Source of the DNA: a virus | Reading direction: 5' to 3' (one strand) | IMG/VR virus record: IMGVR_UViG_3300022707_000398 | Length of the DNA: 36,118 nt | Shown here: one piece after another, positions 1-36,118 of the stretch | How the letters are laid out: the number at the start of each line of letters is the position of its first letter | How positions within the stretch are numbered: the stretch's first letter is position 1 | Position numbers and translations under genes: made by a program | Notes under the pieces: model-generated | What the model saw: only the letters and a program-made list of their open reading frames with translations | What the model was told of the DNA's origin: nothing | The model's database searches: none

Positions 1-12
1 ACTAAACGCCCC
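1..12 (+). promoter_or_regulatory. Early-junction motif copy 'ACTAAACGCCCC' plus GC hairpin GCCC-CACG-GGGC
   Basis: Lies 33 nt upstream of the ATG at 34 and is followed by SD 'GGGAGA'. It is the same copy as 35975-35986 and sits just after the stop of CDS 35751..35972. Confidence 0.6.
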
Positions 13-144
13 ACGGGGCAGGGAGAATATAAAATGGAAATAGATGAAAAAACATTTACGGCTGTAAGAGATAGCCAAAAGATACTAGCTGAATATATTG
101 TGCCAAATAGTGGTATTTCAGACCATAATGTTATTAGTAGGTTA
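1..144. repeat. Terminal direct duplication, copy 1 (identical to 35975..36118)
   Basis: Read by eye: bases 1-144 recur base-for-base at 35975-36118 (offset 35974; ATG at 34 equals ATG at 36008). This is typical of a circular or circularly permuted genome assembled with an overlap. Confidence 0.9.
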
Positions 145-459
145 TTAGGTGTTCTTGATAGCCAAGACCTTGTTAAGCACATGAAAGGACATAAAATAAT
201 AACAGTTTTAAATGTGATTGGCGAGGGCTTCAACACAAAACTTGAATGCCAAGAGGCTGATAAATACGGGTCGGGGATTATATACGTTAATCCGTTTGTC
301 GGGTGTGCTGTAGAAGTACCAGAAGATATTTCTTTTGATGATTATGTTTCGGTCGCAAAAAAAATGATTGGCAAAAAATATTCAATGCCGTTAGATACTC
401 AGATTTTTAGACCTGAATACCTCCCTCAAGAGGGTGAGTTTACTGAGATAAAAGATTAA
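34..459 (+). CDS. Hypothetical early protein (141 aa)
   Basis: ORF track; SD GGGAGA 8-9 nt upstream; first part duplicated at 36008-36118. I recognised no family. Confidence 0.7.
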   Translation: MEIDEKTFTAVRDSQKILAEYIVPNSGISDHNVISRLLGVLDSQDLVKHMKGHKIITVLNVIGEGFNTKLECQEADKYGSGIIYVNPFVGCAVEVPEDISFDDYVSVAKKMIGKKYSMPLDTQIFRPEYLPQEGEFTEIKD

Positions 460-460
460 C

Positions 461-471
461 ACTTAACGCCC
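461..471 (+). promoter_or_regulatory. Early-junction motif copy 'ACTTAACGCCC'
   Basis: Starts 2 nt after the stop at 457-459 and 27 nt before the ATG at 488. The CCC...GGGG pairing overlaps SD 'AAAGGGG'. Confidence 0.6.
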
Positions 472-487
472 ATGAAAGGGGTACACC

Positions 488-742
488 ATGAAAGACGATA
501 ATTTTCCACGAAACAGAACGACACTATCAATGGACAACAACGAAATTAGCAGTGTTGCTTACGGGCCTTGCGGTGAAGAGGGTTGGGTAGTTGGTCAGAT
601 GGGTGTTGTTTCTATTCATGCTTATGATGAATTTGCAGAGCGTAGTATGGTTCCTTGGTTAGCTATTTGTTCCGAAGATAAAGTGCTTGCTAGACTGTCT
701 GCATCTGATTGCATAGTAATGTATAAAAAATCACATACTTAA
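488..742 (+). CDS. Hypothetical early protein (84 aa)
   Basis: ORF track; SD GGGG 7 nt upstream; its stop TAA lies inside the next motif copy. Confidence 0.65.
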   Translation: MKDDNFPRNRTTLSMDNNEISSVAYGPCGEEGWVVGQMGVVSIHAYDEFAERSMVPWLAICSEDKVLARLSASDCIVMYKKSHT

Positions 743-748
743 CGCCCC
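737..748 (+). promoter_or_regulatory. Early-junction motif copy 'ACTTAACGCCCC' plus hairpin GCCC-CACG-GGGC
   Basis: Contains the stop codon of 488..742 and lies 33 nt before the ATG at 770. The hairpin sequence is identical to the copy at 1-20. Confidence 0.6.
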
Positions 749-769
749 ACGGGGCAAAGGATAAATATT

Positions 770-859
770 ATGGATAGAGAAGAACAACCAGACCCAGCAG
801 TGAAATTTCTTATAATAGCAGCACTCGGCTTTTTGGCTGCGTATATGATATTCGCTTAA
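770..859 (+). CDS. Possible 29-aa hydrophobic peptide (MDREEQPDPAVKFLIIAALGFLAAYMIFA)
   Basis: My own translation (below the ORF-track size cutoff); SD AAGGA upstream; flanked on both sides by motif copies like its neighbours. Confidence 0.35.
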   Translation: MDREEQPDPAVKFLIIAALGFLAAYMIFA

Positions 860-865
860 CCGCCC
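855..865 (+). promoter_or_regulatory. Early-junction motif, variant 'CTTAACCGCCC'
   Basis: Contains the stop TAA at 857-859; followed by SD AGGAG and the ATG at 883. Confidence 0.45.
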
Positions 866-882
866 AAGGAGATAGGCTCGAC

Positions 883-1125
883 ATGACACCATTGGAAATA
901 TCAATTTTACTCCACTACTATGCAAGAGGGAATGACTTTGACGGTAAGGAACATAAGCCGCAAACTCAATTTATAAATTTTCTTGTGGGCCAAGGTATAT
1001 TGATTGAAGAATTAGCTAGTAAGCCTATTTATAAAATAACCGATAAAGGTATTATTTACGTTCAAGGCATATTGGAAGCTGCTTCTTCTGTACCTCTGCC
1101 TGTTTGGTTAATACCAAAATCATAA
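883..1125 (+). CDS. Hypothetical early protein (80 aa)
   Basis: ORF track; last gene of the rightward early arm, ahead of the terminator. Confidence 0.6.
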   Translation: MTPLEISILLHYYARGNDFDGKEHKPQTQFINFLVGQGILIEELASKPIYKITDKGIIYVQGILEAASSVPLPVWLIPKS

Positions 1126-1135
1126 CTATACGCCC
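1124..1135 (+). promoter_or_regulatory. Early-junction motif, variant 'ACTATACGCCCC' with no downstream gene
   Basis: Overlaps the stop of 883..1125 and is followed by a terminator rather than a start codon. Confidence 0.4.
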
Positions 1136-1150
1136 CTCTCATTAACCCAC

Positions 1151-1186
1151 AAAAAAGCCCCAACTTTCGAAGGGGCTTTTTCTTTG
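1151..1186. terminator. Bidirectional rho-independent terminator between convergent operons
   Basis: 'AAAAAAGCCCC-aactttcgaa-GGGGCTTTTTC': GC stem flanked by an A-run and a T-run, lying between + gene 883..1125 and - gene 1202..1504. Confidence 0.75.
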
Positions 1187-1201
1187 TCTTGATGATATTG
1201 T

Positions 1202-1504
1202 TTATTCAGATAGACACCACCATGCACCAACACAGATCCAGAAGACCGGCACGATAGCCCATAACAACAACCCTTTTCGGCTTATCGGTTTATATTGGTC
1301 CATCATTTCTTTTTCGTGTTCTTCAATCATCAATTTTCCTTCCGTATATTCAACAAAATATCCCCAACTAACGGCTAGTTCGTCAGCCCAAACCCATTCG
1401 TCGGGTAAAAGGTGTTTCCTTCTTTTTTCATAATTATCAAGGATGAGTGGTTCAAGAAATTCATGGAAAATTACATATCTGAAAAGCTTTCTGAAGATGT
1501 TCAT
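1202..1504 (-). CDS. Hypothetical protein with C-terminal TM segment (100 aa)
   Basis: ORF track; ATGA overlap with the upstream gene; C-terminus LLLWAIVPVFWICVGAWWCL is hydrophobic. Confidence 0.6.
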   Translation of the reverse strand: MNIFRKLFRYVIFHEFLEPLILDNYEKRRKHLLPDEWVWADELAVSWGYFVEYTEGKLMIEEHEKEMMDQYKPISRKGLLLWAIVPVFWICVGAWWCLSE

Positions 1505-1845
1505 GATCCTTCCTCCAATTCAAATTCTCTTACATTGCGAACCAAAGACACCGGCGCAATATTTATAGGTCCGTCAGATCCAAATAGAGAAACATCGGTA
1601 TTCATTTGAAGTGAAGAAAACCTAATTTGATAGGTACAAATTTTATAACAATTACTACGAACAACCATTCCACGATCTCCAGACAGCTTCATTTTAACTA
1701 TCTGTCCATCATAAAAAATTGGTTCAGAATATACCCTAGTCTCAACTTTATATATTGCATAGCTGACAAAACCTATAATTAAAATTATAAATCCCACAGG
1801 CACAATAATAAAAAACCAACTTACAACGTTTCGATTTATCTTCAT
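1501..1845 (-). CDS. Hypothetical protein with N-terminal TM segment (114 aa)
   Basis: ORF track; N-terminus VSWFFIIVPVGFIILIIGFVSYAIY; ATGA overlaps at both ends indicate translational coupling. Confidence 0.6.
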   Translation of the reverse strand: MKINRNVVSWFFIIVPVGFIILIIGFVSYAIYKVETRVYSEPIFYDGQIVKMKLSGDRGMVVRSNCYKICTYQIRFSSLQMNTDVSLFGSDGPINIAPVSLVRNVREFELEEGS

Positions 1846-2021
1846 GATCCTTCCTCTCCAAATAACCAGTTAATAATCTTAATCGTGGTGGTGCTGTCAA
1901 CACCCTTACCACCAACCAGGCGCGTCAACGTACTAGATCCAATGCCGATATCATCTGCAATCTGCTTTTGTTGTTTGTCGCTTGCTGCGATGTGAAATTT
2001 CATAATTTTTGATAGTCTCAT
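1842..2021 (-). CDS. Small HTH DNA-binding protein, Cro/XRE-like (59 aa)
   Basis: My own translation: MRLSKIMKFHIAASDKQQKQIADDIGIGSSTLTRLVGGKGVDSTTTIKIINWLFGEEGS. It has a helix-turn-helix signature (QKQIADDIGIGSSTLTRLVGG), SD AAGGA upstream, and its stop overlaps the ATG at 1845. Confidence 0.6.
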   Translation of the reverse strand: MRLSKIMKFHIAASDKQQKQIADDIGIGSSTLTRLVGGKGVDSTTTIKIINWLFGEEGS

Positions 2022-2101
2022 GATATTTTCCTTGTTAATGGTGGGGAAACGGTGGGGATACTAGGGAAAATCCGCTTCCCCGGCGCAGGGATAAGTCCGC
2101 G

Positions 2102-2413
2102 CTATTGTTTGTGTTCAATGGCAAGAAGGTTATCAATCTTGTCTTGAACCTCTTTTAATTCCATATGATGTTTGGCTTGTAATTTAGATTTTTTATCTTC
2201 TAAACCTTCAATCGCCTTACCTTTAATATCAACCTTCTGAGGTATCTTAAAAGTTACCATCTGCGTTCCTAATAAAATCTGGTTGTCGCCGTACTTAGAT
2301 GCGTCATAGTCGCTATAACCCAGATTTCCTGCGTGATAACCACCAATATCTAAAAGTATAAATATTTCTTTCTTTTCAGTTTTTGGTAGCTTTTCAATAT
2401 TATCTTTACTCAT
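2102..2413 (-). CDS. Hypothetical protein (103 aa; start moved to MSKDNIEK)
   Basis: ORF track frame; the internal ATG at 2413 has SD AAGGA, whereas the longer N-terminus (MFPPRHPPP) runs into a GC-rich hairpin region. Confidence 0.6.
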   Translation of the reverse strand: MSKDNIEKLPKTEKKEIFILLDIGGYHAGNLGYSDYDASKYGDNQILLGTQMVTFKIPQKVDIKGKAIEGLEDKKSKLQAKHHMELKEVQDKIDNLLAIEHKQ

Positions 2414-2504
2414 TTTCTTATCCTTTTTGTTTAAAATTAGTGGCGGTGGATGCCTTGGGGGAAACACCCACCACCGAGACAGCTAGACGGGTTGGGCTAG
2501 CTGC

Positions 2505-3098
2505 CTATTCTATTAGATTGTTATTCTTGAGGTGATAATAAACCCGCGCACAAGCACGGACATCAACAAGGGCATCATGGGCTCCAACAAGTTCTTCATC
2601 AAAGAAATGCTTTATGCACTCTTCAAGCTTTGGAACTTTCGGACCTATGAAACCCGCAGCAATCATCTTTGCTGTTGGTGGGCAGTTCACAATGGCTTTT
2701 GATTTATTCATGGTGCAAAAGTTTGTTGCTGTCATTTCAGGAAATTTAACATCAGGAAGGCGCAATTTTGCAATTTTAATTACACGGTTATCAAAGGTAA
2801 TATTGTGTGCAACTAACTGATCAGCCTTTTTTGCCATACTGATAAACGGCCTTACAGCATCTTCAAGAGGAATACCGACCTTCTTTGCAAACTCTGTTGT
2901 TATGCCGTGAACATCTGAAGCTTCTTTTGGTATCTCGTACCCGTTGGGCTCAATGATAACGGAAAGAGACTGTATTTCATTCCCTTCATCGTCCATTAAA
3001 AGGGCGGCAAGTTGCACAAGATGTGGCTGACATGGATCATGGCTTCTTTTTTTAAACTCAATTAATCCGGTGGTTTCTGTGTCGTAAAATAAATTCAT
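2505..3098 (-). CDS. DnaQ-like 3'-5' exonuclease (DEDDh)
   Basis: Exo I 'FYDTETTGL', Exo II 'VAHNITFDNRV' and Exo III 'HDALVDVRACARVY' motifs in the 197-aa translation. Confidence 0.85.
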   Translation of the reverse strand: MNLFYDTETTGLIEFKKRSHDPCQPHLVQLAALLMDDEGNEIQSLSVIIEPNGYEIPKEASDVHGITTEFAKKVGIPLEDAVRPFISMAKKADQLVAHNITFDNRVIKIAKLRLPDVKFPEMTATNFCTMNKSKAIVNCPPTAKMIAAGFIGPKVPKLEECIKHFFDEELVGAHDALVDVRACARVYYHLKNNNLIE

Positions 3099-3157
3099 AA
3101 TATTGTCCTAGTTTTTTGTGTTTAAATTAATAGGGTGTACCTATTACCCCCGTTAAC

Positions 3158-3805
3158 CTATTCGGGTTTGTAATTATCATCCCCCGGAAAGTCGCTGGTT
3201 TGGTCTGGTTCTGCTTTAGATGCAGAATTAACTTTTGCCGCAATTGCTTTGTAGTCATTCAACTTCTTACGAACAATTGCCGTTTCTTCGGGTGGCAAAC
3301 TATCATAATGCTCTCTTAGTTTATCGGTTCCAAGATTAGCGGCAACAAGCGCCGCGCTTTCAACGCCATCAATGAAGCTTTGATCAATCTGCGTCATCTT
3401 TAGCGGTTTAATCGTGAAAGGCACTCTCTGCGCCCTTGATTTAGTCAAAGGAACTGTAATTTCTTGGTCTATATGCGACATATGACTAATACGAATACCA
3501 CCAACTTTCTTGCCGCCCCACAGAACGTCACCGTCACCGTACAATGTCATTGATTTGCCGACATATTCCTTTGCTGTGTCCCCCCATACATGAACGATAA
3601 GGCGGCGCATGGTCTTACAAGGTCTAAAGGGTTTACCATTATCACCATCGTAATGAATATTCACTGGCTGCTCCTTATTGCTAGAACCTGTAACATTTGT
3701 GATTGTGATTGTTTTTGTGCCGGCTATGAAATCATCATAATTAATTTGATCACTTTTTGGCTCTATCTTCATATCGATACGATTTTGCTGCTGTTGAGTA
3801 TTCAT
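3158..3805 (-). CDS. Hypothetical protein; possible ssDNA-binding or annealing partner of the exonuclease (215 aa)
   Basis: ORF track; overlaps the stop of the YqaJ-like gene upstream. The acidic/aromatic C-terminal tail (SDFPGDDNYKPE) recalls SSB and T7 gp2.5 tails. The function is inferred from position only. Confidence 0.6.
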   Translation of the reverse strand: MNTQQQQNRIDMKIEPKSDQINYDDFIAGTKTITITNVTGSSNKEQPVNIHYDGDNGKPFRPCKTMRRLIVHVWGDTAKEYVGKSMTLYGDGDVLWGGKKVGGIRISHMSHIDQEITVPLTKSRAQRVPFTIKPLKMTQIDQSFIDGVESAALVAANLGTDKLREHYDSLPPEETAIVRKKLNDYKAIAAKVNSASKAEPDQTSDFPGDDNYKPE

Positions 3806-4527
3806 ATCTTAATATCCTCTTCAATTATTCTGCGTTTTGTTAATGTTAAGCGCGGATCATTTTTAACCGCCTCTTGATAAAGCTTCATGTTTTTCTGAAG
3901 GGTTTCTTCAAACACGGTGGCCGCTTCCTTTATTGCATCTTGATATTTTTCAATAGGCTCCACTCTGATAGTGACCATTTGATTACCATTGCAAAAACTT
4001 ATAAAATCACACCATTTGCGCTTTGATACAACGAAGCTTCCTTGAACTTGCATCATATTTTCACTTGGAATAATATCATCCGTTCTTCCGCATATATGAT
4101 CCAAGATTGTTTTAATCTGAAGTTTAGGAACTTTTGATTTTATTTCTACTGAACCCTCATCACCAATTAAAGCATCGGGCGACCACCCAAGCGGAAAACC
4201 TAGTTCCCTATTAATGACAAACCCACAATATTTATATTCAGCATTATATTCTTTTGCATATTGCTGAACCGCATAAACTTCATCATCAAGGCCGCGCTGC
4301 ATATCGTATGAAACATAATTATCCTGTAATGTTTCATCTATGCGCTGCGAAAGAATATCATCATAAAAAGTTCTCATGTTTGCCGCTGCTGAAAGCTTTA
4401 ATGTTTTGAGCGTTATAACGTTCTTTAAGGTGCTGGCAGACAATACACCATGCTTAAGGTGCAGCCATTCAGGGGAACCTTGCACAATGTCGTAATAGTA
4501 TTTAATTTGATCGTTCATTATTTGCAT
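3802..4527 (-). CDS. YqaJ / lambda-exonuclease-like recombination exonuclease (PD-(D/E)XK)
   Basis: N-terminal 'GSPEWLHLKHGVLSASTL' (YqaJ signature) and 'SPDALIGDEGSVEIKSK' (D...E-x-K). The start may instead be the ATG at 4518, which has better SD spacing. Confidence 0.85.
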   Translation of the reverse strand: MQIMNDQIKYYYDIVQGSPEWLHLKHGVLSASTLKNVITLKTLKLSAAANMRTFYDDILSQRIDETLQDNYVSYDMQRGLDDEVYAVQQYAKEYNAEYKYCGFVINRELGFPLGWSPDALIGDEGSVEIKSKVPKLQIKTILDHICGRTDDIIPSENMMQVQGSFVVSKRKWCDFISFCNGNQMVTIRVEPIEKYQDAIKEAATVFEETLQKNMKLYQEAVKNDPRLTLTKRRIIEEDIKI

Positions 4528-4711
4528 CCTTTAAGTCTATGCGGTTAAATTCAAATTTTGGACGCTCATTAGTTATACCAGTGTCCCAACGATCACTACC
4601 TGTAACAAACATCATATCTTCCCATGCTTCTTTGAAGCCCGGCACGAGGTCAATTTTTTCTTCTACGGTTACAATGCCCGTCCATGCTGAGCTATAATAT
4701 GTTTTAGCCAT
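4502..4711 (-). CDS. Hypothetical protein (69 aa)
   Basis: ORF track; its start shares a TAATG junction with the upstream small ORF. Confidence 0.55.
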   Translation of the reverse strand: MAKTYYSSAWTGIVTVEEKIDLVPGFKEAWEDMMFVTGSDRWDTGITNERPKFEFNRIDLKDANNERSN

Positions 4712-4845
4712 TATTTTAAAATCTCCAAAATAAATAAAAATAGAAACAGAAGACCGAAGAGGCAGACAGTCCCAAACAAGTCTTTAACAAAGTCCCAACC
4801 GGAGCCCGTCCAAGCTTCACGGATGATCTTGATTGTTTTCATCAT
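4711..4845 (-). CDS. Possible 44-aa membrane peptide
   Basis: My own translation: MMKTIKIIREAWTGSGWDFVKDLFGTVCLFGLLFLFLFILEILK, with a hydrophobic C-terminus. It fills an otherwise empty gap in the operon. Confidence 0.35.
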   Translation of the reverse strand: MMKTIKIIREAWTGSGWDFVKDLFGTVCLFGLLFLFLFILEILK

Positions 4846-4851
4846 GATTTT

Positions 4852-5013
4852 TCACCTTATCTTAAATACGCAAATAATTAAAAAGCAAGCAAAGACGGCG
4901 CCGCTAATAAATACAATCCCTGCAAAAGTATATCCATTAATAAAGGCATGTATGCATAGATATAAACACATACAAAATAGAAGAAGCAAAACTGTATAAA
5001 AATATAACCTCAT
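4852..5013 (-). CDS. Possible 53-aa two-TM membrane peptide
   Basis: My own translation: MRLYFYTVLLLLFCMCLYLCIHAFINGYTFAGIVFISGAVFACFLIICVFKIR. There is an ATGA overlap with the stop of 5010..5318. Confidence 0.35.
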   Translation of the reverse strand: MRLYFYTVLLLLFCMCLYLCIHAFINGYTFAGIVFISGAVFACFLIICVFKIR

Positions 5014-5318
5014 ATTCTTTCCCCCGCTTTAATGATCTGCACCATGACTTGAAACGTTAAATAACTCGGCTTGCGATATGTGTAACTCTTCTGGTTGAAT
5101 TCCAATTTGGGAAGTTGATATTCTTTTCCCTGTGGACCAATGATTTTCCAAAAGTTCTTTCTTACTTCGCTCGGATCTTCATCGATCATAAGCATGAGAT
5201 AGAAGCCCTTAGAATGATATTCTTCGTGGTAGTCGGCGGCGTAACATTCATTGAGAGCAGCTTCAAGAGCTGTGTTGTCGGCCATCTTGTCCATATTCTG
5301 TGCGCTAAACATATGCAT
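5010..5318 (-). CDS. Hypothetical protein, first gene of the leftward middle operon (102 aa)
   Basis: ORF track; SD AAGGA 8 nt upstream; transcribed divergently from 5468..5677. Confidence 0.6.
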   Translation of the reverse strand: MHMFSAQNMDKMADNTALEAALNECYAADYHEEYHSKGFYLMLMIDEDPSEVRKNFWKIIGPQGKEYQLPKLEFNQKSYTYRKPSYLTFQVMVQIIKAGERI

Positions 5319-5363
5319 GATTTCTTATCCTTTGTTTGTGCAATTTTCCGTTTGCTGAATATG

Positions 5364-5435
5364 AACATAATAAATTATTTAACCGTTGTCAAATAAAATA
5401 TTTAACTTGACTAAAATAAAATATTTAACTATTTT
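5364..5435. promoter_or_regulatory. Divergent promoter/operator region with three phased 17-bp sites
   Basis: Perfect direct repeats 'AAATAAAATATTTAACT' lie at 5391-5407 and 5414-5430, with a 14/17 copy at 5368-5384; starts are 23 bp apart. Rightward promoter: TTGACT (5407-5412), 17 nt, TATTTT (5430-5435). Leftward promoter: TTGACA (5392-5387), 17 nt, TATGTT (5369-5364). Confidence 0.6.
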
Positions 5436-5467
5436 GGAAAAGCGACCAATTAATAGGAATAGTAAAT

Positions 5468-5677
5468 ATGACAGACACCCAAAAAGCATTAATCAAGTTG
5501 AAACAGAGGCTAATAGCGCATCGATTGTCGTTTGCTGACCTTTCTAAACGCTCTGGCGTTACCAATGCGGCAATTTCAAAAGGCATTAATGGTCAAACTA
5601 AAAATATGAAGCCTGAAACTTTAGAATTGCTTGAAACCACAACCGATCTATTGATCAATGAAAAGAAGGAAAGTTAA
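5468..5677 (+). CDS. Small HTH regulator, XRE/Cro-like (69 aa)
   Basis: 'LSFADLSKRSGVTNAAISKGINGQ' is helix-turn-helix-like; it is the first gene rightward of the operator region. Confidence 0.7.
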   Translation: MTDTQKALIKLKQRLIAHRLSFADLSKRSGVTNAAISKGINGQTKNMKPETLELLETTTDLLINEKKES

Positions 5678-5679
5678 TT

Positions 5680-6024
5680 ATGGCTGATAACATGGCTGAT
5701 AAATTAAAAAATAAGAACCCCGACAAGCACGATAACGGCGGTCCTTTGTCAGACGATGACAAAAAGGATTTGATCCGCGAGCTTGACGCAAATCTTACAC
5801 CGCTCGAAAAAATCAAGACCGATGCCAACGATCAAATGAAAGCGTTGCGCCGAGACTTTAAAAAGAAAACAGGCATTGTTCAAAATGAATTCAATGCTAT
5901 GCGTAAATTGGCGTTCATTGAAGACGAAGACGAGCAAAATCAAAAGACAGCGAATATGAAACTTTGCTTTGATGCTCTTTCACCAAACAAGCAACTAAAC
6001 TTCTTTGACGGTGATGATGAGTAA
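5680..6024 (+). CDS. Acidic coiled-coil protein, possibly DUF2312/GapR-like (114 aa)
   Basis: ORF track. The layout 'MKALRRDFKKKTGIVQNEFNAMRKLAFIEDEDEQ' resembles the alphaproteobacterial GapR/DUF2312 family as I remember it. The family call is weak. Confidence 0.6.
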   Translation: MADNMADKLKNKNPDKHDNGGPLSDDDKKDLIRELDANLTPLEKIKTDANDQMKALRRDFKKKTGIVQNEFNAMRKLAFIEDEDEQNQKTANMKLCFDALSPNKQLNFFDGDDE

Positions 6025-6550
6025 TTCATATCTCACATTAGACTTGGCGACCATGAGCGGCTTTTGCTTGTGGAAGCCGGGATCTAAGCCCACAGTCGGC
6101 ATCATGGATTTAAAGACTTGGTACACTGACAATTACCAAAAAGCCCTGTCTGTCCATTACAATCGGATCAATCGGCTTGTTGTTGAAAACGATGTGAATA
6201 TCATTTGTTTCGAAGCGCCATTGATCGTGCGCCGTGGAGCAAAAACAACATCAACTAAGAACGCTCGTAAACTTATTGGCCTTGCAAACATCGTTGAATT
6301 GATATGTGGTCAGTATGGGATTGCTTGTTATGAAGCCGAGGTTTCACAGTGGCGGAAGCATGTTCTAGGTCACGGACAATTAAGCACTGATGTTGCTAAA
6401 GATAAGGCAATGAAGGTTGCTAAGGGATGCGGACTTGATCCAGCCACACATGATGCAGCGGAAGCCTTCTGTATCATGGACTATTGTGCGGACATTCTGC
6501 ACGAAAAGAAGGACTGGAAAGATCCTGTTAATTTTAGATGGAAACTATAA
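6014..6550 (+). CDS. RuvC-like Holliday junction resolvase (phage type)
   Basis: 'LTLDLATMSGF' (Asp), 'CFEAPLI' (Glu) and 'HDAAEAFCIMDY' (Asp-x-x-Glu/Asp) are in RuvC order. The track start at 6005 is a TTG, so I moved it to the ATG at 6014. Confidence 0.6.
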   Translation: MMSNSYLTLDLATMSGFCLWKPGSKPTVGIMDLKTWYTDNYQKALSVHYNRINRLVVENDVNIICFEAPLIVRRGAKTTSTKNARKLIGLANIVELICGQYGIACYEAEVSQWRKHVLGHGQLSTDVAKDKAMKVAKGCGLDPATHDAAEAFCIMDYCADILHEKKDWKDPVNFRWKL

Positions 6551-6557
6551 ATAATAT

Positions 6558-6687
6558 GGAGTGGGTAGCGCAGTATGGTAGCGCGTCCGGTGCACCGAGA
6601 TAATAAGAAAGAAAGTATAATTAACTTACGGAATTATTATCTTACCAGAGAGGAAGGTCGCGGGTTCAAATCCCGCCCCGCTCCCCA
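6558..6687 (+). tRNA. tRNA-like gene with canonical acceptor/D/T arms, encoded CCA, a G-1:C73 pair (His-like) and about 52 extra nt where the anticodon arm should be
   Basis: Acceptor GAGTGGG (6559-6565) pairs with CCCGCTC (6677-6683). TA precedes the D arm GCGC-AGTATGGTA-GCGC. T arm is GCGGG-TTCAAAT-CCCGC, then discriminator C6684 and CCA at 6685-6687. The 74 nt from 6586 to 6659 give no canonical 5-7-5 anticodon arm. Confidence 0.5.
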
Positions 6688-6690
6688 ATA

Positions 6691-6700
6691 ACTTAACTAC
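6691..6700 (+). promoter_or_regulatory. Weak early-junction-like motif 'ACTTAACTAC'
   Basis: Lies 4 nt after the tRNA-like CCA and 25 nt before the ATG at 6716, followed by SD GGAG. It lacks the CG core. Confidence 0.3.
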
Positions 6701-6715
6701 AATGGAGAAATAAAA

Positions 6716-7090
6716 ATGTTTAACTTTTTTAAAAACGAAAAAACAAAAGCTCTTGAAACTCAAGTTAATGAGCTTGAAAGTAAATGCGAAAAACTATCAA
6801 CTGATCGTCTTGGATTGAAGGAAGAAGTTGAAGACCTAAAACTTAAGAAAAAAATGTCAGAAGAAGACATTAAGCATATGGTCAAGATGAAAGAAGAAAA
6901 ACTTGACATTGAACATCAAAAAAAGATGCAAGCTCTTGAGCTTGAAAAATACAAAGCCATTGCTGAAGTAAAAGATGAATACCGAGATAAAATCGAAGTT
7001 CGTCTTGAAAAAGAAGGCGAGACTATAAAAGACATGTATGCTCAAATTCTTGAACGTCTTCCAAATATTTCCGCTAAGTTGAAGTTATAA
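6716..7090 (+). CDS. Coiled-coil protein (124 aa)
   Basis: ORF track; Lys/Glu-rich heptad-like sequence; SD GGAG upstream. Confidence 0.65.
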   Translation: MFNFFKNEKTKALETQVNELESKCEKLSTDRLGLKEEVEDLKLKKKMSEEDIKHMVKMKEEKLDIEHQKKMQALELEKYKAIAEVKDEYRDKIEVRLEKEGETIKDMYAQILERLPNISAKLKL

Positions 7091-7344
7091 TGGCCGTGGG
7101 GATTTATGATGCGTTATGCGGTCAAGCTAGTACTTTGGGTCAGCAGAGCAGACTGTTAGGACAGCCCACAAATCCTTTTGATCAACTTGGTGGTTTGGCA
7201 GCTCAAGCACAAGCACACCATGCTAGATTAAATTCAATAATGGGCATCGGATTAAGAGAAGAAAGGGTATTAATTTCTGAACCCGAAACACTAAGAGAAG
7301 AACTTCAACTTGAAACTGATAACTGGCTAAAAGATACAATTTAA
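7090..7344 (+). CDS. Hypothetical protein (84 aa)
   Basis: ORF track; TAATG junction with the previous gene. Confidence 0.55.
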   Translation: MAVGIYDALCGQASTLGQQSRLLGQPTNPFDQLGGLAAQAQAHHARLNSIMGIGLREERVLISEPETLREELQLETDNWLKDTI

Positions 7345-7362
7345 ACTTTAAAGGAGTAGATT

Positions 7363-7530
7363 ATGAATATATTAGAAAGAATATTATGTAAGTTCGGCCT
7401 TCATAATTGGTCGGCATGGGAACAAGGCGAAGGTATAAGAACCGGTCTTTTTATTAGGGTTCCCGAACGATGTAATATGCAAGACCGTAAATGTAAAACA
7501 TGCGGCACATCTGAAACAGAAATCCTTTAA
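7363..7530 (+). CDS. Small Cys-containing protein (55 aa), possibly DUF1660-like
   Basis: My own translation: MNILERILCKFGLHNWSAWEQGEGIRTGLFIRVPERCNMQDRKCKTCGTSETEIL; strong SD AAAGGAG. The family name is from memory only. Confidence 0.5.
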   Translation: MNILERILCKFGLHNWSAWEQGEGIRTGLFIRVPERCNMQDRKCKTCGTSETEIL

Positions 7531-7531
7531 C

Positions 7532-7540
7532 ACTAAACGG
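7532..7540 (+). promoter_or_regulatory. Early-junction-like motif 'ACTAAACGG'
   Basis: Lies directly after the stop at 7528-7530 and 19 nt before the ATG at 7551; the GGAG SD follows. Confidence 0.35.
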
Positions 7541-7550
7541 AGTAAAAAAT

Positions 7551-7964
7551 ATGAAATGGAATAAAGAAAATACAGATAAATTAAAAAACCTTGTCGCAGA
7601 TAAAAAAACAGCGCGGCAAATTGGGGATATATTAAACACGACCAAGAATTCGGTTATTGGTAAATGTCGCCGTATGGGGTTTAAGATTAATTCTCTTGTA
7701 TCGTGCGGACCAAAGAGAAAGCGGCCTGCTTTGAAGTCAGATAGAATGGTGTTGTCTAGTATAAAAAAGCATACTGATAGCCACGGTTGGGGCTTGGAAT
7801 TTGATGAAATCATTGAATATTCTGGTCTTCCCGCTGACATTGCGGTGACTTCAGTTAGAAGACTTATTTCTGAAAAAACCCTTAACAAAACAATTTCAAA
7901 TGTTGCGGATCATGTATTTTTTAATGATGCGAGCGTGAAGCAGTTAGGAGTTCCATCATGTTGA
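7551..7964 (+). CDS. gcrA: GcrA-like cell-cycle regulator homolog
   Basis: N-terminus 'WNKENTDKLKNLVADKKTARQIGDILNTTKNSVIGKCRRMGF' matches the GcrA DNA-binding domain pattern (W..E....L..L......A..I...L...+N.VIGK..R.G). Confidence 0.7.
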   Translation: MKWNKENTDKLKNLVADKKTARQIGDILNTTKNSVIGKCRRMGFKINSLVSCGPKRKRPALKSDRMVLSSIKKHTDSHGWGLEFDEIIEYSGLPADIAVTSVRRLISEKTLNKTISNVADHVFFNDASVKQLGVPSC

Positions 7965-8110
7965 ATGATTATTGGAATTTTAAACATGGTTTAGATCAGG
8001 CGAAAGATAAACTTGATACCGAAAATCGGGCCGCTGATAAATGGATCTTAAAAGATCTTAAGCGCGAACTTTCACAATTTAACGCATCAACTGGCGAGTG
8101 GAAATCATGA
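7958..8110 (+). CDS. Hypothetical 50-aa protein
   Basis: My own translation: MLNDYWNFKHGLDQAKDKLDTENRAADKWILKDLKRELSQFNASTGEWKS. It overlaps both neighbours by a few nt (coupled). Confidence 0.45.
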   Translation: MLNDYWNFKHGLDQAKDKLDTENRAADKWILKDLKRELSQFNASTGEWKS

Positions 8111-8487
8111 AAGGTATTAAATTTAGAGGATTTTATAACGGAACCATGTTTAACATCGATCTGATTTCTATTACAGACGGCGGCTGGGACTGTCTTGATT
8201 ATATTGATGGTAAACCGCGCAGGGGAATTAGTTTAACTGCACAGCCACACATTGAAGTCATGCAATATACTGGCCTGAAGGACGAGAACAGCGTTGAGAT
8301 ATATGAGGGGGATATTTGCCGCTTTGATAATGGTGACACGTTTTTAGTACAGTGTGAAACTTGGATTGAATTTTATGGGAAATGGTTGAAAGAGCCAGAA
8401 TGTGAAGATCAGTTAAGGGATTGGTATAGAGCGGGTAACTCAGAAGTAATCGGCAACATTCACGAAAATCCTGAACTTTTAGAATAG
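8107..8487 (+). CDS. YopX-family protein
   Basis: 'EIYEGDI' and the C-terminal 'VIGNIHENPELLE' are hallmark YopX motifs. I moved the start to the ATG at 8107, which forms an ATGA overlap. Confidence 0.75.
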   Translation: MKGIKFRGFYNGTMFNIDLISITDGGWDCLDYIDGKPRRGISLTAQPHIEVMQYTGLKDENSVEIYEGDICRFDNGDTFLVQCETWIEFYGKWLKEPECEDQLRDWYRAGNSEVIGNIHENPELLE

Positions 8488-8495
8488 TTTTCGAC

Positions 8496-8568
8496 CGCTA
8501 CCACTCCAAGAGGTTTAATGCACCCTCTAGCCAGCCTAGATGCGCTAAAGCGTCAACGTCCGGTAGCG
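8496..8568 (+). ncRNA. Possible structured RNA (three-way junction) in a 165-nt non-coding gap
   Basis: Closing helix CGCTACC (8496-8502) / GGTAGCG (8562-8568). Inner hairpins are AGAGG-10 nt-CCTCT (8509-8528) and GCGC-TAAA-GCGT (8542-8553). No T-loop or D-loop consensus, so it is not a tRNA. Confidence 0.3.
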
Positions 8569-8652
8569 CCATATATCTACACTGTATGGATAGTAAGGGC
8601 GAATTTAGGCAGCATTAACTTTAAACTTTAACTCTATTGATAAGGAAATAAA

Positions 8653-8910
8653 ATGACCAGAGAAACAACGGATTTTAAATATAACAACGGCGATCAAGCA
8701 AAAAGTATCATTACTGATTTCAAAGGAACGATCACTGCGCGAGCGGATCATTTATATGGCTGTAATCGTTATATGCTGCAACCTAAAATCAAAGACGGTG
8801 CAATGCAAGATGCCTTCTGGCATGATGAAGACGAGCTCGTGATCACTAAAGCTAAAGTTTTTAAAAGAAAAAATAATGATCGTGGGGGCTCCCCAGATAA
8901 ATTAAAATGA
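8653..8910 (+). CDS. Hypothetical protein (85 aa)
   Basis: ORF track; SD AAGGA upstream. Confidence 0.6.
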   Translation: MTRETTDFKYNNGDQAKSIITDFKGTITARADHLYGCNRYMLQPKIKDGAMQDAFWHDEDELVITKAKVFKRKNNDRGGSPDKLK

Positions 8911-8951
8911 ATATATTGATCTTTAACCGGAAAAGCATATAATGACAAATG

Positions 8952-9015
8952 TAGGGGCTAGGCCATCGAAGCTGAAGCCCTGCCGTTCCAGGACGCGCCC
9001 CTATTTTTACTTTCA
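8952..9015 (+). terminator. GC-rich stem TAGGGGC...GCCCCTA followed by a T-tract (terminator/attenuator or origin-associated structure)
   Basis: A 7-bp stem (8952-8958 / 8997-9003) encloses a GC-rich 38 nt, followed by 'TTTTTACTTT'. It lies in the 136-nt gap upstream of the replication genes. Confidence 0.3.
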
Positions 9016-9046
9016 TAGAACGGACAGCCAAGAACGGAAACGGCCC

Positions 9047-9256
9047 ATGAAAACTATATCCATAAAATCCCCAAATTTAGAATATTACCTTGCAGTAGAG
9101 CGGTGCGATAAGGCTCTATTGGCGTTTCTAAAAGAATATCTAGCATTAAATAAAACTAATTCACCATCTTTTGTGAAAACCTTATGTATTACAGAATTTA
9201 AATTTCAGATGGAAGAATATCTTGAAGATTATTTAACGGTTTATGATAATGAGTAA
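9047..9256 (+). CDS. Hypothetical protein (69 aa; start moved to MKTISIK)
   Basis: The ORF-track frame 8942..9256 has an N-terminal 35 aa that cover the GC-rich structured gap, so the internal ATG at 9047 is preferred. The SD is weak. Confidence 0.45.
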   Translation: MKTISIKSPNLEYYLAVERCDKALLAFLKEYLALNKTNSPSFVKTLCITEFKFQMEEYLEDYLTVYDNE

Positions 9257-10100
9257 AGCGCCATTTATGCCATTAGCAACAGATGCCTTTATTGGTGATA
9301 CAACTGGCTTAAACGCAGCCGAGACTGGCGCATATATGATGCTGTTAATATGCCAGTGGCGCAACAATGGTCTTCCGCTAGACAATAACCCTAAAAAACT
9401 TCAAAGAATGACCAGATGCACCAAAGCACAATTCAATAGAGTTTGGCCTGAAATAGCACACTTCTTTGAAGTCACTGAAAACACTATATCGCAAAAACGT
9501 GTCGAAAAAACGATGTTAGAGGTGTTAAAAAAGATACAAGTAAAAAGTGAAAGTGGAAAACTTGGTGGTCGCCCTAAGTCATTGAAAACAAACGAACCAG
9601 TAAAAGCAAATGGTTATGATCAGCTTAAGCGAAACGAAAGCGAAACGAAAGCAACTATAACCATAACTAAAAAGGTAGAAGAAAGTAATACTAACGTATT
9701 ACCAAAAGTTAACGATTTATTCGATGATCCAGAGACTAAAAAATTAAATGGAAAGAAACAAAATGACAAATCAAAACCCAAACGAAAACAACAAATCCAA
9801 ACAAGGTTTCCAACCGATCAAGACTTCCCTGAATGCCCTGAAAAGTATCAACAATGGGCAATCTCAAAAGGGGTCACAAAATGGCAACCCGTCTGGACAA
9901 AATTCTTTAACCACCATTACAACAAACAAGTTGGTCAAGTTTCATGGTACAGGACTTGGCAAAACTGGATCAGTAACCATATCGAATGGGGAAATAATAG
10001 AACATCAAATTCAAATGGATCAAAACAATCTTCCGCTGATGCCTCAATCGAAGGCGCAATGTTGGCAATTAATGGACCAGGAGATTTCAAGCCAGATTGA
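9243..10100 (+). CDS. DUF1376 (YdaU-like) phage replication-region protein
   Basis: 'MPLATDAFIGDTTGLNAAETGAYMMLLICQWRNNGLPLDNNPKKLQRM' matches the DUF1376 N-terminal pattern (Y.....GD...T..L...E.GAY..LL...W..G.LP.D...L.R). The C-terminus is Trp-rich. Confidence 0.75.
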   Translation: MIMSKAPFMPLATDAFIGDTTGLNAAETGAYMMLLICQWRNNGLPLDNNPKKLQRMTRCTKAQFNRVWPEIAHFFEVTENTISQKRVEKTMLEVLKKIQVKSESGKLGGRPKSLKTNEPVKANGYDQLKRNESETKATITITKKVEESNTNVLPKVNDLFDDPETKKLNGKKQNDKSKPKRKQQIQTRFPTDQDFPECPEKYQQWAISKGVTKWQPVWTKFFNHHYNKQVGQVSWYRTWQNWISNHIEWGNNRTSNSNGSKQSSADASIEGAMLAINGPGDFKPD

Positions 10101-10530
10101 AAACAGAAGGTATGGCTCAATGGATTACACGAAAAAATATATTGAGAAGGACAAGGAATTATTCTTCTGTAAGCTTTTAATTCAACAGGAGGCAGCCTTA
10201 CGTCACAGTGATCCAGAAGAATTGAGGCAGCAAATAATTAAACGTCTAGCCCTGCTTTCACTGACTAGGCCAACACAGAATATGCAAAAAGAAGGCAAGG
10301 CGGCAATATTTGCAAGTTTTGCTATGAGGTTAATCGAAAAGGACTATTGCCATTATTCAATCATGAAAGGCATAGACGATTTTGATGATAATGATGAAGG
10401 TGATTTTTTCCCGAACATTAAAAAACTAATAGACTGTATAAATCCAATCAATTACAAAGCCCAAAAGCGAGCGCAAAAGCTTGAAGAAATGTTGTTAAGA
10501 TTACATAAAACTAATCCCGATGGGAAATAA
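10072..10530 (+). CDS. Hypothetical protein downstream of DUF1376 (about 152 aa; start uncertain)
   Basis: This is the 3' part of ORF 9748..10530. The first 108 codons overlap 9243..10100 in another frame and are low complexity. Candidate starts are ATG 10072 or ATG 10121. Confidence 0.5.
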   Translation: MDQEISSQIENRRYGSMDYTKKYIEKDKELFFCKLLIQQEAALRHSDPEELRQQIIKRLALLSLTRPTQNMQKEGKAAIFASFAMRLIEKDYCHYSIMKGIDDFDDNDEGDFFPNIKKLIDCINPINYKAQKRAQKLEEMLLRLHKTNPDGK

Positions 10531-10532
10531 CA

Positions 10533-10901
10533 ATGCGCGTCCCTAAGCATCTTAAACACCGCAGCGACAACGATTGTCTAGAATGTAGGATTATCTATGG
10601 ATACATGTTTAATAATCTTGAACAGTTCTATTGTGAAGCCTGTGATAGCTTGTATGAGCTTGAAAAAATGAAAAGACCGAGTAAATGCCCTGTATGCGAA
10701 GGAACTGGAAACGTTAGCAATGACAAAATGCGGCAAATATGTTGTGAGAATTTCTTAGAGCTCGGCTTATGTTGCCAATTATTTAAACTGGATCTAGAAG
10801 AATTCCCCACTGTATGTGGACGATGCAAGGGAACGGGACTTAAGCAAAGCAAGGACGATGAAAACAATTATCAAACTTTAACAAACAATGGGAGTGAATA
10901 A
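10533..10901 (+). CDS. Cys-rich protein with DnaJ-type CxxCxGxG zinc-finger repeats
   Basis: 'CPVCEGTG' and 'CGRCKGTG' plus additional CxxC pairs in 122 aa. Confidence 0.65.
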   Translation: MRVPKHLKHRSDNDCLECRIIYGYMFNNLEQFYCEACDSLYELEKMKRPSKCPVCEGTGNVSNDKMRQICCENFLELGLCCQLFKLDLEEFPTVCGRCKGTGLKQSKDDENNYQTLTNNGSE

Positions 10902-10903
10902 TT

Positions 10904-11092
10904 ATGACCACCAACAACGAATTCAACTATCAACTAATCCAGGATAACTTTGAAGCATGGTTGCGAGGTTATTGGAAGGGCATTCCGAAACCTGTGCCAA
11001 GACCGGACTTCAAACAAGCTGCAATACAATACGCTGAATGCAGACAAACACTTGATCAGGAATTTTTAAAAGAGTTTGGGATTAAACGATGA
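10904..11092 (+). CDS. Hypothetical protein (62 aa)
   Basis: ORF track; SD GGGAG upstream. Confidence 0.55.
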   Translation: MTTNNEFNYQLIQDNFEAWLRGYWKGIPKPVPRPDFKQAAIQYAECRQTLDQEFLKEFGIKR

Positions 11093-11241
11093 ACAGTTCA
11101 GATAAATTATGGGAGCTTAAGAAGCTTAAACATAAAAGGGATGACATATTGTTTATCGCTCCATTTATTGAAAGCTGTGAGTTAGAGCGCCGCATGACAG
11201 GCATCAACAGCCAGATATCCAAACTACTAGAGGATGATTAA
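11089..11241 (+). CDS. Hypothetical 50-aa protein
   Basis: My own translation: MNSSDKLWELKKLKHKRDDILFIAPFIESCELERRMTGINSQISKLLEDD; ATGA overlap with the previous gene. Confidence 0.4.
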   Translation: MNSSDKLWELKKLKHKRDDILFIAPFIESCELERRMTGINSQISKLLEDD

Positions 11242-11287
11242 ACACCGTGATTTGCATAACCGTTGAAAAATATGATATAGCTTAAAC

Positions 11288-11482
11288 ATGAAATCCAAAC
11301 GCAACACAGTAAACTTTTTTGAGTCCGTTGGTGACGCATACCAAGCAAACCGACTTCGAAAAGACTTGAGAAAAATATGGCGTGATACGATTTTGAGATT
11401 GGATGAGAAAAATAAATGCGTTCCGTTGGCACATAACGAAATACTCCAAACATTGCCAAACCATTACTTTGAAAGATGTTAA
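11288..11482 (+). CDS. Hypothetical protein (64 aa)
   Basis: ORF track; TAAATG junction with the small terminase gene. Competing minus-strand ORFs were rejected on operon context. The SD is weak. Confidence 0.45.
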   Translation: MKSKRNTVNFFESVGDAYQANRLRKDLRKIWRDTILRLDEKNKCVPLAHNEILQTLPNHYFERC

Positions 11483-12061
11483 ATGAAACTTTCCGATGAG
11501 CAGAAAAAACTAGCTAAAGCATGTACGACATTGCAGAAGAAAATAGTGATTAATGTTGTTGGTAAAACCATGAGCCACAGAGAAGCTTATGTTGCTGCTG
11601 GAGGTAAAGCTGAGAGCGAACAATCACAAGACAGCACTGTTTATGAAATCCTTAGTAAACCTGAGGTGAAGGCATTTTATGACAGTTTGATGGAAAGCGC
11701 GGCGTCCGGCGCCATTCTCACAAAGCAAAAAGCCCTTGAAATATTGTCTGATCACACCATTGCAAAAATGTCTGACTTTGTCGAAATCAAAAAAGAAAAA
11801 GGCAAGTTGATAATGGTCATGAAAGACCCAACGCAACTGCCTGATAGCCTTCAAAGGTGCATTAAATCTATTGTTCCTCACGGTGACAGCTTCAAGCTTG
11901 AAATATATGACAGCCACGCAGCAATGAAGCAGCTTTCTGATATGATTGGTTGGAACGTACCACGTAAGACGCAGATAAGTGGCCCTGAAGATGGGCCGAT
12001 TGAAACTAATATGACGGTAACGTTTGTGAGTGCTGATGACAATAAACCTAAAAATAAATAA
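11483..12061 (+). CDS. terS: Terminase small subunit
   Basis: Lies directly upstream of and overlapping the large terminase. The N-terminus 'LSDEQKKLAKACT...SHREAYVAAGGKAESEQSQDSTVYEILSKPEVKAFYDSL' resembles Terminase_2/P27-type small subunits. Confidence 0.7.
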   Translation: MKLSDEQKKLAKACTTLQKKIVINVVGKTMSHREAYVAAGGKAESEQSQDSTVYEILSKPEVKAFYDSLMESAASGAILTKQKALEILSDHTIAKMSDFVEIKKEKGKLIMVMKDPTQLPDSLQRCIKSIVPHGDSFKLEIYDSHAAMKQLSDMIGWNVPRKTQISGPEDGPIETNMTVTFVSADDNKPKNK

Positions 12062-13493
12062 GAAATTTGAACCTTTCGTAAAAAAACATAAGCCATTAAA
12101 AATTATAATAGGTGGCCGTGGTTCCGGTAAATCAATTGCGGTTTGTGATATTATGACGGGCCTTAAGATGGGGATTGAAAACGAGAATGTTCTTTGTCTC
12201 CGCGAATTCCAGAACACCATTGAAGACAGTATCCACAACGAAATGAAGAATAGCGTTGATGAACGTATTGGCTTTAGCGGCTGGCAACTTCAGAAGACCA
12301 CCATCGTTGCACCAAGCGGAGCGCATACCACATACAAGGGCGCCAATCGTGACCCGAACAGCGTTAAATCCATGACGGGCTATAAATATGCGTTGTTTGA
12401 AGAAGCACAAACAGCATCCAAAGAAAGCATCGAAAAGCTTATACCAACCATCTTGCGTGAACCTGGCCGTGAATGTTGGTTCGTCGGAAACCCTCAATCA
12501 AGTGGTGACGCCTTCAGTCAAAGATTTATTGTTCCCTTCCTAAAAGAATTGGAGCGTGACGGATATTACGAAGATGATCTTCATATGATCGTTGTTGTTA
12601 ACTGGCGAGATAATCCTTGGTGGAATGAAGCACAAGAAGCTATTCGTTTGTATGATTATAAAACAATGCCACGCGCCCTATATGATCACATTTGGGAAGG
12701 TAAGTTCAATGATACCGTTGATAATTCAATTGTCATGCCTGAATGGTTTGATGCCGCGATTGATGCTCACCTTGACCCAAAGTTGAAAGAAGCCTTTGCA
12801 CCACTTGGAGCAATCAAAGCCGCACATGATCCGTTTGACGATGGCAATGATGCGGGAGGCTATGCGGTCCGTCATGGAAGTATAATCACTAAAACACGAA
12901 GTAAGAGCCACGGCGAAATTGATGACGTTTGTGATTGGGCCACGGATCTTGCCCGTAAAGACAACGCTGATTGGTTCATTTGGGATGGTGACGGAATGGG
13001 AACAGGGCTCAAGCGTCAAGTCTCTGATGCGTTCAAAGGCACTCACTGCCAATATCACATGTTCCGAGGCAGTTTATCGGGCAAGGCTCAAGACAACGCC
13101 AATCAAATTTACATGCCGGCTGATGGTGAAGCAGCCGTGAAGAAAGCCAAGACTTATGCTGATACATTCCTGAATAACCGTGCTCAGTATTATGTGATTA
13201 TGGCTACAAGATTTCACAACGTGTACAAATGCCGCATCAAAGGCCAGTACATCGATCCGGCTGAAATGATCAGCTTAAGTTCCGAGGGCATCGAAGATAT
13301 GATATCGCTCCGGTCGCAGATTTGCCGCATCCCACGCAAGCCAAATTCACGCGGACTTGAGCAGATATTGAGCAAAGAAGAAATGAAGAAATTAAAAATA
13401 CCTTCGCCAAATGATGCCGATGCGGTTATGATGACCGAATTCACACCGCCGATTGATGAAGATTTTGAAGAGATAGATTTTAAAGGATGGTAG
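12030..13493 (+). CDS. terL: Terminase large subunit
   Basis: Walker A 'GGRGSGKS'; 487 aa; position upstream of the portal. The start could be ATG 12030 or 12036. Confidence 0.85.
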   Translation: MLMTINLKINKKFEPFVKKHKPLKIIIGGRGSGKSIAVCDIMTGLKMGIENENVLCLREFQNTIEDSIHNEMKNSVDERIGFSGWQLQKTTIVAPSGAHTTYKGANRDPNSVKSMTGYKYALFEEAQTASKESIEKLIPTILREPGRECWFVGNPQSSGDAFSQRFIVPFLKELERDGYYEDDLHMIVVVNWRDNPWWNEAQEAIRLYDYKTMPRALYDHIWEGKFNDTVDNSIVMPEWFDAAIDAHLDPKLKEAFAPLGAIKAAHDPFDDGNDAGGYAVRHGSIITKTRSKSHGEIDDVCDWATDLARKDNADWFIWDGDGMGTGLKRQVSDAFKGTHCQYHMFRGSLSGKAQDNANQIYMPADGEAAVKKAKTYADTFLNNRAQYYVIMATRFHNVYKCRIKGQYIDPAEMISLSSEGIEDMISLRSQICRIPRKPNSRGLEQILSKEEMKKLKIPSPNDADAVMMTEFTPPIDEDFEEIDFKGW

Positions 13494-13496
13494 TAA

Positions 13497-15704
13497 ATGC
13501 CTAACTATGCAAATTACAGAGAAGTTATAAAACTACTTTCCGAGGCGCAAGATACCGACGAAGATAATCGATCACTTGCAAAAGAAGATCATATCTTTTT
13601 GGCAAAAGAAGATGGTCAATGGGAACAACATATCATTGATAGTTTCGATACAAAGCCGCGTTATACATTCGACCAGACAACGCCAATCGTTGACCAGATA
13701 GCCGGCGATATGGAGAAATCAAACTTCGATATATCAATCAAGCCAACGGGCGCGGGGGCCACCAAAGAACTTGCAGAAGTTCGGTCCGGCATGACGCGCA
13801 ACATTGAAAACATCTCTGAAGCTCAAGGCATTTATGCTATGGCTGGCCGCAACATGGTTACAGCAGGGCTTGATCATTGGATGGTTGCGACTGAATTTCT
13901 TGATGATACTTCCTTTGATCAGGATTTAATAATCAAACCTATTCACAACTCGATTGACCGTGTCTGGTTTGATGTGGGTGCTCAACGTCAAGACAAAGCT
14001 GATGCCAATCATGGTTGGTTATTATCTGCAATACCAAGAAGCGACTTTCTGGAGAAGAACCCCAAGCGATCAGGCAAGAGTGTTGACGATGGATCAGAAA
14101 GCGAAACATACTACAACAAAAATGAAACCGTTGTGATCGGTCATTTGTTCTTTCGTAAAACCAAAAGCAGAGAATTAATTAAAACCACTCTTGGCCGCGT
14201 GTTCTTCAAGGATGATGAAAAGTTTATAAAAATTCAGGACGAGCTCGCCCAAGCCGGCGAAACAATTGATGACACTCGGATGGTTAAAGTCAGCACGTTT
14301 TTCATGAGAAAGTTTGACGGTGATGGATGGATGGGTAAGGCCGAAGAGACTGTATTTTCAAGTATTCCGCTTGTTCCTATCTATGGTAATTATCAAGTTA
14401 TTGAAAACAAGATGTTATATCGCGGCGTTGTCCGTAAGCTTAAAGACCCGCAAAGAGTATTGAATTATTCTCAGTCAAGAGAGATTGAGGAAGGCGCCCT
14501 TGCCCCACGCGCTAAAAAGTGGATGACAAAAGCACAAGCCAAAGGCCATTCGAACAGCTTGAGAACAATGAACACCAACACAGACCCTGTTCAGTTTTAT
14601 AATCATGTCGAGGGAGAACTTCCGCCGTTTGATATGGGAGGCGCTCAAATTAATCCGGGCCTCAGTAGAATTACCGAAAGCATGAAGGGCTTAATGGGCT
14701 CAACCGCTGGTATCTTCGCGGTTGGAATGGGAGACAATCCTTTCAATCAATCTGGCATTGCCATTGAACGCCTTCAAAATAAAACAAACAATATCACGGT
14801 TAAATATTTCTCACCCGTTGAGGTTGGAGTTTGCCGGACAGCCACGATCATCAACGAAGCGTATCCGAAAGTTTATGACACCGAAAGGCAGCAACGCATT
14901 CTGAATGTTGATGGTTCTTTTGAAATGCAGATGATTAATCAAGCTGTTATTGACCAAGAAACAGGTGATGAAGTTATCTTAAACGATATGTCTATTGGTA
15001 AGTATACCGCTTCGTGTAAAGCCGGGCCTTCATTTGCAAGCCAACAAGACGAAACTGTGCAAAGTATTCTTAAGGTTGCCGCTGTTGATCCTTCAATACT
15101 GTTAATAGGTCAAGATATATTCCTGAGTAACATCAACGCGCCGGGTCTTGATAAGGTTGCCGAGCGTTCAAGGCAGCAGCTTTTGAAAACTGGTGTTATT
15201 CCTGAAAGTCAACAGACTGATGAAGAGAAACAACAAATAGCACTTGCCGCTCAACAACCACAAGCGCCGGATGCTAATATGGTACTAGCACAAGCCGAGC
15301 AAGCCAAAGCAGACGCACAAGCGGCCAAGGTCCAAGTTGATCAACAGAGAAATCAAATCGAAATGGTCAAGGCTCAGAATAAAATAAACCTAGATATGCA
15401 AAATCTTCAGTTAGCAGCGCGTAAGCTTGAACTTGATGCACAACAAAGGAATGTCGAGTTCCAAGAGAAGCTTGCAAAACTTAATCAGGCAACACAGAAA
15501 CAAGAGTTTGATCAACTGATCGTCCTTCAAGATCAACAAAATCAATTCACAAATGACGCGATTAATAACCTAAATACTCAAGCAAACACGTTGAAAACAT
15601 TAGCGGACGCAATAGCAACCTCACCCATTCAAGGGCCCGGTAATGCCATCTCTTACATTCAACAAACGCAGGAAGTTATAGGATCGCAAACAGTGACACA
15701 ATAA
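13497..15704 (+). CDS. Portal protein with long C-terminal Gln-rich coiled coil (P22-portal-like barrel?)
   Basis: 735 aa, immediately after terL. The last ~150 aa are Gln/Ala-rich heptad-like sequence (QQTDEEKQQIALAAQQPQ...QQRNQIEMVKAQNK...). P22 gp1 has similar size and architecture (from memory). Confidence 0.8.
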   Translation: MPNYANYREVIKLLSEAQDTDEDNRSLAKEDHIFLAKEDGQWEQHIIDSFDTKPRYTFDQTTPIVDQIAGDMEKSNFDISIKPTGAGATKELAEVRSGMTRNIENISEAQGIYAMAGRNMVTAGLDHWMVATEFLDDTSFDQDLIIKPIHNSIDRVWFDVGAQRQDKADANHGWLLSAIPRSDFLEKNPKRSGKSVDDGSESETYYNKNETVVIGHLFFRKTKSRELIKTTLGRVFFKDDEKFIKIQDELAQAGETIDDTRMVKVSTFFMRKFDGDGWMGKAEETVFSSIPLVPIYGNYQVIENKMLYRGVVRKLKDPQRVLNYSQSREIEEGALAPRAKKWMTKAQAKGHSNSLRTMNTNTDPVQFYNHVEGELPPFDMGGAQINPGLSRITESMKGLMGSTAGIFAVGMGDNPFNQSGIAIERLQNKTNNITVKYFSPVEVGVCRTATIINEAYPKVYDTERQQRILNVDGSFEMQMINQAVIDQETGDEVILNDMSIGKYTASCKAGPSFASQQDETVQSILKVAAVDPSILLIGQDIFLSNINAPGLDKVAERSRQQLLKTGVIPESQQTDEEKQQIALAAQQPQAPDANMVLAQAEQAKADAQAAKVQVDQQRNQIEMVKAQNKINLDMQNLQLAARKLELDAQQRNVEFQEKLAKLNQATQKQEFDQLIVLQDQQNQFTNDAINNLNTQANTLKTLADAIATSPIQGPGNAISYIQQTQEVIGSQTVTQ

Positions 15705-15800
15705 AATATAATCTTGATTAAACATTATTTATTTGTTAATGATTGAATATACCTCACGGGCAGGAAGTCCGGCAATCACCTAATACAAGGGTTTTAAAAT

Positions 15801-16628
15801 ATGGATGATATCCAGCCAGAGCCGAATGAAGCGAATGTTCATAACATTCAAATTTCCGAACAGGCCACGGAAGCAGAAGCAACTGAAAGTACAGGGTCCG
15901 ACAATCCCGAACCGAAAGAAGCTTCACAGGAACCAAAGGTAACTTTTACCCCTGAACAGCAAGCCATTTTTGATAAGAACATTGGCAAGAAGGTCGCGAA
16001 AAATCACGAAATAACAAAAGAGCGTGATGATCTTCAAAGACAATTGAATGAAGCAAATGCCAAGCTGCCACAGGTTGAAGCCCCCGAAATTCCTGACATG
16101 CCAAACCCTGATGATTTCTATGGTGAGCCAGAAAAGTTAAGAGCCGCACAAGATACACGGGACAAGGCAATTAGTGAACGTGCCACGTTTGATGCCGGTG
16201 TACAGCAAAACGAAAGATTGCAAGCCAATCAGACTTTTAAGCAACAACAGGAAGATTTAAAAAAGCAAAATGAAGTTATTGTTGGTTATGTTGAAAATGC
16301 GGATAGTTTCAAAATAAGTCGAGACGATCTTTTTAAGTCTGGTGAAATAGTCAAAAATTCAGGCGTATCATTAGACATTCAAACCCATTTATTACAAGAC
16401 CCACAAGGCCCATTAGTCGTTGATTACCTAGCTAAAAATTTAGTAGAACTGGATAACTTAAGATCAATGACACCCATGCAAGCCGCCATTCACATTGCTA
16501 ACGAAATCAAACCCAAACTTGCTGGCATTAAAAAAACAACCAAGACCCCTCACCCGCTTGATATGGATGACGGCCAAGGTATGCCAGAAAAAATAGACAA
16601 GAGGTTAGACGGGGTCGTTTTCACATAA
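15801..16628 (+). CDS. Scaffolding protein
   Basis: 275 aa, acidic and coiled-coil-rich, between portal and coat as in P22-like modules. Confidence 0.65.
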   Translation: MDDIQPEPNEANVHNIQISEQATEAEATESTGSDNPEPKEASQEPKVTFTPEQQAIFDKNIGKKVAKNHEITKERDDLQRQLNEANAKLPQVEAPEIPDMPNPDDFYGEPEKLRAAQDTRDKAISERATFDAGVQQNERLQANQTFKQQQEDLKKQNEVIVGYVENADSFKISRDDLFKSGEIVKNSGVSLDIQTHLLQDPQGPLVVDYLAKNLVELDNLRSMTPMQAAIHIANEIKPKLAGIKKTTKTPHPLDMDDGQGMPEKIDKRLDGVVFT

Positions 16629-16637
16629 GGTGATAAA

Positions 16638-17903
16638 ATGGCCAATAGCTTTGACAGTAACTTCACCCGCAAGGTAATGATGAAGGTTCTAGCATCCTTC
16701 GAAAGCCAGCGGATGATTTCAAAAAATGTTGATACTCAACTCTTCGCCGGGGCATTTGACCCCAACTCAGGCGACAATGTAGATATCAAACGCCCTACCG
16801 ATTATCAAACCATTCGAACTTCTGACGGTAACATTACCGGCACTAAACGCGATATCATAACCGGTAAAGCAACCGCAACGGTTCAGGACTACATCACAAT
16901 TCCCATTGATTTTGACGAAGCTGATCAGGCCCTTAAGATGGGTACTGATGCTGATCGTTTTTGGGATGACGCTGCAATGCGAATGGTTGTCGATCTTGAA
17001 ACCGATTTCGCGGCATTTGCCGTTAAAAACACTGCATTGCTGTCTGGTACGGTTGGTGAAGGTGTTGATAGTTGGAAAGAAGTTGCCAATGCCGGAGCTC
17101 TTATGCAAAGCACGGGTGTTCCAAAAAACAAGAAATGGGTCTATATGCTTAACCCGTTCTCTCAAGTGGAGCTTTCAGTTGAACAGCGATCATTTGGCAG
17201 TGATAAAGGTTTCACAGATGTAAATGCAGATGCAACGGTAACTGAAAACTTTGCCGGCTTCTCTGTTAAAACAGCAACAACTCTTCCAACATATACTTCT
17301 GGTGCTGGTGCTGATCGTGTCGGAACTCTGCTTGCAAATCCTGTTGTTACTTATATAGCTGCAAAAGATACCATGACCCAAGCGCTTTCTCTCACTGGAT
17401 TTGACGCGGACTTGCCAATCAAGGCAGGTGAACAAATTCAAATTACCGGACGTAATCGCCTAAATCTTTCAACTCGCGATCTCGTGCTTGATGCAAGTGG
17501 CAATCCGATTGTTTGGACCGGAACTGTTACCGCTGATGTTACATTGGCTCTTGGTGCAGGAACAATTATTGTAACAGGACCAGCTATCTTTGAAAGCCCT
17601 GGCGCTTACAATACTGTTGATAGTGCGCCGGTCGCAACTGATATTGTTACCATCCTTGGTGCAGCATCTACGGTCAAACAGCCAAATCTGTTCTGGCATC
17701 CTGACGCCTTCAGTATTACTTCAGTTCCTCTTAAGAGGCTATTCGCGACAGATACCATTGCAACCACTAAAGACGGTTTGCAGTTCCGTGTCTCAAGGTA
17801 TTCTGATGGTGACGCCAACAAGCAAACAATCCGGTTTGATTTCCGCCCTGCTTATGGCGCACTCAACCCATTCTTCGCTGGTCAAGGTTTCGGTACTGCG
17901 TAA
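16638..17903 (+). CDS. Major capsid (coat) protein, P22 gp5-like
   Basis: 421 aa. The C-terminal part 'QPNLFWHPDAFSITSVP...RFDFRPAYGALNPFFAGQGFG' parallels the P22 coat 'NVFWADDAIRIVSQP...ALWYGVNATRPEAIGVG' as I recall it. Gene order and a strong SD fit. Confidence 0.8.
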   Translation: MANSFDSNFTRKVMMKVLASFESQRMISKNVDTQLFAGAFDPNSGDNVDIKRPTDYQTIRTSDGNITGTKRDIITGKATATVQDYITIPIDFDEADQALKMGTDADRFWDDAAMRMVVDLETDFAAFAVKNTALLSGTVGEGVDSWKEVANAGALMQSTGVPKNKKWVYMLNPFSQVELSVEQRSFGSDKGFTDVNADATVTENFAGFSVKTATTLPTYTSGAGADRVGTLLANPVVTYIAAKDTMTQALSLTGFDADLPIKAGEQIQITGRNRLNLSTRDLVLDASGNPIVWTGTVTADVTLALGAGTIIVTGPAIFESPGAYNTVDSAPVATDIVTILGAASTVKQPNLFWHPDAFSITSVPLKRLFATDTIATTKDGLQFRVSRYSDGDANKQTIRFDFRPAYGALNPFFAGQGFGTA

Positions 17904-17924
17904 GAATTGATTTAGCTATCTATT

Positions 17925-17944
17925 GAGGGGGCTTCGGCTCCCTC
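17925..17944 (+). terminator. Stable hairpin GAGGGGGC-TTCG-GCTCCCTC after the coat gene
   Basis: An 8-bp stem (one G-U pair) with a UUCG tetraloop 22 nt after the stop. The T-tract is poor, so it may be a partial terminator or an mRNA stabiliser. Confidence 0.5.
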
Positions 17945-17972
17945 ACTCCCTTAATATTTAAGAGGTTATATC

Positions 17973-18107
17973 ATGACAATTTGGATTAAGCCGAATGGCA
18001 AAGAAATCAATATAAACGATACTGAGGCAACCATTGAGTATGCCAAAAGTTTAGGTTGGGAAAAGAAAACCCAAGCAAAATCTTCAACTAAAAAAAAGGG
18101 TAAGTAA
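17973..18107 (+). CDS. Hypothetical 44-aa protein
   Basis: My own translation: MTIWIKPNGKEININDTEATIEYAKSLGWEKKTQAKSSTKKKGK; SD AAGAGG; TAATG junction with the next gene. Confidence 0.45.
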   Translation: MTIWIKPNGKEININDTEATIEYAKSLGWEKKTQAKSSTKKKGK

Positions 18108-18595
18108 TGGCAACCGCAGCCCAAGTATTAAAAGCAGCGTTGCAAAGAATACTTGTTCAGGCTTCGGAAGCAGATTTCGAGCCTGACGAGTTTTCAGACG
18201 CTATTTTCTCAATGAATAACTTCATGTTTGATCTTGATGCAAGCGGCGTTCATCTTGGTTACACACAAGTAACTAACCTATCAGATCTTATTACCATCCC
18301 AACGGGCGCCTTACGTGGCTTGATTGCCAATGTTGCAATTGATATCGCTCCGGATTATGACGGTGACGTTTCACCAGCTCTTGTCCAAGCCGCCAAACAA
18401 GGGATGCGGACTATGGAACAATTAGGCGTCGAAGTTACTACGTCTGAATTTCCTTCCACATTACCTAGAGGATCAGGCAACACAGGCCGCAATAGAGGCA
18501 GAACAGATAATTTTTATCCTAGTCTTGAAGCTGAAATATTGGCTGAGACAACGGGTGCAATTGGATTAGAAATAGGAACGGAGCCAGAAACATGA
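18107..18595 (+). CDS. Head-to-tail adaptor, P22 gp4-like
   Basis: 162 aa. 'VLKAALQRILV', 'AIDIAPDY' and 'PSTLPRGSGN' parallel P22 gp4 'LVRAALRKLGV', 'ACRIAPDY' and 'PSRMPTGSGN' (recollection, needs an alignment). Confidence 0.65.
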   Translation: MATAAQVLKAALQRILVQASEADFEPDEFSDAIFSMNNFMFDLDASGVHLGYTQVTNLSDLITIPTGALRGLIANVAIDIAPDYDGDVSPALVQAAKQGMRTMEQLGVEVTTSEFPSTLPRGSGNTGRNRGRTDNFYPSLEAEILAETTGAIGLEIGTEPET

Positions 18596-20184
18596 GCCAT
18601 ACAGGCGGTGACGCAAACAACGATCAGAGAACACGAAGCCAAGGAATAAGAAAATCCAACTTCCCTGGACAATCAACAATTCCTTCCGATGGTTTCTTTG
18701 ATTTCACTTCGGCTGGCCATAATATTAAAATATCCATTGCCGACCTTTTAACGGCTCTTGGTGCTACTGGCTCACTCGCACAAAGCAGCACCAACGGTTC
18801 CGCTGTTCTCGACGATCAGGGCGCCGTTAAAGTCATTAGAAATATTGTCGCCGGCTTTGGTATTGCAACAAAAATAGATGCTCAGAATGATCTTGAAATT
18901 GCAACAGATTTTACATTTGATGAAACAGGTGTAACTCTGGTTGATGATCCCGATGACCCAGCAGCGTTATTCAGGTCATTGGTTGCGGGCTCTGGAATTA
19001 ATATTGGTGGAACACCTGGTCAAATTCAAATTGCCGTTACCGGTGTGCCAGCATCAACCAAAACTGTTATTGTTGCCGTGAAGGCAGACTTGCCGACCCC
19101 CGCCGTGGGCATCATTACCCTCGCTGCGGATACAAATTATTTATTCACTGCTGATGTTGATGTTGGAACAGATCGTCTTGTATTAAATGGAAACCTTATT
19201 TCTGCGGCCGATAGTAGCCTTATTCAATTAACATATACCGGCACTGGTGTCATGCTCACAGACATCGGCAACAGCAGCAAATTTACCAAAATAAAATTAT
19301 CATGCCCGAACGGAACATTGACCGATATTCAAGGCGGTGGAGTAGGTGTTTTCCAAATGTTGGATATGACAGTTAAGGATTGCCTATCAATAGGTACTTG
19401 GGATGCTTTAAGAGGCTCACAAATGAACAATGTGTCCTTTGATAGTCTACCCACTACTGGCCTTCTTTTCACTGGATCACAGGGAATTTTCCTTAATACG
19501 GGAAGTCTTGTTAACCTTCTGGCTGGAACTTTCCTTGATCTTGGAACCGCGACTTTTGATGGGTTTTCGTTTACGAGTTCATTCCCTACTGTGGCCGCTG
19601 GTGCTACAATGGTTTCTGGTCTGGCTAATAATGGAAATATTAATACAGGTGGTTTTGCCACTATCCATGAAGTTATTCAAGGCGGTTCTGGTGCTGCTCT
19701 TTCAGGAATTACTAGCGATGATACACAATGGCAATTTGATTTAAACAACACAATTTCAGATACAAGACCTGATGCCTTGGCTAGTTTCAACACTCCGACT
19801 AACACCGTTATTACTACAGTAAATACCCCTGTTCTTGTTGCTGGTGTTTGGACTACAGAGCCAGCAGTAAGTCAGTTTACCGTTACGGCTGGTGGACGCC
19901 TCACTTACAATGGCATTAAACCTGCAACATTCCCTATTAGTATTTCTGCAAATATTGAGTCCGTATCCGGATCAAATAAAGCTATTACCATTCATCTATT
20001 CAAAAATGGTTCAATCGTGACAAATGCCAATATGCCGAATAAGGTTTCTTCCAATGACCCAAAAAGCACTTCAATCATGTGGCAACTAAAATTTAACCCA
20101 ACTGACTTCATTGAATTATTCATTGAAAATAACACGGATAATATAGATTTAAAGGTCAACAAATCCTCCATTAGGATTAATTAG
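18592..20184 (+). CDS. Virion protein, fibre/spike-like (530 aa), inserted between the gp4-like and gp10-like genes
   Basis: ORF track; Thr/Gly/Asn-rich and beta-rich in character; overlaps its neighbours. I recognised no specific family. Confidence 0.6.
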   Translation: MSHTGGDANNDQRTRSQGIRKSNFPGQSTIPSDGFFDFTSAGHNIKISIADLLTALGATGSLAQSSTNGSAVLDDQGAVKVIRNIVAGFGIATKIDAQNDLEIATDFTFDETGVTLVDDPDDPAALFRSLVAGSGINIGGTPGQIQIAVTGVPASTKTVIVAVKADLPTPAVGIITLAADTNYLFTADVDVGTDRLVLNGNLISAADSSLIQLTYTGTGVMLTDIGNSSKFTKIKLSCPNGTLTDIQGGGVGVFQMLDMTVKDCLSIGTWDALRGSQMNNVSFDSLPTTGLLFTGSQGIFLNTGSLVNLLAGTFLDLGTATFDGFSFTSSFPTVAAGATMVSGLANNGNINTGGFATIHEVIQGGSGAALSGITSDDTQWQFDLNNTISDTRPDALASFNTPTNTVITTVNTPVLVAGVWTTEPAVSQFTVTAGGRLTYNGIKPATFPISISANIESVSGSNKAITIHLFKNGSIVTNANMPNKVSSNDPKSTSIMWQLKFNPTDFIELFIENNTDNIDLKVNKSSIRIN

Positions 20185-20187
20185 AAA

Positions 20188-21654
20188 ATGCCTAAAACCC
20201 AACTCCCAATGACAGGCGGTTTCTATGCAAGTAGAAGTCTTCCTTTGTCTAATCAAGCATGTAGCAATCTGTTTGTTCATATCAATGAGGGTGGCGGCTT
20301 GGCTAATGAAGTTTTATTTGGAACGCCTGGAACGGAGTTACTTGCAACGAGCGGAACAACAGCCGTTTCAACTAACAGGGGCTCTCATGTGATGGACGGT
20401 ATTTCTTATTTCGTCAATGGAACGTCATTGTTTAGGCTCAATCAAATCATTAGCGGCACCGGTGAAGAAAGTTTCACTATGGACAATCTTGGAACGGTGG
20501 AAGGGGAAACTCGCGTTAGTATGGCCGATAATGGAACACAACTTTGCATTCTTACGCCAGGTGGTAAGGGTTATATATGGGTAGAAGATACAACCACATT
20601 TACAGAGATTACAGATGCAAATTTCAGGGCAAATGGCGATCCTCGACATGTCAAATATGTTGACAGCTTTTTTATGTTTACCACCGATGAGAAGAAATTT
20701 ATCATTTCGGCATTAAACAATGGGCTTGCATATAACGCGCTTGATTTTGCAACCGCTGAAGCCGACCCTGATAAAATAGTTTCATTGATTATTCTTAATA
20801 ACATTCCTTACATTGCAGGATCAGAAACACTTGAACCTTTCAGAAACGCGGCGGCTCAAACTGGCGCTGGTTTCCCATTCGTTAGAATTGAAGGCGGCGT
20901 TGTGAGTGTTGGGGTTTTCGCTGAATTTTCATTAATTAAAACGGTTGGGCTGTTTGCCTTCATTGGCGGCGGCAAGAATGATGATCCAAAGATTTATACA
21001 TACAATGGATCAAGCGTAACTCCCATTTCAACAGATGCGATCGATGATCTATTGGAAAAATTAACAGTGACCCAATTGGAAGCCGTGTTTGCTTGGGAAT
21101 ATTCACAAGGCGGCGATCATTTCTTAGGCTTCACCCTTCCAACAACAACAATCGTTTATGAATTCAAATCTAAAAAATGGCACGAGCGCAGAAGCTTTGA
21201 CATCATTGATGATGTTGCTGAAGAGTTTCGTTGGAGAGCTAACAGTATGGTCAAAGCCTATGGACGTATTCTTATTGGTGACAATCAAGATGGCCGCGTT
21301 GGTTCAATCGCTTTAGATGTATTTGCTGAATATGGTCAAAATATTATTAGCACCTTTTCAACAATGCCATTTTCAAACCTTGGCGATAATTTGAAATTCC
21401 CATTCATTGAACTGACTATTGAAAGCGGCGTTGGTAATACGGATGACCCGGACCCAATGATCAGCATGGATCGAAGCCTTGACGGTAAGACATTTACGCC
21501 GCGCCGTGAGCGCAGTATGGGTAAGGTTGGCGAGTTTAATAAGCGTGTAATATTTCGCAGAAATGGCAACGCTAGAAGGCTTGAAGTGTTCCGCTTTACA
21601 GTAAGCGCGAAGGTCAAAAAGGTATTTATAAAACTTGAGGCGAAGATCAAATGA
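20188..21654 (+). CDS. Tail hub / packaged-DNA stabilisation protein, P22 gp10-like
   Basis: 488 aa. N-terminus 'MPKTQLPMTGG' versus P22 gp10 'MPIQQLPMMKG'; 'VSMADNG' versus 'VSMAHG'. The C-terminus 'FRRNGNARRLEVFRFTV...IKLEAKIK' parallels 'WKRVGRIRRLIGFKLRV...IRLE' (recollection). Confidence 0.65.
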   Translation: MPKTQLPMTGGFYASRSLPLSNQACSNLFVHINEGGGLANEVLFGTPGTELLATSGTTAVSTNRGSHVMDGISYFVNGTSLFRLNQIISGTGEESFTMDNLGTVEGETRVSMADNGTQLCILTPGGKGYIWVEDTTTFTEITDANFRANGDPRHVKYVDSFFMFTTDEKKFIISALNNGLAYNALDFATAEADPDKIVSLIILNNIPYIAGSETLEPFRNAAAQTGAGFPFVRIEGGVVSVGVFAEFSLIKTVGLFAFIGGGKNDDPKIYTYNGSSVTPISTDAIDDLLEKLTVTQLEAVFAWEYSQGGDHFLGFTLPTTTIVYEFKSKKWHERRSFDIIDDVAEEFRWRANSMVKAYGRILIGDNQDGRVGSIALDVFAEYGQNIISTFSTMPFSNLGDNLKFPFIELTIESGVGNTDDPDPMISMDRSLDGKTFTPRRERSMGKVGEFNKRVIFRRNGNARRLEVFRFTVSAKVKKVFIKLEAKIK

Positions 21655-21896
21655 TTTCAAATCAAGAAAGAATAATAGTTGATGAAAACGGAATGACCAC
21701 TCCATCTATGATGATTTGGATGGAGCAAGTAACCAACTTACAAATAGCAACTGGAACTGGTTCGCCCGAAGGTGTTTTGAAGGCGCTAACACAGAAACTT
21801 TACATGGATACGGCGGGCATTGCGGGTGCTATTTTATACATAAAACGTGATGCTGACATAACGGGCGATACGTCTAAAGGTTGGATATTGGTGTAA
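21651..21896 (+). CDS. Small virion-associated protein (81 aa)
   Basis: ORF track; ATGA overlap. The 'GSPEGVLKA...LYMDTAG....LYIKR......GW' motif is one I associate with phage tail or fibre proteins. Confidence 0.55.
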   Translation: MISNQERIIVDENGMTTPSMMIWMEQVTNLQIATGTGSPEGVLKALTQKLYMDTAGIAGAILYIKRDADITGDTSKGWILV

Positions 21897-22006
21897 AAAT
21901 ATTGAAATAATCAGTTAATTGATGTAATTTACTTCTAAGCATTATAGCTGGTTGCGGTTTTAAACGAAAAGACAATACGCAAGTCTTTTAATTAGCAGAG
22001 GTTATA

Positions 22007-23443
22007 ATGGCAATTTTCGACAATCTTTTCGGCGGCGGCATAACGGGAGCCTCAGAGGCGGGGCTTGCGGCACAAATCGCCGCTAATGCAGAAACAGCTA
22101 GGTTCATTGAGCAGCAAGCGGGCATTGCTCGTGGTGATATTAGCGGAGCTTTACAGCCTCAAATTGAAGCTTTTCAAGGGGGTGCCCTTCAAGCACAAGG
22201 CCAATTAGATCCATTCTCAGCGCAAGGTCTGAGTGCGTTTAACTTACAAGGCGCTCTTTCTGGTGCCAGCGGTGCTGCGGCACAGCAAGCGGCATTTGAT
22301 CAATTCACAGCAAGCCCCGGACAGCAATTTCTTCGTGAACAAGGGGAACAAGCTTTATTGCGTAGCTCTTCGGCCATTGGCGGTCTTGGTGGGGGCAATG
22401 TTCGCTCTGCCTTGCAGCAACAGGGTATTGGCTTTGCGGCGCAAGATTTCGGCGACCAATTCAATCGCCTTGGTACATTGTCACAAATTGGCTCGCAAGC
22501 AGCGGGTCAACAAGCTGATATATCACTAAGAGCCGGCGCGGGTCTTGCAGACATTAGAGGGCAAGGCGCAAGTGCGCTTGCTAATATAGCCACTGGTGCA
22601 GCTTCGCAAAGGGCTGGCCTTCCAGGCTTACCAAATTTACAGCGGGACCCTGGCGTTCTTAGTGATGTTGGTAGTTTGGCAAGTGGTATCGGTACAGGTT
22701 TGGGCGCACTTGCTTCCGGCGCGTCTTTATTAGGATTAGGATTGGGAGGTGCCGGAGTTGCTGCGGCTGGCGGTGCAGGGGCAGGATTAGGAGCAGGAGG
22801 CGCTGCGGTTGGTGGAGCAGCATTAGGCGGCGCGGGTGCTGGTGCAACGACTGCATTAGGCGGCGGTGCATTGGCAACCACAGCACCGGGCGCACTAATT
22901 CCGGGAGCCGTATCTACAGCTCCATTAGGTGGCGCAACGACTGCGGGTGTTGGTGCAGGTGGTACTGCTACGGGGTTATCTGGGTTTGCGTCTGGTGGTT
23001 CATTCGCGGGACTAGGGGCTATAGGTGCGTTAGCTGTACCTCTTGCTTTAGGTGCGTTTGGTTTCCCAAGCGGCGCTGAAACTGTTAGAACGCTTGAGGC
23101 GGCTAGGCAAGAGAGTATTCTTGAACCTATTCTTCCTCTAATACAAGCGCAAATTCCTGCGGGAGTAACTCAAGAGGAATTTAATGCAAGTAGACAGCCT
23201 CCTCAAAGTCCTTTGCAAGCTGAATTAAAATCATTGCAATCAAGTAGCGTGGGAGATAAAGATTTTGAGGCAGAACAAATAAGTAATTTCTTCCAAAATA
23301 CCGAAGTAGGCCGCGCACAGATGCAATCTTTCTTCTTGGCTAATTCGCAGTGGTTTAATCCAGATGGTAGCCGTACTGATTTTGCAGGGCCACTTGCGCC
23401 ACCGTTATCAGTTCAAAGAGCAACAGCAGAGGAGTTATTTTAA
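22007..23443 (+). CDS. Internal virion / ejection-type protein with ~150-aa Gly/Ala low-complexity core
   Basis: 478 aa. Its position after the hub gene matches the P22 gp7/gp20/gp16 slot. The core is 'LGLGLGGAGVAAAGGAGAGLGAGGAAVGGAALGGAGAGATT...'. Confidence 0.6.
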   Translation: MAIFDNLFGGGITGASEAGLAAQIAANAETARFIEQQAGIARGDISGALQPQIEAFQGGALQAQGQLDPFSAQGLSAFNLQGALSGASGAAAQQAAFDQFTASPGQQFLREQGEQALLRSSSAIGGLGGGNVRSALQQQGIGFAAQDFGDQFNRLGTLSQIGSQAAGQQADISLRAGAGLADIRGQGASALANIATGAASQRAGLPGLPNLQRDPGVLSDVGSLASGIGTGLGALASGASLLGLGLGGAGVAAAGGAGAGLGAGGAAVGGAALGGAGAGATTALGGGALATTAPGALIPGAVSTAPLGGATTAGVGAGGTATGLSGFASGGSFAGLGAIGALAVPLALGAFGFPSGAETVRTLEAARQESILEPILPLIQAQIPAGVTQEEFNASRQPPQSPLQAELKSLQSSSVGDKDFEAEQISNFFQNTEVGRAQMQSFFLANSQWFNPDGSRTDFAGPLAPPLSVQRATAEELF

Positions 23444-24672
23444 TGGCCCATTTTGAATTACCCGGACAACAACAAAGTATTCTTTCTAGAATTGGCTTAG
23501 GTCTACAAGGTTTTGGTGCTGGTGTTGGTGGACAAGGACCGCAATTTCTTGCCATTCAACAGGAACAACAACAAACCCTATCTGATGAGCGTAAACGGGC
23601 GGCTGCTGAAGATTTGCGCCGTGTAAAAAGTCTTCTTGGTGCGGGTAATCTTCAAGGTGTTCGTTCTTTGGTTTCGGAACGCGCAGCAAATATACTTCAG
23701 CGCGGAGGTGATCCAAGGGAAACCAACCAATTGCTAGAATTAGTAAACTCTTCATTGGCTGGTGATGAAAACGCTTTTAATACGCTTAATGCTGAAATTG
23801 ACGCTGGATTGCAAAGTGCTGCTGATGCTGGCTTTGTTGAATTAGGAACCCCTGTACAAGACAAGTTTATCGACATCCAAGGCGGAAAAGCACTATTTCA
23901 AACACTAAGCGGACAAGTAGAAGCTCGGGACATTAAGGGATTATCTTTTTCTGATCTGCAATCAACTAAAACTGTTCAATCTTCTAAAATTCTTCCGGGG
24001 GGTGTTACCCAGATTACCTTTAAAGATGGTACAACAGAAGTTCGTAAAGTTTCCGGGGAAGAACTAACAATTGTTAAAGATGCCGAGGATAGAGGGGTTA
24101 CTTTAGCTCAAGCGTCTAGTGCTGCTAGGGTAACTGGCAAGGGTGAGGCCAAGCGTACTCAAGATACTATTAATGTTGGTATTGAAGCGGTCCAGGGTAT
24201 TCCTATTCTTCGTAGAGGTCTTCAATTGCTTGAGAGGATAGAAACTGGCGGAATTGATGCTGTAAGGTTGAGGGCTAAACGATTATTCGGCATTGAAGGC
24301 GCAGATGAGGGTGAGCTTTCTGCAAATTTAGGCATAGCGGTTTTATCACAACTTAGAAAAACTTTCGGCGCGGCCTTTACAGAAAGTGAAGGTGATAAAT
24401 TAGAACGCCTGTCTGCGAGTTTTGGTAAATCGCCCGCAAGCAACAAAAGACTTCTCCGTCAAGCTTTAGTGATTATTCAAGGTGCTGCTAATAGAGGCTT
24501 AAAAGCTGCGGGACGTATTGGAGACGAGATTGCTATAGAACAAATTCTTGATTTTCAAGAGGGTCGTTTTGATTTAACAGATGAGGCGCTTTCCAGCGTT
24601 TTCAATCCTATAGAAACACAGGGACCAACTATCATTCAATTTGACGCGCGAGGAAATCGGATCAATGGCTGA
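23443..24672 (+). CDS. Internal virion / ejection-type protein (409 aa)
   Basis: ORF track; TAATG junction with the previous gene. The function is by position only. Confidence 0.55.
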   Translation: MAHFELPGQQQSILSRIGLGLQGFGAGVGGQGPQFLAIQQEQQQTLSDERKRAAAEDLRRVKSLLGAGNLQGVRSLVSERAANILQRGGDPRETNQLLELVNSSLAGDENAFNTLNAEIDAGLQSAADAGFVELGTPVQDKFIDIQGGKALFQTLSGQVEARDIKGLSFSDLQSTKTVQSSKILPGGVTQITFKDGTTEVRKVSGEELTIVKDAEDRGVTLAQASSAARVTGKGEAKRTQDTINVGIEAVQGIPILRRGLQLLERIETGGIDAVRLRAKRLFGIEGADEGELSANLGIAVLSQLRKTFGAAFTESEGDKLERLSASFGKSPASNKRLLRQALVIIQGAANRGLKAAGRIGDEIAIEQILDFQEGRFDLTDEALSSVFNPIETQGPTIIQFDARGNRING

Positions 24673-27022
24673 TATTCAAGCACAATTGCCAGACGGTACA
24701 ATTTTAAACTTTCCTGAAGGAACGCCGGATAATGTTATTGACAACGCCGTTCGTCAACAACTGGCAGCACAACCAAAGCTGCCAGTTCAAGCGGCCCGTG
24801 CCGATCCAACAGCCGCAGGAATACCAACTTTTGAAGGTTTACCGGGATTTGAGGGAAGAATTGATCCAAATAGGCAGCAAATCGCGCCGCAACGGCCTAG
24901 AACTGGCCCGTCAGTAAGCGAAAGGCTACTTTCTGCGGCAGATCGTACAGGTGGACAGGTTGCACAAGCCTTGACCACCTTGGCGGGTCTTCCTGTTGAT
25001 GCAGTAACAGCGGCTATTAATATTGCTTCTGAAGCCACAACAGGACAGCCTTTACTTGATCCTGAACAACAAGCATTCGGAAGGGCAAGTGTTGAAAGAT
25101 TTGGAGCGGGAACACAAGCGGGTGTTCGTACTGTTGGCCGTGGTGTTGGTCTTGTTGCACCACAAACACCAGAACAACGTCAAGCAGAACGTGCAAGGGC
25201 TGATGAAAGTTTAGCTTTCGCGGCCGGTGAATTATTAGGTGAGGTTGCGCCGTTCGTTGGTCCGGCCGGTGCCATTGGTGCATTGTCATTAGTACCAAGA
25301 GTAATAGCAACGGGCTTGCTAGGTGCCACCGAGGGCGGTATAGTATCAACAGGAAGAGGAGCGACAAGTGAAGAAGCTTTACAAACAGCGGGAATTGGTG
25401 GTGGATTGGGCGTTACTTTGGAGATTGTGTCTCCTATTGTTGGTCGCGTTGCTAATTCGATCTTTCGAAGGGCCACAGGAAGAGCACCAACAGGACAGCT
25501 CGTTGATGCCAACCTTAACCCAACAGACGAATTCTTAAGCGTACTTGATGACGCGGGACTTACTATTGAAGATGTTCAAGGGCAAGTTTTGCAAGAAGTC
25601 AGAAAAGGCGCAATTCCAGAACAGGCAGAGCGAGCCGCACGGTTCCAAGCGCAAGGCATCCCAACAACTAAAGGCGTAATCACTCAAGATGATATATTGC
25701 TTGGTCGTGAAGAAACCCTTCTTGGACGTATTGATGAATTTGGAGGTCGAGCAGTTGAGCCACTTCGGGAGCTGAAGAAAGCGCAAAGTGCCGCATTTAT
25801 AAGAAACGCAAACGAGATTATTGAAGATTTGGGGCTTCCTGAAGATGTAGGAAATAGTTTAAAGGATGCTTTAGGACAAAGAAAAAGAGTTCTTAGAAAA
25901 CAAAAAAACAAATTATACGAAATTGCGGGACGCTCTGATCCTGAATTAGCCAGAGTGCCAATCTTGACAGATAATATTGTTGATGCATTACCAACGGCGC
26001 AAAAATTTAGACAAATTAAAAGATTAAAACCAACCGAAACGGCAGCTTTGGAAGACTTGTTAATTGAGTTCGGACTAGACCAAGACCCTGCAAAGGTGGA
26101 CCGTTTTTTAAAGGGTGCTGACAATGAAATTTCACCTTTAAGTTTTAGCAATTTTGAAGATTTTAGACAGGCTTTGAATGCTATTAACCGTTCAGATCAA
26201 ACGGGAACCATTGCCAATCTAGCCACTCCAATAATTAATGTTCTTGATAAAGAGCTTGATGTTGCATTTGAAGCAATGAGCAAAAGCCCAAATATTCAAG
26301 CTAAAACACTAGACCGCCTTAAACGTGCGCGTTCTAAAGTTGTTGAATTAAAAACAGAGTTTGATCCAAAAGGAACAACTAACAAAATTATTTCTAGTCT
26401 TAAAGGAAGCAGACTTCCAACAATTGAGACTTCAAACGTTTATAAAGCGATTGCGGCCCCGTCAGTAAGTAAAGAAGCTGTTCAAAGAGTGGTTAGATCG
26501 CTTACAAAATCAGGTAAGAAAGGGCGAGCGGCTCTTGCTGATTTACAAGCCGCAACAGTTATGGAGGCACTTGATAAGGCTATTTCGGCTACTTCGAACA
26601 GAAGCGGCGGCGTTCAGCAATTTAGTGCCACGGCGTTTGTAAATGAACTTAAAAAGATTGATGGAAAAGGAAATAAACTTGATATTATTTTTGGGAACAA
26701 CAAAGGTATGTTGAAAACACTCCGAAATCTTGAGAAAAGCGCAAGAGAAACCGTCACGCCTGGAACAACAAAGCCGAAAGGAAGCGCGCCGGCTGTCAAT
26801 GCTGTATTGAGCATTGCTTCCGGCGGTAGAAATATATTCGGCCTTCAAAGCGTAACAAATGCAATTGAAGCTGGCACACTATCGGCCGGCGCAAGAGGTG
26901 CCTTAGACGTAACGCCACAACAAAGAAAAACGATTGAATTTATAACACGCGAATATCCAGCCCTTGCAACCGTGCTTGGTGTAGGTGTTGCGGCACAAGG
27001 TGAAACAGATGACAACCAATAG
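24665..27022 (+). CDS. Large internal virion / ejection-type protein (about 785 aa)
   Basis: ORF track frame 24641..27022. ATG 24665 (MADIQAQL) gives an 8-nt overlap with the upstream stop. The function is by position and size. Confidence 0.55.
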   Translation: MADIQAQLPDGTILNFPEGTPDNVIDNAVRQQLAAQPKLPVQAARADPTAAGIPTFEGLPGFEGRIDPNRQQIAPQRPRTGPSVSERLLSAADRTGGQVAQALTTLAGLPVDAVTAAINIASEATTGQPLLDPEQQAFGRASVERFGAGTQAGVRTVGRGVGLVAPQTPEQRQAERARADESLAFAAGELLGEVAPFVGPAGAIGALSLVPRVIATGLLGATEGGIVSTGRGATSEEALQTAGIGGGLGVTLEIVSPIVGRVANSIFRRATGRAPTGQLVDANLNPTDEFLSVLDDAGLTIEDVQGQVLQEVRKGAIPEQAERAARFQAQGIPTTKGVITQDDILLGREETLLGRIDEFGGRAVEPLRELKKAQSAAFIRNANEIIEDLGLPEDVGNSLKDALGQRKRVLRKQKNKLYEIAGRSDPELARVPILTDNIVDALPTAQKFRQIKRLKPTETAALEDLLIEFGLDQDPAKVDRFLKGADNEISPLSFSNFEDFRQALNAINRSDQTGTIANLATPIINVLDKELDVAFEAMSKSPNIQAKTLDRLKRARSKVVELKTEFDPKGTTNKIISSLKGSRLPTIETSNVYKAIAAPSVSKEAVQRVVRSLTKSGKKGRAALADLQAATVMEALDKAISATSNRSGGVQQFSATAFVNELKKIDGKGNKLDIIFGNNKGMLKTLRNLEKSARETVTPGTTKPKGSAPAVNAVLSIASGGRNIFGLQSVTNAIEAGTLSAGARGALDVTPQQRKTIEFITREYPALATVLGVGVAAQGETDDNQ

Positions 27023-28586
27023 ATTTATAAACCCGCGCCCACAATTTCTTACTGCGTCCGGCAAGCCGCTTCTGAACGGCGAAATGGCGTTCTTTGAAAA
27101 CGCAACTGACATTGATAAAGACACGTTTTCAGATGTAAACTTGAAAAATAAGAATGCTAACCCGCTTCCTTTGTTTGCTGATGGATCAATGCCAAACTGT
27201 TTTTATTCTGGTACAGCTCGCGTTATTTTAACATTTGATAATACTTCAGTTGGTGGGGGCGCTGGACAAAGATTTGATCTTGACGGTGTCGGCCAATTCG
27301 GAAGCGGTGCTGCTTTTGATATTTTTAACAGTATTACGGAATATGAAGCCGGTGCATTGGTTGAGGCTTCAGACGGTGAATATTATAGATCACTTCAAAA
27401 TAATAATACTGGTAATGATCCCACATCTTCACCGACTTTTTGGGAGCAAGTGAACTTTATAAGAACATATAATGTGAATGTTACTTATGGGATAGATGCA
27501 ATTGTTATTGCGAGTAACGGGCTTATTTTTAGATCACTTCAAGCGGCTAATTTAAACAACGATCCTCTTACTTCTCCGTTATTTTGGGGAACGCCGGTCG
27601 CTTTCGTTGACCTTAATATCCTTGGTGATTTGTCCTTTGCTGCAACAGAATTAACCATTTCGTCTGGTTCTGTTGCTGCTGAAACCTCACACCATACCAT
27701 TGACACTGAAGCGGCGGCGGCAAGTGATGATCTCGATACGATCACCGTTGCTGGTGTTGCTGACTTTACGGTTTTATATCTTCGACTTGAAGATGCAGCG
27801 CGAGTGGTCACTCTCAAAGATAATACAGGTAATATTCAGACAAAAAATAATGAAGATATTATTCTTGACGCCAATATTCCGACTATTCTATTTAGAGTGG
27901 GTACGGATTGGTTTGAAGTTCAAAGACCTGTTGTTGATAATCCTTTTGATCAGAGTTTAAACAAGGCAGATAATGTTAATTTTGCCGTAGTGACAGCTAC
28001 CACGCTTAATGCAGGAACATTAATTATGGCGGCAGGGTCTATCACTGATAGTTCAGGCACAATCACATTTGACAATGATAATTTAACCAGTACAGGAGCT
28101 ATGACATTCACTGGAGGGGGAACATTAACAGGCACTTGGGTTGATTTAGGCACCATACTTACCGTTAATATAGATGGCGGCACTATCGACGGTGTGCCTA
28201 TCGGGGTTACCACTCCTAGTAGTATTAGAGGAACAACGGGAGTTTTTAGCGGTAAGTTAACCTCTCAATCATTTTTTAACGTTGGCGCCGATGTAGAGTT
28301 AACCATTGCTACGGGAGCAGTTACAGTTACGCAAACATTCCATAGAATAGATACTGAGAGCGATGATGCAACCGATGATCTGGTAACAATCAATGGGGGT
28401 TCAGACGGTGATATCCTTATTCTGAGGTCAACGAATGTTGCTAGAGTTGTCACAGTTAAAAAGGGAAGTACTATAGCCCTAGCGAGTGATTTTGTTATGA
28501 CTGACCCAAGAGATAGACTTATGCTTCAGTTTGATGCAGGGATTGCGGCATGGGCAGAACTTTCAAGAAGCAATAACCCACCATAA
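27009..28586 (+). CDS. Tail fiber with carbohydrate-binding-type repeats and an internal ~90-aa duplication
   Basis: Start at MTTNRFINPRPQFLTASGKPLLNGEMAFF, a typical fibre N-terminus. The repeats are 'YYRSLQNNNTGNDPTSSPTFWEQV' and 'IFRSLQAANLNNDPLTSPLFWGTP'. Confidence 0.75.
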   Translation: MTTNRFINPRPQFLTASGKPLLNGEMAFFENATDIDKDTFSDVNLKNKNANPLPLFADGSMPNCFYSGTARVILTFDNTSVGGGAGQRFDLDGVGQFGSGAAFDIFNSITEYEAGALVEASDGEYYRSLQNNNTGNDPTSSPTFWEQVNFIRTYNVNVTYGIDAIVIASNGLIFRSLQAANLNNDPLTSPLFWGTPVAFVDLNILGDLSFAATELTISSGSVAAETSHHTIDTEAAAASDDLDTITVAGVADFTVLYLRLEDAARVVTLKDNTGNIQTKNNEDIILDANIPTILFRVGTDWFEVQRPVVDNPFDQSLNKADNVNFAVVTATTLNAGTLIMAAGSITDSSGTITFDNDNLTSTGAMTFTGGGTLTGTWVDLGTILTVNIDGGTIDGVPIGVTTPSSIRGTTGVFSGKLTSQSFFNVGADVELTIATGAVTVTQTFHRIDTESDDATDDLVTINGGSDGDILILRSTNVARVVTVKKGSTIALASDFVMTDPRDRLMLQFDAGIAAWAELSRSNNPP

Positions 28587-28598
28587 AGGATTTAAAAA

Positions 28599-28838
28599 AT
28601 GGCTTTAATTAAAAATAAAATAGTTAAAAGTATTACCCTCATTACTGACGGTGACGGTAATTTTTCTGAAGTCGTCGTTGAAAAACAAATACGGATGATC
28701 GACGATGTGACGGGGGAACCTGACAGTGATATAGGAACTCGGACGCGTAATAAGCAATATGGTGAAGCCGCGCAACATGACATGGCGGATTTTCCACAAG
28801 GACTTAAAAATAAAATAAAAACATTCTTGGCTTTATAA
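28599..28838 (+). CDS. Hypothetical protein (79 aa)
   Basis: ORF track; SD AAAGGA. Confidence 0.55.
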   Translation: MALIKNKIVKSITLITDGDGNFSEVVVEKQIRMIDDVTGEPDSDIGTRTRNKQYGEAAQHDMADFPQGLKNKIKTFLAL

Positions 28839-29197
28839 TGTCTAACTGGTTAAATAAATTCTCAAAATGGATAACAAGTTTTGGTGATTGGAACCATGCC
28901 GTTGTGGTTGCTATCTTCATGTGGCCAGTTGCTCTTGTTATGTGGCTTCCAAGTTTATTGGCTGCTTCTTTCTTTGATCTGTATGTTTATTTTTCAGTTT
29001 GTGTTTTGATAGCGTCTTTACTATTTGATGCGGGTTATTATGGCCGTGAGGTTACGGACGCTCAAAGAAGCCTTAGTGGTCTTGACGCTTTCAATTGGAA
29101 TAAATGGACTGACCATAATCGCTTGCAGCAAATTTATTTAATGATCGTGGGTAAGGTTCTTACTGTATTGGCAATGATGATAGGATGGATTTTGTAA
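28838..29197 (+). CDS. Multi-TM membrane protein upstream of the endolysin (holin candidate)
   Basis: 119 aa with about 3-4 hydrophobic segments; TAATG junctions on both sides. Confidence 0.55.
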   Translation: MSNWLNKFSKWITSFGDWNHAVVVAIFMWPVALVMWLPSLLAASFFDLYVYFSVCVLIASLLFDAGYYGREVTDAQRSLSGLDAFNWNKWTDHNRLQQIYLMIVGKVLTVLAMMIGWIL

Positions 29198-29607
29198 TGG
29201 CTAAATTCGGCAACACATCGAACCGTCGCCTTGATACGGCTCACAATGTTCATCAAATCTTGTGGCGTCGGGTAGTTAAGCGCCGTGATTGTTCTATTAC
29301 TGAAGGTCACCGTGATAAATTAAAACAGAATTATTATTTTAAAATTGAAACTTCAAAAGTTCAATGGCCTGATAGCAAACATAATTCAACACCTTCAATG
29401 GCAGTTGATTGTGTACCATATCCTGAAATGTGGGATAGTAAAAAAGCATTCTTTGAACTACGTGAAATCGTTTTGGAAGAATGGGCTATAATGGAAGAAC
29501 AAGGTTTAACCGAAGGATACGAATTGCGTTGGGGCGGTGATTGGGATAGTGACGGTGATTTTGACGATCAAACATTTAACGATTATCCACATTGGGAAAT
29601 AATATAA
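29197..29607 (+). CDS. Endolysin, zinc peptidase M15 (VanY / L-alanyl-D-glutamate peptidase-like)
   Basis: 'EGHRD', 'SKHNSTPSMAVDCVP' (S-x-H...A-V-D) and the C-terminal 'DYPHWE' (D-x-x-H) are in the M15 order of zinc and catalytic residues. Confidence 0.75.
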   Translation: MAKFGNTSNRRLDTAHNVHQILWRRVVKRRDCSITEGHRDKLKQNYYFKIETSKVQWPDSKHNSTPSMAVDCVPYPEMWDSKKAFFELREIVLEEWAIMEEQGLTEGYELRWGGDWDSDGDFDDQTFNDYPHWEII

Positions 29608-30194
29608 TGGCTTTACCTTTAATAGCAGCGGCTTTTCTCGCCAAGAAATTTGCACCAAAATTAATAGGCTTGCTCGGCGGGAAGAAAGCTGAAAGCGTTG
29701 CAGCTAATATTCTCAATGTTGCGGGAAACGTTCTAGGATTATCTGATCCGGACGATATAGTTCAGGCTGTGGATCAAGGATTGACTTCAGAGCAAAACGC
29801 CGCGCTTCAGTCTCAAATGATCGACTTGCAAGCCACAGAACTTGAAGAAGAAACTAAGCGTCTTGAAATCATCAATAAAACGTACCAGACGGAAATTGAA
29901 AGCAAGGATACTTATATTTCTCATTGGCGACCTACATTTGGCTATTGTGTTGCTTATAGCTGGGCAACTCTAATTACTGGATTAATGATTGCTGTAATTG
30001 TCACCGTTTGGAATGATGGGGACATTGCCGCGACTATTACTTCTCTTGCAAGCTTCGTTACTGCTTTAATGCCGCTGTATGGTATTGCGTTGGCTGTCTT
30101 GGGCGTCTCTGTTGTGAAGAGGTCCGATGATAAGCATGTAAGCTCTGGCGGTACTCCTACGGGCATTCTAGACATTTTTAAGAAAAAATCGTAA
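29607..30194 (+). CDS. Holin, 3-TM GTA-type (PF11351-like)
   Basis: Has an N-terminal amphipathic/TM segment, a coiled region, then 'HWRPTFGYCVAYSWATLITGLMIAVIV' and further TM segments. It is adjacent to the endolysin. The family is recalled from alphaproteobacterial GTA and phage holins. Confidence 0.55.
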   Translation: MALPLIAAAFLAKKFAPKLIGLLGGKKAESVAANILNVAGNVLGLSDPDDIVQAVDQGLTSEQNAALQSQMIDLQATELEEETKRLEIINKTYQTEIESKDTYISHWRPTFGYCVAYSWATLITGLMIAVIVTVWNDGDIAATITSLASFVTALMPLYGIALAVLGVSVVKRSDDKHVSSGGTPTGILDIFKKKS

Positions 30195-30219
30195 TATCAT
30201 TTTAACAAAGGAAACCATT

Positions 30220-30378
30220 ATGGCAAAACATGATCCAATAGCAGATGCAAAAAGACGTTCAAAAGCCAAAAACGCGAGACGGAAGAATAACCCAAAATCG
30301 AAACCGAAGCCAAAGCCAATAAATAAAAAATTAGCCGTTGGTCGTGGCAAACAAAGAAAAAGAACGAAAAAAACATAA
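30220..30378 (+). CDS. Extremely basic 52-aa protein inside the lysis cassette
   Basis: My own translation: MAKHDPIADAKRRSKAKNARRKNNPKSKPKPKPINKKLAVGRGKQRKRTKKT; SD AAAGGA; TAATG junction with the next gene. Confidence 0.5.
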   Translation: MAKHDPIADAKRRSKAKNARRKNNPKSKPKPKPINKKLAVGRGKQRKRTKKT

Positions 30379-30866
30379 TGGATTACTCACCATACATACT
30401 TATTTTTTTAGAGGTCTTAATATTTATCACTCTATACTTTCAACCAAGTGAAAGCCGCCTTTATACGGGGGGTGTCTTTATTTTTATGCTTGTTATGCAT
30501 GAGCTTATATTCTCTGATTATGAAGGTCTTATATATCACGGAAGTACCGCATTGTGTTATCTGGGAATTATGATATTCACAGCGCCAGCCGTAAACGTCA
30601 CAAGACTTGTTCTTGATATTCATAAAATATGTATAATGGCTATTTTTATAAATGCATGGGGTTGGTTGGCCTGGGTAGAATATTTACCACCGAGCTTGTA
30701 TAATCTTGCTTCTATGGTCCTTCATGCTTGTAGCGTGTATGTATTGTTAAAGCGTACTAGAAAGGCAGATCATGGAAGTTTTAAACTTGATGGGGGGCGT
30801 CTTAACTTTCGCCTTAATTTTAATTTTTGCAGTGAATATATACAGAAATACAAAGGCCCGACATGA
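30378..30866 (+). CDS. Polytopic membrane protein (162 aa)
   Basis: ORF track; about 4-5 hydrophobic segments. Confidence 0.6.
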   Translation: MDYSPYILIFLEVLIFITLYFQPSESRLYTGGVFIFMLVMHELIFSDYEGLIYHGSTALCYLGIMIFTAPAVNVTRLVLDIHKICIMAIFINAWGWLAWVEYLPPSLYNLASMVLHACSVYVLLKRTRKADHGSFKLDGGRLNFRLNFNFCSEYIQKYKGPT

Positions 30867-31153
30867 GCGTGAAAAACATTATATTAAATTATGCCGACAG
30901 CGTAAAGGCGGCGATCCTAACCGCTGCGGGAACTGCCCTCACTGGCATAATGGATGCGATGGGATTAATTCCTGAAATGCTCGGTAACATACCAGCAATT
31001 ATTGCTTCATGCCTTTCTTTGGTGCTTATATATACACATTGGCGCAAAGGGCGTTCTGAATACAACAAAACCATAATTGAAACTGAAATCTTGAAAGCCA
31101 AACTTGATGAAATCAGGAGAAGTAAAGATGAAGAAGATTTGGAAAGAATTTAA
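30863..31153 (+). CDS. Membrane protein with C-terminal charged helix (96 aa)
   Basis: ORF track; ATGA overlap; two hydrophobic segments followed by 'KAKLDEIRRSKDEEDLERI'. Confidence 0.55.
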   Translation: MSVKNIILNYADSVKAAILTAAGTALTGIMDAMGLIPEMLGNIPAIIASCLSLVLIYTHWRKGRSEYNKTIIETEILKAKLDEIRRSKDEEDLERI

Positions 31154-31511
31154 ATCTGTTATTATTACTATGGGAATATTAATCGCATCGGTCATGGGTG
31201 TATTTGGCTTCTTTGACCGGATAACGGAAGATTTTGTCCGTATAGGCGACCACGCAAGCGCGCAGGAAGTCACAAACGGCCAAATCCAAGGCGTCTCCAA
31301 GCGCAGCATTGAAAACAGCACAGATCTTCTTTATATCCACAAGCGCGGAACACGGCGCGAAAAGAAACAAGCTGAAGATGAACTCCGAATGCTAGAAGAT
31401 TTTGACGATGTAGCAGAAGAACGGCGCGAATTGATTGATGAGATTGCGGATCTTGAAACGGAACTTGAAATGTACACCGAGAAAATTAATGCGCTAAAGC
31501 CTCCGCCTTAG
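31128..31511 (+). CDS. N-terminal TM plus coiled-coil protein, i-spanin-like (127 aa)
   Basis: Start at MKKIWKEF with SD AGGAG 8 nt upstream; TM 'VIITMGILIASVMGVFGFF' followed by a coiled coil. It is the last gene of the late operon. Confidence 0.5.
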   Translation: MKKIWKEFKSVIITMGILIASVMGVFGFFDRITEDFVRIGDHASAQEVTNGQIQGVSKRSIENSTDLLYIHKRGTRREKKQAEDELRMLEDFDDVAEERRELIDEIADLETELEMYTEKINALKPPP

Positions 31512-31536
31512 ATTATTATTTCCTCCCCAAAACTAT

Positions 31537-31567
31537 AAGGGCTCCAATTGCGGGGCTCTTTTTTTGT
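31537..31567. terminator. Rho-independent terminator between the convergent late (+) and early (-) operons
   Basis: 'AAGGGCTCC-aattgc-GGGGCTCTT' (9 bp with two G-U pairs) followed by a T-run (tttttttt). Confidence 0.65.
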
Positions 31568-31578
31568 CTGGATGGTAG

Positions 31579-31893
31579 TTATTTTTTGGGAACGTTAAGA
31601 TTACGTCCCCATCCGCTGCAAGTTACTTTAAATTCAAGATGTGATAAAGGGCCATCATCAAACTTAACATCAAAGCCGTATGATAATTCATTCTTATCAT
31701 CGCGTTTTGGTGGGTAGAACTTTCTAACGAGACATTCAGTACCGTTCTTTAATATAAAGTCTGCCCATTTGGGGGCTTCGTCTGCTATCATATCAAATAA
31801 CTGCGCGGCAACTTCATCAAGTATCCTATCAGCTTGAGATTGTGCCTCTTGCATAATAATATCATTGCCGAGATGCGTTATATTATCCGTCAT
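31579..31893 (-). CDS. Hypothetical early protein (104 aa)
   Basis: ORF track; last gene of the leftward early arm; carries a motif copy at its 3' end. Confidence 0.6.
   Translation of the reverse strand: MTDNITHLGNDIIMQEAQSQADRILDEVAAQLFDMIADEAPKWADFILKNGTECLVRKFYPPKRDDKNELSYGFDVKFDDGPLSHLEFKVTCSGWGRNLNVPKK
31588..31599 (-). promoter_or_regulatory. Early-junction motif copy 'CTTAACGTTCCC' with no downstream gene
   Basis: Reverse complement of 'gggaacgttaag'; encodes ..LNVP.. at the C-terminus of 31579..31893; followed by the stop and the terminator. Confidence 0.5.
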
Positions 31894-32308
31894 TGTCTTC
31901 TCCCGCTGCTGTTTGTTGAACGTTACCTAAATCTTCTTCCCACTGAAATTCGCGCTTACCACATTTGGCACATTCTGTTTTTCCGCTTTTTAATAGGTTG
32001 AACTTTACTGACCCGCATTCGCAGACACGGCCTTCATCGTCGTCATCGTCTGTCTTATGACCATACCATTCAACATCATCACCCATTCTTTTAACGCACC
32101 CATTAGGCGCTTCGTCACAATTTGGATAAGACGGGCATCCTAAGTGCTTGTCATCTTCTGTCATTTCATAAAGATACGATCCATCCTTAACACACGCCAA
32201 GGAATTATTAGCCAGACATTGAGCAGTATAAACTCCTTTATTTTCATCGAGCCTTACTATTGCATCAAGCGCCTCTTTATATTCGTCACGTTCTTTACTT
32301 ATTGACAT
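31883..32308 (-). CDS. Cys-rich (zinc-ribbon-like) early protein (141 aa; start moved to MSISKERD)
   Basis: The internal ATG at 32308 lies 32 nt downstream of a motif copy and has SD GGGAGAAAG. The sequence has CxxC-type pairs (CECGS...CAKCGK). The upstream 44 codons overlap the preceding gene. Confidence 0.55.
   Translation of the reverse strand: MSISKERDEYKEALDAIVRLDENKGVYTAQCLANNSLACVKDGSYLYEMTEDDKHLGCPSYPNCDEAPNGCVKRMGDDVEWYGHKTDDDDDEGRVCECGSVKFNLLKSGKTECAKCGKREFQWEEDLGNVQQTAAGEDNDG
31917..31927 (-). promoter_or_regulatory. Early-junction motif, variant 'GGTAACGTTCA'
   Basis: Lies about 35 nt upstream of the ATG at 31893, followed by SD GGGAGAAG. Confidence 0.4.
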
Positions 32309-32450
32309 TGCTTTCTCCCGGTTGTTGTGGAACGTTAAGTATTTCATAACAGTCCTCACACAGAGGCCCAAGTTCATCAATGAACAGATTATCATCTTCA
32401 CAACGTCCTGTCGGATCATCGCATTCGCAACATAATTCAATCTTTGGCAT
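32295..32450 (-). CDS. Cys-rich 51-aa early protein (MPKIELCCECDD...)
   Basis: The internal ATG at 32450 lies 26 nt after a motif copy and has SD AAGGA. There are eight Cys in 51 aa. Confidence 0.5.
   Translation of the reverse strand: MPKIELCCECDDPTGRCEDDNLFIDELGPLCEDCYEILNVPQQPGESNVNK
32329..32340 (-). promoter_or_regulatory. Early-junction motif copy 'ACTTAACGTTCC' (preceded by TATGAAAT)
   Basis: Reverse complement of 'ggaacgttaagt'; 32 nt upstream of the ATG at 32308. Confidence 0.6.
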
Positions 32451-32655
32451 TCTCAGTCCTTTCGTGAACGTTAAGTATGCTTTCAATTGCATACGTTGCT
32501 TCTTCTGGTGTGGGGAAATAATCTTTAGTAGAAAATCTCAATATGTGTCTTTCGTTACCGCTTGGTGTTGGGTGAAGTTGCATGAAAACACCTTGATATT
32601 TTCCGTCCTTTTCACCAGCGCAAGAATAGCCCTCTAGTCCACATGGATACATCAT
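32437..32655 (-). CDS. Hypothetical early protein (72 aa)
   Basis: ORF track; ATGA overlap with the upstream gene. Confidence 0.55.
   Translation of the reverse strand: MMYPCGLEGYSCAGEKDGKYQGVFMQLHPTPSGNERHILRFSTKDYFPTPEEATYAIESILNVHERTENAKD
32466..32476 (-). promoter_or_regulatory. Early-junction motif copy 'ACTTAACGTTC'
   Basis: Lies 26 nt upstream of the ATG at 32450. GTTC...GGAC pairing overlaps SD AAAGGAC. Confidence 0.6.
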
Positions 32656-32972
32656 GACCCGTCCCCTTGTTTGGGAACGTCAAGTAATTCATTATTAACC
32701 CTGAGTTTGAATTGGTTTACCGCATCACTGTCAGGAATAATTTTAGAGATATTCAATCCCGCGTCATACCAAGACCATCCCGCTATAGGGGGTAATTTTT
32801 CCTCGCCGACATAATCTCTAGTGTATAAGATAGCCATTAACGCTTCGTCCAAAGCCTCGCACAGTCGCTTGTTCTTTGTTTCAAGTTCGGTGAAGTCCTT
32901 TGATATTTCTGCCATAAGAGCTAGGCTCTCGTTGCTTGCATAAACGGCATCCTTTTCATAGTAGTTCTTCAT
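32652..32972 (-). CDS. Hypothetical early protein (106 aa)
   Basis: ORF track; SD-like GGAGAAAC upstream. Confidence 0.6.
   Translation of the reverse strand: MKNYYEKDAVYASNESLALMAEISKDFTELETKNKRLCEALDEALMAILYTRDYVGEEKLPPIAGWSWYDAGLNISKIIPDSDAVNQFKLRVNNELLDVPKQGDGS
32674..32685 (-). promoter_or_regulatory. Early-junction motif copy 'ACTTGACGTTCC' plus hairpin GTTCCC-AAACAA-GGGGAC
   Basis: Lies 30 nt upstream of the ATG at 32655. The 3' arm of the 6-bp hairpin is the SD. Confidence 0.6.
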
Positions 32973-33175
32973 TACTGTTTCTCCTGAACGTTAAGTTTTT
33001 CAAAAAACCTACATTCGTTAAAATAATTATCTAGTGGTGCGCCATTATAAGCGAAATGCAAATGTCTTAAAACTGGTGAGGGCATACTACTTCTTAACCA
33101 CATACATCTGCCTGTGGCATACTTAGCTAGTTGGTGATGTTTGCATTTTCTACAATCTTCCAGATTATCACTCAT
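32972..33175 (-). CDS. Cys/His-containing early protein (67 aa)
   Basis: ORF track; ATGA overlap upstream; 'CRKCKHH...C...C'. Confidence 0.55.
   Translation of the reverse strand: MSDNLEDCRKCKHHQLAKYATGRCMWLRSSMPSPVLRHLHFAYNGAPLDNYFNECRFFEKLNVQEKQ
32985..32996 (-). promoter_or_regulatory. Early-junction motif copy 'ACTTAACGTTCA'
   Basis: Lies 24 nt upstream of the ATG at 32972; the SD AGGAG follows immediately. Confidence 0.6.
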
Positions 33176-33342
33176 GGCTTTTCTCGATCTAATATTTTTT
33201 TACATTTAGGGCAAGTGACATTTTCATCAATTACAACCCAAGCTGATTTTTTAAGATTAATTTTCCTTGGCCTTTTAAAACAAAGTGCGGAAACATCCCC
33301 ATTAGGATTTATATGTTTTGCTTTATGATATACTTTAGTCAT
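33172..33342 (-). CDS. Zinc-ribbon-like 56-aa early protein (MTKVYHK...CPKCKKIL)
   Basis: The internal ATG at 33342 of ORF 33172..33633 lies 24 nt after a motif copy and has SD GAAGGA. Confidence 0.5.
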   Translation of the reverse strand: MTKVYHKAKHINPNGDVSALCFKRPRKINLKKSAWVVIDENVTCPKCKKILDREKP

Positions 33343-33354
33343 GGTGTGTCCTTC

Positions 33355-33366
33355 GGAACGTGTAGT
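33355..33366 (-). promoter_or_regulatory. Early-junction motif copy 'ACTACACGTTCC' (preceded by TATGAAATT)
   Basis: Lies in a different reading frame from the other leftward copies relative to the annotated ORF. In the alternative gene model it is intergenic. Confidence 0.5.
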
Positions 33367-33376
33367 AATTTCATAA

Positions 33377-33585
33377 TTAACATGGATATTCTCCATGTGG
33401 GTTACAGTTTTTACAAGGATAACCGTTATCACAATCTTCTGGCTCATTACAACCGCGACACATATCATCACAGCAGCCGTGAAACCATCCCTCTTGGTGA
33501 CGCAACCAATCCCACCAAAGTCGTCGTCATCTAATGGTCTATCACCATCATTGTCGAATGCTTCATTCCAATGTTCATCATCCAT
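33377..33585 (-). CDS. Acidic N-terminus plus Cys-rich C-terminus protein, only obtained with a -1 frame change near 33511-33516
   Basis: Frame A from ATG 33585 gives MDDEHWNEAFDNDGDRPLDDDDFGG... Frame B, open from 33526 to the stop at 33377-33379, gives ...DWLRHQEGWFHGCCDDMCRGCNEPEDCDNGYPCKNCNPHGEYPC*. See the corresponding finding. Confidence 0.3.
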
Positions 33586-34531
33586 TTTCGACCTCACTAA
33601 CGAATAGTTGTTGCAATATGTAAACAATAACATTGATCGTCCATCCGTTGCCGAGCAGCTTATAACGCTGCGTGTTGCTTACATGGTTTGTGTAGTCTTC
33701 CGGCACATTTTGTAATCTCTCACACTCGACCGGGGATAGTCTTCTTAATGAAATGTCATTATCTTTAATCCAGGCTAAGAAGTTGTTTTGTTGCCAGGAG
33801 CTTGCCGATAATGTCGGAACCTTGCCGTTAATAGCTCTTGCGCCGGCCGGGTTATTCCCTCGACCGATGAAATGTATAAATGTAGTGCCGCTATCAAGTG
33901 ACAATTGCCCTGAATTATTTTTGGTGTTTAGCGTGCCGGTCTTGTCCGGGCTTATTCTTTTTATTGCTGTATTTGAAATTATCAAACTGCTGCAATCCTG
34001 TTCGTGGTCAACAATATCTTTAAGCAATATTCCTGTATCTTCTGGCTGATTGAAAGCCCAATTCGCCCAGTAATACCGTTTTCTATTTTGTGCACTTACC
34101 AGTGATGAATTTATCAAAACTGGCTGAACTCCAAGATATTCACTTATTATGTCCCTACTTCTCCCGGTCATTTTGACATTCTCTAATAAGAATTTAATGC
34201 CCGGGTTAAGCTTCTTAATATGTTTCCATATGTCCACAAAAACAAAGAATAGCTTACTTCGTACATCATCAAACTCAAGCTGCAACCCGGAAAAACTGAA
34301 GCCCTGACAAGGCGACCCGGCAATAAGTAAGGATATACTTGACCAGTCAATATCCCATTCCCGCCAATTCAAGATATCCCCTAATTGTATAGTACCCGGG
34401 TAATTAGCTTGTGTGACGATGTTCGCATACTGATCAATTTCGCTTGAATAGTATTTATCAACCTTAATCCCTGCTCGATCGAGAGCAAGCGCACCACATG
34501 ACATGCCGTTGAATAAAGAAAGGACGTTCAT
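33578..34531 (-). CDS. DNA (cytosine-5)-methyltransferase, orphan
   Basis: Motif I 'LSLFNGMSCG', IV 'GSPCQGFS', VI 'LENV', VIII 'SAQNRKRYYW' and X 'LLGNGWT' in canonical order. No adjacent restriction endonuclease candidate. Confidence 0.85.
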   Translation of the reverse strand: MNVLSLFNGMSCGALALDRAGIKVDKYYSSEIDQYANIVTQANYPGTIQLGDILNWREWDIDWSSISLLIAGSPCQGFSFSGLQLEFDDVRSKLFFVFVDIWKHIKKLNPGIKFLLENVKMTGRSRDIISEYLGVQPVLINSSLVSAQNRKRYYWANWAFNQPEDTGILLKDIVDHEQDCSSLIISNTAIKRISPDKTGTLNTKNNSGQLSLDSGTTFIHFIGRGNNPAGARAINGKVPTLSASSWQQNNFLAWIKDNDISLRRLSPVECERLQNVPEDYTNHVSNTQRYKLLGNGWTINVIVYILQQLFVSEVENG

Positions 34532-35046
34532 AGCTCTGCCTTTGCAATACGTCTTATAGTAGCCTCAGACGTGCTATATTTAGCCGCCAGCTCACCAATA
34601 TCCATATTATCATCAACGAGTGCCTGAATTTGTTTTGCGTGCTTCCACACCTTTGATTGTGGCTTTCCTGAGTTATTCTTACCCATTTTAGCAACCCGCT
34701 CTTTCATGGCTTTCTCAATTTCCATACAAGCGTCATAGTTCTTTTTAGCTTCTTCATAAGTAAAATCATACAGTGTATCGGTCTTAATGCTGTAGATACC
34801 TTGTGCGCCAACCTCGGCTACTGCTAGGCTCACTTTGGGCCACCAATTTTTACCTATAATAGCTATTGAATAAACAACCAACACGTCATCGGCATGCCGT
34901 AAGTCTTCAAGCGCGGCGTTCAATGCAACATACTTACTATCGTCTTCATGTATTGTATTGCAACCGTATTCATCAAGTGTTTTTCGCTGTACGCTTTTAA
35001 TCGGAACGTCCGAGTTTTTTTCTACAAAGCCTATTTTATGTGTCAT
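34528..35046 (-). CDS. Resolvase/invertase-fold protein lacking catalytic residues, with C-terminal HTH
   Basis: 'MTHKIGFVEKNSDVPIKSVQRKTLDEYGCNTIHEDD...ADDVLVVYSIAIIGKN' aligns by eye with serine-recombinase 'GYARVSTxxQ...Q...L...G...IFxD...GDxLVVxxLDRLGR'. R-V-S-T is replaced by E-K-N-S and DRLGR by IAIIGK. The C-terminus 'IGELAAKYSTSEATIRRIAK' is HTH_7-like. Confidence 0.6.
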   Translation of the reverse strand: MTHKIGFVEKNSDVPIKSVQRKTLDEYGCNTIHEDDSKYVALNAALEDLRHADDVLVVYSIAIIGKNWWPKVSLAVAEVGAQGIYSIKTDTLYDFTYEEAKKNYDACMEIEKAMKERVAKMGKNNSGKPQSKVWKHAKQIQALVDDNMDIGELAAKYSTSEATIRRIAKAEL

Positions 35047-35078
35047 TCTAACTCTTTCAATTATTTTGTATTAATGAA

Positions 35079-35115
35079 TTGACATTACTTTATGACAATG
35101 CTAATAATATGTCAA
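35079..35115. promoter_or_regulatory. Overlapping divergent sigma70-like promoters with inverted-repeat operator
   Basis: Rightward: TTGACA (35079-35084), 17 nt, TAATAA (35102-35107). Leftward: TTGACA (35115-35110), 17 nt, TAAAGT (35092-35087). The two -35 boxes form the inverted repeat TTGACAT...ATGTCAA, with a third half-site ATGACAA at 35092-35098. Confidence 0.55.
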
Positions 35116-35130
35116 TACTAATTATGAAAT

Positions 35131-35151
35131 ACTTTACGCCCGTTATCGGGC
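35131..35151 (+). promoter_or_regulatory. Early-junction motif copy 'ACTTTACGCCCG' plus hairpin GCCCG-TTAT-CGGGC in the 5' leader (preceded by TATGAAAT)
   Basis: Lies downstream of the predicted rightward promoter and 36 nt before the ATG at 35167, so the element is expected to be transcribed. Confidence 0.55.
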
Positions 35152-35166
35152 ACAGAAAGGGAAACC

Positions 35167-35526
35167 ATGTTAAATAAAGAAGAAAAGAAACGTATCAAGA
35201 CGTTAGAGGACAAATTAGATGCTACCGATAAGTCTGTGGGTGATCGTCTTAACAAAGCTATGATCGTTGAAATGCAGAAAATACAACAGGAAGAGTTAGA
35301 TAAAAGCAATAAGGAAAAGCTAGACACTGTAAAACGTATGGTTAAATCTGTACTGGCAGAAAGTGGCGTTGTTGACGTTATTGAGGCACAATTTAAACGC
35401 TTCTTAGATGATGCTATGGAGCACGGCAACGACGAGGGTTATAGTAGACATTCCTCTATGCGTTATGGGGGTAGTCATAAAAAAGAAGAATTTAATTATC
35501 CGTCACTAAACGATTTATTTAATTAA
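35167..35526 (+). CDS. Coiled-coil early protein (119 aa)
   Basis: ORF track; SD AAAGGGA; first gene of the rightward early arm. Confidence 0.65.
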   Translation: MLNKEEKKRIKTLEDKLDATDKSVGDRLNKAMIVEMQKIQQEELDKSNKEKLDTVKRMVKSVLAESGVVDVIEAQFKRFLDDAMEHGNDEGYSRHSSMRYGGSHKKEEFNYPSLNDLFN

Positions 35527-35527
35527 T

Positions 35528-35549
35528 ACTTAACGCCCGATGTGGGGCG
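35528..35549 (+). promoter_or_regulatory. Early-junction motif copy 'ACTTAACGCCC' plus hairpin CGCCC-GATGTG-GGGCG
   Basis: Starts 2 nt after the stop at 35524-35526. It is followed by the tRNA-like gene rather than a CDS. Confidence 0.55.
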
Positions 35550-35598
35550 GCGTGGAAAGTGGACACGCTTAGCAAAGTGATTAACCGTCATATAGCTA

Positions 35599-35690
35599 AA
35601 TAATGTAGCTCAGAGGATAGAGCAGCTTTCGAAATCTTTGTGGTGAAGAAAATAGTCAGTGTGTCATGGGTTCGAGTCCCATCATTATAA
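35599..35690 (+). tRNA. tRNA-like gene with canonical D and T arms, an AT-only acceptor stem (A1-A72 mismatch), no encoded CCA and a 41-nt central region with no canonical anticodon arm
   Basis: Acceptor AATAATG (35599-35605) / CATTATA (35683-35689). TA precedes the D arm GCTC-AGAGGATA-GAGC. T arm is ATGGG-TTCGAGT-CCCAT. The 41 nt from 35625 to 35665 are about 19 nt more than a class I tRNA needs. Confidence 0.45.
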
Positions 35691-35698
35691 ATAGCAGG

Positions 35699-35708
35699 AT
35701 TAACGCCC
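35699..35708 (+). promoter_or_regulatory. Early-junction motif, variant 'ATTAACGCCC'
   Basis: Lies 9 nt after the tRNA-like element. It is followed by CCCCACATCG (35712-35721), the inverted complement of CGATGTGGGG (35538-35547). Confidence 0.45.
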
Positions 35709-35730
35709 TGCCCCCACATCGTAATCTATA

Positions 35731-35740
35731 ACTTAACACC
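35731..35740 (+). promoter_or_regulatory. Early-junction motif, variant 'ACTTAACACC'
   Basis: Lies 20 nt upstream of the ATG at 35751, followed by SD GGAG. Confidence 0.4.
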
Positions 35741-35750
35741 GGAGAATATC

Positions 35751-35972
35751 ATGTTTAAGTGGTATAAAAAAAGACAAAAGAAAAAGATTAATGATATAGC
35801 AAATGCCGTTGTGCAAAAGCTCCATGACCAACAAGGATGGCACAAGTTTTTACCTCCTGTTGCAATGAGAGATAAGATTTATATGGTCACAGAAAACGGC
35901 TCAATCTATTGTCTGTATTATGATGAAGTGCAACGAACTGAAATGGTGATGAAAATCACAGAAATAAATTAA
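35751..35972 (+). CDS. Hypothetical early protein (73 aa)
   Basis: ORF track; SD GGAGAA. Confidence 0.6.
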   Translation: MFKWYKKRQKKKINDIANAVVQKLHDQQGWHKFLPPVAMRDKIYMVTENGSIYCLYYDEVQRTEMVMKITEIN

Positions 35973-35974
35973 TC

Positions 35975-36118
35975 ACTAAACGCCCCACGGGGCAGGGAGA
36001 ATATAAAATGGAAATAGATGAAAAAACATTTACGGCTGTAAGAGATAGCCAAAAGATACTAGCTGAATATATTGTGCCAAATAGTGGTATTTCAGACCAT
36101 AATGTTATTAGTAGGTTA
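35975..36118. repeat. Terminal direct duplication, copy 2 (identical to 1..144; includes a truncated second copy of CDS 34..459 from 36008)
   Basis: See copy 1. Confidence 0.9.

What the first reader, a model, noticed from the sequence alone, without database searches (positions are those of the whole stretch)
6558..6687. tRNA-like gene with His-type G-1:C73 and encoded CCA but a 74-nt core replacing the anticodon arm
The acceptor stem, U8/A9, the D arm with GG, the T arm (TTCAAAT), the discriminator and CCA are all textbook. The extra 5' G6558 pairs with discriminator C6684, which is the bacterial tRNA-His identity element. Between the D and T arms there are 74 nt instead of about 22, and I cannot draw a 5-7-5 anticodon arm. 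Instead there is a perfect 10-nt palindrome CGGTGCACCG (6588-6597, containing GTG) and a perfect 8-bp helix GATAATAA/TTATTATC (6599-6606 / 6634-6641) capping a 27-nt A-rich loop. TCCG (6586-6589) can alternatively pair with CGGA (6629-6632), which would form a pseudoknot with that helix. A 52-nt insertion is far too short for a group I intron, and bacteria lack BHB splicing. The element may therefore be a new kind of phage tRNA-derived RNA: a decoy for anticodon nucleases or tRNA-targeting defences, an RNase P/Z processing punctuation mark, a primer or packaging mimic, or an unusual intron-containing tRNA.
Basis: partly seen in the sequence, partly recalled or inferred. Interest (0 to 1): 0.65.

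Follow-up and report, generated by a model that had tools for sequence, protein, structure and literature searches.

The report
Anticodon-less tRNA mimic in a phage
A marine P22-like phage carries a small gene that folds like the top half of a transfer RNA but has no anticodon arm, so it probably acts as a tRNA look-alike rather than in decoding; a related phage has a diverged copy at the same spot.

Summary
Window 6558-6687 (+) matches the Rfam tRNA model (44.7 bits). It has a perfect 8-bp acceptor stem including G-1:C73, intact D and T arms, the core tertiary nucleotides and an encoded CCA. Between the D and T arms lie 75 nt instead of about 22.

No single deletion and no internal hairpin gives a canonical 5-7-5 anticodon arm, so it is neither an ordinary tRNA nor a recognisable intron-bearing one.

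It is not a one-off. A related phage contig (L186) has a diverged tRNA-like gene at the same site, just after the RuvC-like gene. It shares G-1:C73, a 2-3-bp stub, a different perfect palindrome with its centre within one nucleotide of el1's, a second hairpin and a purine-rich tail. Two further viral members (L031, L190) and a second element in this window (35599-35690) share the plan.

Scaffold pairs covary: 67 of 67 cells are paired and six pairs show double changes. About ten other relatives lack the element, so it is an optional cassette at a mosaic junction.

Best reading (confidence 0.4): a processed, non-decoding tRNA mimic. Function is inferred, not shown. Insertion-bearing tRNAs are common in viral contigs and have been called "enigmatic introns", so this is a new variant of a known kind.

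The parts
6558..6687 (+). Whole tRNA-like gene el1 (G-1 to CCA), 130 nt
   Evidence: RF00005 scores 44.7 bits, E 2e-8 and 1.6e-6 window-wide. Sequence read.
6558..6565 (+). 5' strand of the 8-bp acceptor stem (G-1, G1-G7)
   Evidence: Pairs with 6677-6684. On alignment A3 all acceptor cells are paired and four pairs show double changes across homologues.
6677..6684 (+). 3' strand of the acceptor stem (66-72) plus C73, which pairs with G-1
   Evidence: G-1:C73 is also present in L186 and L190.
6568..6584 (+). D arm GCGC-AGUAUGGUA-GCGC (A14, G15, U17a, G18, G19, A21)
   Evidence: The same 20-mer is the D arm of bacterial tRNA-Pro genes. G15:C48, U17a and G49 are bacterial tRNA-Pro core elements (PMC9976931).
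6586..6588 (+). 5' strand of the 3-bp stub (UCC) left of the anticodon stem
   Evidence: Pairs with GGA at 6652-6654 in the Infernal alignment. Stubs of 2-3 bp occur in L186, L031 and el2, and of 5 bp in L190.
6588..6597 (+). Perfect 10-nt palindrome CGGUGCACCG, in the place of the distal anticodon stem and loop
   Evidence: Its centre lies 8 nt after the D stem. L186 (GUGUACAC), L031 (GAUGCAUC) and el2 (UUUCGAAA) have palindromes centred 7-9 nt after the D stem.
6598..6642 (+). AT-rich hairpin: 9-bp stem (6598-6606 with 6634-6642) and 27-nt A-rich loop. This is the variable arm of the family.
   Evidence: It is replaced by CCCUC-UUAU-GAGGG in L186 and by UUAUAAUU-GAAA-AAUUAUAA in L031.
6643..6651 (+). 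Purine-rich single strand UACCAGAGA
   Evidence: Compare ACAAGAUA in L186 and ACAGGGA in L031 at the same place. Read directly from the sequences.
6652..6654 (+). 3' strand of the stub (GGA)
6655..6659 (+). Variable loop AGGUC (G46; C48 pairs with G15)
   Evidence: Identical in L186 and L190.
6660..6676 (+). T arm GCGGG-UUCAAAU-CCCGC
   Evidence: Two T-stem pairs covary across homologues.
6685..6687 (+). Encoded 3' CCA
   Evidence: Not encoded in L186, L031 or L190.
6014..6550 (+). Upstream RuvC-like resolvase gene. Its stop codon lies 7 nt before G-1 and marks the left edge of the mosaic junction.
   Evidence: PHROG 159 match. DNA homology to L182 stops exactly at 6550.
6688..6715 (+). 5' UTR of the next gene (AUAACUUAAC, then GGAG, then AUG). 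This is the right edge of the junction.
   Evidence: Homology to L184 and L185 starts at 6687-6691. In L184 the same motif follows the RuvC stop directly. The motif is common at gene starts.
35599..35690 (+). Second anticodon-less tRNA-like element (el2) with the same plan: stub GCU/AGU, palindrome UUUCGAAA, hairpin UCUU-UGUGGUG-AAGA and an A-rich tail. It has no CCA and an A1.A72 mismatch.
   Evidence: RF00005 scores 39.6 bits. Sequence read. No anticodon arm.

Best explanation
el1 is a structurally intact but non-decoding tRNA-like RNA gene, a tRNA mimic. It is carried as an optional cassette in the early rightward operon of a marine P22-like phage, between the RuvC-like resolvase gene and the 5' UTR of the next gene.

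Shown:
- The acceptor stem (8 bp with G-1:C73), the D arm, the T arm, the variable loop and the elbow and core nucleotides are all intact, and the scaffold pairs covary among homologues.
- The anticodon arm is replaced by a 2-3-bp stub (5 bp in L190). The stub carries a self-complementary 8-10-nt segment, a hairpin of variable size and a purine-rich strand.
- No anticodon arm can be recovered.

Inferred:
- It is co-transcribed from the early promoter near 5407-5435.
- Host RNase P cuts between U-2 and G-1, as for bacterial pre-tRNA-His, and the 3' end is trimmed to the encoded CCA. This would release a stable RNA of about 130 nt.
- Because it cannot read a codon, it works by being bound. It would act as a mimic or decoy for a host factor that recognises the acceptor/T/D part of tRNA, such as a tRNA-targeting defence nuclease, HisRS through G-1:C73, or a processing or modification enzyme.

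Speculative: the palindrome lets two molecules pair tail to tail.
For: The tRNA model matches strongly. All 17 scaffold pairs are formed. On the four-member alignment, 67 of 67 cells are paired, six pairs show compensatory double changes, and 0 of 500 shuffles reach the observed covariation score. Slid controls give 43-55% paired.

A syntenic homologue lies in L186 directly after its RuvC-like gene. It scores 45.4 bits and shares G-1:C73, the same D arm and T loop, AGGUC, a stub, a palindrome, a hairpin and a tail. Compensatory differences from el1 occur at 2:71, 4:69, 50:64 and 51:63.

The palindromes of el1 and L186 have centres within one nucleotide of each other (8 and 7 nt after the D stem) and differ at three of four symmetric levels, yet both stay perfect. 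L031 and el2 also have 8-nt palindromes centred 7-9 nt after the D stem. L190 has CCGGUGCACCGG.

No 5-7-5 arm with U33 and R37 exists after any single deletion or anywhere inside the insert.

The element is an accessory. It is absent from L182 (RuvC 97% identical) and from eight other relatives: L183, L184, L187, L188, L189, L191, L192 and L193. L185 lacks it upstream of its 124-aa homologue. Such variable slots in early operons are typical of host-takeover and counter-defence genes (established knowledge).

U-2 precedes G-1 in el1, L186 and L190. G-1:C73 is the main bacterial His identity element, and HisRS charges mini- and microhelices that carry it (PMC9976931). Phage tRNAs are known counter-measures to tRNA-cleaving defences (PMC10264068 and PMC12409363, abstracts).
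Against: No expression, processing or binding data exist. Only four or five members were found, so the palindrome argument rests on few sequences and was partly noticed after the fact.

Palindromes are not enriched in a general sample of insertion-bearing viral tRNAs: 16 observed against 15.7 expected. In the other sample, 1 of about 50 had one at that position.

L031 has U-1:A73, not G-1:C73, and el2 has neither. CCA is encoded only in el1. The inner domain folds weakly and differently in each member. No partner protein co-occurs. Most relatives do without the element.
Confidence: 0.4

Rival explanations
1. A cis-acting processing and stability element, working like the mascRNA that follows MALAT1 or like mitochondrial tRNA punctuation. 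RNase P and RNase Z/E would cut at the tRNA-like fold and separate the upstream early mRNA (cro-like gene, 114-aa ORF, RuvC-like gene) from the downstream genes. The released RNA would be a by-product.
For: Both el1 and el2 lie in intergenic gaps 0.5-1.1 kb downstream of predicted early promoters, directly before a gene's 5' UTR. Only the parts that RNase P and RNase Z read (acceptor, T arm, elbow) are conserved, while the inner domain varies freely in size, from 34 to 69 nt.
Against: Relatives express the same gene pairs with no element between them: RuvC followed directly by the GcrA-like gene in L182 and L191, and by the 124-aa gene in L184. It does not explain the maintained palindrome, the G-1:C73 pair or the encoded CCA.
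Confidence: 0.2
2. A decaying tRNA pseudogene or recombination scar. A tRNA-Pro-like gene was captured at a mosaic junction and lost its anticodon arm to an insertion or deletion. It persists without function.
For: The D arm and the core (G15:C48, U17a, G49) are tRNA-Pro-like. The element sits exactly between two homology blocks and is absent from most relatives. A degenerate tRNA-like relic exists in relative L003 at 2519-2582. A stem whose loop is deleted becomes a palindrome by itself.
Against: There are zero mismatches in 17 scaffold pairs of el1. A diverged homologue at the same site (L186) keeps every pair through four compensatory changes and keeps a different perfect palindrome with its centre within one nucleotide of el1's. 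Neutral decay would break pairs.
Confidence: 0.15
3. A true tRNA gene with an unconventional short intron that is removed by an unknown, perhaps phage-specific, pathway, like the 'enigmatic introns' of Lak megaphage tRNAs.
For: Insertion-bearing tRNAs with intact acceptor stems are common in viral contigs. Many regain a perfect anticodon arm after one deletion, for example the class with a hairpin plus ACAGCAA inserted after nt 27-29. This is published for Lak phages (10.1101/356790). ARAGORN -i forces a model on el1.
Against: For el1, L186, L031, L190 and el2, the best single-deletion models lack U33 or have weak stems. They score 3.7-5.35, against 6.5-6.75 for real cases. The ARAGORN model (Ser-GCT with a 32-nt intron at 35/36 and an unpaired 27-nt variable region) is not credible. 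No BHB, group I or ribozyme signal was found. No RNA ligase or splicing endonuclease turned up among the 40 or so ORFs of the window that I searched.
Confidence: 0.1
4. The relevant feature is at the DNA level. The palindrome and the AT-rich segment would form a protein-binding, recombination or replication site that happens to lie in a tRNA-derived sequence.
For: Complementarity extends to the innermost positions of the palindrome, which cannot pair within one hairpin (sequence). The element lies at a recombination junction. A small recombinase-like ORF lies near el2, and a resolvase lies in L186.
Against: The half-sites differ at three of four positions between el1 and L186, so no common protein site is conserved. 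No integrase was found. The AT-rich segment is absent from L186. This reading does not explain covariation in the acceptor and T stems.
Confidence: 0.07

Closest known systems
Canonical bacterial and phage tRNA genes (Rfam RF00005), in particular tRNA-Pro(GGG) and tRNA-His
   Same: Acceptor, D and T arms, the variable loop, U8, A14, G18G19, G53-U54-U55-C56, A58 and CCA. The D arm and core are identical to tRNA-Pro of marine Gammaproteobacteria. G-1:C73 is as in bacterial tRNA-His.
   Different: There is no 5-7-5 anticodon arm and no anticodon. The Pro acceptor identity (A73, G72) is absent, and GUG is not presented in a loop. It cannot decode.
'Enigmatic introns' of Lak megaphage tRNAs (Devoto et al., 10.1101/356790) and the hairpin+ACAGCAA insertion class seen here in IMG/VR tRNA arrays
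   Same: These are phage-encoded tRNA genes with tens of extra nucleotides in the anticodon region. They are undetected by bacterial tRNA finders and have no known removal mechanism.
   Different: Removing the insert from those tRNAs restores a perfect anticodon arm with a sensible anticodon. In el1 and its relatives it does not. el1 lacks the ACAGCAA motif and lies alone in an early operon, not in a tRNA array.
Phage T4 stable RNAs species 1 and 2 (rnaC, rnaD)
   Same: These are phage-encoded small stable RNAs of unknown function. rnaC has a tRNA-like T arm plus an acceptor-like 3' part and lies next to tRNA genes. Processing by RNase P is stated from memory.
   Different: rnaC gives only a weak tRNA-Sec hit (17.5 bits, E 0.7). 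It has no D arm or elbow match and no sequence similarity to el1.
mascRNA (the tRNA-like RNA cut from MALAT1) and mitochondrial tRNA punctuation
   Same: A tRNA-like fold embedded in a longer transcript. It has a degenerate anticodon loop and is used as an RNase P/Z cleavage signal (established knowledge).
   Different: These are eukaryotic. No homology exists: the Rfam mascRNA model does not match el1. Processing of el1 is untested.
Histidine-accepting tRNA-like structures (TLS) of plant RNA viruses
   Same: These are viral, non-decoding tRNA mimics with an N-1:N73 pair that makes them HisRS substrates (PMC9976931; PMC8127992, abstract).
   Different: TLS elements sit at the 3' end of RNA genomes and build the acceptor arm with a pseudoknot. 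el1 is a DNA-phage gene with an ordinary cloverleaf top half. Charging is untested.
Bacterial Y-RNA-like YrlA and tmRNA
   Same: These are tRNA-like modules in which the anticodon arm is replaced by another domain.
   Different: The YrlA model gives no hit on el1, and tmRNA models give no hit or 10.5 bits against a gathering score of 47. The acceptor stem of el1 is built from its own 5' and 3' ends, with no capping loop. From memory, in YrlA the RNA ends form the Ro-binding stem instead. G3:C70 replaces the tmRNA G3:U70, there is no tag ORF, and el1 is only 130 nt long.

Membership tests
tRNA (RF00005, functional decoding tRNA) | Acceptor stem, D arm and T arm with conserved core nucleotides | tested here: met
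   44.7 bits against a gathering score of 29. All pairs are formed.
tRNA (RF00005, functional decoding tRNA) | Anticodon arm: 5-bp stem and 7-nt loop with U33 and purine 37 | tested here: not met
   63 nt replace 11 model positions. There is no such hairpin in the insert or after any single deletion.
Bacterial tRNA-His | Genome-encoded G-1 paired with C73 | tested here: met
   G6558:C6684. Also present in L186 and L190, but not in L031 or el2.
Bacterial tRNA-His | Anticodon GUG at positions 34-36 of a canonical loop | tested here: not met
   GUG at 6590-6592 lies inside the palindrome, is preceded by G rather than U33 and is followed by C. Its offset differs in L186.
Bacterial tRNA-His | Aminoacylation by HisRS | not testable with these tools
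   Needs an in vitro charging assay.
tRNA with a group I intron | Self-splicing intron of 200 nt or more with a P1-P9 core in the anticodon loop | tested here: not met
   The insert is about 52-63 nt and matches no Rfam intron family at E up to 10.
tRNA with an archaeal or eukaryal BHB intron | Removing the intron restores an anticodon arm; bulge-helix-bulge at the exon-intron junctions | tested here: not met
   No deletion restores an arm. The ARAGORN intron mode gives an implausible model. I did not search for a BHB motif directly.
Viral tRNAs with the hairpin+ACAGCAA insertion (class seen in IMG/VR) | An insertion of 40-48 nt after nt 27-29, with a conserved ACAGCAA after a hairpin and an intact anticodon arm 3' of it | tested here: not met
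   The motif and the arm are absent in el1 (against 44).
tmRNA | tRNA-Ala-like end with G3:U70, a tag reading frame and pseudoknots, 250 nt or more | tested here: not met
   ARAGORN -m finds nothing. tmRNA_permuted scores 10.5 bits against 47. The pair is G3:C70 and the length is 130 nt.
YrlA / Y RNA-like | A Ro-binding stem formed by the RNA ends, with the tRNA-like module internal | tested here: not met
   No RF02553 hit on el1 at E up to 10. The acceptor stem is formed by the element's own ends.
el1 family proposed here (anticodon-less phage tRNA mimic) | Intact tRNA top half; a 2-3-bp anticodon stub; a perfect palindrome of 8 nt or more centred 7-9 nt after the D stem; a second hairpin; a purine-rich strand | tested here: met
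   Met by el1, L186, L031 and el2. L190 is a variant, with a 5-bp stub and the palindrome at a hairpin tip.

The most novel reading that the evidence does not exclude
el1 and its relatives are a new class of phage small RNA. They would be anticodon-less tRNA mimics matured by RNase P to carry G-1:C73 and charged by HisRS, making them a DNA-phage counterpart of plant-virus tRNA-like structures. They would pair tail to tail through the self-complementary segment that replaces the anticodon. The dimer would bind and neutralise a dimeric tRNA-binding host factor, such as a tRNA-cleaving defence nuclease or a class II synthetase.
Probability: 0.12. Interest if true: 0.8.

Novelty: new variant of a known kind. 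Interest (0 to 1): 0.55.

Why it matters
Phage tRNA genes are now viewed as weapons against tRNA-cleaving bacterial defences. Short "introns" in phage tRNAs have been reported but not explained.

This locus shows something different. The tRNA scaffold is kept under structural selection while the decoding arm has been replaced. The element occurs as an optional cassette in early operons, twice in one 36-kb genome.

If such RNAs are stable and bind tRNA-recognising proteins, they would be a compact class of RNA decoys that standard tRNA finders miss. The scans here also suggest that dozens of viral contigs carry tRNA-likes with non-canonical anticodon domains, so the phenomenon can be studied with existing data.

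Tried and rejected
1. Ordinary tRNA. ARAGORN default finds nothing, and there is no 5-7-5 arm.

2. Intron-bearing tRNA. ARAGORN -i/-io/-ps forces 'Ser(gct) + 32-nt intron at 35/36' on el1 and 'His(gtg) + 7-nt intron at 32/33' on el2. Both have unpaired long variable regions, so I rejected them.

3. tmRNA, YrlA, ribozymes and riboswitches. No Rfam hit near threshold.

4. attP or an integration remnant. No integrase turned up among the 40 or so ORFs I searched, and both tRNA halves are present.

5. A promoter inside the insert. TATAAT lies at 6616-6621, but there is no -35 box, the scan reports no site, and the AT-rich segment is absent in L186.

6. A small ORF. ATG at 6556-6558 opens a 15-codon frame (MEWVAQYGSASGAPR), and L186 has a similar 16-codon frame. 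Neither has a Shine-Dalgarno sequence, and L031 has no such frame. I rejected it as a by-product of the U-2/G-1 leader and the conserved D arm.

7. ATAACTTAAC as a signal specific to the element. It is part of a TTAAC-SD motif at many gene starts.

8. A long-range helix enclosing el1. Only weak AT-rich repeats were found.

9. Searches that found no further homologue:
- phage GenBank records by megablast and blastn
- the RuvC-like protein against phage records
- IMG/VR patterns

My gap ranges (N45-75) were 2-3 nt too short to match el1 itself. The single metagenome scan therefore could not have found equal-length copies.

10. RNAcofold dimers. The palindrome pairs between molecules, but homodimer minimum-free-energy structures always gain from domain swapping, so this is weak evidence.

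11. Palindromes as a general rule for viral tRNA inserts. They are not enriched.

Full report
**Observation**

- The 7-bp acceptor stem is GAGUGGG/CCCGCUC, extended by G6558:C6684.
- U8 and A9 are present.
- The D arm is GCGC-AGUAUGGUA-GCGC, the variable loop is AGGUC, and the T arm is GCGGG-UUCAAAU-CCCGC.
- CCA is encoded.

Infernal scores it 44.7 bits on the Rfam tRNA model (gathering score 29). The E-value is 2e-8 locally and 1.6e-6 over the whole window, and 63 nt are looped out of the anticodon arm. Default ARAGORN and gathering-mode cmscan with standard filters both miss it.

The 10-nt palindrome (6588-6597) and the AT-rich helix are exact. The helix is really 9 bp: 6598-6606 with 6634-6642. 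The D and T stems are 75 nt apart.

**No hidden anticodon arm**

I enumerated every single deletion that would leave N26 + 5 + 7 + 5 + a 4-5-nt variable loop. The best model for el1 has loop ACCAGAG without U33 and scores 5.1. Genuine intron-bearing viral tRNAs treated the same way score 6.5-6.75.

No 5-7-5 hairpin with U33 and purine 37 exists anywhere in the insert. ARAGORN in intron mode forces an implausible 'Ser(gct)' model. No Rfam intron, ribozyme, tmRNA or YrlA model matches.

**Genomic setting**

The window is a P22-like podovirus with P22-type portal, coat, terminase and head-closure proteins. Its nearest cultured phages are Pseudoalteromonas and Vibrio phages, at about 37% portal identity.

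el1 lies in a rightward early operon:
- a predicted promoter at 5407-5435
- a cro-like HTH gene
- a 114-aa ORF
- a RuvC-like resolvase gene (6014-6550)
- el1
- three small ORFs
- a GcrA-like regulator gene and replication genes

I found no integrase among the 40 or so ORFs I searched.

**Comparison with relatives**

Homologues of the two flanking proteins gave twelve related contigs.
- In L182 (RuvC 97% identical), DNA homology stops exactly at the RuvC stop (window 6550). It resumes at the GcrA-like gene (7525), so el1 and the three ORFs are absent.
- In L184 and L185, homology to the downstream gene begins at 6687-6691, at the last base of el1 or just after it.
- In L184 the RuvC stop is followed directly by AUAACUUAAC, the Shine-Dalgarno sequence and the gene.
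- L183, L187, L188, L189, L191, L192 and L193 also have no tRNA-like gene after RuvC.

el1 is therefore a discrete, optional segment of about 137 nt at a mosaic junction.

**A homologue at the same site**

L186 is a 38-kb contig whose RuvC is 60% identical. It has a tRNA-like gene 22 nt after its RuvC stop and just before its GcrA-like gene (45.4 bits):

uauG GUGAGGG UA GCGC AGCUUGGUA GCGC A CC GUGUACAC CCCUC-UUAU-GAGGG ACAAGAUA GG AGGUC GUUGG UUCAAAU CCAAC CCCUCAC C.

It shares these features with el1:
- the U-2/G-1 leader and G-1:C73
- the D-arm stems and the T loop (the D loop differs at two positions)
- AGGUC
- a short stub
- a perfect palindrome with its centre within one nucleotide of el1's
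- a second hairpin
- a purine-rich strand

It differs by compensatory changes at 2:71, 4:69, 50:64 and 51:63. The palindromes differ at three of four symmetric levels (CGGUG|CACCG against GUGU|ACAC).

**Further members**

A metagenome phage contig (L031) carries one: stub CGG/CCG, palindrome GAUGCAUC, hairpin UUAUAAUU-GAAA-AAUUAUAA and tail ACAGGGA.

An IMG/VR contig (L190) carries one with G-1:C73 and CCGGUGCACCGG at a hairpin tip. A second long tRNA-like lies next to it.

On the four-sequence alignment, all 67 scaffold cells pair and six pairs show double changes. No shuffle of 500 reaches the covariation score, and slid controls pair at 43-55%.

**A second element in the window**

The window itself holds a second element, el2 (35599-35690, 39.6 bits). 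It has the same plan: stub GCU/AGU, UUUCGAAA, hairpin UCUU-UGUGGUG-AAGA and an A-rich tail.

**The palindrome**

Its centre lies 7-9 nt after the D stem in el1, L186, L031 and el2. This is where the anticodon loop would begin. For one sequence, the chance of a palindrome of 8 nt or more at those three positions is about 0.012. Three members not selected for it (L186, L031, el2) all have one.

Complementarity reaches the innermost positions, which cannot pair within one hairpin. Monomer folds leave the segment mostly unpaired, and cofolding pairs it between molecules (weak evidence). This suggests intermolecular pairing or a DNA-level constraint.

The variable half-sites argue against a common protein site.

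One caution applies. In 76 other insertion-bearing viral tRNAs, palindromes are not enriched (16 observed against 15.7 expected). Among about 50 other arm-less viral tRNA-likes, only one has a palindrome at that position. The rule, if real, holds only for this subfamily.

**Identity signals**

The D arm 20-mer is that of bacterial tRNA-Pro(GGG), for example in Halieaceae and Porticoccaceae. G15:C48, U17a and G49 are bacterial tRNA-Pro core elements. G-1:C73 is the major bacterial His determinant and suffices for HisRS to charge minihelices (PMC9976931).

el1 is thus a Pro-type body with a His-type acceptor end and no anticodon. Whether it is charged cannot be tested here.

**Interpretation**

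The intact, covarying scaffold argues against a decaying pseudogene. The lack of any recoverable anticodon arm argues against a spliced tRNA. The absence from most relatives argues against an essential mRNA-processing role.

The best-supported reading is a processed, non-decoding tRNA mimic carried as an accessory early gene. Its target is unknown. A decoy for a tRNA-binding host factor is the most plausible role, given current knowledge of phage tRNAs as counter-defence (PMC10264068, PMC12409363). That step is inference.

**Context and novelty**

Short unexplained insertions in phage tRNAs have been published for Lak megaphages (10.1101/356790). My IMG/VR scans returned at least 240 loci with long D-to-T spacing and intact acceptor stems. 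They include a large class that regains a perfect anticodon arm on removal of a hairpin+ACAGCAA insert.

T4 rnaC is only a weak partial tRNA-like.

The el1 architecture is not in Rfam. I found no description of it in two targeted literature searches. I rate it a new variant of a known kind.

Noticed in passing
window 35529-35740; L186 4040-4200: el2 lies inside a conserved non-coding leader downstream of an early promoter. Hairpin GCGUG-GAAAGURGA-CACGC and hairpin GCAGG-AUUAACGC-CCUGC are conserved in L186. A long-range helix closes the region, and its sequence covaries: CGAUGUGGGG/CCCCACAUCG in the window, AUGCGAG/CUCGCAU in L186. L186 has an unrelated stretch of about 85 nt where the window has el2. 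This looks like a structured leader RNA with an exchangeable arm.
   Followed up: partly
L061-L180 (e.g. L072 6635-6734, L091 1490-1586, L068 10101-10768, L075 329-445): This is a large class of viral tRNAs, often several in a row in tRNA arrays of gut-metagenome contigs. They carry a 40-48-nt insertion inside the 5' strand of the anticodon stem, after nt 27-29. The insertion is a 6-7-bp hairpin, often with a GNRA-type loop, followed by a conserved ACAGCAA(U). Removing it restores perfect anticodon arms with many anticodons, including CUA. G-1:C73 is frequent. No Rfam family matches the insert.
   Followed up: partly
L088, L140, L144, L162, L165, L176: Another recurrent insertion in viral tRNA-likes carries the conserved sequence CCCUCAAGGUGAAGGRCCAAAAYGC...GGGAAUAAA. 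No anticodon arm is recovered by simple deletion.
   Followed up: no
L190 935-1095: Directly after the L190 family member lies a second tRNA-like (GGGGUGG/CCACCCC acceptor). Its insert is about 115 nt and contains an 18-nt palindrome, CCCGGGUGCGCACCCGGG. Both elements are preceded by near-identical GC-rich hairpins.
   Followed up: no
window 6551-7524: A module of el1 plus three small ORFs (124, 84 and 55 aa) is present in the window. It is absent from L182, whose RuvC-like gene (97% identical) overlaps the GcrA-like gene directly. The RuvC/GcrA junction is a hot spot for accessory cassettes: L183 has a 108-aa ORF there.
   Followed up: yes
window 856, 6693, 7527, 10878, 35733 (+); 32994, 1873 (-): A motif, (C/T)TTAAC followed 4-10 nt later by GGAG and a start codon, recurs at gene starts. 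The longer form ACTTAACGCCC recurs at junctions (window 463, 739, 35530, 35700; L186 4176, 5140, 10523). It may be a boundary sequence used in modular exchange.
   Followed up: partly
L189 12183-12250: An Rfam int-alpA RNA match above the gathering score (41.9 bits against 35.8) lies between the GcrA-like and DnaB genes of a related phage contig.
   Followed up: no
L003 2519-2582: A degenerate tRNA-like sits in a 300-nt intergenic gap of a distant relative. It matches RF00005 at 38.9 bits over model positions 5-66 only, its acceptor stem is not paired, and its loop CGGUAAA lacks U33.
   Followed up: partly
L181 1069-1200: A tRNA-Pro-like body in a 77-kb viral contig has a 58-nt insertion at about the canonical 37/38 position. 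The stem is UCAGA/UCUGA, the loop is UUUGAAA, and CCA is encoded.
   Followed up: no
window 6556-6605; L186 10539-10589: An ATG that ends at G-1 opens a 15-16-codon frame through the 5' half of the tRNA-like in both phages: MEWVAQYGSASGAPR and MVRVAQLGSAPCTPLL. Neither has a Shine-Dalgarno sequence, so this is probably incidental.
   Followed up: partly
window 7551-7964 and 33578-34531: The phage encodes a GcrA-like regulator and a DNA methyltransferase. The pairing recalls methylation-dependent GcrA control in Caulobacter (from memory). Relatives L182, L186, L189 and L191 also carry the GcrA-like gene.
   Followed up: no

Follow-up and report, generated by a model that had tools for sequence, protein, structure and literature searches.

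In Cluster A mycobacteriophages, the stoperators, which are the sites of the L5 gp71 repressor, are a published example of asymmetric sites at gene junctions that act as orientation-dependent roadblocks (PMC9283540). Cluster K mycobacteriophages carry SAS and ESAS elements, asymmetric repeats found in one orientation only in the non-structural part of the genome, just ahead of the start codons of different gene families and conserved across subclusters (PMC3203893). In T4-type phages, composite junction elements of ~100 bp (PeSLs), each consisting of a full early promoter and a terminator-like stem-loop, flank ORFans in hyperplastic regions, so that each cassette is its own transcription unit, a logic that has been likened to that of integrons (PMC2839356, PMC4122927).

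The element described here lies in a stretch of 36,118 nt, referred to as the window (WIN in lineage comparisons). An earlier note had pointed to a repeated, oriented 12-mer at the junctions of the leftward genes, and all eight of the copies it listed are present on the minus strand; the pattern, however, is larger than claimed. The 12-mer forms the core of a “junction box” that is lineage-specific and has about 11 specified positions, with information peaking at AC...ACGTTC around a free internal triplet and tails that are far less conserved. The boxes lie in two hypervariable arrays that together span about 3.9 kb of the 36-kb window. Neither array has its own promoters; transcription of both comes from a single conserved pair of divergent promoters. 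These are of the sigma-70 type and overlap fully at 35079-35115 (P_R at 35079-35108 on the plus strand; P_L at 35115-35087 on the minus strand).

The leftward operon is headed by a gene (34528-35046, minus strand) whose 172-aa product is laid out like a small serine recombinase, has a C-terminal HTH, and lacks the catalytic Ser and Arg. The HTH of its family members is HTH_7 (PF02796), the protein matches a PHROG DNA-invertase C-terminus, and its fold, in a structural model of low confidence (pLDDT 63), matches the Sin, Tn3 and gamma-delta resolvase-DNA complexes. We refer to it as the regulator, as it is a candidate trans factor for the box. A C5 DNA methyltransferase gene (33578-34531, minus strand) lies between the regulator gene and the first box; the regulator/methyltransferase junction itself has no box.

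The leftward (L-type) boxes, downstream of the regulator gene, follow the pattern AC-Y-N-N-A-CGTTC. The first, c1 (33597-33608, minus strand, as are all L-type boxes), is a degenerate copy, ACTATTCGTTAG, located at the methyltransferase gene's 3′ end, 11 nt ahead of the ATG at 33585. This weak copy is backed by the relatives, since ACTATTCG as a variant and CGTTAGTGAGGTNGAAAATG as a tail are seen again in L007, L010, L016, and L029, the tail being common to the window, L016, and L029. Box c2 (33355-33366, ACTACACGTTCC) lies between genes, the upstream gene ending at 33377 with a 7-nt deletion in the window relative to L002. It was thought to be in a different frame; in fact it has the same codon register as the others, within an 11-codon mini-ORF (33374-33339) whose stop overlaps the ATG at 33342. 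Further along are c3 (32985-32996, ACTTAACGTTCA), c4 (32674-32685, ACTTGACGTTCC), c5 (32465-32476, again ACTTAACGTTCA, with the tail GAAAGGACTGAGAATG also found at L007 and L029 junctions), c6 (32329-32340, ACTTAACGTTCC, the exact consensus), and c7 (31917-31928, AGGTAACGTTCA). The terminal copy, c8 (TCTTAACGTTCC), occupies the last codons of the last array gene; it had been placed at 31599-31588, one position off, and actually lies at 31600-31589, followed not by a gene but by a terminator at 31537-31560. The motif starts 23-35 nt before the ATG in the window, and the box ends a variable 10-24 nt before it, directly upstream of the SD and separate from it. The L-type boxes have a single fixed codon register and fall within the final 4-14 codons of the ORF before them: of 40 leftward copies, 37 lie inside that ORF in frame, and the other three are intergenic and covered by mini-ORFs ending on the next start codon.

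A second family of eight to nine related copies, ACTTAACGCCC followed by a small hairpin, had escaped the earlier note and is found on the plus strand in the divergent operon, which wraps around the window ends. These R-type boxes follow the pattern ACT-W-W-A-CGCCC. R0 (35131-35151, ACTTTACGCCC) lies in the 5′ leader of the rightward operon, at about +17 from the predicted start, with the hairpin GCCCG-TTAT-CGGGC. R1 and its hairpin (35528-35549) come past the stop of gene 35167-35526 and ahead of a tRNA-like element (35599-35690, plus strand) with a 30-nt insertion in its anticodon arm. Between this element and the gene at 35751 are two degenerate copies (35698-35744), GATTAACGCCC at 35698 and ACTTAACACCGG at 35731; with box R1 on one side and R1b on the other, the element is a non-coding “cassette”. 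R2 (35975-35993, ACTAAACGCCCCACGGGGC) is the same copy as that at 1-19, where the window ends overlap, and is followed by R3 (461-482) and R4 (737-755), both with a hairpin, the degenerate R5 (854-865, GCTTAACCGCCC), and the terminal R6 (1125-1136, ACTATACGCCCC), which lies past the last gene and before a terminator at 1151-1182. The R-type boxes are non-coding and often supply a TAA stop codon, as R4 does for gene 488-742 and R5 for ORF 770-859. The GCCC of the box begins the hairpin, always at box position 8; loops vary in length and sequence, and the stem shows compensatory changes across lineages, its fifth pair being G-C, C-G, A-U, or G.U. The mean folding z of the rightward copies is -1.4.

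At up to two mismatches, the 12-mer has 10 matches in the window against 2.6 expected, a number reached in none of 100 shuffles, and six of the 10 lie on one strand within 1.8 kb. Scored with a PWM, seven leftward copies reach 21-29 bits, and no other site in the window exceeds 14 bits. The joint pattern ACYNNNCGYYC has 16 matches in the window (3.5 expected), 12 of them within the two arrays and all 12 oriented with transcription. The same strict orientation holds across eight lineages, with 48 sense matches and one antisense match in 19 kb of arrays and five in 65 kb elsewhere (2.5 per kb on the array sense strand vs. 0.04 per kb elsewhere). Equal density in the late genes had been named as grounds for refutation; PWM and pattern searches found no comparable density there. 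Each gene is preceded by one box and another follows the last gene (n+1 boxes for n genes), so every cassette in both arrays is bounded on both sides. The box had been tied to gene starts, but it also occurs past the last gene and beside the tRNA-like element.

Eight related lineages of uncultivated phages carry the same box at the junctions of unrelated ORFan genes, behind head-of-operon proteins that are 30-91% identical; array genes have no homologs between lineages. DNA similarity of the window to L007, L008, and L010 extends only over the regulator gene and the promoter region, bar a single 34-nt junction match to L007, and the arrays of the window and L004 have only the body of a 106-aa gene in common. 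The box is nonetheless kept at nearly every junction, even in L029, whose regulator is 30% identical. Homology between phages ends at the box, as between the window and L004, where it breaks 3 nt before c4. Conversely, a junction of roughly 25 nt recurs between different gene pairs: the 20-nt CGTTAGTGAGGTNGAAAATG joins the methyltransferase gene to gene X in the window and the regulator gene to an unrelated gene in L016, and further tail families recur in L007 and L029. The leader box in the divergent intergenic region is kept in all lineages, and the first leftward box comes directly after the regulator gene (L008, L010, and L016) or after the regulator and methyltransferase genes (window, L007, and L004). 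L030, with a distant member of the regulator family, keeps rightward boxes and has a similar array downstream of the regulator gene without ACGTTC boxes.

Like the stoperators, the boxes are short (11-13 bp), asymmetric, multi-copy sites at junctions that often overlap stop codons, with orientation tracking transcription, one copy near an early promoter, and a small phage HTH protein encoded nearby (PMC9283540). However, stoperators are genome-wide and the boxes are limited to the two arrays; no box overlaps any -35/-10 hexamer, no integrase or lysogeny is evident, the candidate binder is resolvase-like in layout rather than an HTH-plus-stoperator-domain repressor, and the boxes come in two flavors, one with an RNA-type hairpin. 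The SAS shares with the box its asymmetry, single orientation, non-structural location, and place ahead of the starts of unrelated genes, but it contains the SD, 3-7 bp from the start, whereas the present box lies upstream of the SD, is also found past last genes and beside the tRNA-like element, and lacks an ESAS-type 17-bp inverted repeat. With PeSLs it shares the flanking of ORFans in hyperplastic regions, the breaks between related phages at the element and, in the rightward type, a conserved box plus stem-loop, but its core is only 11 nt, its cassettes are promoterless and read from the hub promoters, and the leftward box lies inside coding sequence in a fixed frame.

An integron platform consists of intI, attI, Pc, and attC-bounded cassettes. 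The present arrays resemble it in having promoterless, directly oriented cassettes read from a platform promoter, a recombinase-family gene at the head, and a recognition site at each cassette 3′ end with another beside the platform. They differ in that no attC-type imperfect palindrome of 57-141 bp and no tyrosine recombinase is present, the head protein being resolvase-like without catalytic residues, and in that ACTTAAC matches the integron RYYYAAC while the variants ACCAGAC and ACTATAC do not. R0 also resembles a lambda-type nut site (boxA plus boxB hairpin): a few tens of nt past an early promoter there is a short single-stranded box with a GC hairpin of 5 bp behind it. Unlike nut, there are many boxes per operon, the hairpin loops are not conserved, no conserved N-like protein is present, and the leftward type has no hairpin.

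The earlier note had listed a factor binding site for the early regulon and a recombination cassette boundary among its alternatives, and these two fit the comparative data best. We tentatively favor a combination of both, in which the box is an operator or roadblock site of the non-catalytic resolvase-like HTH protein and doubles as a linker for cassette exchange. Bound at the leader site (+17 to +27) and at later junctions, the regulator would block RNA polymerase in an orientation-dependent manner at all junctions past its own gene (plus or minus the methyltransferase gene), thus shutting off both arrays while the regulator gene itself stays on. As the leader site is ~55 bp upstream of P_L, the same binding could favor P_L over P_R. 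The boxes may also serve as identity patches where cassettes are gained, lost, and swapped between phages, as is partly seen in the junctions above, since the box is the same in every cassette and the tail-SD linkers are related. The bipartite conservation of the box is typical of protein recognition, and the leader copy in all lineages and the first leftward copy just past the regulator, with or without the methyltransferase, fit operator placement. The link between regulator and box is guilt by association: the regulator is the only protein common to all box-carrying lineages (10-kb flanks compared), in a sample biased toward this association because most relatives were found via the regulator or leader. 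Against an operator, the rightward hairpin, with its compensatory changes and folding z, points to an RNA-level or single-stranded DNA component beyond a duplex-DNA operator; two 3′ flavors (TTC and CCC), each strongly conserved, are odd for one binding protein; and L030 keeps a regulator family member and rightward boxes without ACGTTC boxes. With no integrase found and no box copies detected in GTDB genomes, a silencing role of the lysogeny type is unsupported.

The same hairpin, fixed at box position 8, would suit an RNA-level signal, one of the two main rivals, though we regard it as rather unlikely. A factor of the host or the phage, such as a cistron-separating endoribonuclease or a regulator of stability or translation, would recognize the box in single-stranded form on the polycistronic early mRNA. 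The clamp hairpin in the untranslated rightward spacers would present the box and cap the downstream product, and translating ribosomes would keep the leftward box unstructured; leftward copies are indeed always translated, including the three in mini-ORFs, and the position just upstream of the SD, the strict orientation, and the flanking of the tRNA-like element agree with this. However, nothing conserved stands out as a candidate RNA-binding factor, and the comparison with Rfam gave no match. Variants such as ACCAGACG are not AU-rich and thus misfit the specificity of RNase E. A single recognition mode is hard to see with positions 9-11 as single-stranded UUC in one array and base-paired CCC in the other, the L030 array lacks ACGTTC boxes, and the terminal copies precede terminators without a downstream cistron.

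The other main rival, improbable in our view, is that the box and tail-SD linker serve only as the shared patches through which phage recombination systems (exonuclease/annealase) exchange ORFan cassettes, with no role in expression. Recombinants at boxes would keep frame, stop codon, and SD, and hence be viable. The full reshuffling of arrays with junctions retained, the homology break just before c4, the junctions recurring between different gene pairs, the n+1 boxes with terminal and leader copies, the phage-encoded recombination genes, and the PeSL precedent (PMC2839356) all favor such exchange, and a fixed codon register with array-specific flavors is what separate exchange pools would be expected to give. 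Yet 11-12 nt is short for homologous recombination, which should conserve longer, uniform stretches rather than 11 positions around a free triplet; an active site-specific recombinase is missing, as the catalytic residues are absent from the resolvase-like protein; and no closely related phage pair differing by a cassette indel was found.

An SD-occluding translational operator, in which the pyrimidines of the 3′ half (CGTTCC) would pair with the purine-rich SD of the gene that follows, had been proposed; it is largely refuted by folding for the leftward copies and seems quite improbable overall. At 32685 the box pairs with GGGGAC in a 6-bp stem (z -3.0), and in L007 the copy at 8946 forms a stem with a purine-rich sequence downstream (z -2.3), but only these two stand out among 39 leftward-type junctions (mean z +0.1; z < -1 in only 15%). 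The hairpin 3′ arm overlaps the SD in some rightward copies (window 461-482; L030 leader), but most leave it free, and the terminal copies and that ahead of the tRNA-like element have no SD to occlude.

A reiterated promoter, with each box acting as a -10-like or factor-dependent element giving each tiny gene its own transcript, would explain an oriented site upstream of nearly every gene, as in the promoter-containing PeSLs (PMC2839356), but is very improbable. The sequence around the box carries no -35/-10 information, and scanning for sigma-70 sites gave good promoters in the hub alone, with a total no higher than in shuffles (16 vs. 14.0). Given the short, variable gap to the ATG, transcription would start within the SD or past it. 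A strong promoter lies upstream of the leader copy, copies also occur past the last gene, and neither a phage RNA polymerase nor a sigma factor was found.

Finally, the box has next to no chance of being a by-product of a conserved C-terminal peptide (..E-L-L-N-V-P/Q..) of small proteins: despite the shared codon register and a few synonymous variants (CTA for CTT and AAT for AAC), this is ruled out by codon statistics, as the valine codon is GTT in 38/38 copies (p = 4e-10; 56% genome usage) and NAC is used in 34/36 (p = 9e-15; 33% genome usage) while the middle residue varies (N, D, H, Y, F, and S), intergenic positions occur among the leftward copies, and rightward copies have ACTTAACG too, yet are non-coding or stop-supplying. 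Judging from this codon usage, selection is acting on the nucleotides, as the earlier note had argued. On both sides of one control region the box marks almost every boundary between tiny genes, whereas the genes it bounds are entirely different in each phage; it is thus a conserved signal for control or exchange, of a kind that a few other phage groups are known to have.

A short bipartite and strand-specific word of about 11-12 nt (the box), conserved at the nucleotide level, bounds each cassette of two arrays of tiny genes driven from a shared divergent promoter region, and it is conserved across viral lineages that share no array genes. The window ends (1-144 and 35975-36118) match each other over exactly 144 nt, and the join is spanned by contig L002, so the window represents a whole genome of 35,974 bp that was assembled as a circle. 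Its genes encode a terminase, a P22-type portal, a major head protein, a P22 gp10-like protein, an endolysin, and replication and recombination genes, and no integrase was found in its annotation. The closest isolate is Pseudoalteromonas phage H6/1, with a portal identity of only 37%; its early region is different and contains no such box. A GcrA-like protein (PF07750, 29.5 bits) and a YopX protein are encoded in the rightward replication-side operon at 7551-7964 (+) and 8098-8487 (+), respectively. GcrA-type regulators are best known from Alphaproteobacteria, in contrast to the nearest virion proteins of the window, which come from Gammaproteobacteria phages. Two palindromes are strongly avoided genome-wide (TGCGCA, none observed vs. 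6.5 expected; AGCGCT, one vs. 7.2), which suggests pressure of host restriction enzymes with those specificities.

A promoter scan identified two strong sigma-70-type promoters at 35,079-35,115 (P_R and P_L, together referred to as the hub), which overlap completely and point outward. The -35 element of P_R sits on the P_L start site and vice versa, so RNA polymerase binding at the two should be mutually exclusive. The P_L operon runs leftward through the genes for a 172-aa helix-turn-helix (HTH) protein (34528-35046, minus strand) and a C5 methyltransferase (33578-34531, minus strand), followed by eight tiny genes. The P_R operon runs rightward across the window ends and consists of six tiny genes and a tRNA-like element, with a terminator at 1,151-1,182. 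No Pfam or PHROG family was found for any of the tiny array proteins of the window. Two tRNA-like elements, at 6559-6684 (+) and 35599-35690 (+), score 44.7 and 39.6 bits, over the Rfam tRNA gathering threshold; they contain anticodon-arm insertions of 63 and 30 nt respectively, were both missed by ARAGORN, and are each followed by ATAACTTAAC. Compared with the otherwise 99.9%-identical L002, the window has a 7-nt deletion (GGCCTTT) at ~33,490-33,500 that frameshifts a Cys-rich 71-aa gene (33585-33377, minus strand); natural variation and an error in assembly are both conceivable sources of it.

The leftward strings listed in the earlier note were all found on the minus strand between 31,300 and 34,000. 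With up to two mismatches, the consensus 12-mer has 10 matches in the window vs. 2.6 expected, a count reached in none of 100 shuffles, and six of the ten lie on the minus strand at 31,589-33,366. A weight matrix built on seven copies gives those copies 21-29 bits and all other sites on either strand at most 14 bits. In the window the box starts 23-35 nt ahead of the start codon and ends 11-23 nt ahead of the ATG (10-24 nt overall), and the Shine-Dalgarno sequence (SD) is a separate, variable purine run. At 31,600 the array closes with a box copy beyond which no gene follows. Overlooked previously, the rightward operon has its own plus-strand version, ACTTAACGCCC, usually with a small GC hairpin directly 3' of it. 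These copies are located in the leader (35,131), after genes at 35,528, at 35,698 and 35,731 (degenerate), at 35,975 (identical to position 1), 461, 737 and 854 (degenerate), and, as the terminal box, at 1,125 after the last gene and just ahead of the terminator; in several of them the upstream gene takes its stop codon from the TAA of the box. Counted along the predicted P_R transcript, the leader copy occupies about +17 to +27, and it sits ~55 bp upstream of P_L; none of the boxes overlaps the -35/-10 hexamers. A possible mini-ORF in the leader (35125-35177, plus strand; ATG AAA TAC TTT ACG CCC ..., MKYFTPVIGHRKGNHVK) passes through this box and hairpin and on into the first gene; L013 has ATA in place of its ATG, so the mini-ORF is unlikely to be conserved.

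The pattern ACYNNNCGYYC, which covers both versions, occurs 16 times in the window vs. 3.5 expected; 12 of these matches lie within the two arrays, and all 12 are sense to transcription. The earlier note had named the density of matches in late genes as a check on its claim, and this bore the claim out: box copies are limited to 31589-33608 and 35131-1136, and the four remaining matches are at the chance level. Information profiles from 40 leftward-type and 22 rightward-type copies peak over 11 positions, reading AC-Y-N-N-A-C-G-T-T-C and A-C-T-W-W-A-C-G-C-C-C respectively. The profile is asymmetric. Upstream of it there is no more than a weak preference for A/T-rich sequence (GAAATT), and downstream comes the purine-rich SD. 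Another repeated word, ATTGAAAACA, is spread over plus-strand coding sequence and unrelated to the box.

Relatives were gathered with homologs of the HTH protein (70-91% identical) and a probe from the conserved leader, which together gave eight further lineages. Those near the window are L004, L007, L008/L009, L010/L011, L013, L015, and L016; in the distant L027 and L028/L029 the HTH protein is only 30% identical, and in L030 ~31%. Within 10-kb flanks the HTH protein is the sole protein common to all lineages, and blastp (1e-4) found no homology between the array genes of different lineages. At the DNA level, the window resembles L007, L008 or L010 only over the HTH gene and promoter region, at ~75% identity, with L007 adding a single 34-nt match at a junction; L004 and the window have only the body of a 106-aa array gene in common. 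The box nevertheless occurs at nearly every junction in the relatives, always sense to transcription, and the two flavors are kept apart, with CGTTC downstream of the HTH gene and CGCCC in the divergent array. In the arrays of eight lineages, the strict pattern has 48 sense matches in 19 kb (2.5 per kb) and a single antisense match, vs. five matches in 65 kb outside the arrays (0.04 per kb per strand). In total we count ~70 copies over at least nine lineages. A 32-nt leader block that includes the first rightward box, GTCAATACTAATTATGAAATACTTTACGCCCG, is identical in the window and L029, whose HTH proteins are only 30% identical. L030 has kept AAACGCCCA boxes in the leader and divergent array and has no ACGTTC boxes; an identical 24-nt string, TTTAAACGCCCAATAGAAAGGCA, is present in its leader and before a gene ~1.2 kb downstream (8654 and 9907, minus strand), showing that a whole junction has been duplicated inside one array.

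Wider searches were largely negative. Two single array or head proteins found no relatives in IMG/VR; the HTH-protein profile had no matches in IMG/VR or in 185,579 GTDB species genomes, and in JGI metagenomes returned only one already known contig. A profile of the distant regulators found no further relatives, and no prophage copies were found in the GTDB genomes; nine GTDB matches to the leader probe are chance matches, none of them followed by a box. PS_L5 has only the methyltransferase in common with the window. In L005 (1-869), where the 106-aa array gene has a relative at 60% identity, the ACGTT box was not found; TTAAAGGGAGACGA(N)ATG is repeated there at three junctions and appears to be merely a strong SD context. 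L006, hit by the 19-nt rightward box plus hairpin, was rejected as a relative, being an unrelated viral contig of higher GC content in which one exact ACTAAACGCCCCACGGGGC (6207-6260) is about the chance expectation; this copy is flanked by an inverted repeat (GCATATTACTAC...GTAGTAATAACGC).

The best single explanation, tentative and at less than even odds, is that the box serves as a predicted operator for the neighboring HTH protein. This protein has no Pfam family, no sequence match in PDB, and only a weak hhalign match; its family counts 39 representatives at E <= 1e-3 among 1.84 billion proteins, and the family profile does not reach the resolvase superfamily. A structural model (pLDDT 63, low confidence) has the order of secondary-structure elements of small serine recombinases, whose layout is catalytic domain, helix E, arm, and HTH_7; Foldseek ranks Sin, Tn3, and gamma-delta resolvases as its ten best PDB matches (best E 6e-4, TM about 0.3), and PF02796 (HTH_7, the resolvase HTH) is on record for distant family members. 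Small serine recombinases depend on catalytic Ser10 and Arg8/Arg68/Arg71 (gamma-delta numbering). In an alignment to reference sequences, the HTH protein is collinear with gamma-delta resolvase and Hin and lacks this catalytic set: the counterpart of Ser10 is Asn in the window group, Cys in L028, and Arg, Val, Thr, Ala, Ser or Lys in distant relatives, that of Arg8 is Glu or Lys, and that of Arg68 is Ile or Val. Judged from sequence and model, it is best read as a resolvase-derived, putative DNA-binding protein without catalytic activity. The operator reading is favored by the position of the motif, since a conserved motif in a divergent intergenic region beside a conserved HTH gene is the classical placement of such a site, and by the first leftward box, which follows directly on the genes that would remain active. 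The pattern of information also resembles protein-DNA recognition, and the stoperators of Cluster A mycobacteriophages are a tested precedent for an orientation-dependent roadblock at gene junctions (PMC9283540). Against it stand the covariation of the rightward hairpin, which points to RNA, the conservation of both 3' flavors, the absence of lysogeny functions, the lack of leftward boxes in L030, and a biased sample, the relatives having come in through the hub.

Possible, and on the unlikely side, is that the box acts as an RNA-level processing or recognition signal that is single-stranded, kept exposed by a clamp hairpin in untranslated spacers or by ribosomes in coding sequence. Junction folding was scored as z against shuffles, and the rightward copies were compared as per-sequence MFE folds with differing loop lengths. 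Rightward-type junctions do fold (mean z -1.4, n = 16), with a hairpin that starts at box position 8 in every case and has stems of 3-6 bp, leaving the box itself unpaired as a hairpin partner and the SD mostly free; box, stem-loop and SD thus together make up a rightward junction. At the fifth stem position the window and L029 have G-C, L027 and L029 have A-U, and L015 has C-G in one copy and G.U in a second; these variants are compensatory changes. A lambda-type nut site is present once in each early operon, and its boxB loop, conserved in sequence, is read by an N protein, whereas the rightward operon of the window has 8-9 copies and the rightward loops (4-9 nt) are of unrelated sequences. 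Rfam has no family at the boxes, and the box forms only weak duplexes with the tRNA-like RNAs. Also rejected were pairing of ACUUAAC with the 16S h35 loop or the T7 epsilon enhancer and likeness to boxA or RYYYAAC, which the variants ACCAGAC, ACTATAC, and ACTACAC break, and a restriction or methylation site, as ACGT (observed/expected 0.77) and AACGTT (13 vs. 15.6 expected) are not markedly avoided and the rightward flavor has no ACGT.

It is unlikely that the box is purely a recombination linker, as proposed for the promoter early stem-loops (PeSLs) of T4-type phages (PMC2839356). Homology does break at boxes. The gene common to the window and L004 is 79% identical until 3 nt before the box at 32685-32674, and the sequences are unrelated beyond a shared GACGTT; hub conservation in the relatives is bounded by the 3' end of the leader box and, in the opposite direction, by the first leftward box. 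Junctions are also portable: CGTTAGTGAGGTNGAAAATG links the methyltransferase to the next gene in the window and the HTH gene to an unrelated gene in L016 (95% over 20 nt), and is seen again in L029, while GTTAGTGAAGGGACTGARRATG occurs three times in L007, with near variants of its tail at 32476-32465 in the window and once in L029. Arrays of n genes carry n+1 boxes, down to one gene with two boxes in L027. The boxes are therefore cassette boundaries in a descriptive sense, whatever other role they have, and to that extent the recombination boundary raised as an alternative in the earlier note fits the comparison of genomes. No cassette indels were found in the near-identical pairs L008/L009, L010/L011, and window/L002/L003, which are uninformative in this respect. 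The operator reading and its rivals are not mutually exclusive, and a functional box would also serve automatically as an exchange patch.

Distinctly doubtful is an integron-like gene-capture platform made up of a non-catalytic domesticated resolvase, an overlapping divergent promoter pair, and two arrays of promoterless ORFan cassettes, each cassette delimited by an 11-nt box whose flavor depends on the array, in which the protein would bind and synapse boxes, silence the arrays, and direct cassette excision and insertion by phage recombination enzymes. If true, this would be a dedicated and so far undescribed cassette-shuffling system for phage accessory genes. Integron attC sites are imperfect inverted repeats (R''-L''...L'-R') that fold as single-stranded DNA, and IntI is a tyrosine recombinase. 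The leftward box, in contrast, is unstructured, the 3-6-bp rightward hairpins spare the box, and the HTH protein is no tyrosine recombinase.

Occlusion of the SD is very unlikely. The earlier note had proposed that CGTTCC pairs with the SD of the next gene, and a fold is seen at the 32,685 copy and one L007 copy; these are the only exceptions among leftward-type junctions, which as a group have no structure beyond shuffles (mean z +0.1, n = 39), so such pairing is not a general property. Reiterated promoters, its other alternative, are highly improbable, because there is no -35/-10 hexamer information around the box and the promoter scan gave neither an excess over shuffles nor sites at junctions. 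That the box is a by-product of a conserved peptide hardly merits consideration: although 37 of 40 leftward-type copies share one codon register (xCT-NAC-GTT), 4-14 codons ahead of the upstream-ORF stop, synonymous positions are fixed while the residue changes. The valine codon is GTT in 38/38 copies (genome usage 56%; p = 4e-10), and the middle codon ends in C in 34/36 (genome usage 33%; p = 9e-15) while encoding N, D, H, Y, F or S; the rightward copies share ACTTAACG without any coding role. Conservation at the nucleotide level, as first suspected, therefore holds. The frame argument once offered for it does not, as the upstream gene ends at 33,377 and the 33,366 copy lies in the usual register of an 11-codon mini-ORF whose stop overlaps the next ATG; two further intergenic copies in relatives are likewise covered by mini-ORFs.

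By analogy, the box would work like three known kinds of element, yet it is a member of none. Stoperators are asymmetric sites of ~13 bp oriented with transcription, with more than 20 sites genome-wide including structural genes; the same sequence is the operator at the early lytic promoter, and the sites are bound by the immunity repressor of a temperate phage, a monomer with an HTH and a stoperator domain (PMC9283540). The box is similarly asymmetric, junction-placed, and sense to transcription, but it is confined to two arrays, its candidate binder is resolvase-like in layout rather than of the repressor type, and the window annotation and GTDB searches gave no integrase and no prophage copies. 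In Cluster K mycobacteriophages, the start-associated sequence (SAS) repeat has the SD core within it and is placed 3-7 bp away from the start codon (PMC3203893). Like SAS, the box has one orientation, is found only in the non-structural region, and precedes genes of different families across related genomes; unlike SAS, it is separate from the SD, and some copies have no downstream start codon. The PeSL contains an early promoter with -35, -10, and AT-rich upstream region (PMC2839356). The box similarly flanks ORFans in hypervariable regions where differences between genomes break at it, but has no promoter content. Excision of cassettes as mini-circles, through recombination between the elements on either side, is a further trait of the PeSL kind. 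A literature search for the string ACTTAACG found only primers and unrelated sequences, and turned up no published account of the box.

Tiny early ORFan genes are the phage store of host-takeover and anti-defense functions, and to our knowledge their joint regulation and exchange are poorly understood beyond a few model groups. The value of the present case lies in a compact, delimited box with a single conserved recombinase-derived candidate partner, two flavors, and homology that stops at the box; the system is well delimited and directly testable, and the concept has precedents. If the HTH protein binds the box, stoperator-type roadblock control would reach beyond actinobacteriophages to podophages with a P22-like virion module, through an unrelated protein. 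Should exchange be its main role, the box would join PeSLs as the second worked case of modular evolution through linkers, in this instance within coding sequence and with the frame kept fixed. In both cases it offers a practical marker of accessory-gene arrays in metagenomic phage contigs.

Follow-up and report, generated by a model that had tools for sequence, protein, structure and literature searches.

A short, direction-specific element at the gene boundaries of both early operons in a podophage and its relatives

Results and discussion

We found a short, direction-specific element at nearly every gene boundary of both early operons in a metagenomic podophage and its relatives. Its core, AC....CG followed by TT or CC, is sharply bounded, and the element is conserved despite replacement of the genes that it separates. 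Our preferred explanation, to which we assign a probability of roughly 0.5, is that each copy is a transcribed joint between cassettes, acting on the RNA to serve the next cistron and marking sites of cassette exchange. It is inferred that the copies are transcribed, that they act as RNA, that recombination takes the proposed route and that a host or phage factor reads the ACG-YY core; there are no transcript data and the host is unknown.

The window, i.e., the whole stretch of 36,118 nucleotides that was analysed, represents a circular P22-like podophage genome of 35,974 bp with a terminal redundancy of 144 bp, position 35975 being equivalent to position 1. Each of its two early arms carries 8-10 copies (Table 1). 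The original prediction, made from the letters of the window alone, had proposed a punctuation element common to both arms. All of the early-arm copies that it listed are present, although two required small shifts: the copy placed at 1124 really starts at 1125, and the terminal left-arm copy placed at 31588 corresponds to 31590-31600 on the minus strand. The extension TATGAAAT, which was thought to link the arms, is indeed common to positions 35123-35130 and the left-arm copy at 32340.

Enrichment of the element survives a background-corrected motif scan. The 8-mer ACTTAACG occurs six times in the window versus 0.86 +/- 0.89 expected, and 0 of 100 shuffles equalled this count. With up to two mismatches, the 11-mer has 18 matches versus 7.1 +/- 2.7 expected. 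A generalised pattern, AC[TC][TA]N[AT]CG(TT|CC), has 13 matches, 12 of which lie on the early-arm sense strand, where 1.0 would be expected (binomial P = 6e-13). At one mismatch or fewer there are 35 matches versus 25 +/- 5.4 expected; this excess is due to the early-arm copies, not to look-alikes near middle genes. The weaker look-alikes that had been noted at 6691, 7532, 8077, 9231 and 29573 are at chance level.

Table 1 Coordinates of promoters, joints, cassettes and terminator-like hairpins in the window
Feature	Coordinates	Strand	Details
Rightward early promoter, sigma70-like	35079..35108	+	TTGACA-18-AATAAT, 11/12; best promoter-like site in the region
Leftward early promoter, sigma70-like	35087..35115	-	TTGACA-17-TAAAGT, 10/12; face-to-face with the rightward promoter
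Joint R1, leader	35131..35151	+	Box ACTTTACG + hairpin GCCCG-TTAT-CGGGC (MFE -11.6, z -2.3 vs shuffles); copy reads ACTTTACGCCC; ATG at 35167
Cassette ORF, 119 aa, no family	35167..35526	+	
Joint R2	35528..35549	+	ACTTAACG + hairpin CGCCC-GATGTG-GGGCG; copy reads ACTTAACGCCC; 1 nt past stop 35524-35526
tRNA-like non-coding cassette	35599..35690	+	Between R2 and R3; 30-nt insert in anticodon arm
Joint R3	35698..35708	+	GATTAACGCCC; copy at 35698/9 reads (G)ATTAACGCCC; 8 nt past tRNA-like gene; no hairpin
Joint R4, degenerate	35731..35741	+	ACTTAACACCG; copy reads ACTTAACACC; 20 nt ahead of ATG 35751
Cassette ORF, 73 aa	35751..35972	+	
Joint R5 (1-19 after wrap)	35975..35993	+	ACTAAACG + hairpin GCCC-CACG-GGGC; copy at 35975 = 1 reads ACTAAACGCCC
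Cassette ORF, 141 aa	34..459	+	
Joint R6	461..482	+	ACTTAACGCCC; CCC pairs weakly with GGGG of Shine-Dalgarno region
Cassette ORF, 84 aa	488..742	+	Stop is the TAA within R7
Joint R7	737..755	+	ACTTAACG + hairpin GCCC-CACG-GGGC
Cassette ORF, 29 aa, hydrophobic	770..859	+	Stop is the TAA within R8; called as a gene in L001
Joint R8	855..865	+	CTTAACCGCCC; Shine-Dalgarno immediately 3'
Cassette ORF, 80 aa	883..1125	+	Last of right arm
Terminal right-arm joint	1125..1135	+	ACTATACGCCC; no hairpin; homology with L003 and L012 begins here
Right-arm terminator-like hairpin	1157..1185	+	GCCCC-N10-GGGGC + T-run; by eye
Left-arm joint	33598..33608	-	ACTATTCGTTA; last codons of methyltransferase gene (..LFV..)
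Left-arm joint	33356..33366	-	ACTACACGTTC
Left-arm joint	32986..32996	-	ACTTAACGTTC; in frame (..KLNV..) in 67-aa ORF
Left-arm joint	32675..32685	-	ACTTGACGTTC; in frame (..LLDV..)
Left-arm joint	32466..32476	-	ACTTAACGTTC; in frame (..ILNV..)
Left-arm joint	32330..32340	-	ACTTAACGTTC, TATGAAAT just before; in frame (..ILNV..)
Left-arm joint, degenerate	31918..31928	-	AGGTAACGTTC; in frame (..GNV..)
Left-arm joint, terminal	31590..31600	-	TCTTAACGTTC; in frame (..NLNV..); then terminator-like hairpin
Terminator-like hairpin, boundary of late operon and left-arm end	31537..31560		

Positions relative to promoters and terminators

The copy at 35131 was said to lie in the leader, and it is downstream of the best sigma70-like sites (35079-35108 on the plus strand and 35115-35087 on the minus strand). 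The first right-arm copy also follows a sigma70-like promoter in the sister phage L003 and, judged by eye, in L012 and L020. Only the divergent pair of early promoters reaches 10-11 of 12. In promoter scans, copies coincide with promoter-like sites no more than by chance, with no excess in the arms, and no copy in the window overlaps a -35 or -10 element.

At the other end of each arm, the last copy stands directly before a terminator-like hairpin in three phages, which agrees with the earlier claim that no downstream ORF is required. The loop of the right-arm hairpin is too long for the terminator scan, and this hairpin is conserved in the comparison with L003 and L012. Given that copies lie both in leaders behind promoters and just before terminators, and given the lack of promoter excess, the element would appear not to be a promoter, as had been suggested.

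Right-arm joints

Right-arm copies have the form RACGCCC and come after the upstream stop. The order of parts is the stop, a box ((A)CTTAACG or AGACG), a GCCC-loop-GGGC hairpin in roughly half of the joints, a Shine-Dalgarno sequence and the ATG. Copies had been described as lying on or just after the stop codon; the TAA within the motif is in fact the stop of ORFs 488-742 and 770-859, and the remaining right-arm ORFs end 0-10 nt before the motif. Between box and ATG, the spacing ranges widely (16-53 nt), and this speaks against a rigid contact with the ribosome.

The hairpins that were originally named (GCCCG-TTAT-CGGGC, CGCCC-GATGTG-GGGCG and, twice, GCCC-CACG-GGGC) exist as predicted MFE structures. 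Taken alone, the energies of the window's hairpins are only mildly better than those of shuffles (z -1.2 to -2.3). An initial shuffle test that accepted any stem and G-U pairs was too permissive and gave a weak signal. The informative test was a specific search for GGGC on a larger set of joints: with relatives included, GGGC occurs 3-8 nt after GCCC in 16 of 33 right-arm joints, versus 0.67 in shuffles (0/5000). The loops of these joints are 4-7 nt long and comprise at least 11 different sequences (CACG, UUAU, GAUGUG, GGAA and others). A fifth, loop-closing pair is complementary in 10 of 15 cases, using four pair types. The four core stem pairs never vary, and covariation is therefore weak or minimal. 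Thus, the expectation that the hairpins would be conserved in relatives holds for their enrichment, but not for convincing covariation, and it applies to only about half of the right-arm joints.

The hairpin is found in leader and internal copies and is absent from terminal ones, which points to a role for the downstream cistron. Its stems of 4-5 bp have no T-run, and none was flagged by the terminator scan, although terminator function was not assayed. Searches of the window, L003, L007, L010 and L012 against Rfam scored only two tRNA-like genes and nothing at the joints. Sequestration of the Shine-Dalgarno sequence by the end of the box (CCC or UUCC) was discarded, as it fits some joints only.

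Left-arm joints

Left-arm copies (form ACNNNNCGTT) show no consistent hairpin. The box has the form AC-N4-CG-TT(C/A) and lies within the final 6-17 codons of the ORF upstream; the stop of this ORF overlaps the following start. These copies sit in one frame, encoding [L/P][N/D/H/F]V. All 20 of the 20 strong left-arm copies, drawn from five phages, use the same frame of a long upstream ORF, and nearly all left-arm ORFs end in [L/P][N/D/H/F/Y]V plus 5-14 amino acids. No conserved ORF tail is present in motif-free control arrays of overlapping small ORFs (L013, L015 and L006). The fixed frame had been overlooked in the original prediction.

The valine codon is GTT in all real copies except one (GTA, in L017), and the third position of the leucine codon is T in all LNV and LDV copies. 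This near-invariance suggests a constraint at the nucleotide level. In four or five left-arm joints the ORF stops ahead of the box, which is thus untranslated. Since the other left-arm joints lie inside ORFs, a simple model in which an endonuclease cuts at each joint would truncate the upstream ORFs. A methyltransferase or restriction site (AACGTT) was also rejected, because variants break the palindrome.

Gene turnover in related phages

The element was found in at least seven related metagenomic phage contigs; joints recur in L012, L016, L017, L020, L007, L010 and L019. A scan of metagenomes with a degenerate joint 20-mer yielded two true relatives, L007 and L010, and also L008, L009 and L011, which were dismissed as chance or unrelated matches. 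Other relatives were fetched via homologues of neighbouring genes. Contigs that encode the window's own proteins match the window at 99.9-100% identity and are not informative for comparison. No relatives were recovered from IMG/VR, either with an exact 19-mer from a joint or with three proteins, early or neighbouring. Among GenBank phages, megablast with the early region gave no match and short-query blastn with a joint gave none. The nearest isolate by portal protein (37% amino acid identity), Pseudoalteromonas phage H6/1, lacks the element, and a literature search for the motif strings returned primers only. L004-L006, L013-L015 and L018 are without the left-arm motif and served as controls; L013 and L015 retain only two or three AACGCCC-hairpin joints.

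The flanks of the sister phage L003 are 83-89% identical to the window in nucleotides. Within the early region of about 6 kb, the two phages have no blastn or tblastx similarity except at the joints, and homology resumes at the terminal copies. In a comparison of three phages, the terminal right-arm copy marks the onset of homology on one side; on the other, homology starts after the terminal left-arm copy. Gene replacement in the sister phage thus starts and ends at copies, as expected from the proposal that cassettes are exchanged at these boundaries. A single cassette is common to L012 and L016, and its homology is lost exactly at the box. Upstream box variants are found with many different downstream tail types, the two halves flanking the CG assort independently, and the arm-specific dinucleotide (TT versus CC) is conserved across phages.

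Some joint-flanked cassettes are non-coding, namely the tRNA-like gene of the window, a structured RNA in L010 and a tRNA-Thr in L019. The phage encodes a YqaJ-type exonuclease adjoining a possible annealing protein, and the first left-arm gene, at 34528-35046, encodes an HTH protein. The HTH proteins of the window and L003 are 26% identical over 74 amino acids (E = 0.21), and the box is identical. In L003, L012, L019 and L020, an intact PF00239 resolvase is the first left-arm gene. The window's homologue of this small serine recombinase is degenerate, having neither the GYARVS serine motif nor the DRLGR residues, and it has no Pfam resolvase match. No repressor or integrase module was seen in the window, no tyrosine recombinase is present, the window's early proteins have no integrase match, and the early ORFs include no evident N-like, Arg-rich protein.

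Proposed function of the joints

The joint could be a clade-specific, orientation-locked module between promoter-less accessory cassettes, which are small ORFs and a few small RNAs. The two divergent early operons are probably read by the host RNA polymerase from sigma70-type promoters, and the joint would be part of the polycistronic early RNA in two arm-specific designs. It may act in cis on the RNA for the downstream cistron, whose start region would be prepared by the unpaired box together with a GC hairpin near the 5' end. This might define or protect a 5' end, or it might keep the ribosome-binding region in a standard context. The joint may also be the site at which general recombination swaps cassettes among related phages, because it is the only sequence common to otherwise unrelated cassettes. 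The fixed frame of the left arm could then be a compatibility standard, such that any upstream ORF may be joined to any downstream module of tail and ribosome-binding site.

Several observations speak against this model. The core pairs are invariant and the window's hairpins are only marginally above shuffles, terminal copies have no downstream cistron to serve, and, in the lone cassette common to L012 and L016, the 5' breakpoint falls within the ORF and not at a joint. In addition, general homologous recombination would require, and would conserve, a longer stretch than this core, a discrepancy that suggests a specific, as yet unidentified reader. The earlier idea of a transcribed punctuation element common to both arms is supported as far as sequence allows, and its RNA function remains an inference. 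One candidate partner was the 16S rRNA: the box ACUUAAC is complementary over 7 nt to a conserved GUUAAGU in this rRNA and to the helix-17 'epsilon' target. This pairing was rejected, as a 7-mer match is not significant and other box variants are incompatible with it.

Early accessory phage genes, which serve in host take-over and anti-defence, turn over extremely fast, and their exchange is poorly understood outside T4-type phages. Here, at least eight related phage genomes or contigs have retained a joint of 10-11 nt while every gene between joints is replaced. The joints thus define, in a small podophage, a unit of exchange that is concrete and open to testing, and their sequence is a handle for hypervariable early-gene islands in metagenomes. 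The design of the left arm is unusual, as almost every ORF carries, within its final codons, a nucleotide signal in a fixed frame. Should a host RNA factor read the ACG-YY core, polycistronic expression would have a new cis-acting element. Should the adjacent serine recombinase read it, the joints would constitute a new kind of cassette system.

Alternative explanations

We consider it unlikely that the copies are stoperator-like sites in duplex DNA, at which a phage regulator blocks or modulates elongating RNA polymerase in an orientation-dependent manner to shut the early arms. The box is asymmetric, has one orientation relative to transcription in both arms and marks the borders of genes, and one copy closely follows the promoter, all of which are described hallmarks of stoperators in cluster A mycobacteriophages (PMC9283540); an HTH protein is also encoded by the first left-arm gene. 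However, potential to form hairpins with variable loops would be meaningless for a duplex binding site, the fixed frame would be unexplained, and the copies are limited to the accessory arms rather than found genome-wide. Moreover, no copy in the window is placed as an operator over -35 or -10 elements, no repressor or integrase module was seen there, and the HTH proteins of the window and L003 diverge while the box is identical. Even harder to accept is that each copy is a weak or phage-specific promoter for monocistronic early transcripts. The regular placement of copies 16-53 nt upstream of start codons and the AT-rich sequence ahead of them would fit, but there is no -35/-10 pair at the copies, leader copies follow good sigma70-like promoters, left-arm copies are within ORFs and terminal copies have terminators rather than genes after them. 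A phage RNA polymerase promoter was dropped on the latter ground and because no phage RNA polymerase or sigma factor was detected. Overall, we find the promoter hypothesis hardly credible. It is quite unlikely that the joints are crossover sites of the small serine recombinase and the arms an integron-like array of cassettes. On this hypothesis, the arm-specific TT or CC would give polarity and prevent recombination between the arms, the fixed frame would arise because cassettes are joined at one exact nucleotide, and the window phage would have lost the active enzyme. The intact resolvase at the head of the left arm in four relatives, the presence of n+1 sites for n cassettes, the sharp bounds of the core, the independent halves beside the CG, the conserved dinucleotide and the frame, which precise joining would require, all favour such sites. 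The commonest box, ACTTAAC, even matches the integron inverse-core pattern RYYYAAC, but ACCAGAC, ACTACAC and ACTATTC do not. There is also no dyad symmetry around the core and no tyrosine recombinase, the only shared cassette has its 5' breakpoint away from a joint, and the joints of the window are equally well conserved despite its degenerate enzyme.

Two further explanations concern RNA or protein. In nut- or boxA-like antitermination, the box would recruit Nus factors, or an N-like protein would read the hairpin, and polymerase would then resist both Rho and terminators along runs of foreign small ORFs. As with nutL and nutR of lambda, there are two divergent early operons with a leader-proximal copy in each. 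The box is followed by a GC hairpin, and the GCCC/GGGC stem is followed by A, resembling lambda boxB, in which a hairpin comes after the box and the stem is followed by A; CUUAAC also resembles the CUUUAAC contained in rrn boxA. However, the GCUC part of boxA is missing, the loops vary where boxB function needs a specific loop, each arm has 8-10 copies instead of one, left-arm copies lack hairpins and lie inside ORFs, the early ORFs do not evidently encode an Arg-rich N-like protein, and there is no Rfam match. We therefore judge antitermination decidedly unlikely. A very unlikely alternative is that the left-arm copies are mainly a C-terminal peptide motif, [L/P][N/D/H/F]V, e.g., a degron or cleavage site, and that their nucleotide similarity to the right arm is secondary. 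Every copy that is read through is in one frame and some changes are synonymous (AAC to AAT, GTT to GTA, CTT/CTA), which a peptide motif would explain. By contrast, third codon positions are conserved as much as others, V is preceded by residues of differing chemistry (N, D, H, F or Y), and the same nucleotides are untranslated in the right arm and in four or five left-arm joints.

Comparison with known systems

Integron cassettes are promoter-less, co-oriented and expressed from one promoter, with the tyrosine integrase IntI encoded beside the array; attC sites have paired R''/R' cores and an extrahelical-base hairpin, in which RYYYAAC pairs with the core GTTRRRY. The cassettes described here share the orientation, the single promoter, a boundary element at the cassette 3' end that often holds the stop codon, a structure more conserved than its loop sequence and a recombinase gene beside the array. 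Unlike in integrons, this recombinase is a small serine recombinase in neighbours, degenerate in the window, instead of a tyrosine integrase. The joints also lack paired R''/R' cores and the extrahelical-base hairpin, no complementary GTTRRRY follows the joint hairpin, and other box variants do not fit.

In lambda-type nut sites, boxA has the consensus CGCUCUUA or GCUCUUUAACAA, boxB is a hairpin with a specific GNRA-like loop, and there is one nut site per operon. The joints share only CUUAAC with boxA, in an upstream context that is AU-rich rather than GCUC. Their hairpins do not match boxB: the loops, of 4-7 nt, comprise at least 11 unrelated sequences, and each arm has 8-10 copies. In the early operon of T7, the RNase III sites between cistrons form long, irregular hairpins with some 20 bp or more. 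Like the joints, they are structured elements between early cistrons of a transcript made by the host polymerase, and plausibly yield defined, stabilised mRNA ends. However, the joints have stems of only 4-5 bp and a conserved single-stranded box ahead of them.

Stoperators are duplex-DNA sites for the monomeric immunity repressor of temperate cluster A mycobacteriophages; they are spread over the genome and double as promoter operators (PMC9283540). The joints are likewise asymmetric, follow the direction of transcription and lie in short intergenic spaces, except for left-arm copies inside ORFs. They differ in being confined to the early accessory arms and in their single-strand hairpin potential. 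No such repressor was seen in the window, and no joint there overlaps a -35 or -10 element as an operator of an early promoter would.

The start-associated sequences (SAS) and the related ESAS of cluster K mycobacteriophages resemble the joints more closely (Pope et al. 2011, PMC3203893). The 13-bp SAS, GGGATAGGAGCCC, includes the Shine-Dalgarno core and is positioned 3-7 bp ahead of the start codon (PMC3203893). Both kinds of element are asymmetric short repeats that occur in a single orientation, with unrelated and exclusively non-structural genes, at gene starts, and that at times overlap the upstream stop. About half of the copies have an added inverted repeat with a variable spacer, and function is unknown in both. 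The joint has a different sequence, and its box is separate from and upstream of the Shine-Dalgarno sequence, 16-53 nt from the ATG. The joint is also tied more tightly to the end of the upstream gene, and it has two arm-specific forms that flank wholesale cassette replacement.

T4-type phages have promoter-early stem-loop (PeSL) cassettes (Arbiol et al. 2010, PMC2839356; Comeau et al. 2014, PMC4122927). PeSLs are built around a strong sigma70 promoter, and their stem-loop is an effective terminator (PMC2839356; PMC4122927), such that each ORFan is its own transcription unit. Like a PeSL, the joint is a short, repeated intergenic module in hypervariable regions of small early ORFans. It lies between the upstream stop and the downstream Shine-Dalgarno sequence and ATG, includes a stem-loop, and is found upstream of ORFans at breakpoints of insertion, deletion or replacement. 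By contrast, promoter scans revealed no sigma70-like promoter in the joint repeat, and its hairpin of 4-5 bp without a U-run does not qualify as a terminator, although function was not assayed. The joint's cassettes are promoter-less members of one operon, and in one arm the repeat is inside coding sequence in a fixed frame. While the element belongs to neither group, the PeSLs of T4 and the SAS/ESAS of mycobacteriophages are its closest analogues.

Early arms and enrichment of the element

The genome of the window is circular (35,974 bp), given that its first 144 bases recur as its last 144. Its head and ejection module (large terminase, portal, major head protein, head-closure protein and ejection protein) is P22-like. 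The closest isolated relatives are Pseudoalteromonas phage H6/1 and some Vibrio phages, with a portal identity of only ~37%, and at the DNA level the early region has no match among GenBank phages. Two near-identical contigs, JGI 3300022690 and Logan SRR7467837, are metagenomic. Two divergent sets of small ORFs without family assignment, the right and left arms, start from a region in which its two best sigma70-like promoter matches are face to face (Table). These promoters overlap within an imperfect palindrome (TTGACAT...ATGTCAA), so their transcripts would overlap at the 5′ ends.

All copies of the element listed in the original prediction are present, two of them with coordinates off by one or two bases, and the presumed enrichment over background holds. 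The exact 8-mer ACTTAACG occurs 6 times versus 0.86 expected, a count reached by no shuffle, and the 11-mer with up to two mismatches has 18 matches (7.1 expected). A pattern generalized from relatives, AC[TC][TA]N[AT]CG(TT|CC), has 13 matches, 12 of which lie on the transcribed strand of the early arms (P = 6e-13), which represents 7.8% of strand positions. The weaker look-alikes proposed before middle genes are at chance: one mismatch gives 35 matches versus 25 ± 5, and the excess is due to the early-arm copies themselves.

We also note some properties of the surrounding genes. The window encodes a YqaJ-type exonuclease adjoining a conserved 215-aa protein, whose position is occupied by RecT in the related metagenomic contig L012. 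Compared to an otherwise identical JGI contig (L001), the window is missing 7 nt (GGCCTTT) at ~33501 on the minus strand. The deletion shifts the frame of a small left-arm ORF and fuses two ORFs into one apparent ORF (Table). It reflects either natural variation or an error in assembly.

Coordinates of the early arms and associated features in the window
Feature	Coordinates	Strand or direction	Remarks
Early promoter region	35079-35115		
Right arm	35131 across junction to 1125	rightward	
Left arm	35046 down to 31579	leftward	
Resolvase/invertase homolog	34528-35046	-	first left-arm gene; degenerate
Apparent fused ORF	33172-33633		153 aa
Extra box-like copy	35505-35512	+	TCA CTA AAC GAT = SLND
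Hydrophobic ORF	770-859	+	29 aa (MDREEQPDPAVKFLIIAALGFLAAYMIFA)
tRNA-like gene	6559-6684	+	63-nt insertion in anticodon arm; Rfam tRNA 44.7 bits; folding good (z -3.5)
tRNA-like gene	35599-35690	+	30-nt insertion in anticodon arm; Rfam tRNA 39.6 bits; folding not good (z 0)

Related phages

No relative was found in IMG/VR, and we reached related contigs (numbered with L) via homologs of arm-flanking genes in a collection of 5.8 billion proteins. L003 is a sister phage whose replication and lysis blocks have 83-89% DNA identity to the window. Over the whole ~6 kb between these blocks, which covers both early arms, no blastn, blastp or tblastx similarity between the two phages was found except at the joints, which yield matches of 20-51 nt. 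The right-arm strand of L003 has seven strong copies of ACTTAACGCCC (or ACTAAACGCCC) with weaker internal and terminal variants, and the left-arm strand has five copies of ACTT[AG]A[CT]GTTC; this arm-specific split of box forms is the same in the window. The element also occurs in L012, L016, L017 and L020, in two short contigs retrieved by a joint 20-mer (L007 and L010) and, in a diverged right-arm form (AAGACGCCC / AACGCCC with hairpin), in L019.

As controls, we used phages that have common neighboring genes but other arms (L004-L006, L013, L015 and L018). The element is absent from L004-L006 and L018, while L013 and L015 have kept only two or three AACGCCC-hairpin joints. The arrays of overlapping small ORFs in the controls have no conserved junction sequence.

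In contrast to the window, L003, L012 and L020 have early promoters arranged back to back on either side of TTGACAATGTCAA; sister phages differ by a rearrangement of the regulatory region. L020 lies on a larger, 55-kb contig (Logan SRR31655999_16951), where an integrase-like gene is present together with several HTH_3 repressor-like genes. Based on these genes, the clade may include some temperate or integrated members, and this could open a route to the host.

Joints of the right arm

The conserved core of right-arm joints is RACGCCC, most commonly as ACTTAACGCCC. It starts -10 to +4 nt from the upstream stop codon, and 24-53 nt separate it from the next ATG. As previously suggested, the TAA inside the motif can itself be the stop codon, namely that of the ORF at 488-742 and of the 29-aa ORF; the remaining right-arm ORFs stop 0-10 nt before the motif. 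The 29-aa ORF, which is the full cassette between joints R7 and R8, is absent from ORF lists with a 40-aa cut-off.

The hairpins named in the original prediction are the predicted minimum-energy structures, and these leave the box (ACUUAAC) unpaired. Judged from the window alone, their advantage over shuffles is only mild. Relatives support their conservation, but covariation is only weak. GGGC, the exact complement of GCCC, occurs 3-8 nt after it in 16 of 33 distinct right-arm joints, as compared to a mean of 0.67 when the downstream 25 nt are shuffled (0 of 5,000 shuffles reach 16). Because the four core stem pairs are invariant, they carry no covariation information, and the loop-closing fifth position, at which 10 of 15 aligned joints are complementary and four pair types occur, offers weak support only. 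There are at least 11 different loops, and no right-arm hairpin has a U-run. In five more joints, CCC pairs with GGGG of the Shine-Dalgarno (SD) region, and joints with neither pairing run straight into the SD. A leader copy with a hairpin is located just downstream of a sigma70-like promoter in the window and L003, as well as, judged by eye, in L012 and L020. A hairpin-less copy directly precedes the terminator of the arm.

Non-coding cassettes are likewise flanked by joints: the tRNA-like gene with the 30-nt insertion in the window, a structured RNA in L010 and a tRNA-Thr in L019. The L010 stretch (~200 nt within positions 1-265, between two right-arm joints) is closed by a 21-bp perfect stem (MFE -99.9 kcal/mol, z = -5.6) and matches no Rfam family. 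It could represent a cassette that consists of an unknown structured RNA. Neither tRNA-like gene of the window is called by ARAGORN. ACTTAACT lies 7 nt beyond the 3′ end of the one with the 63-nt insertion, whose insert contains a box-like AACTTACGG. An extra in-frame box-like copy, similar to the left-arm design, lies within the last codons of a 119-aa right-arm ORF, 23 nt before joint R2.

Joints of the left arm

The anatomy of the left arm was overlooked in the original prediction. Its box, AC-N4-CG-TT(C/A), has five recurrent forms (ACTTAACGTT, ACTTGACGTT, ACTACACGTT, ACTATTCGTT and ACCAGACGTT), and in the window, starting with the methyltransferase gene, each junction has a copy or degenerate copy. 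The strong copies examined, 20 of 20 in five phages, all have the box inside the upstream ORF in the same frame (xxA CTT AAC GTT). It lies 6-17 codons before the stop, which overlaps the next start. Given this frame, nearly every small left-arm protein ends with [L/P][N/D/H/F/Y]V and a short hydrophilic tail, which encodes the next SD. No left-arm copy is read through in the other two frames. At four or five joints the ORF ends before the box, so its translation is not obligatory. Third codon positions are conserved as much as the others, implying a constraint on nucleotides even though the frame is fixed; the Val codon is GTT in every real copy but one (GTA, in L017).

Probable exchange of cassettes

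Exchange of small ORFs exactly at these boundaries, an idea raised earlier, is supported at the arm ends and on the 3′ side of a shared cassette, but not on its 5′ side. When three phages are aligned, homology at their right end starts at the terminal copy (ATCACAACTATACGCCCCTCTC...), upstream of which nothing aligns. At the left end, homology extends outward from the terminal copy, and the sequences inside it are unrelated. In the sole cassette common to L012 and L016, 3′ homology ends exactly at the box, but the 5′ breakpoint is ~ten codons inside the ORF. The joint variant ACTWAACGCCCCACGGGGCA flanks five different gene pairs in four phages, and upstream box forms occur in many combinations with downstream tail/RBS types.

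Interpretation and alternatives

As originally suspected, the copies do not represent promoters: they lack a -35/-10 pair, follow good sigma70-like promoters, precede terminators and, in one arm, are embedded in ORFs. In the right arm, the hairpin with its variable loop points to a single-stranded form, most likely RNA. The presence of this hairpin in leader and internal copies and its absence from terminal copies suggest that it serves the downstream cistron. We therefore interpret the element as a transcribed cassette joint. We assign this mechanism a probability of only about 0.5, since whatever reads the sharply bounded ACG-YY core (CC in the right arm, TT in the left) is unidentified, which is the main gap. 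The joint would supply each promoter-less cassette with a standard upstream context, consisting of an unpaired box, a 5′-proximal GC hairpin and then the SD. As the only sequence common to unrelated cassettes, it would also be the site where recombination replaces them. For the fixed frame of the left arm, the best explanation is a need for compatibility: regardless of which upstream ORF and which downstream tail meet at the box, the ORF would have to terminate on the overlapping start.

A stoperator-like site in duplex DNA would fit the orientation rule, but it is at odds with the hairpins, the restriction of the element to the arms and the lack of a conserved binder. Alternatively, the joints could be crossover sites of a small serine recombinase whose gene heads the left arm; an intact PF00239 resolvase is the first gene there in L003, L012, L019 and L020. 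Such a role would account for the sharp core and the n+1 arrangement as well as for the arm-specific dinucleotide and the fixed frame. However, the joints have no dyad symmetry, one breakpoint is off the joint and the homolog in the window is catalytically degenerate, retaining the C-terminal HTH (phrog_125) without the catalytic GYARVS serine motif. Two further candidates fit poorly: a nut/boxA-like signal, which fails on boxA sequence, loop variability and copy number, and a purely peptide-level motif, which fails on codon conservation and untranslated copies.

Comparison with known systems

No Rfam family matches the element that we regard as a transcribed cassette joint, and the motif was not found in a phage context in the papers searched. 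The closest elements in role are the PeSLs of T4-type phages (PMC2839356, PMC4122927), which are modules that recur between ORFans and mediate modular shuffling. However, PeSLs are promoter-terminator units, and the joints are not. The closest in appearance are the SAS/ESAS of cluster K mycobacteriophages (PMC3203893), asymmetric repeats of unknown function at the starts of non-structural genes, half of which have an inverted repeat with a variable spacer. The SAS/ESAS differ from the joints in sequence, and they contain the SD itself.
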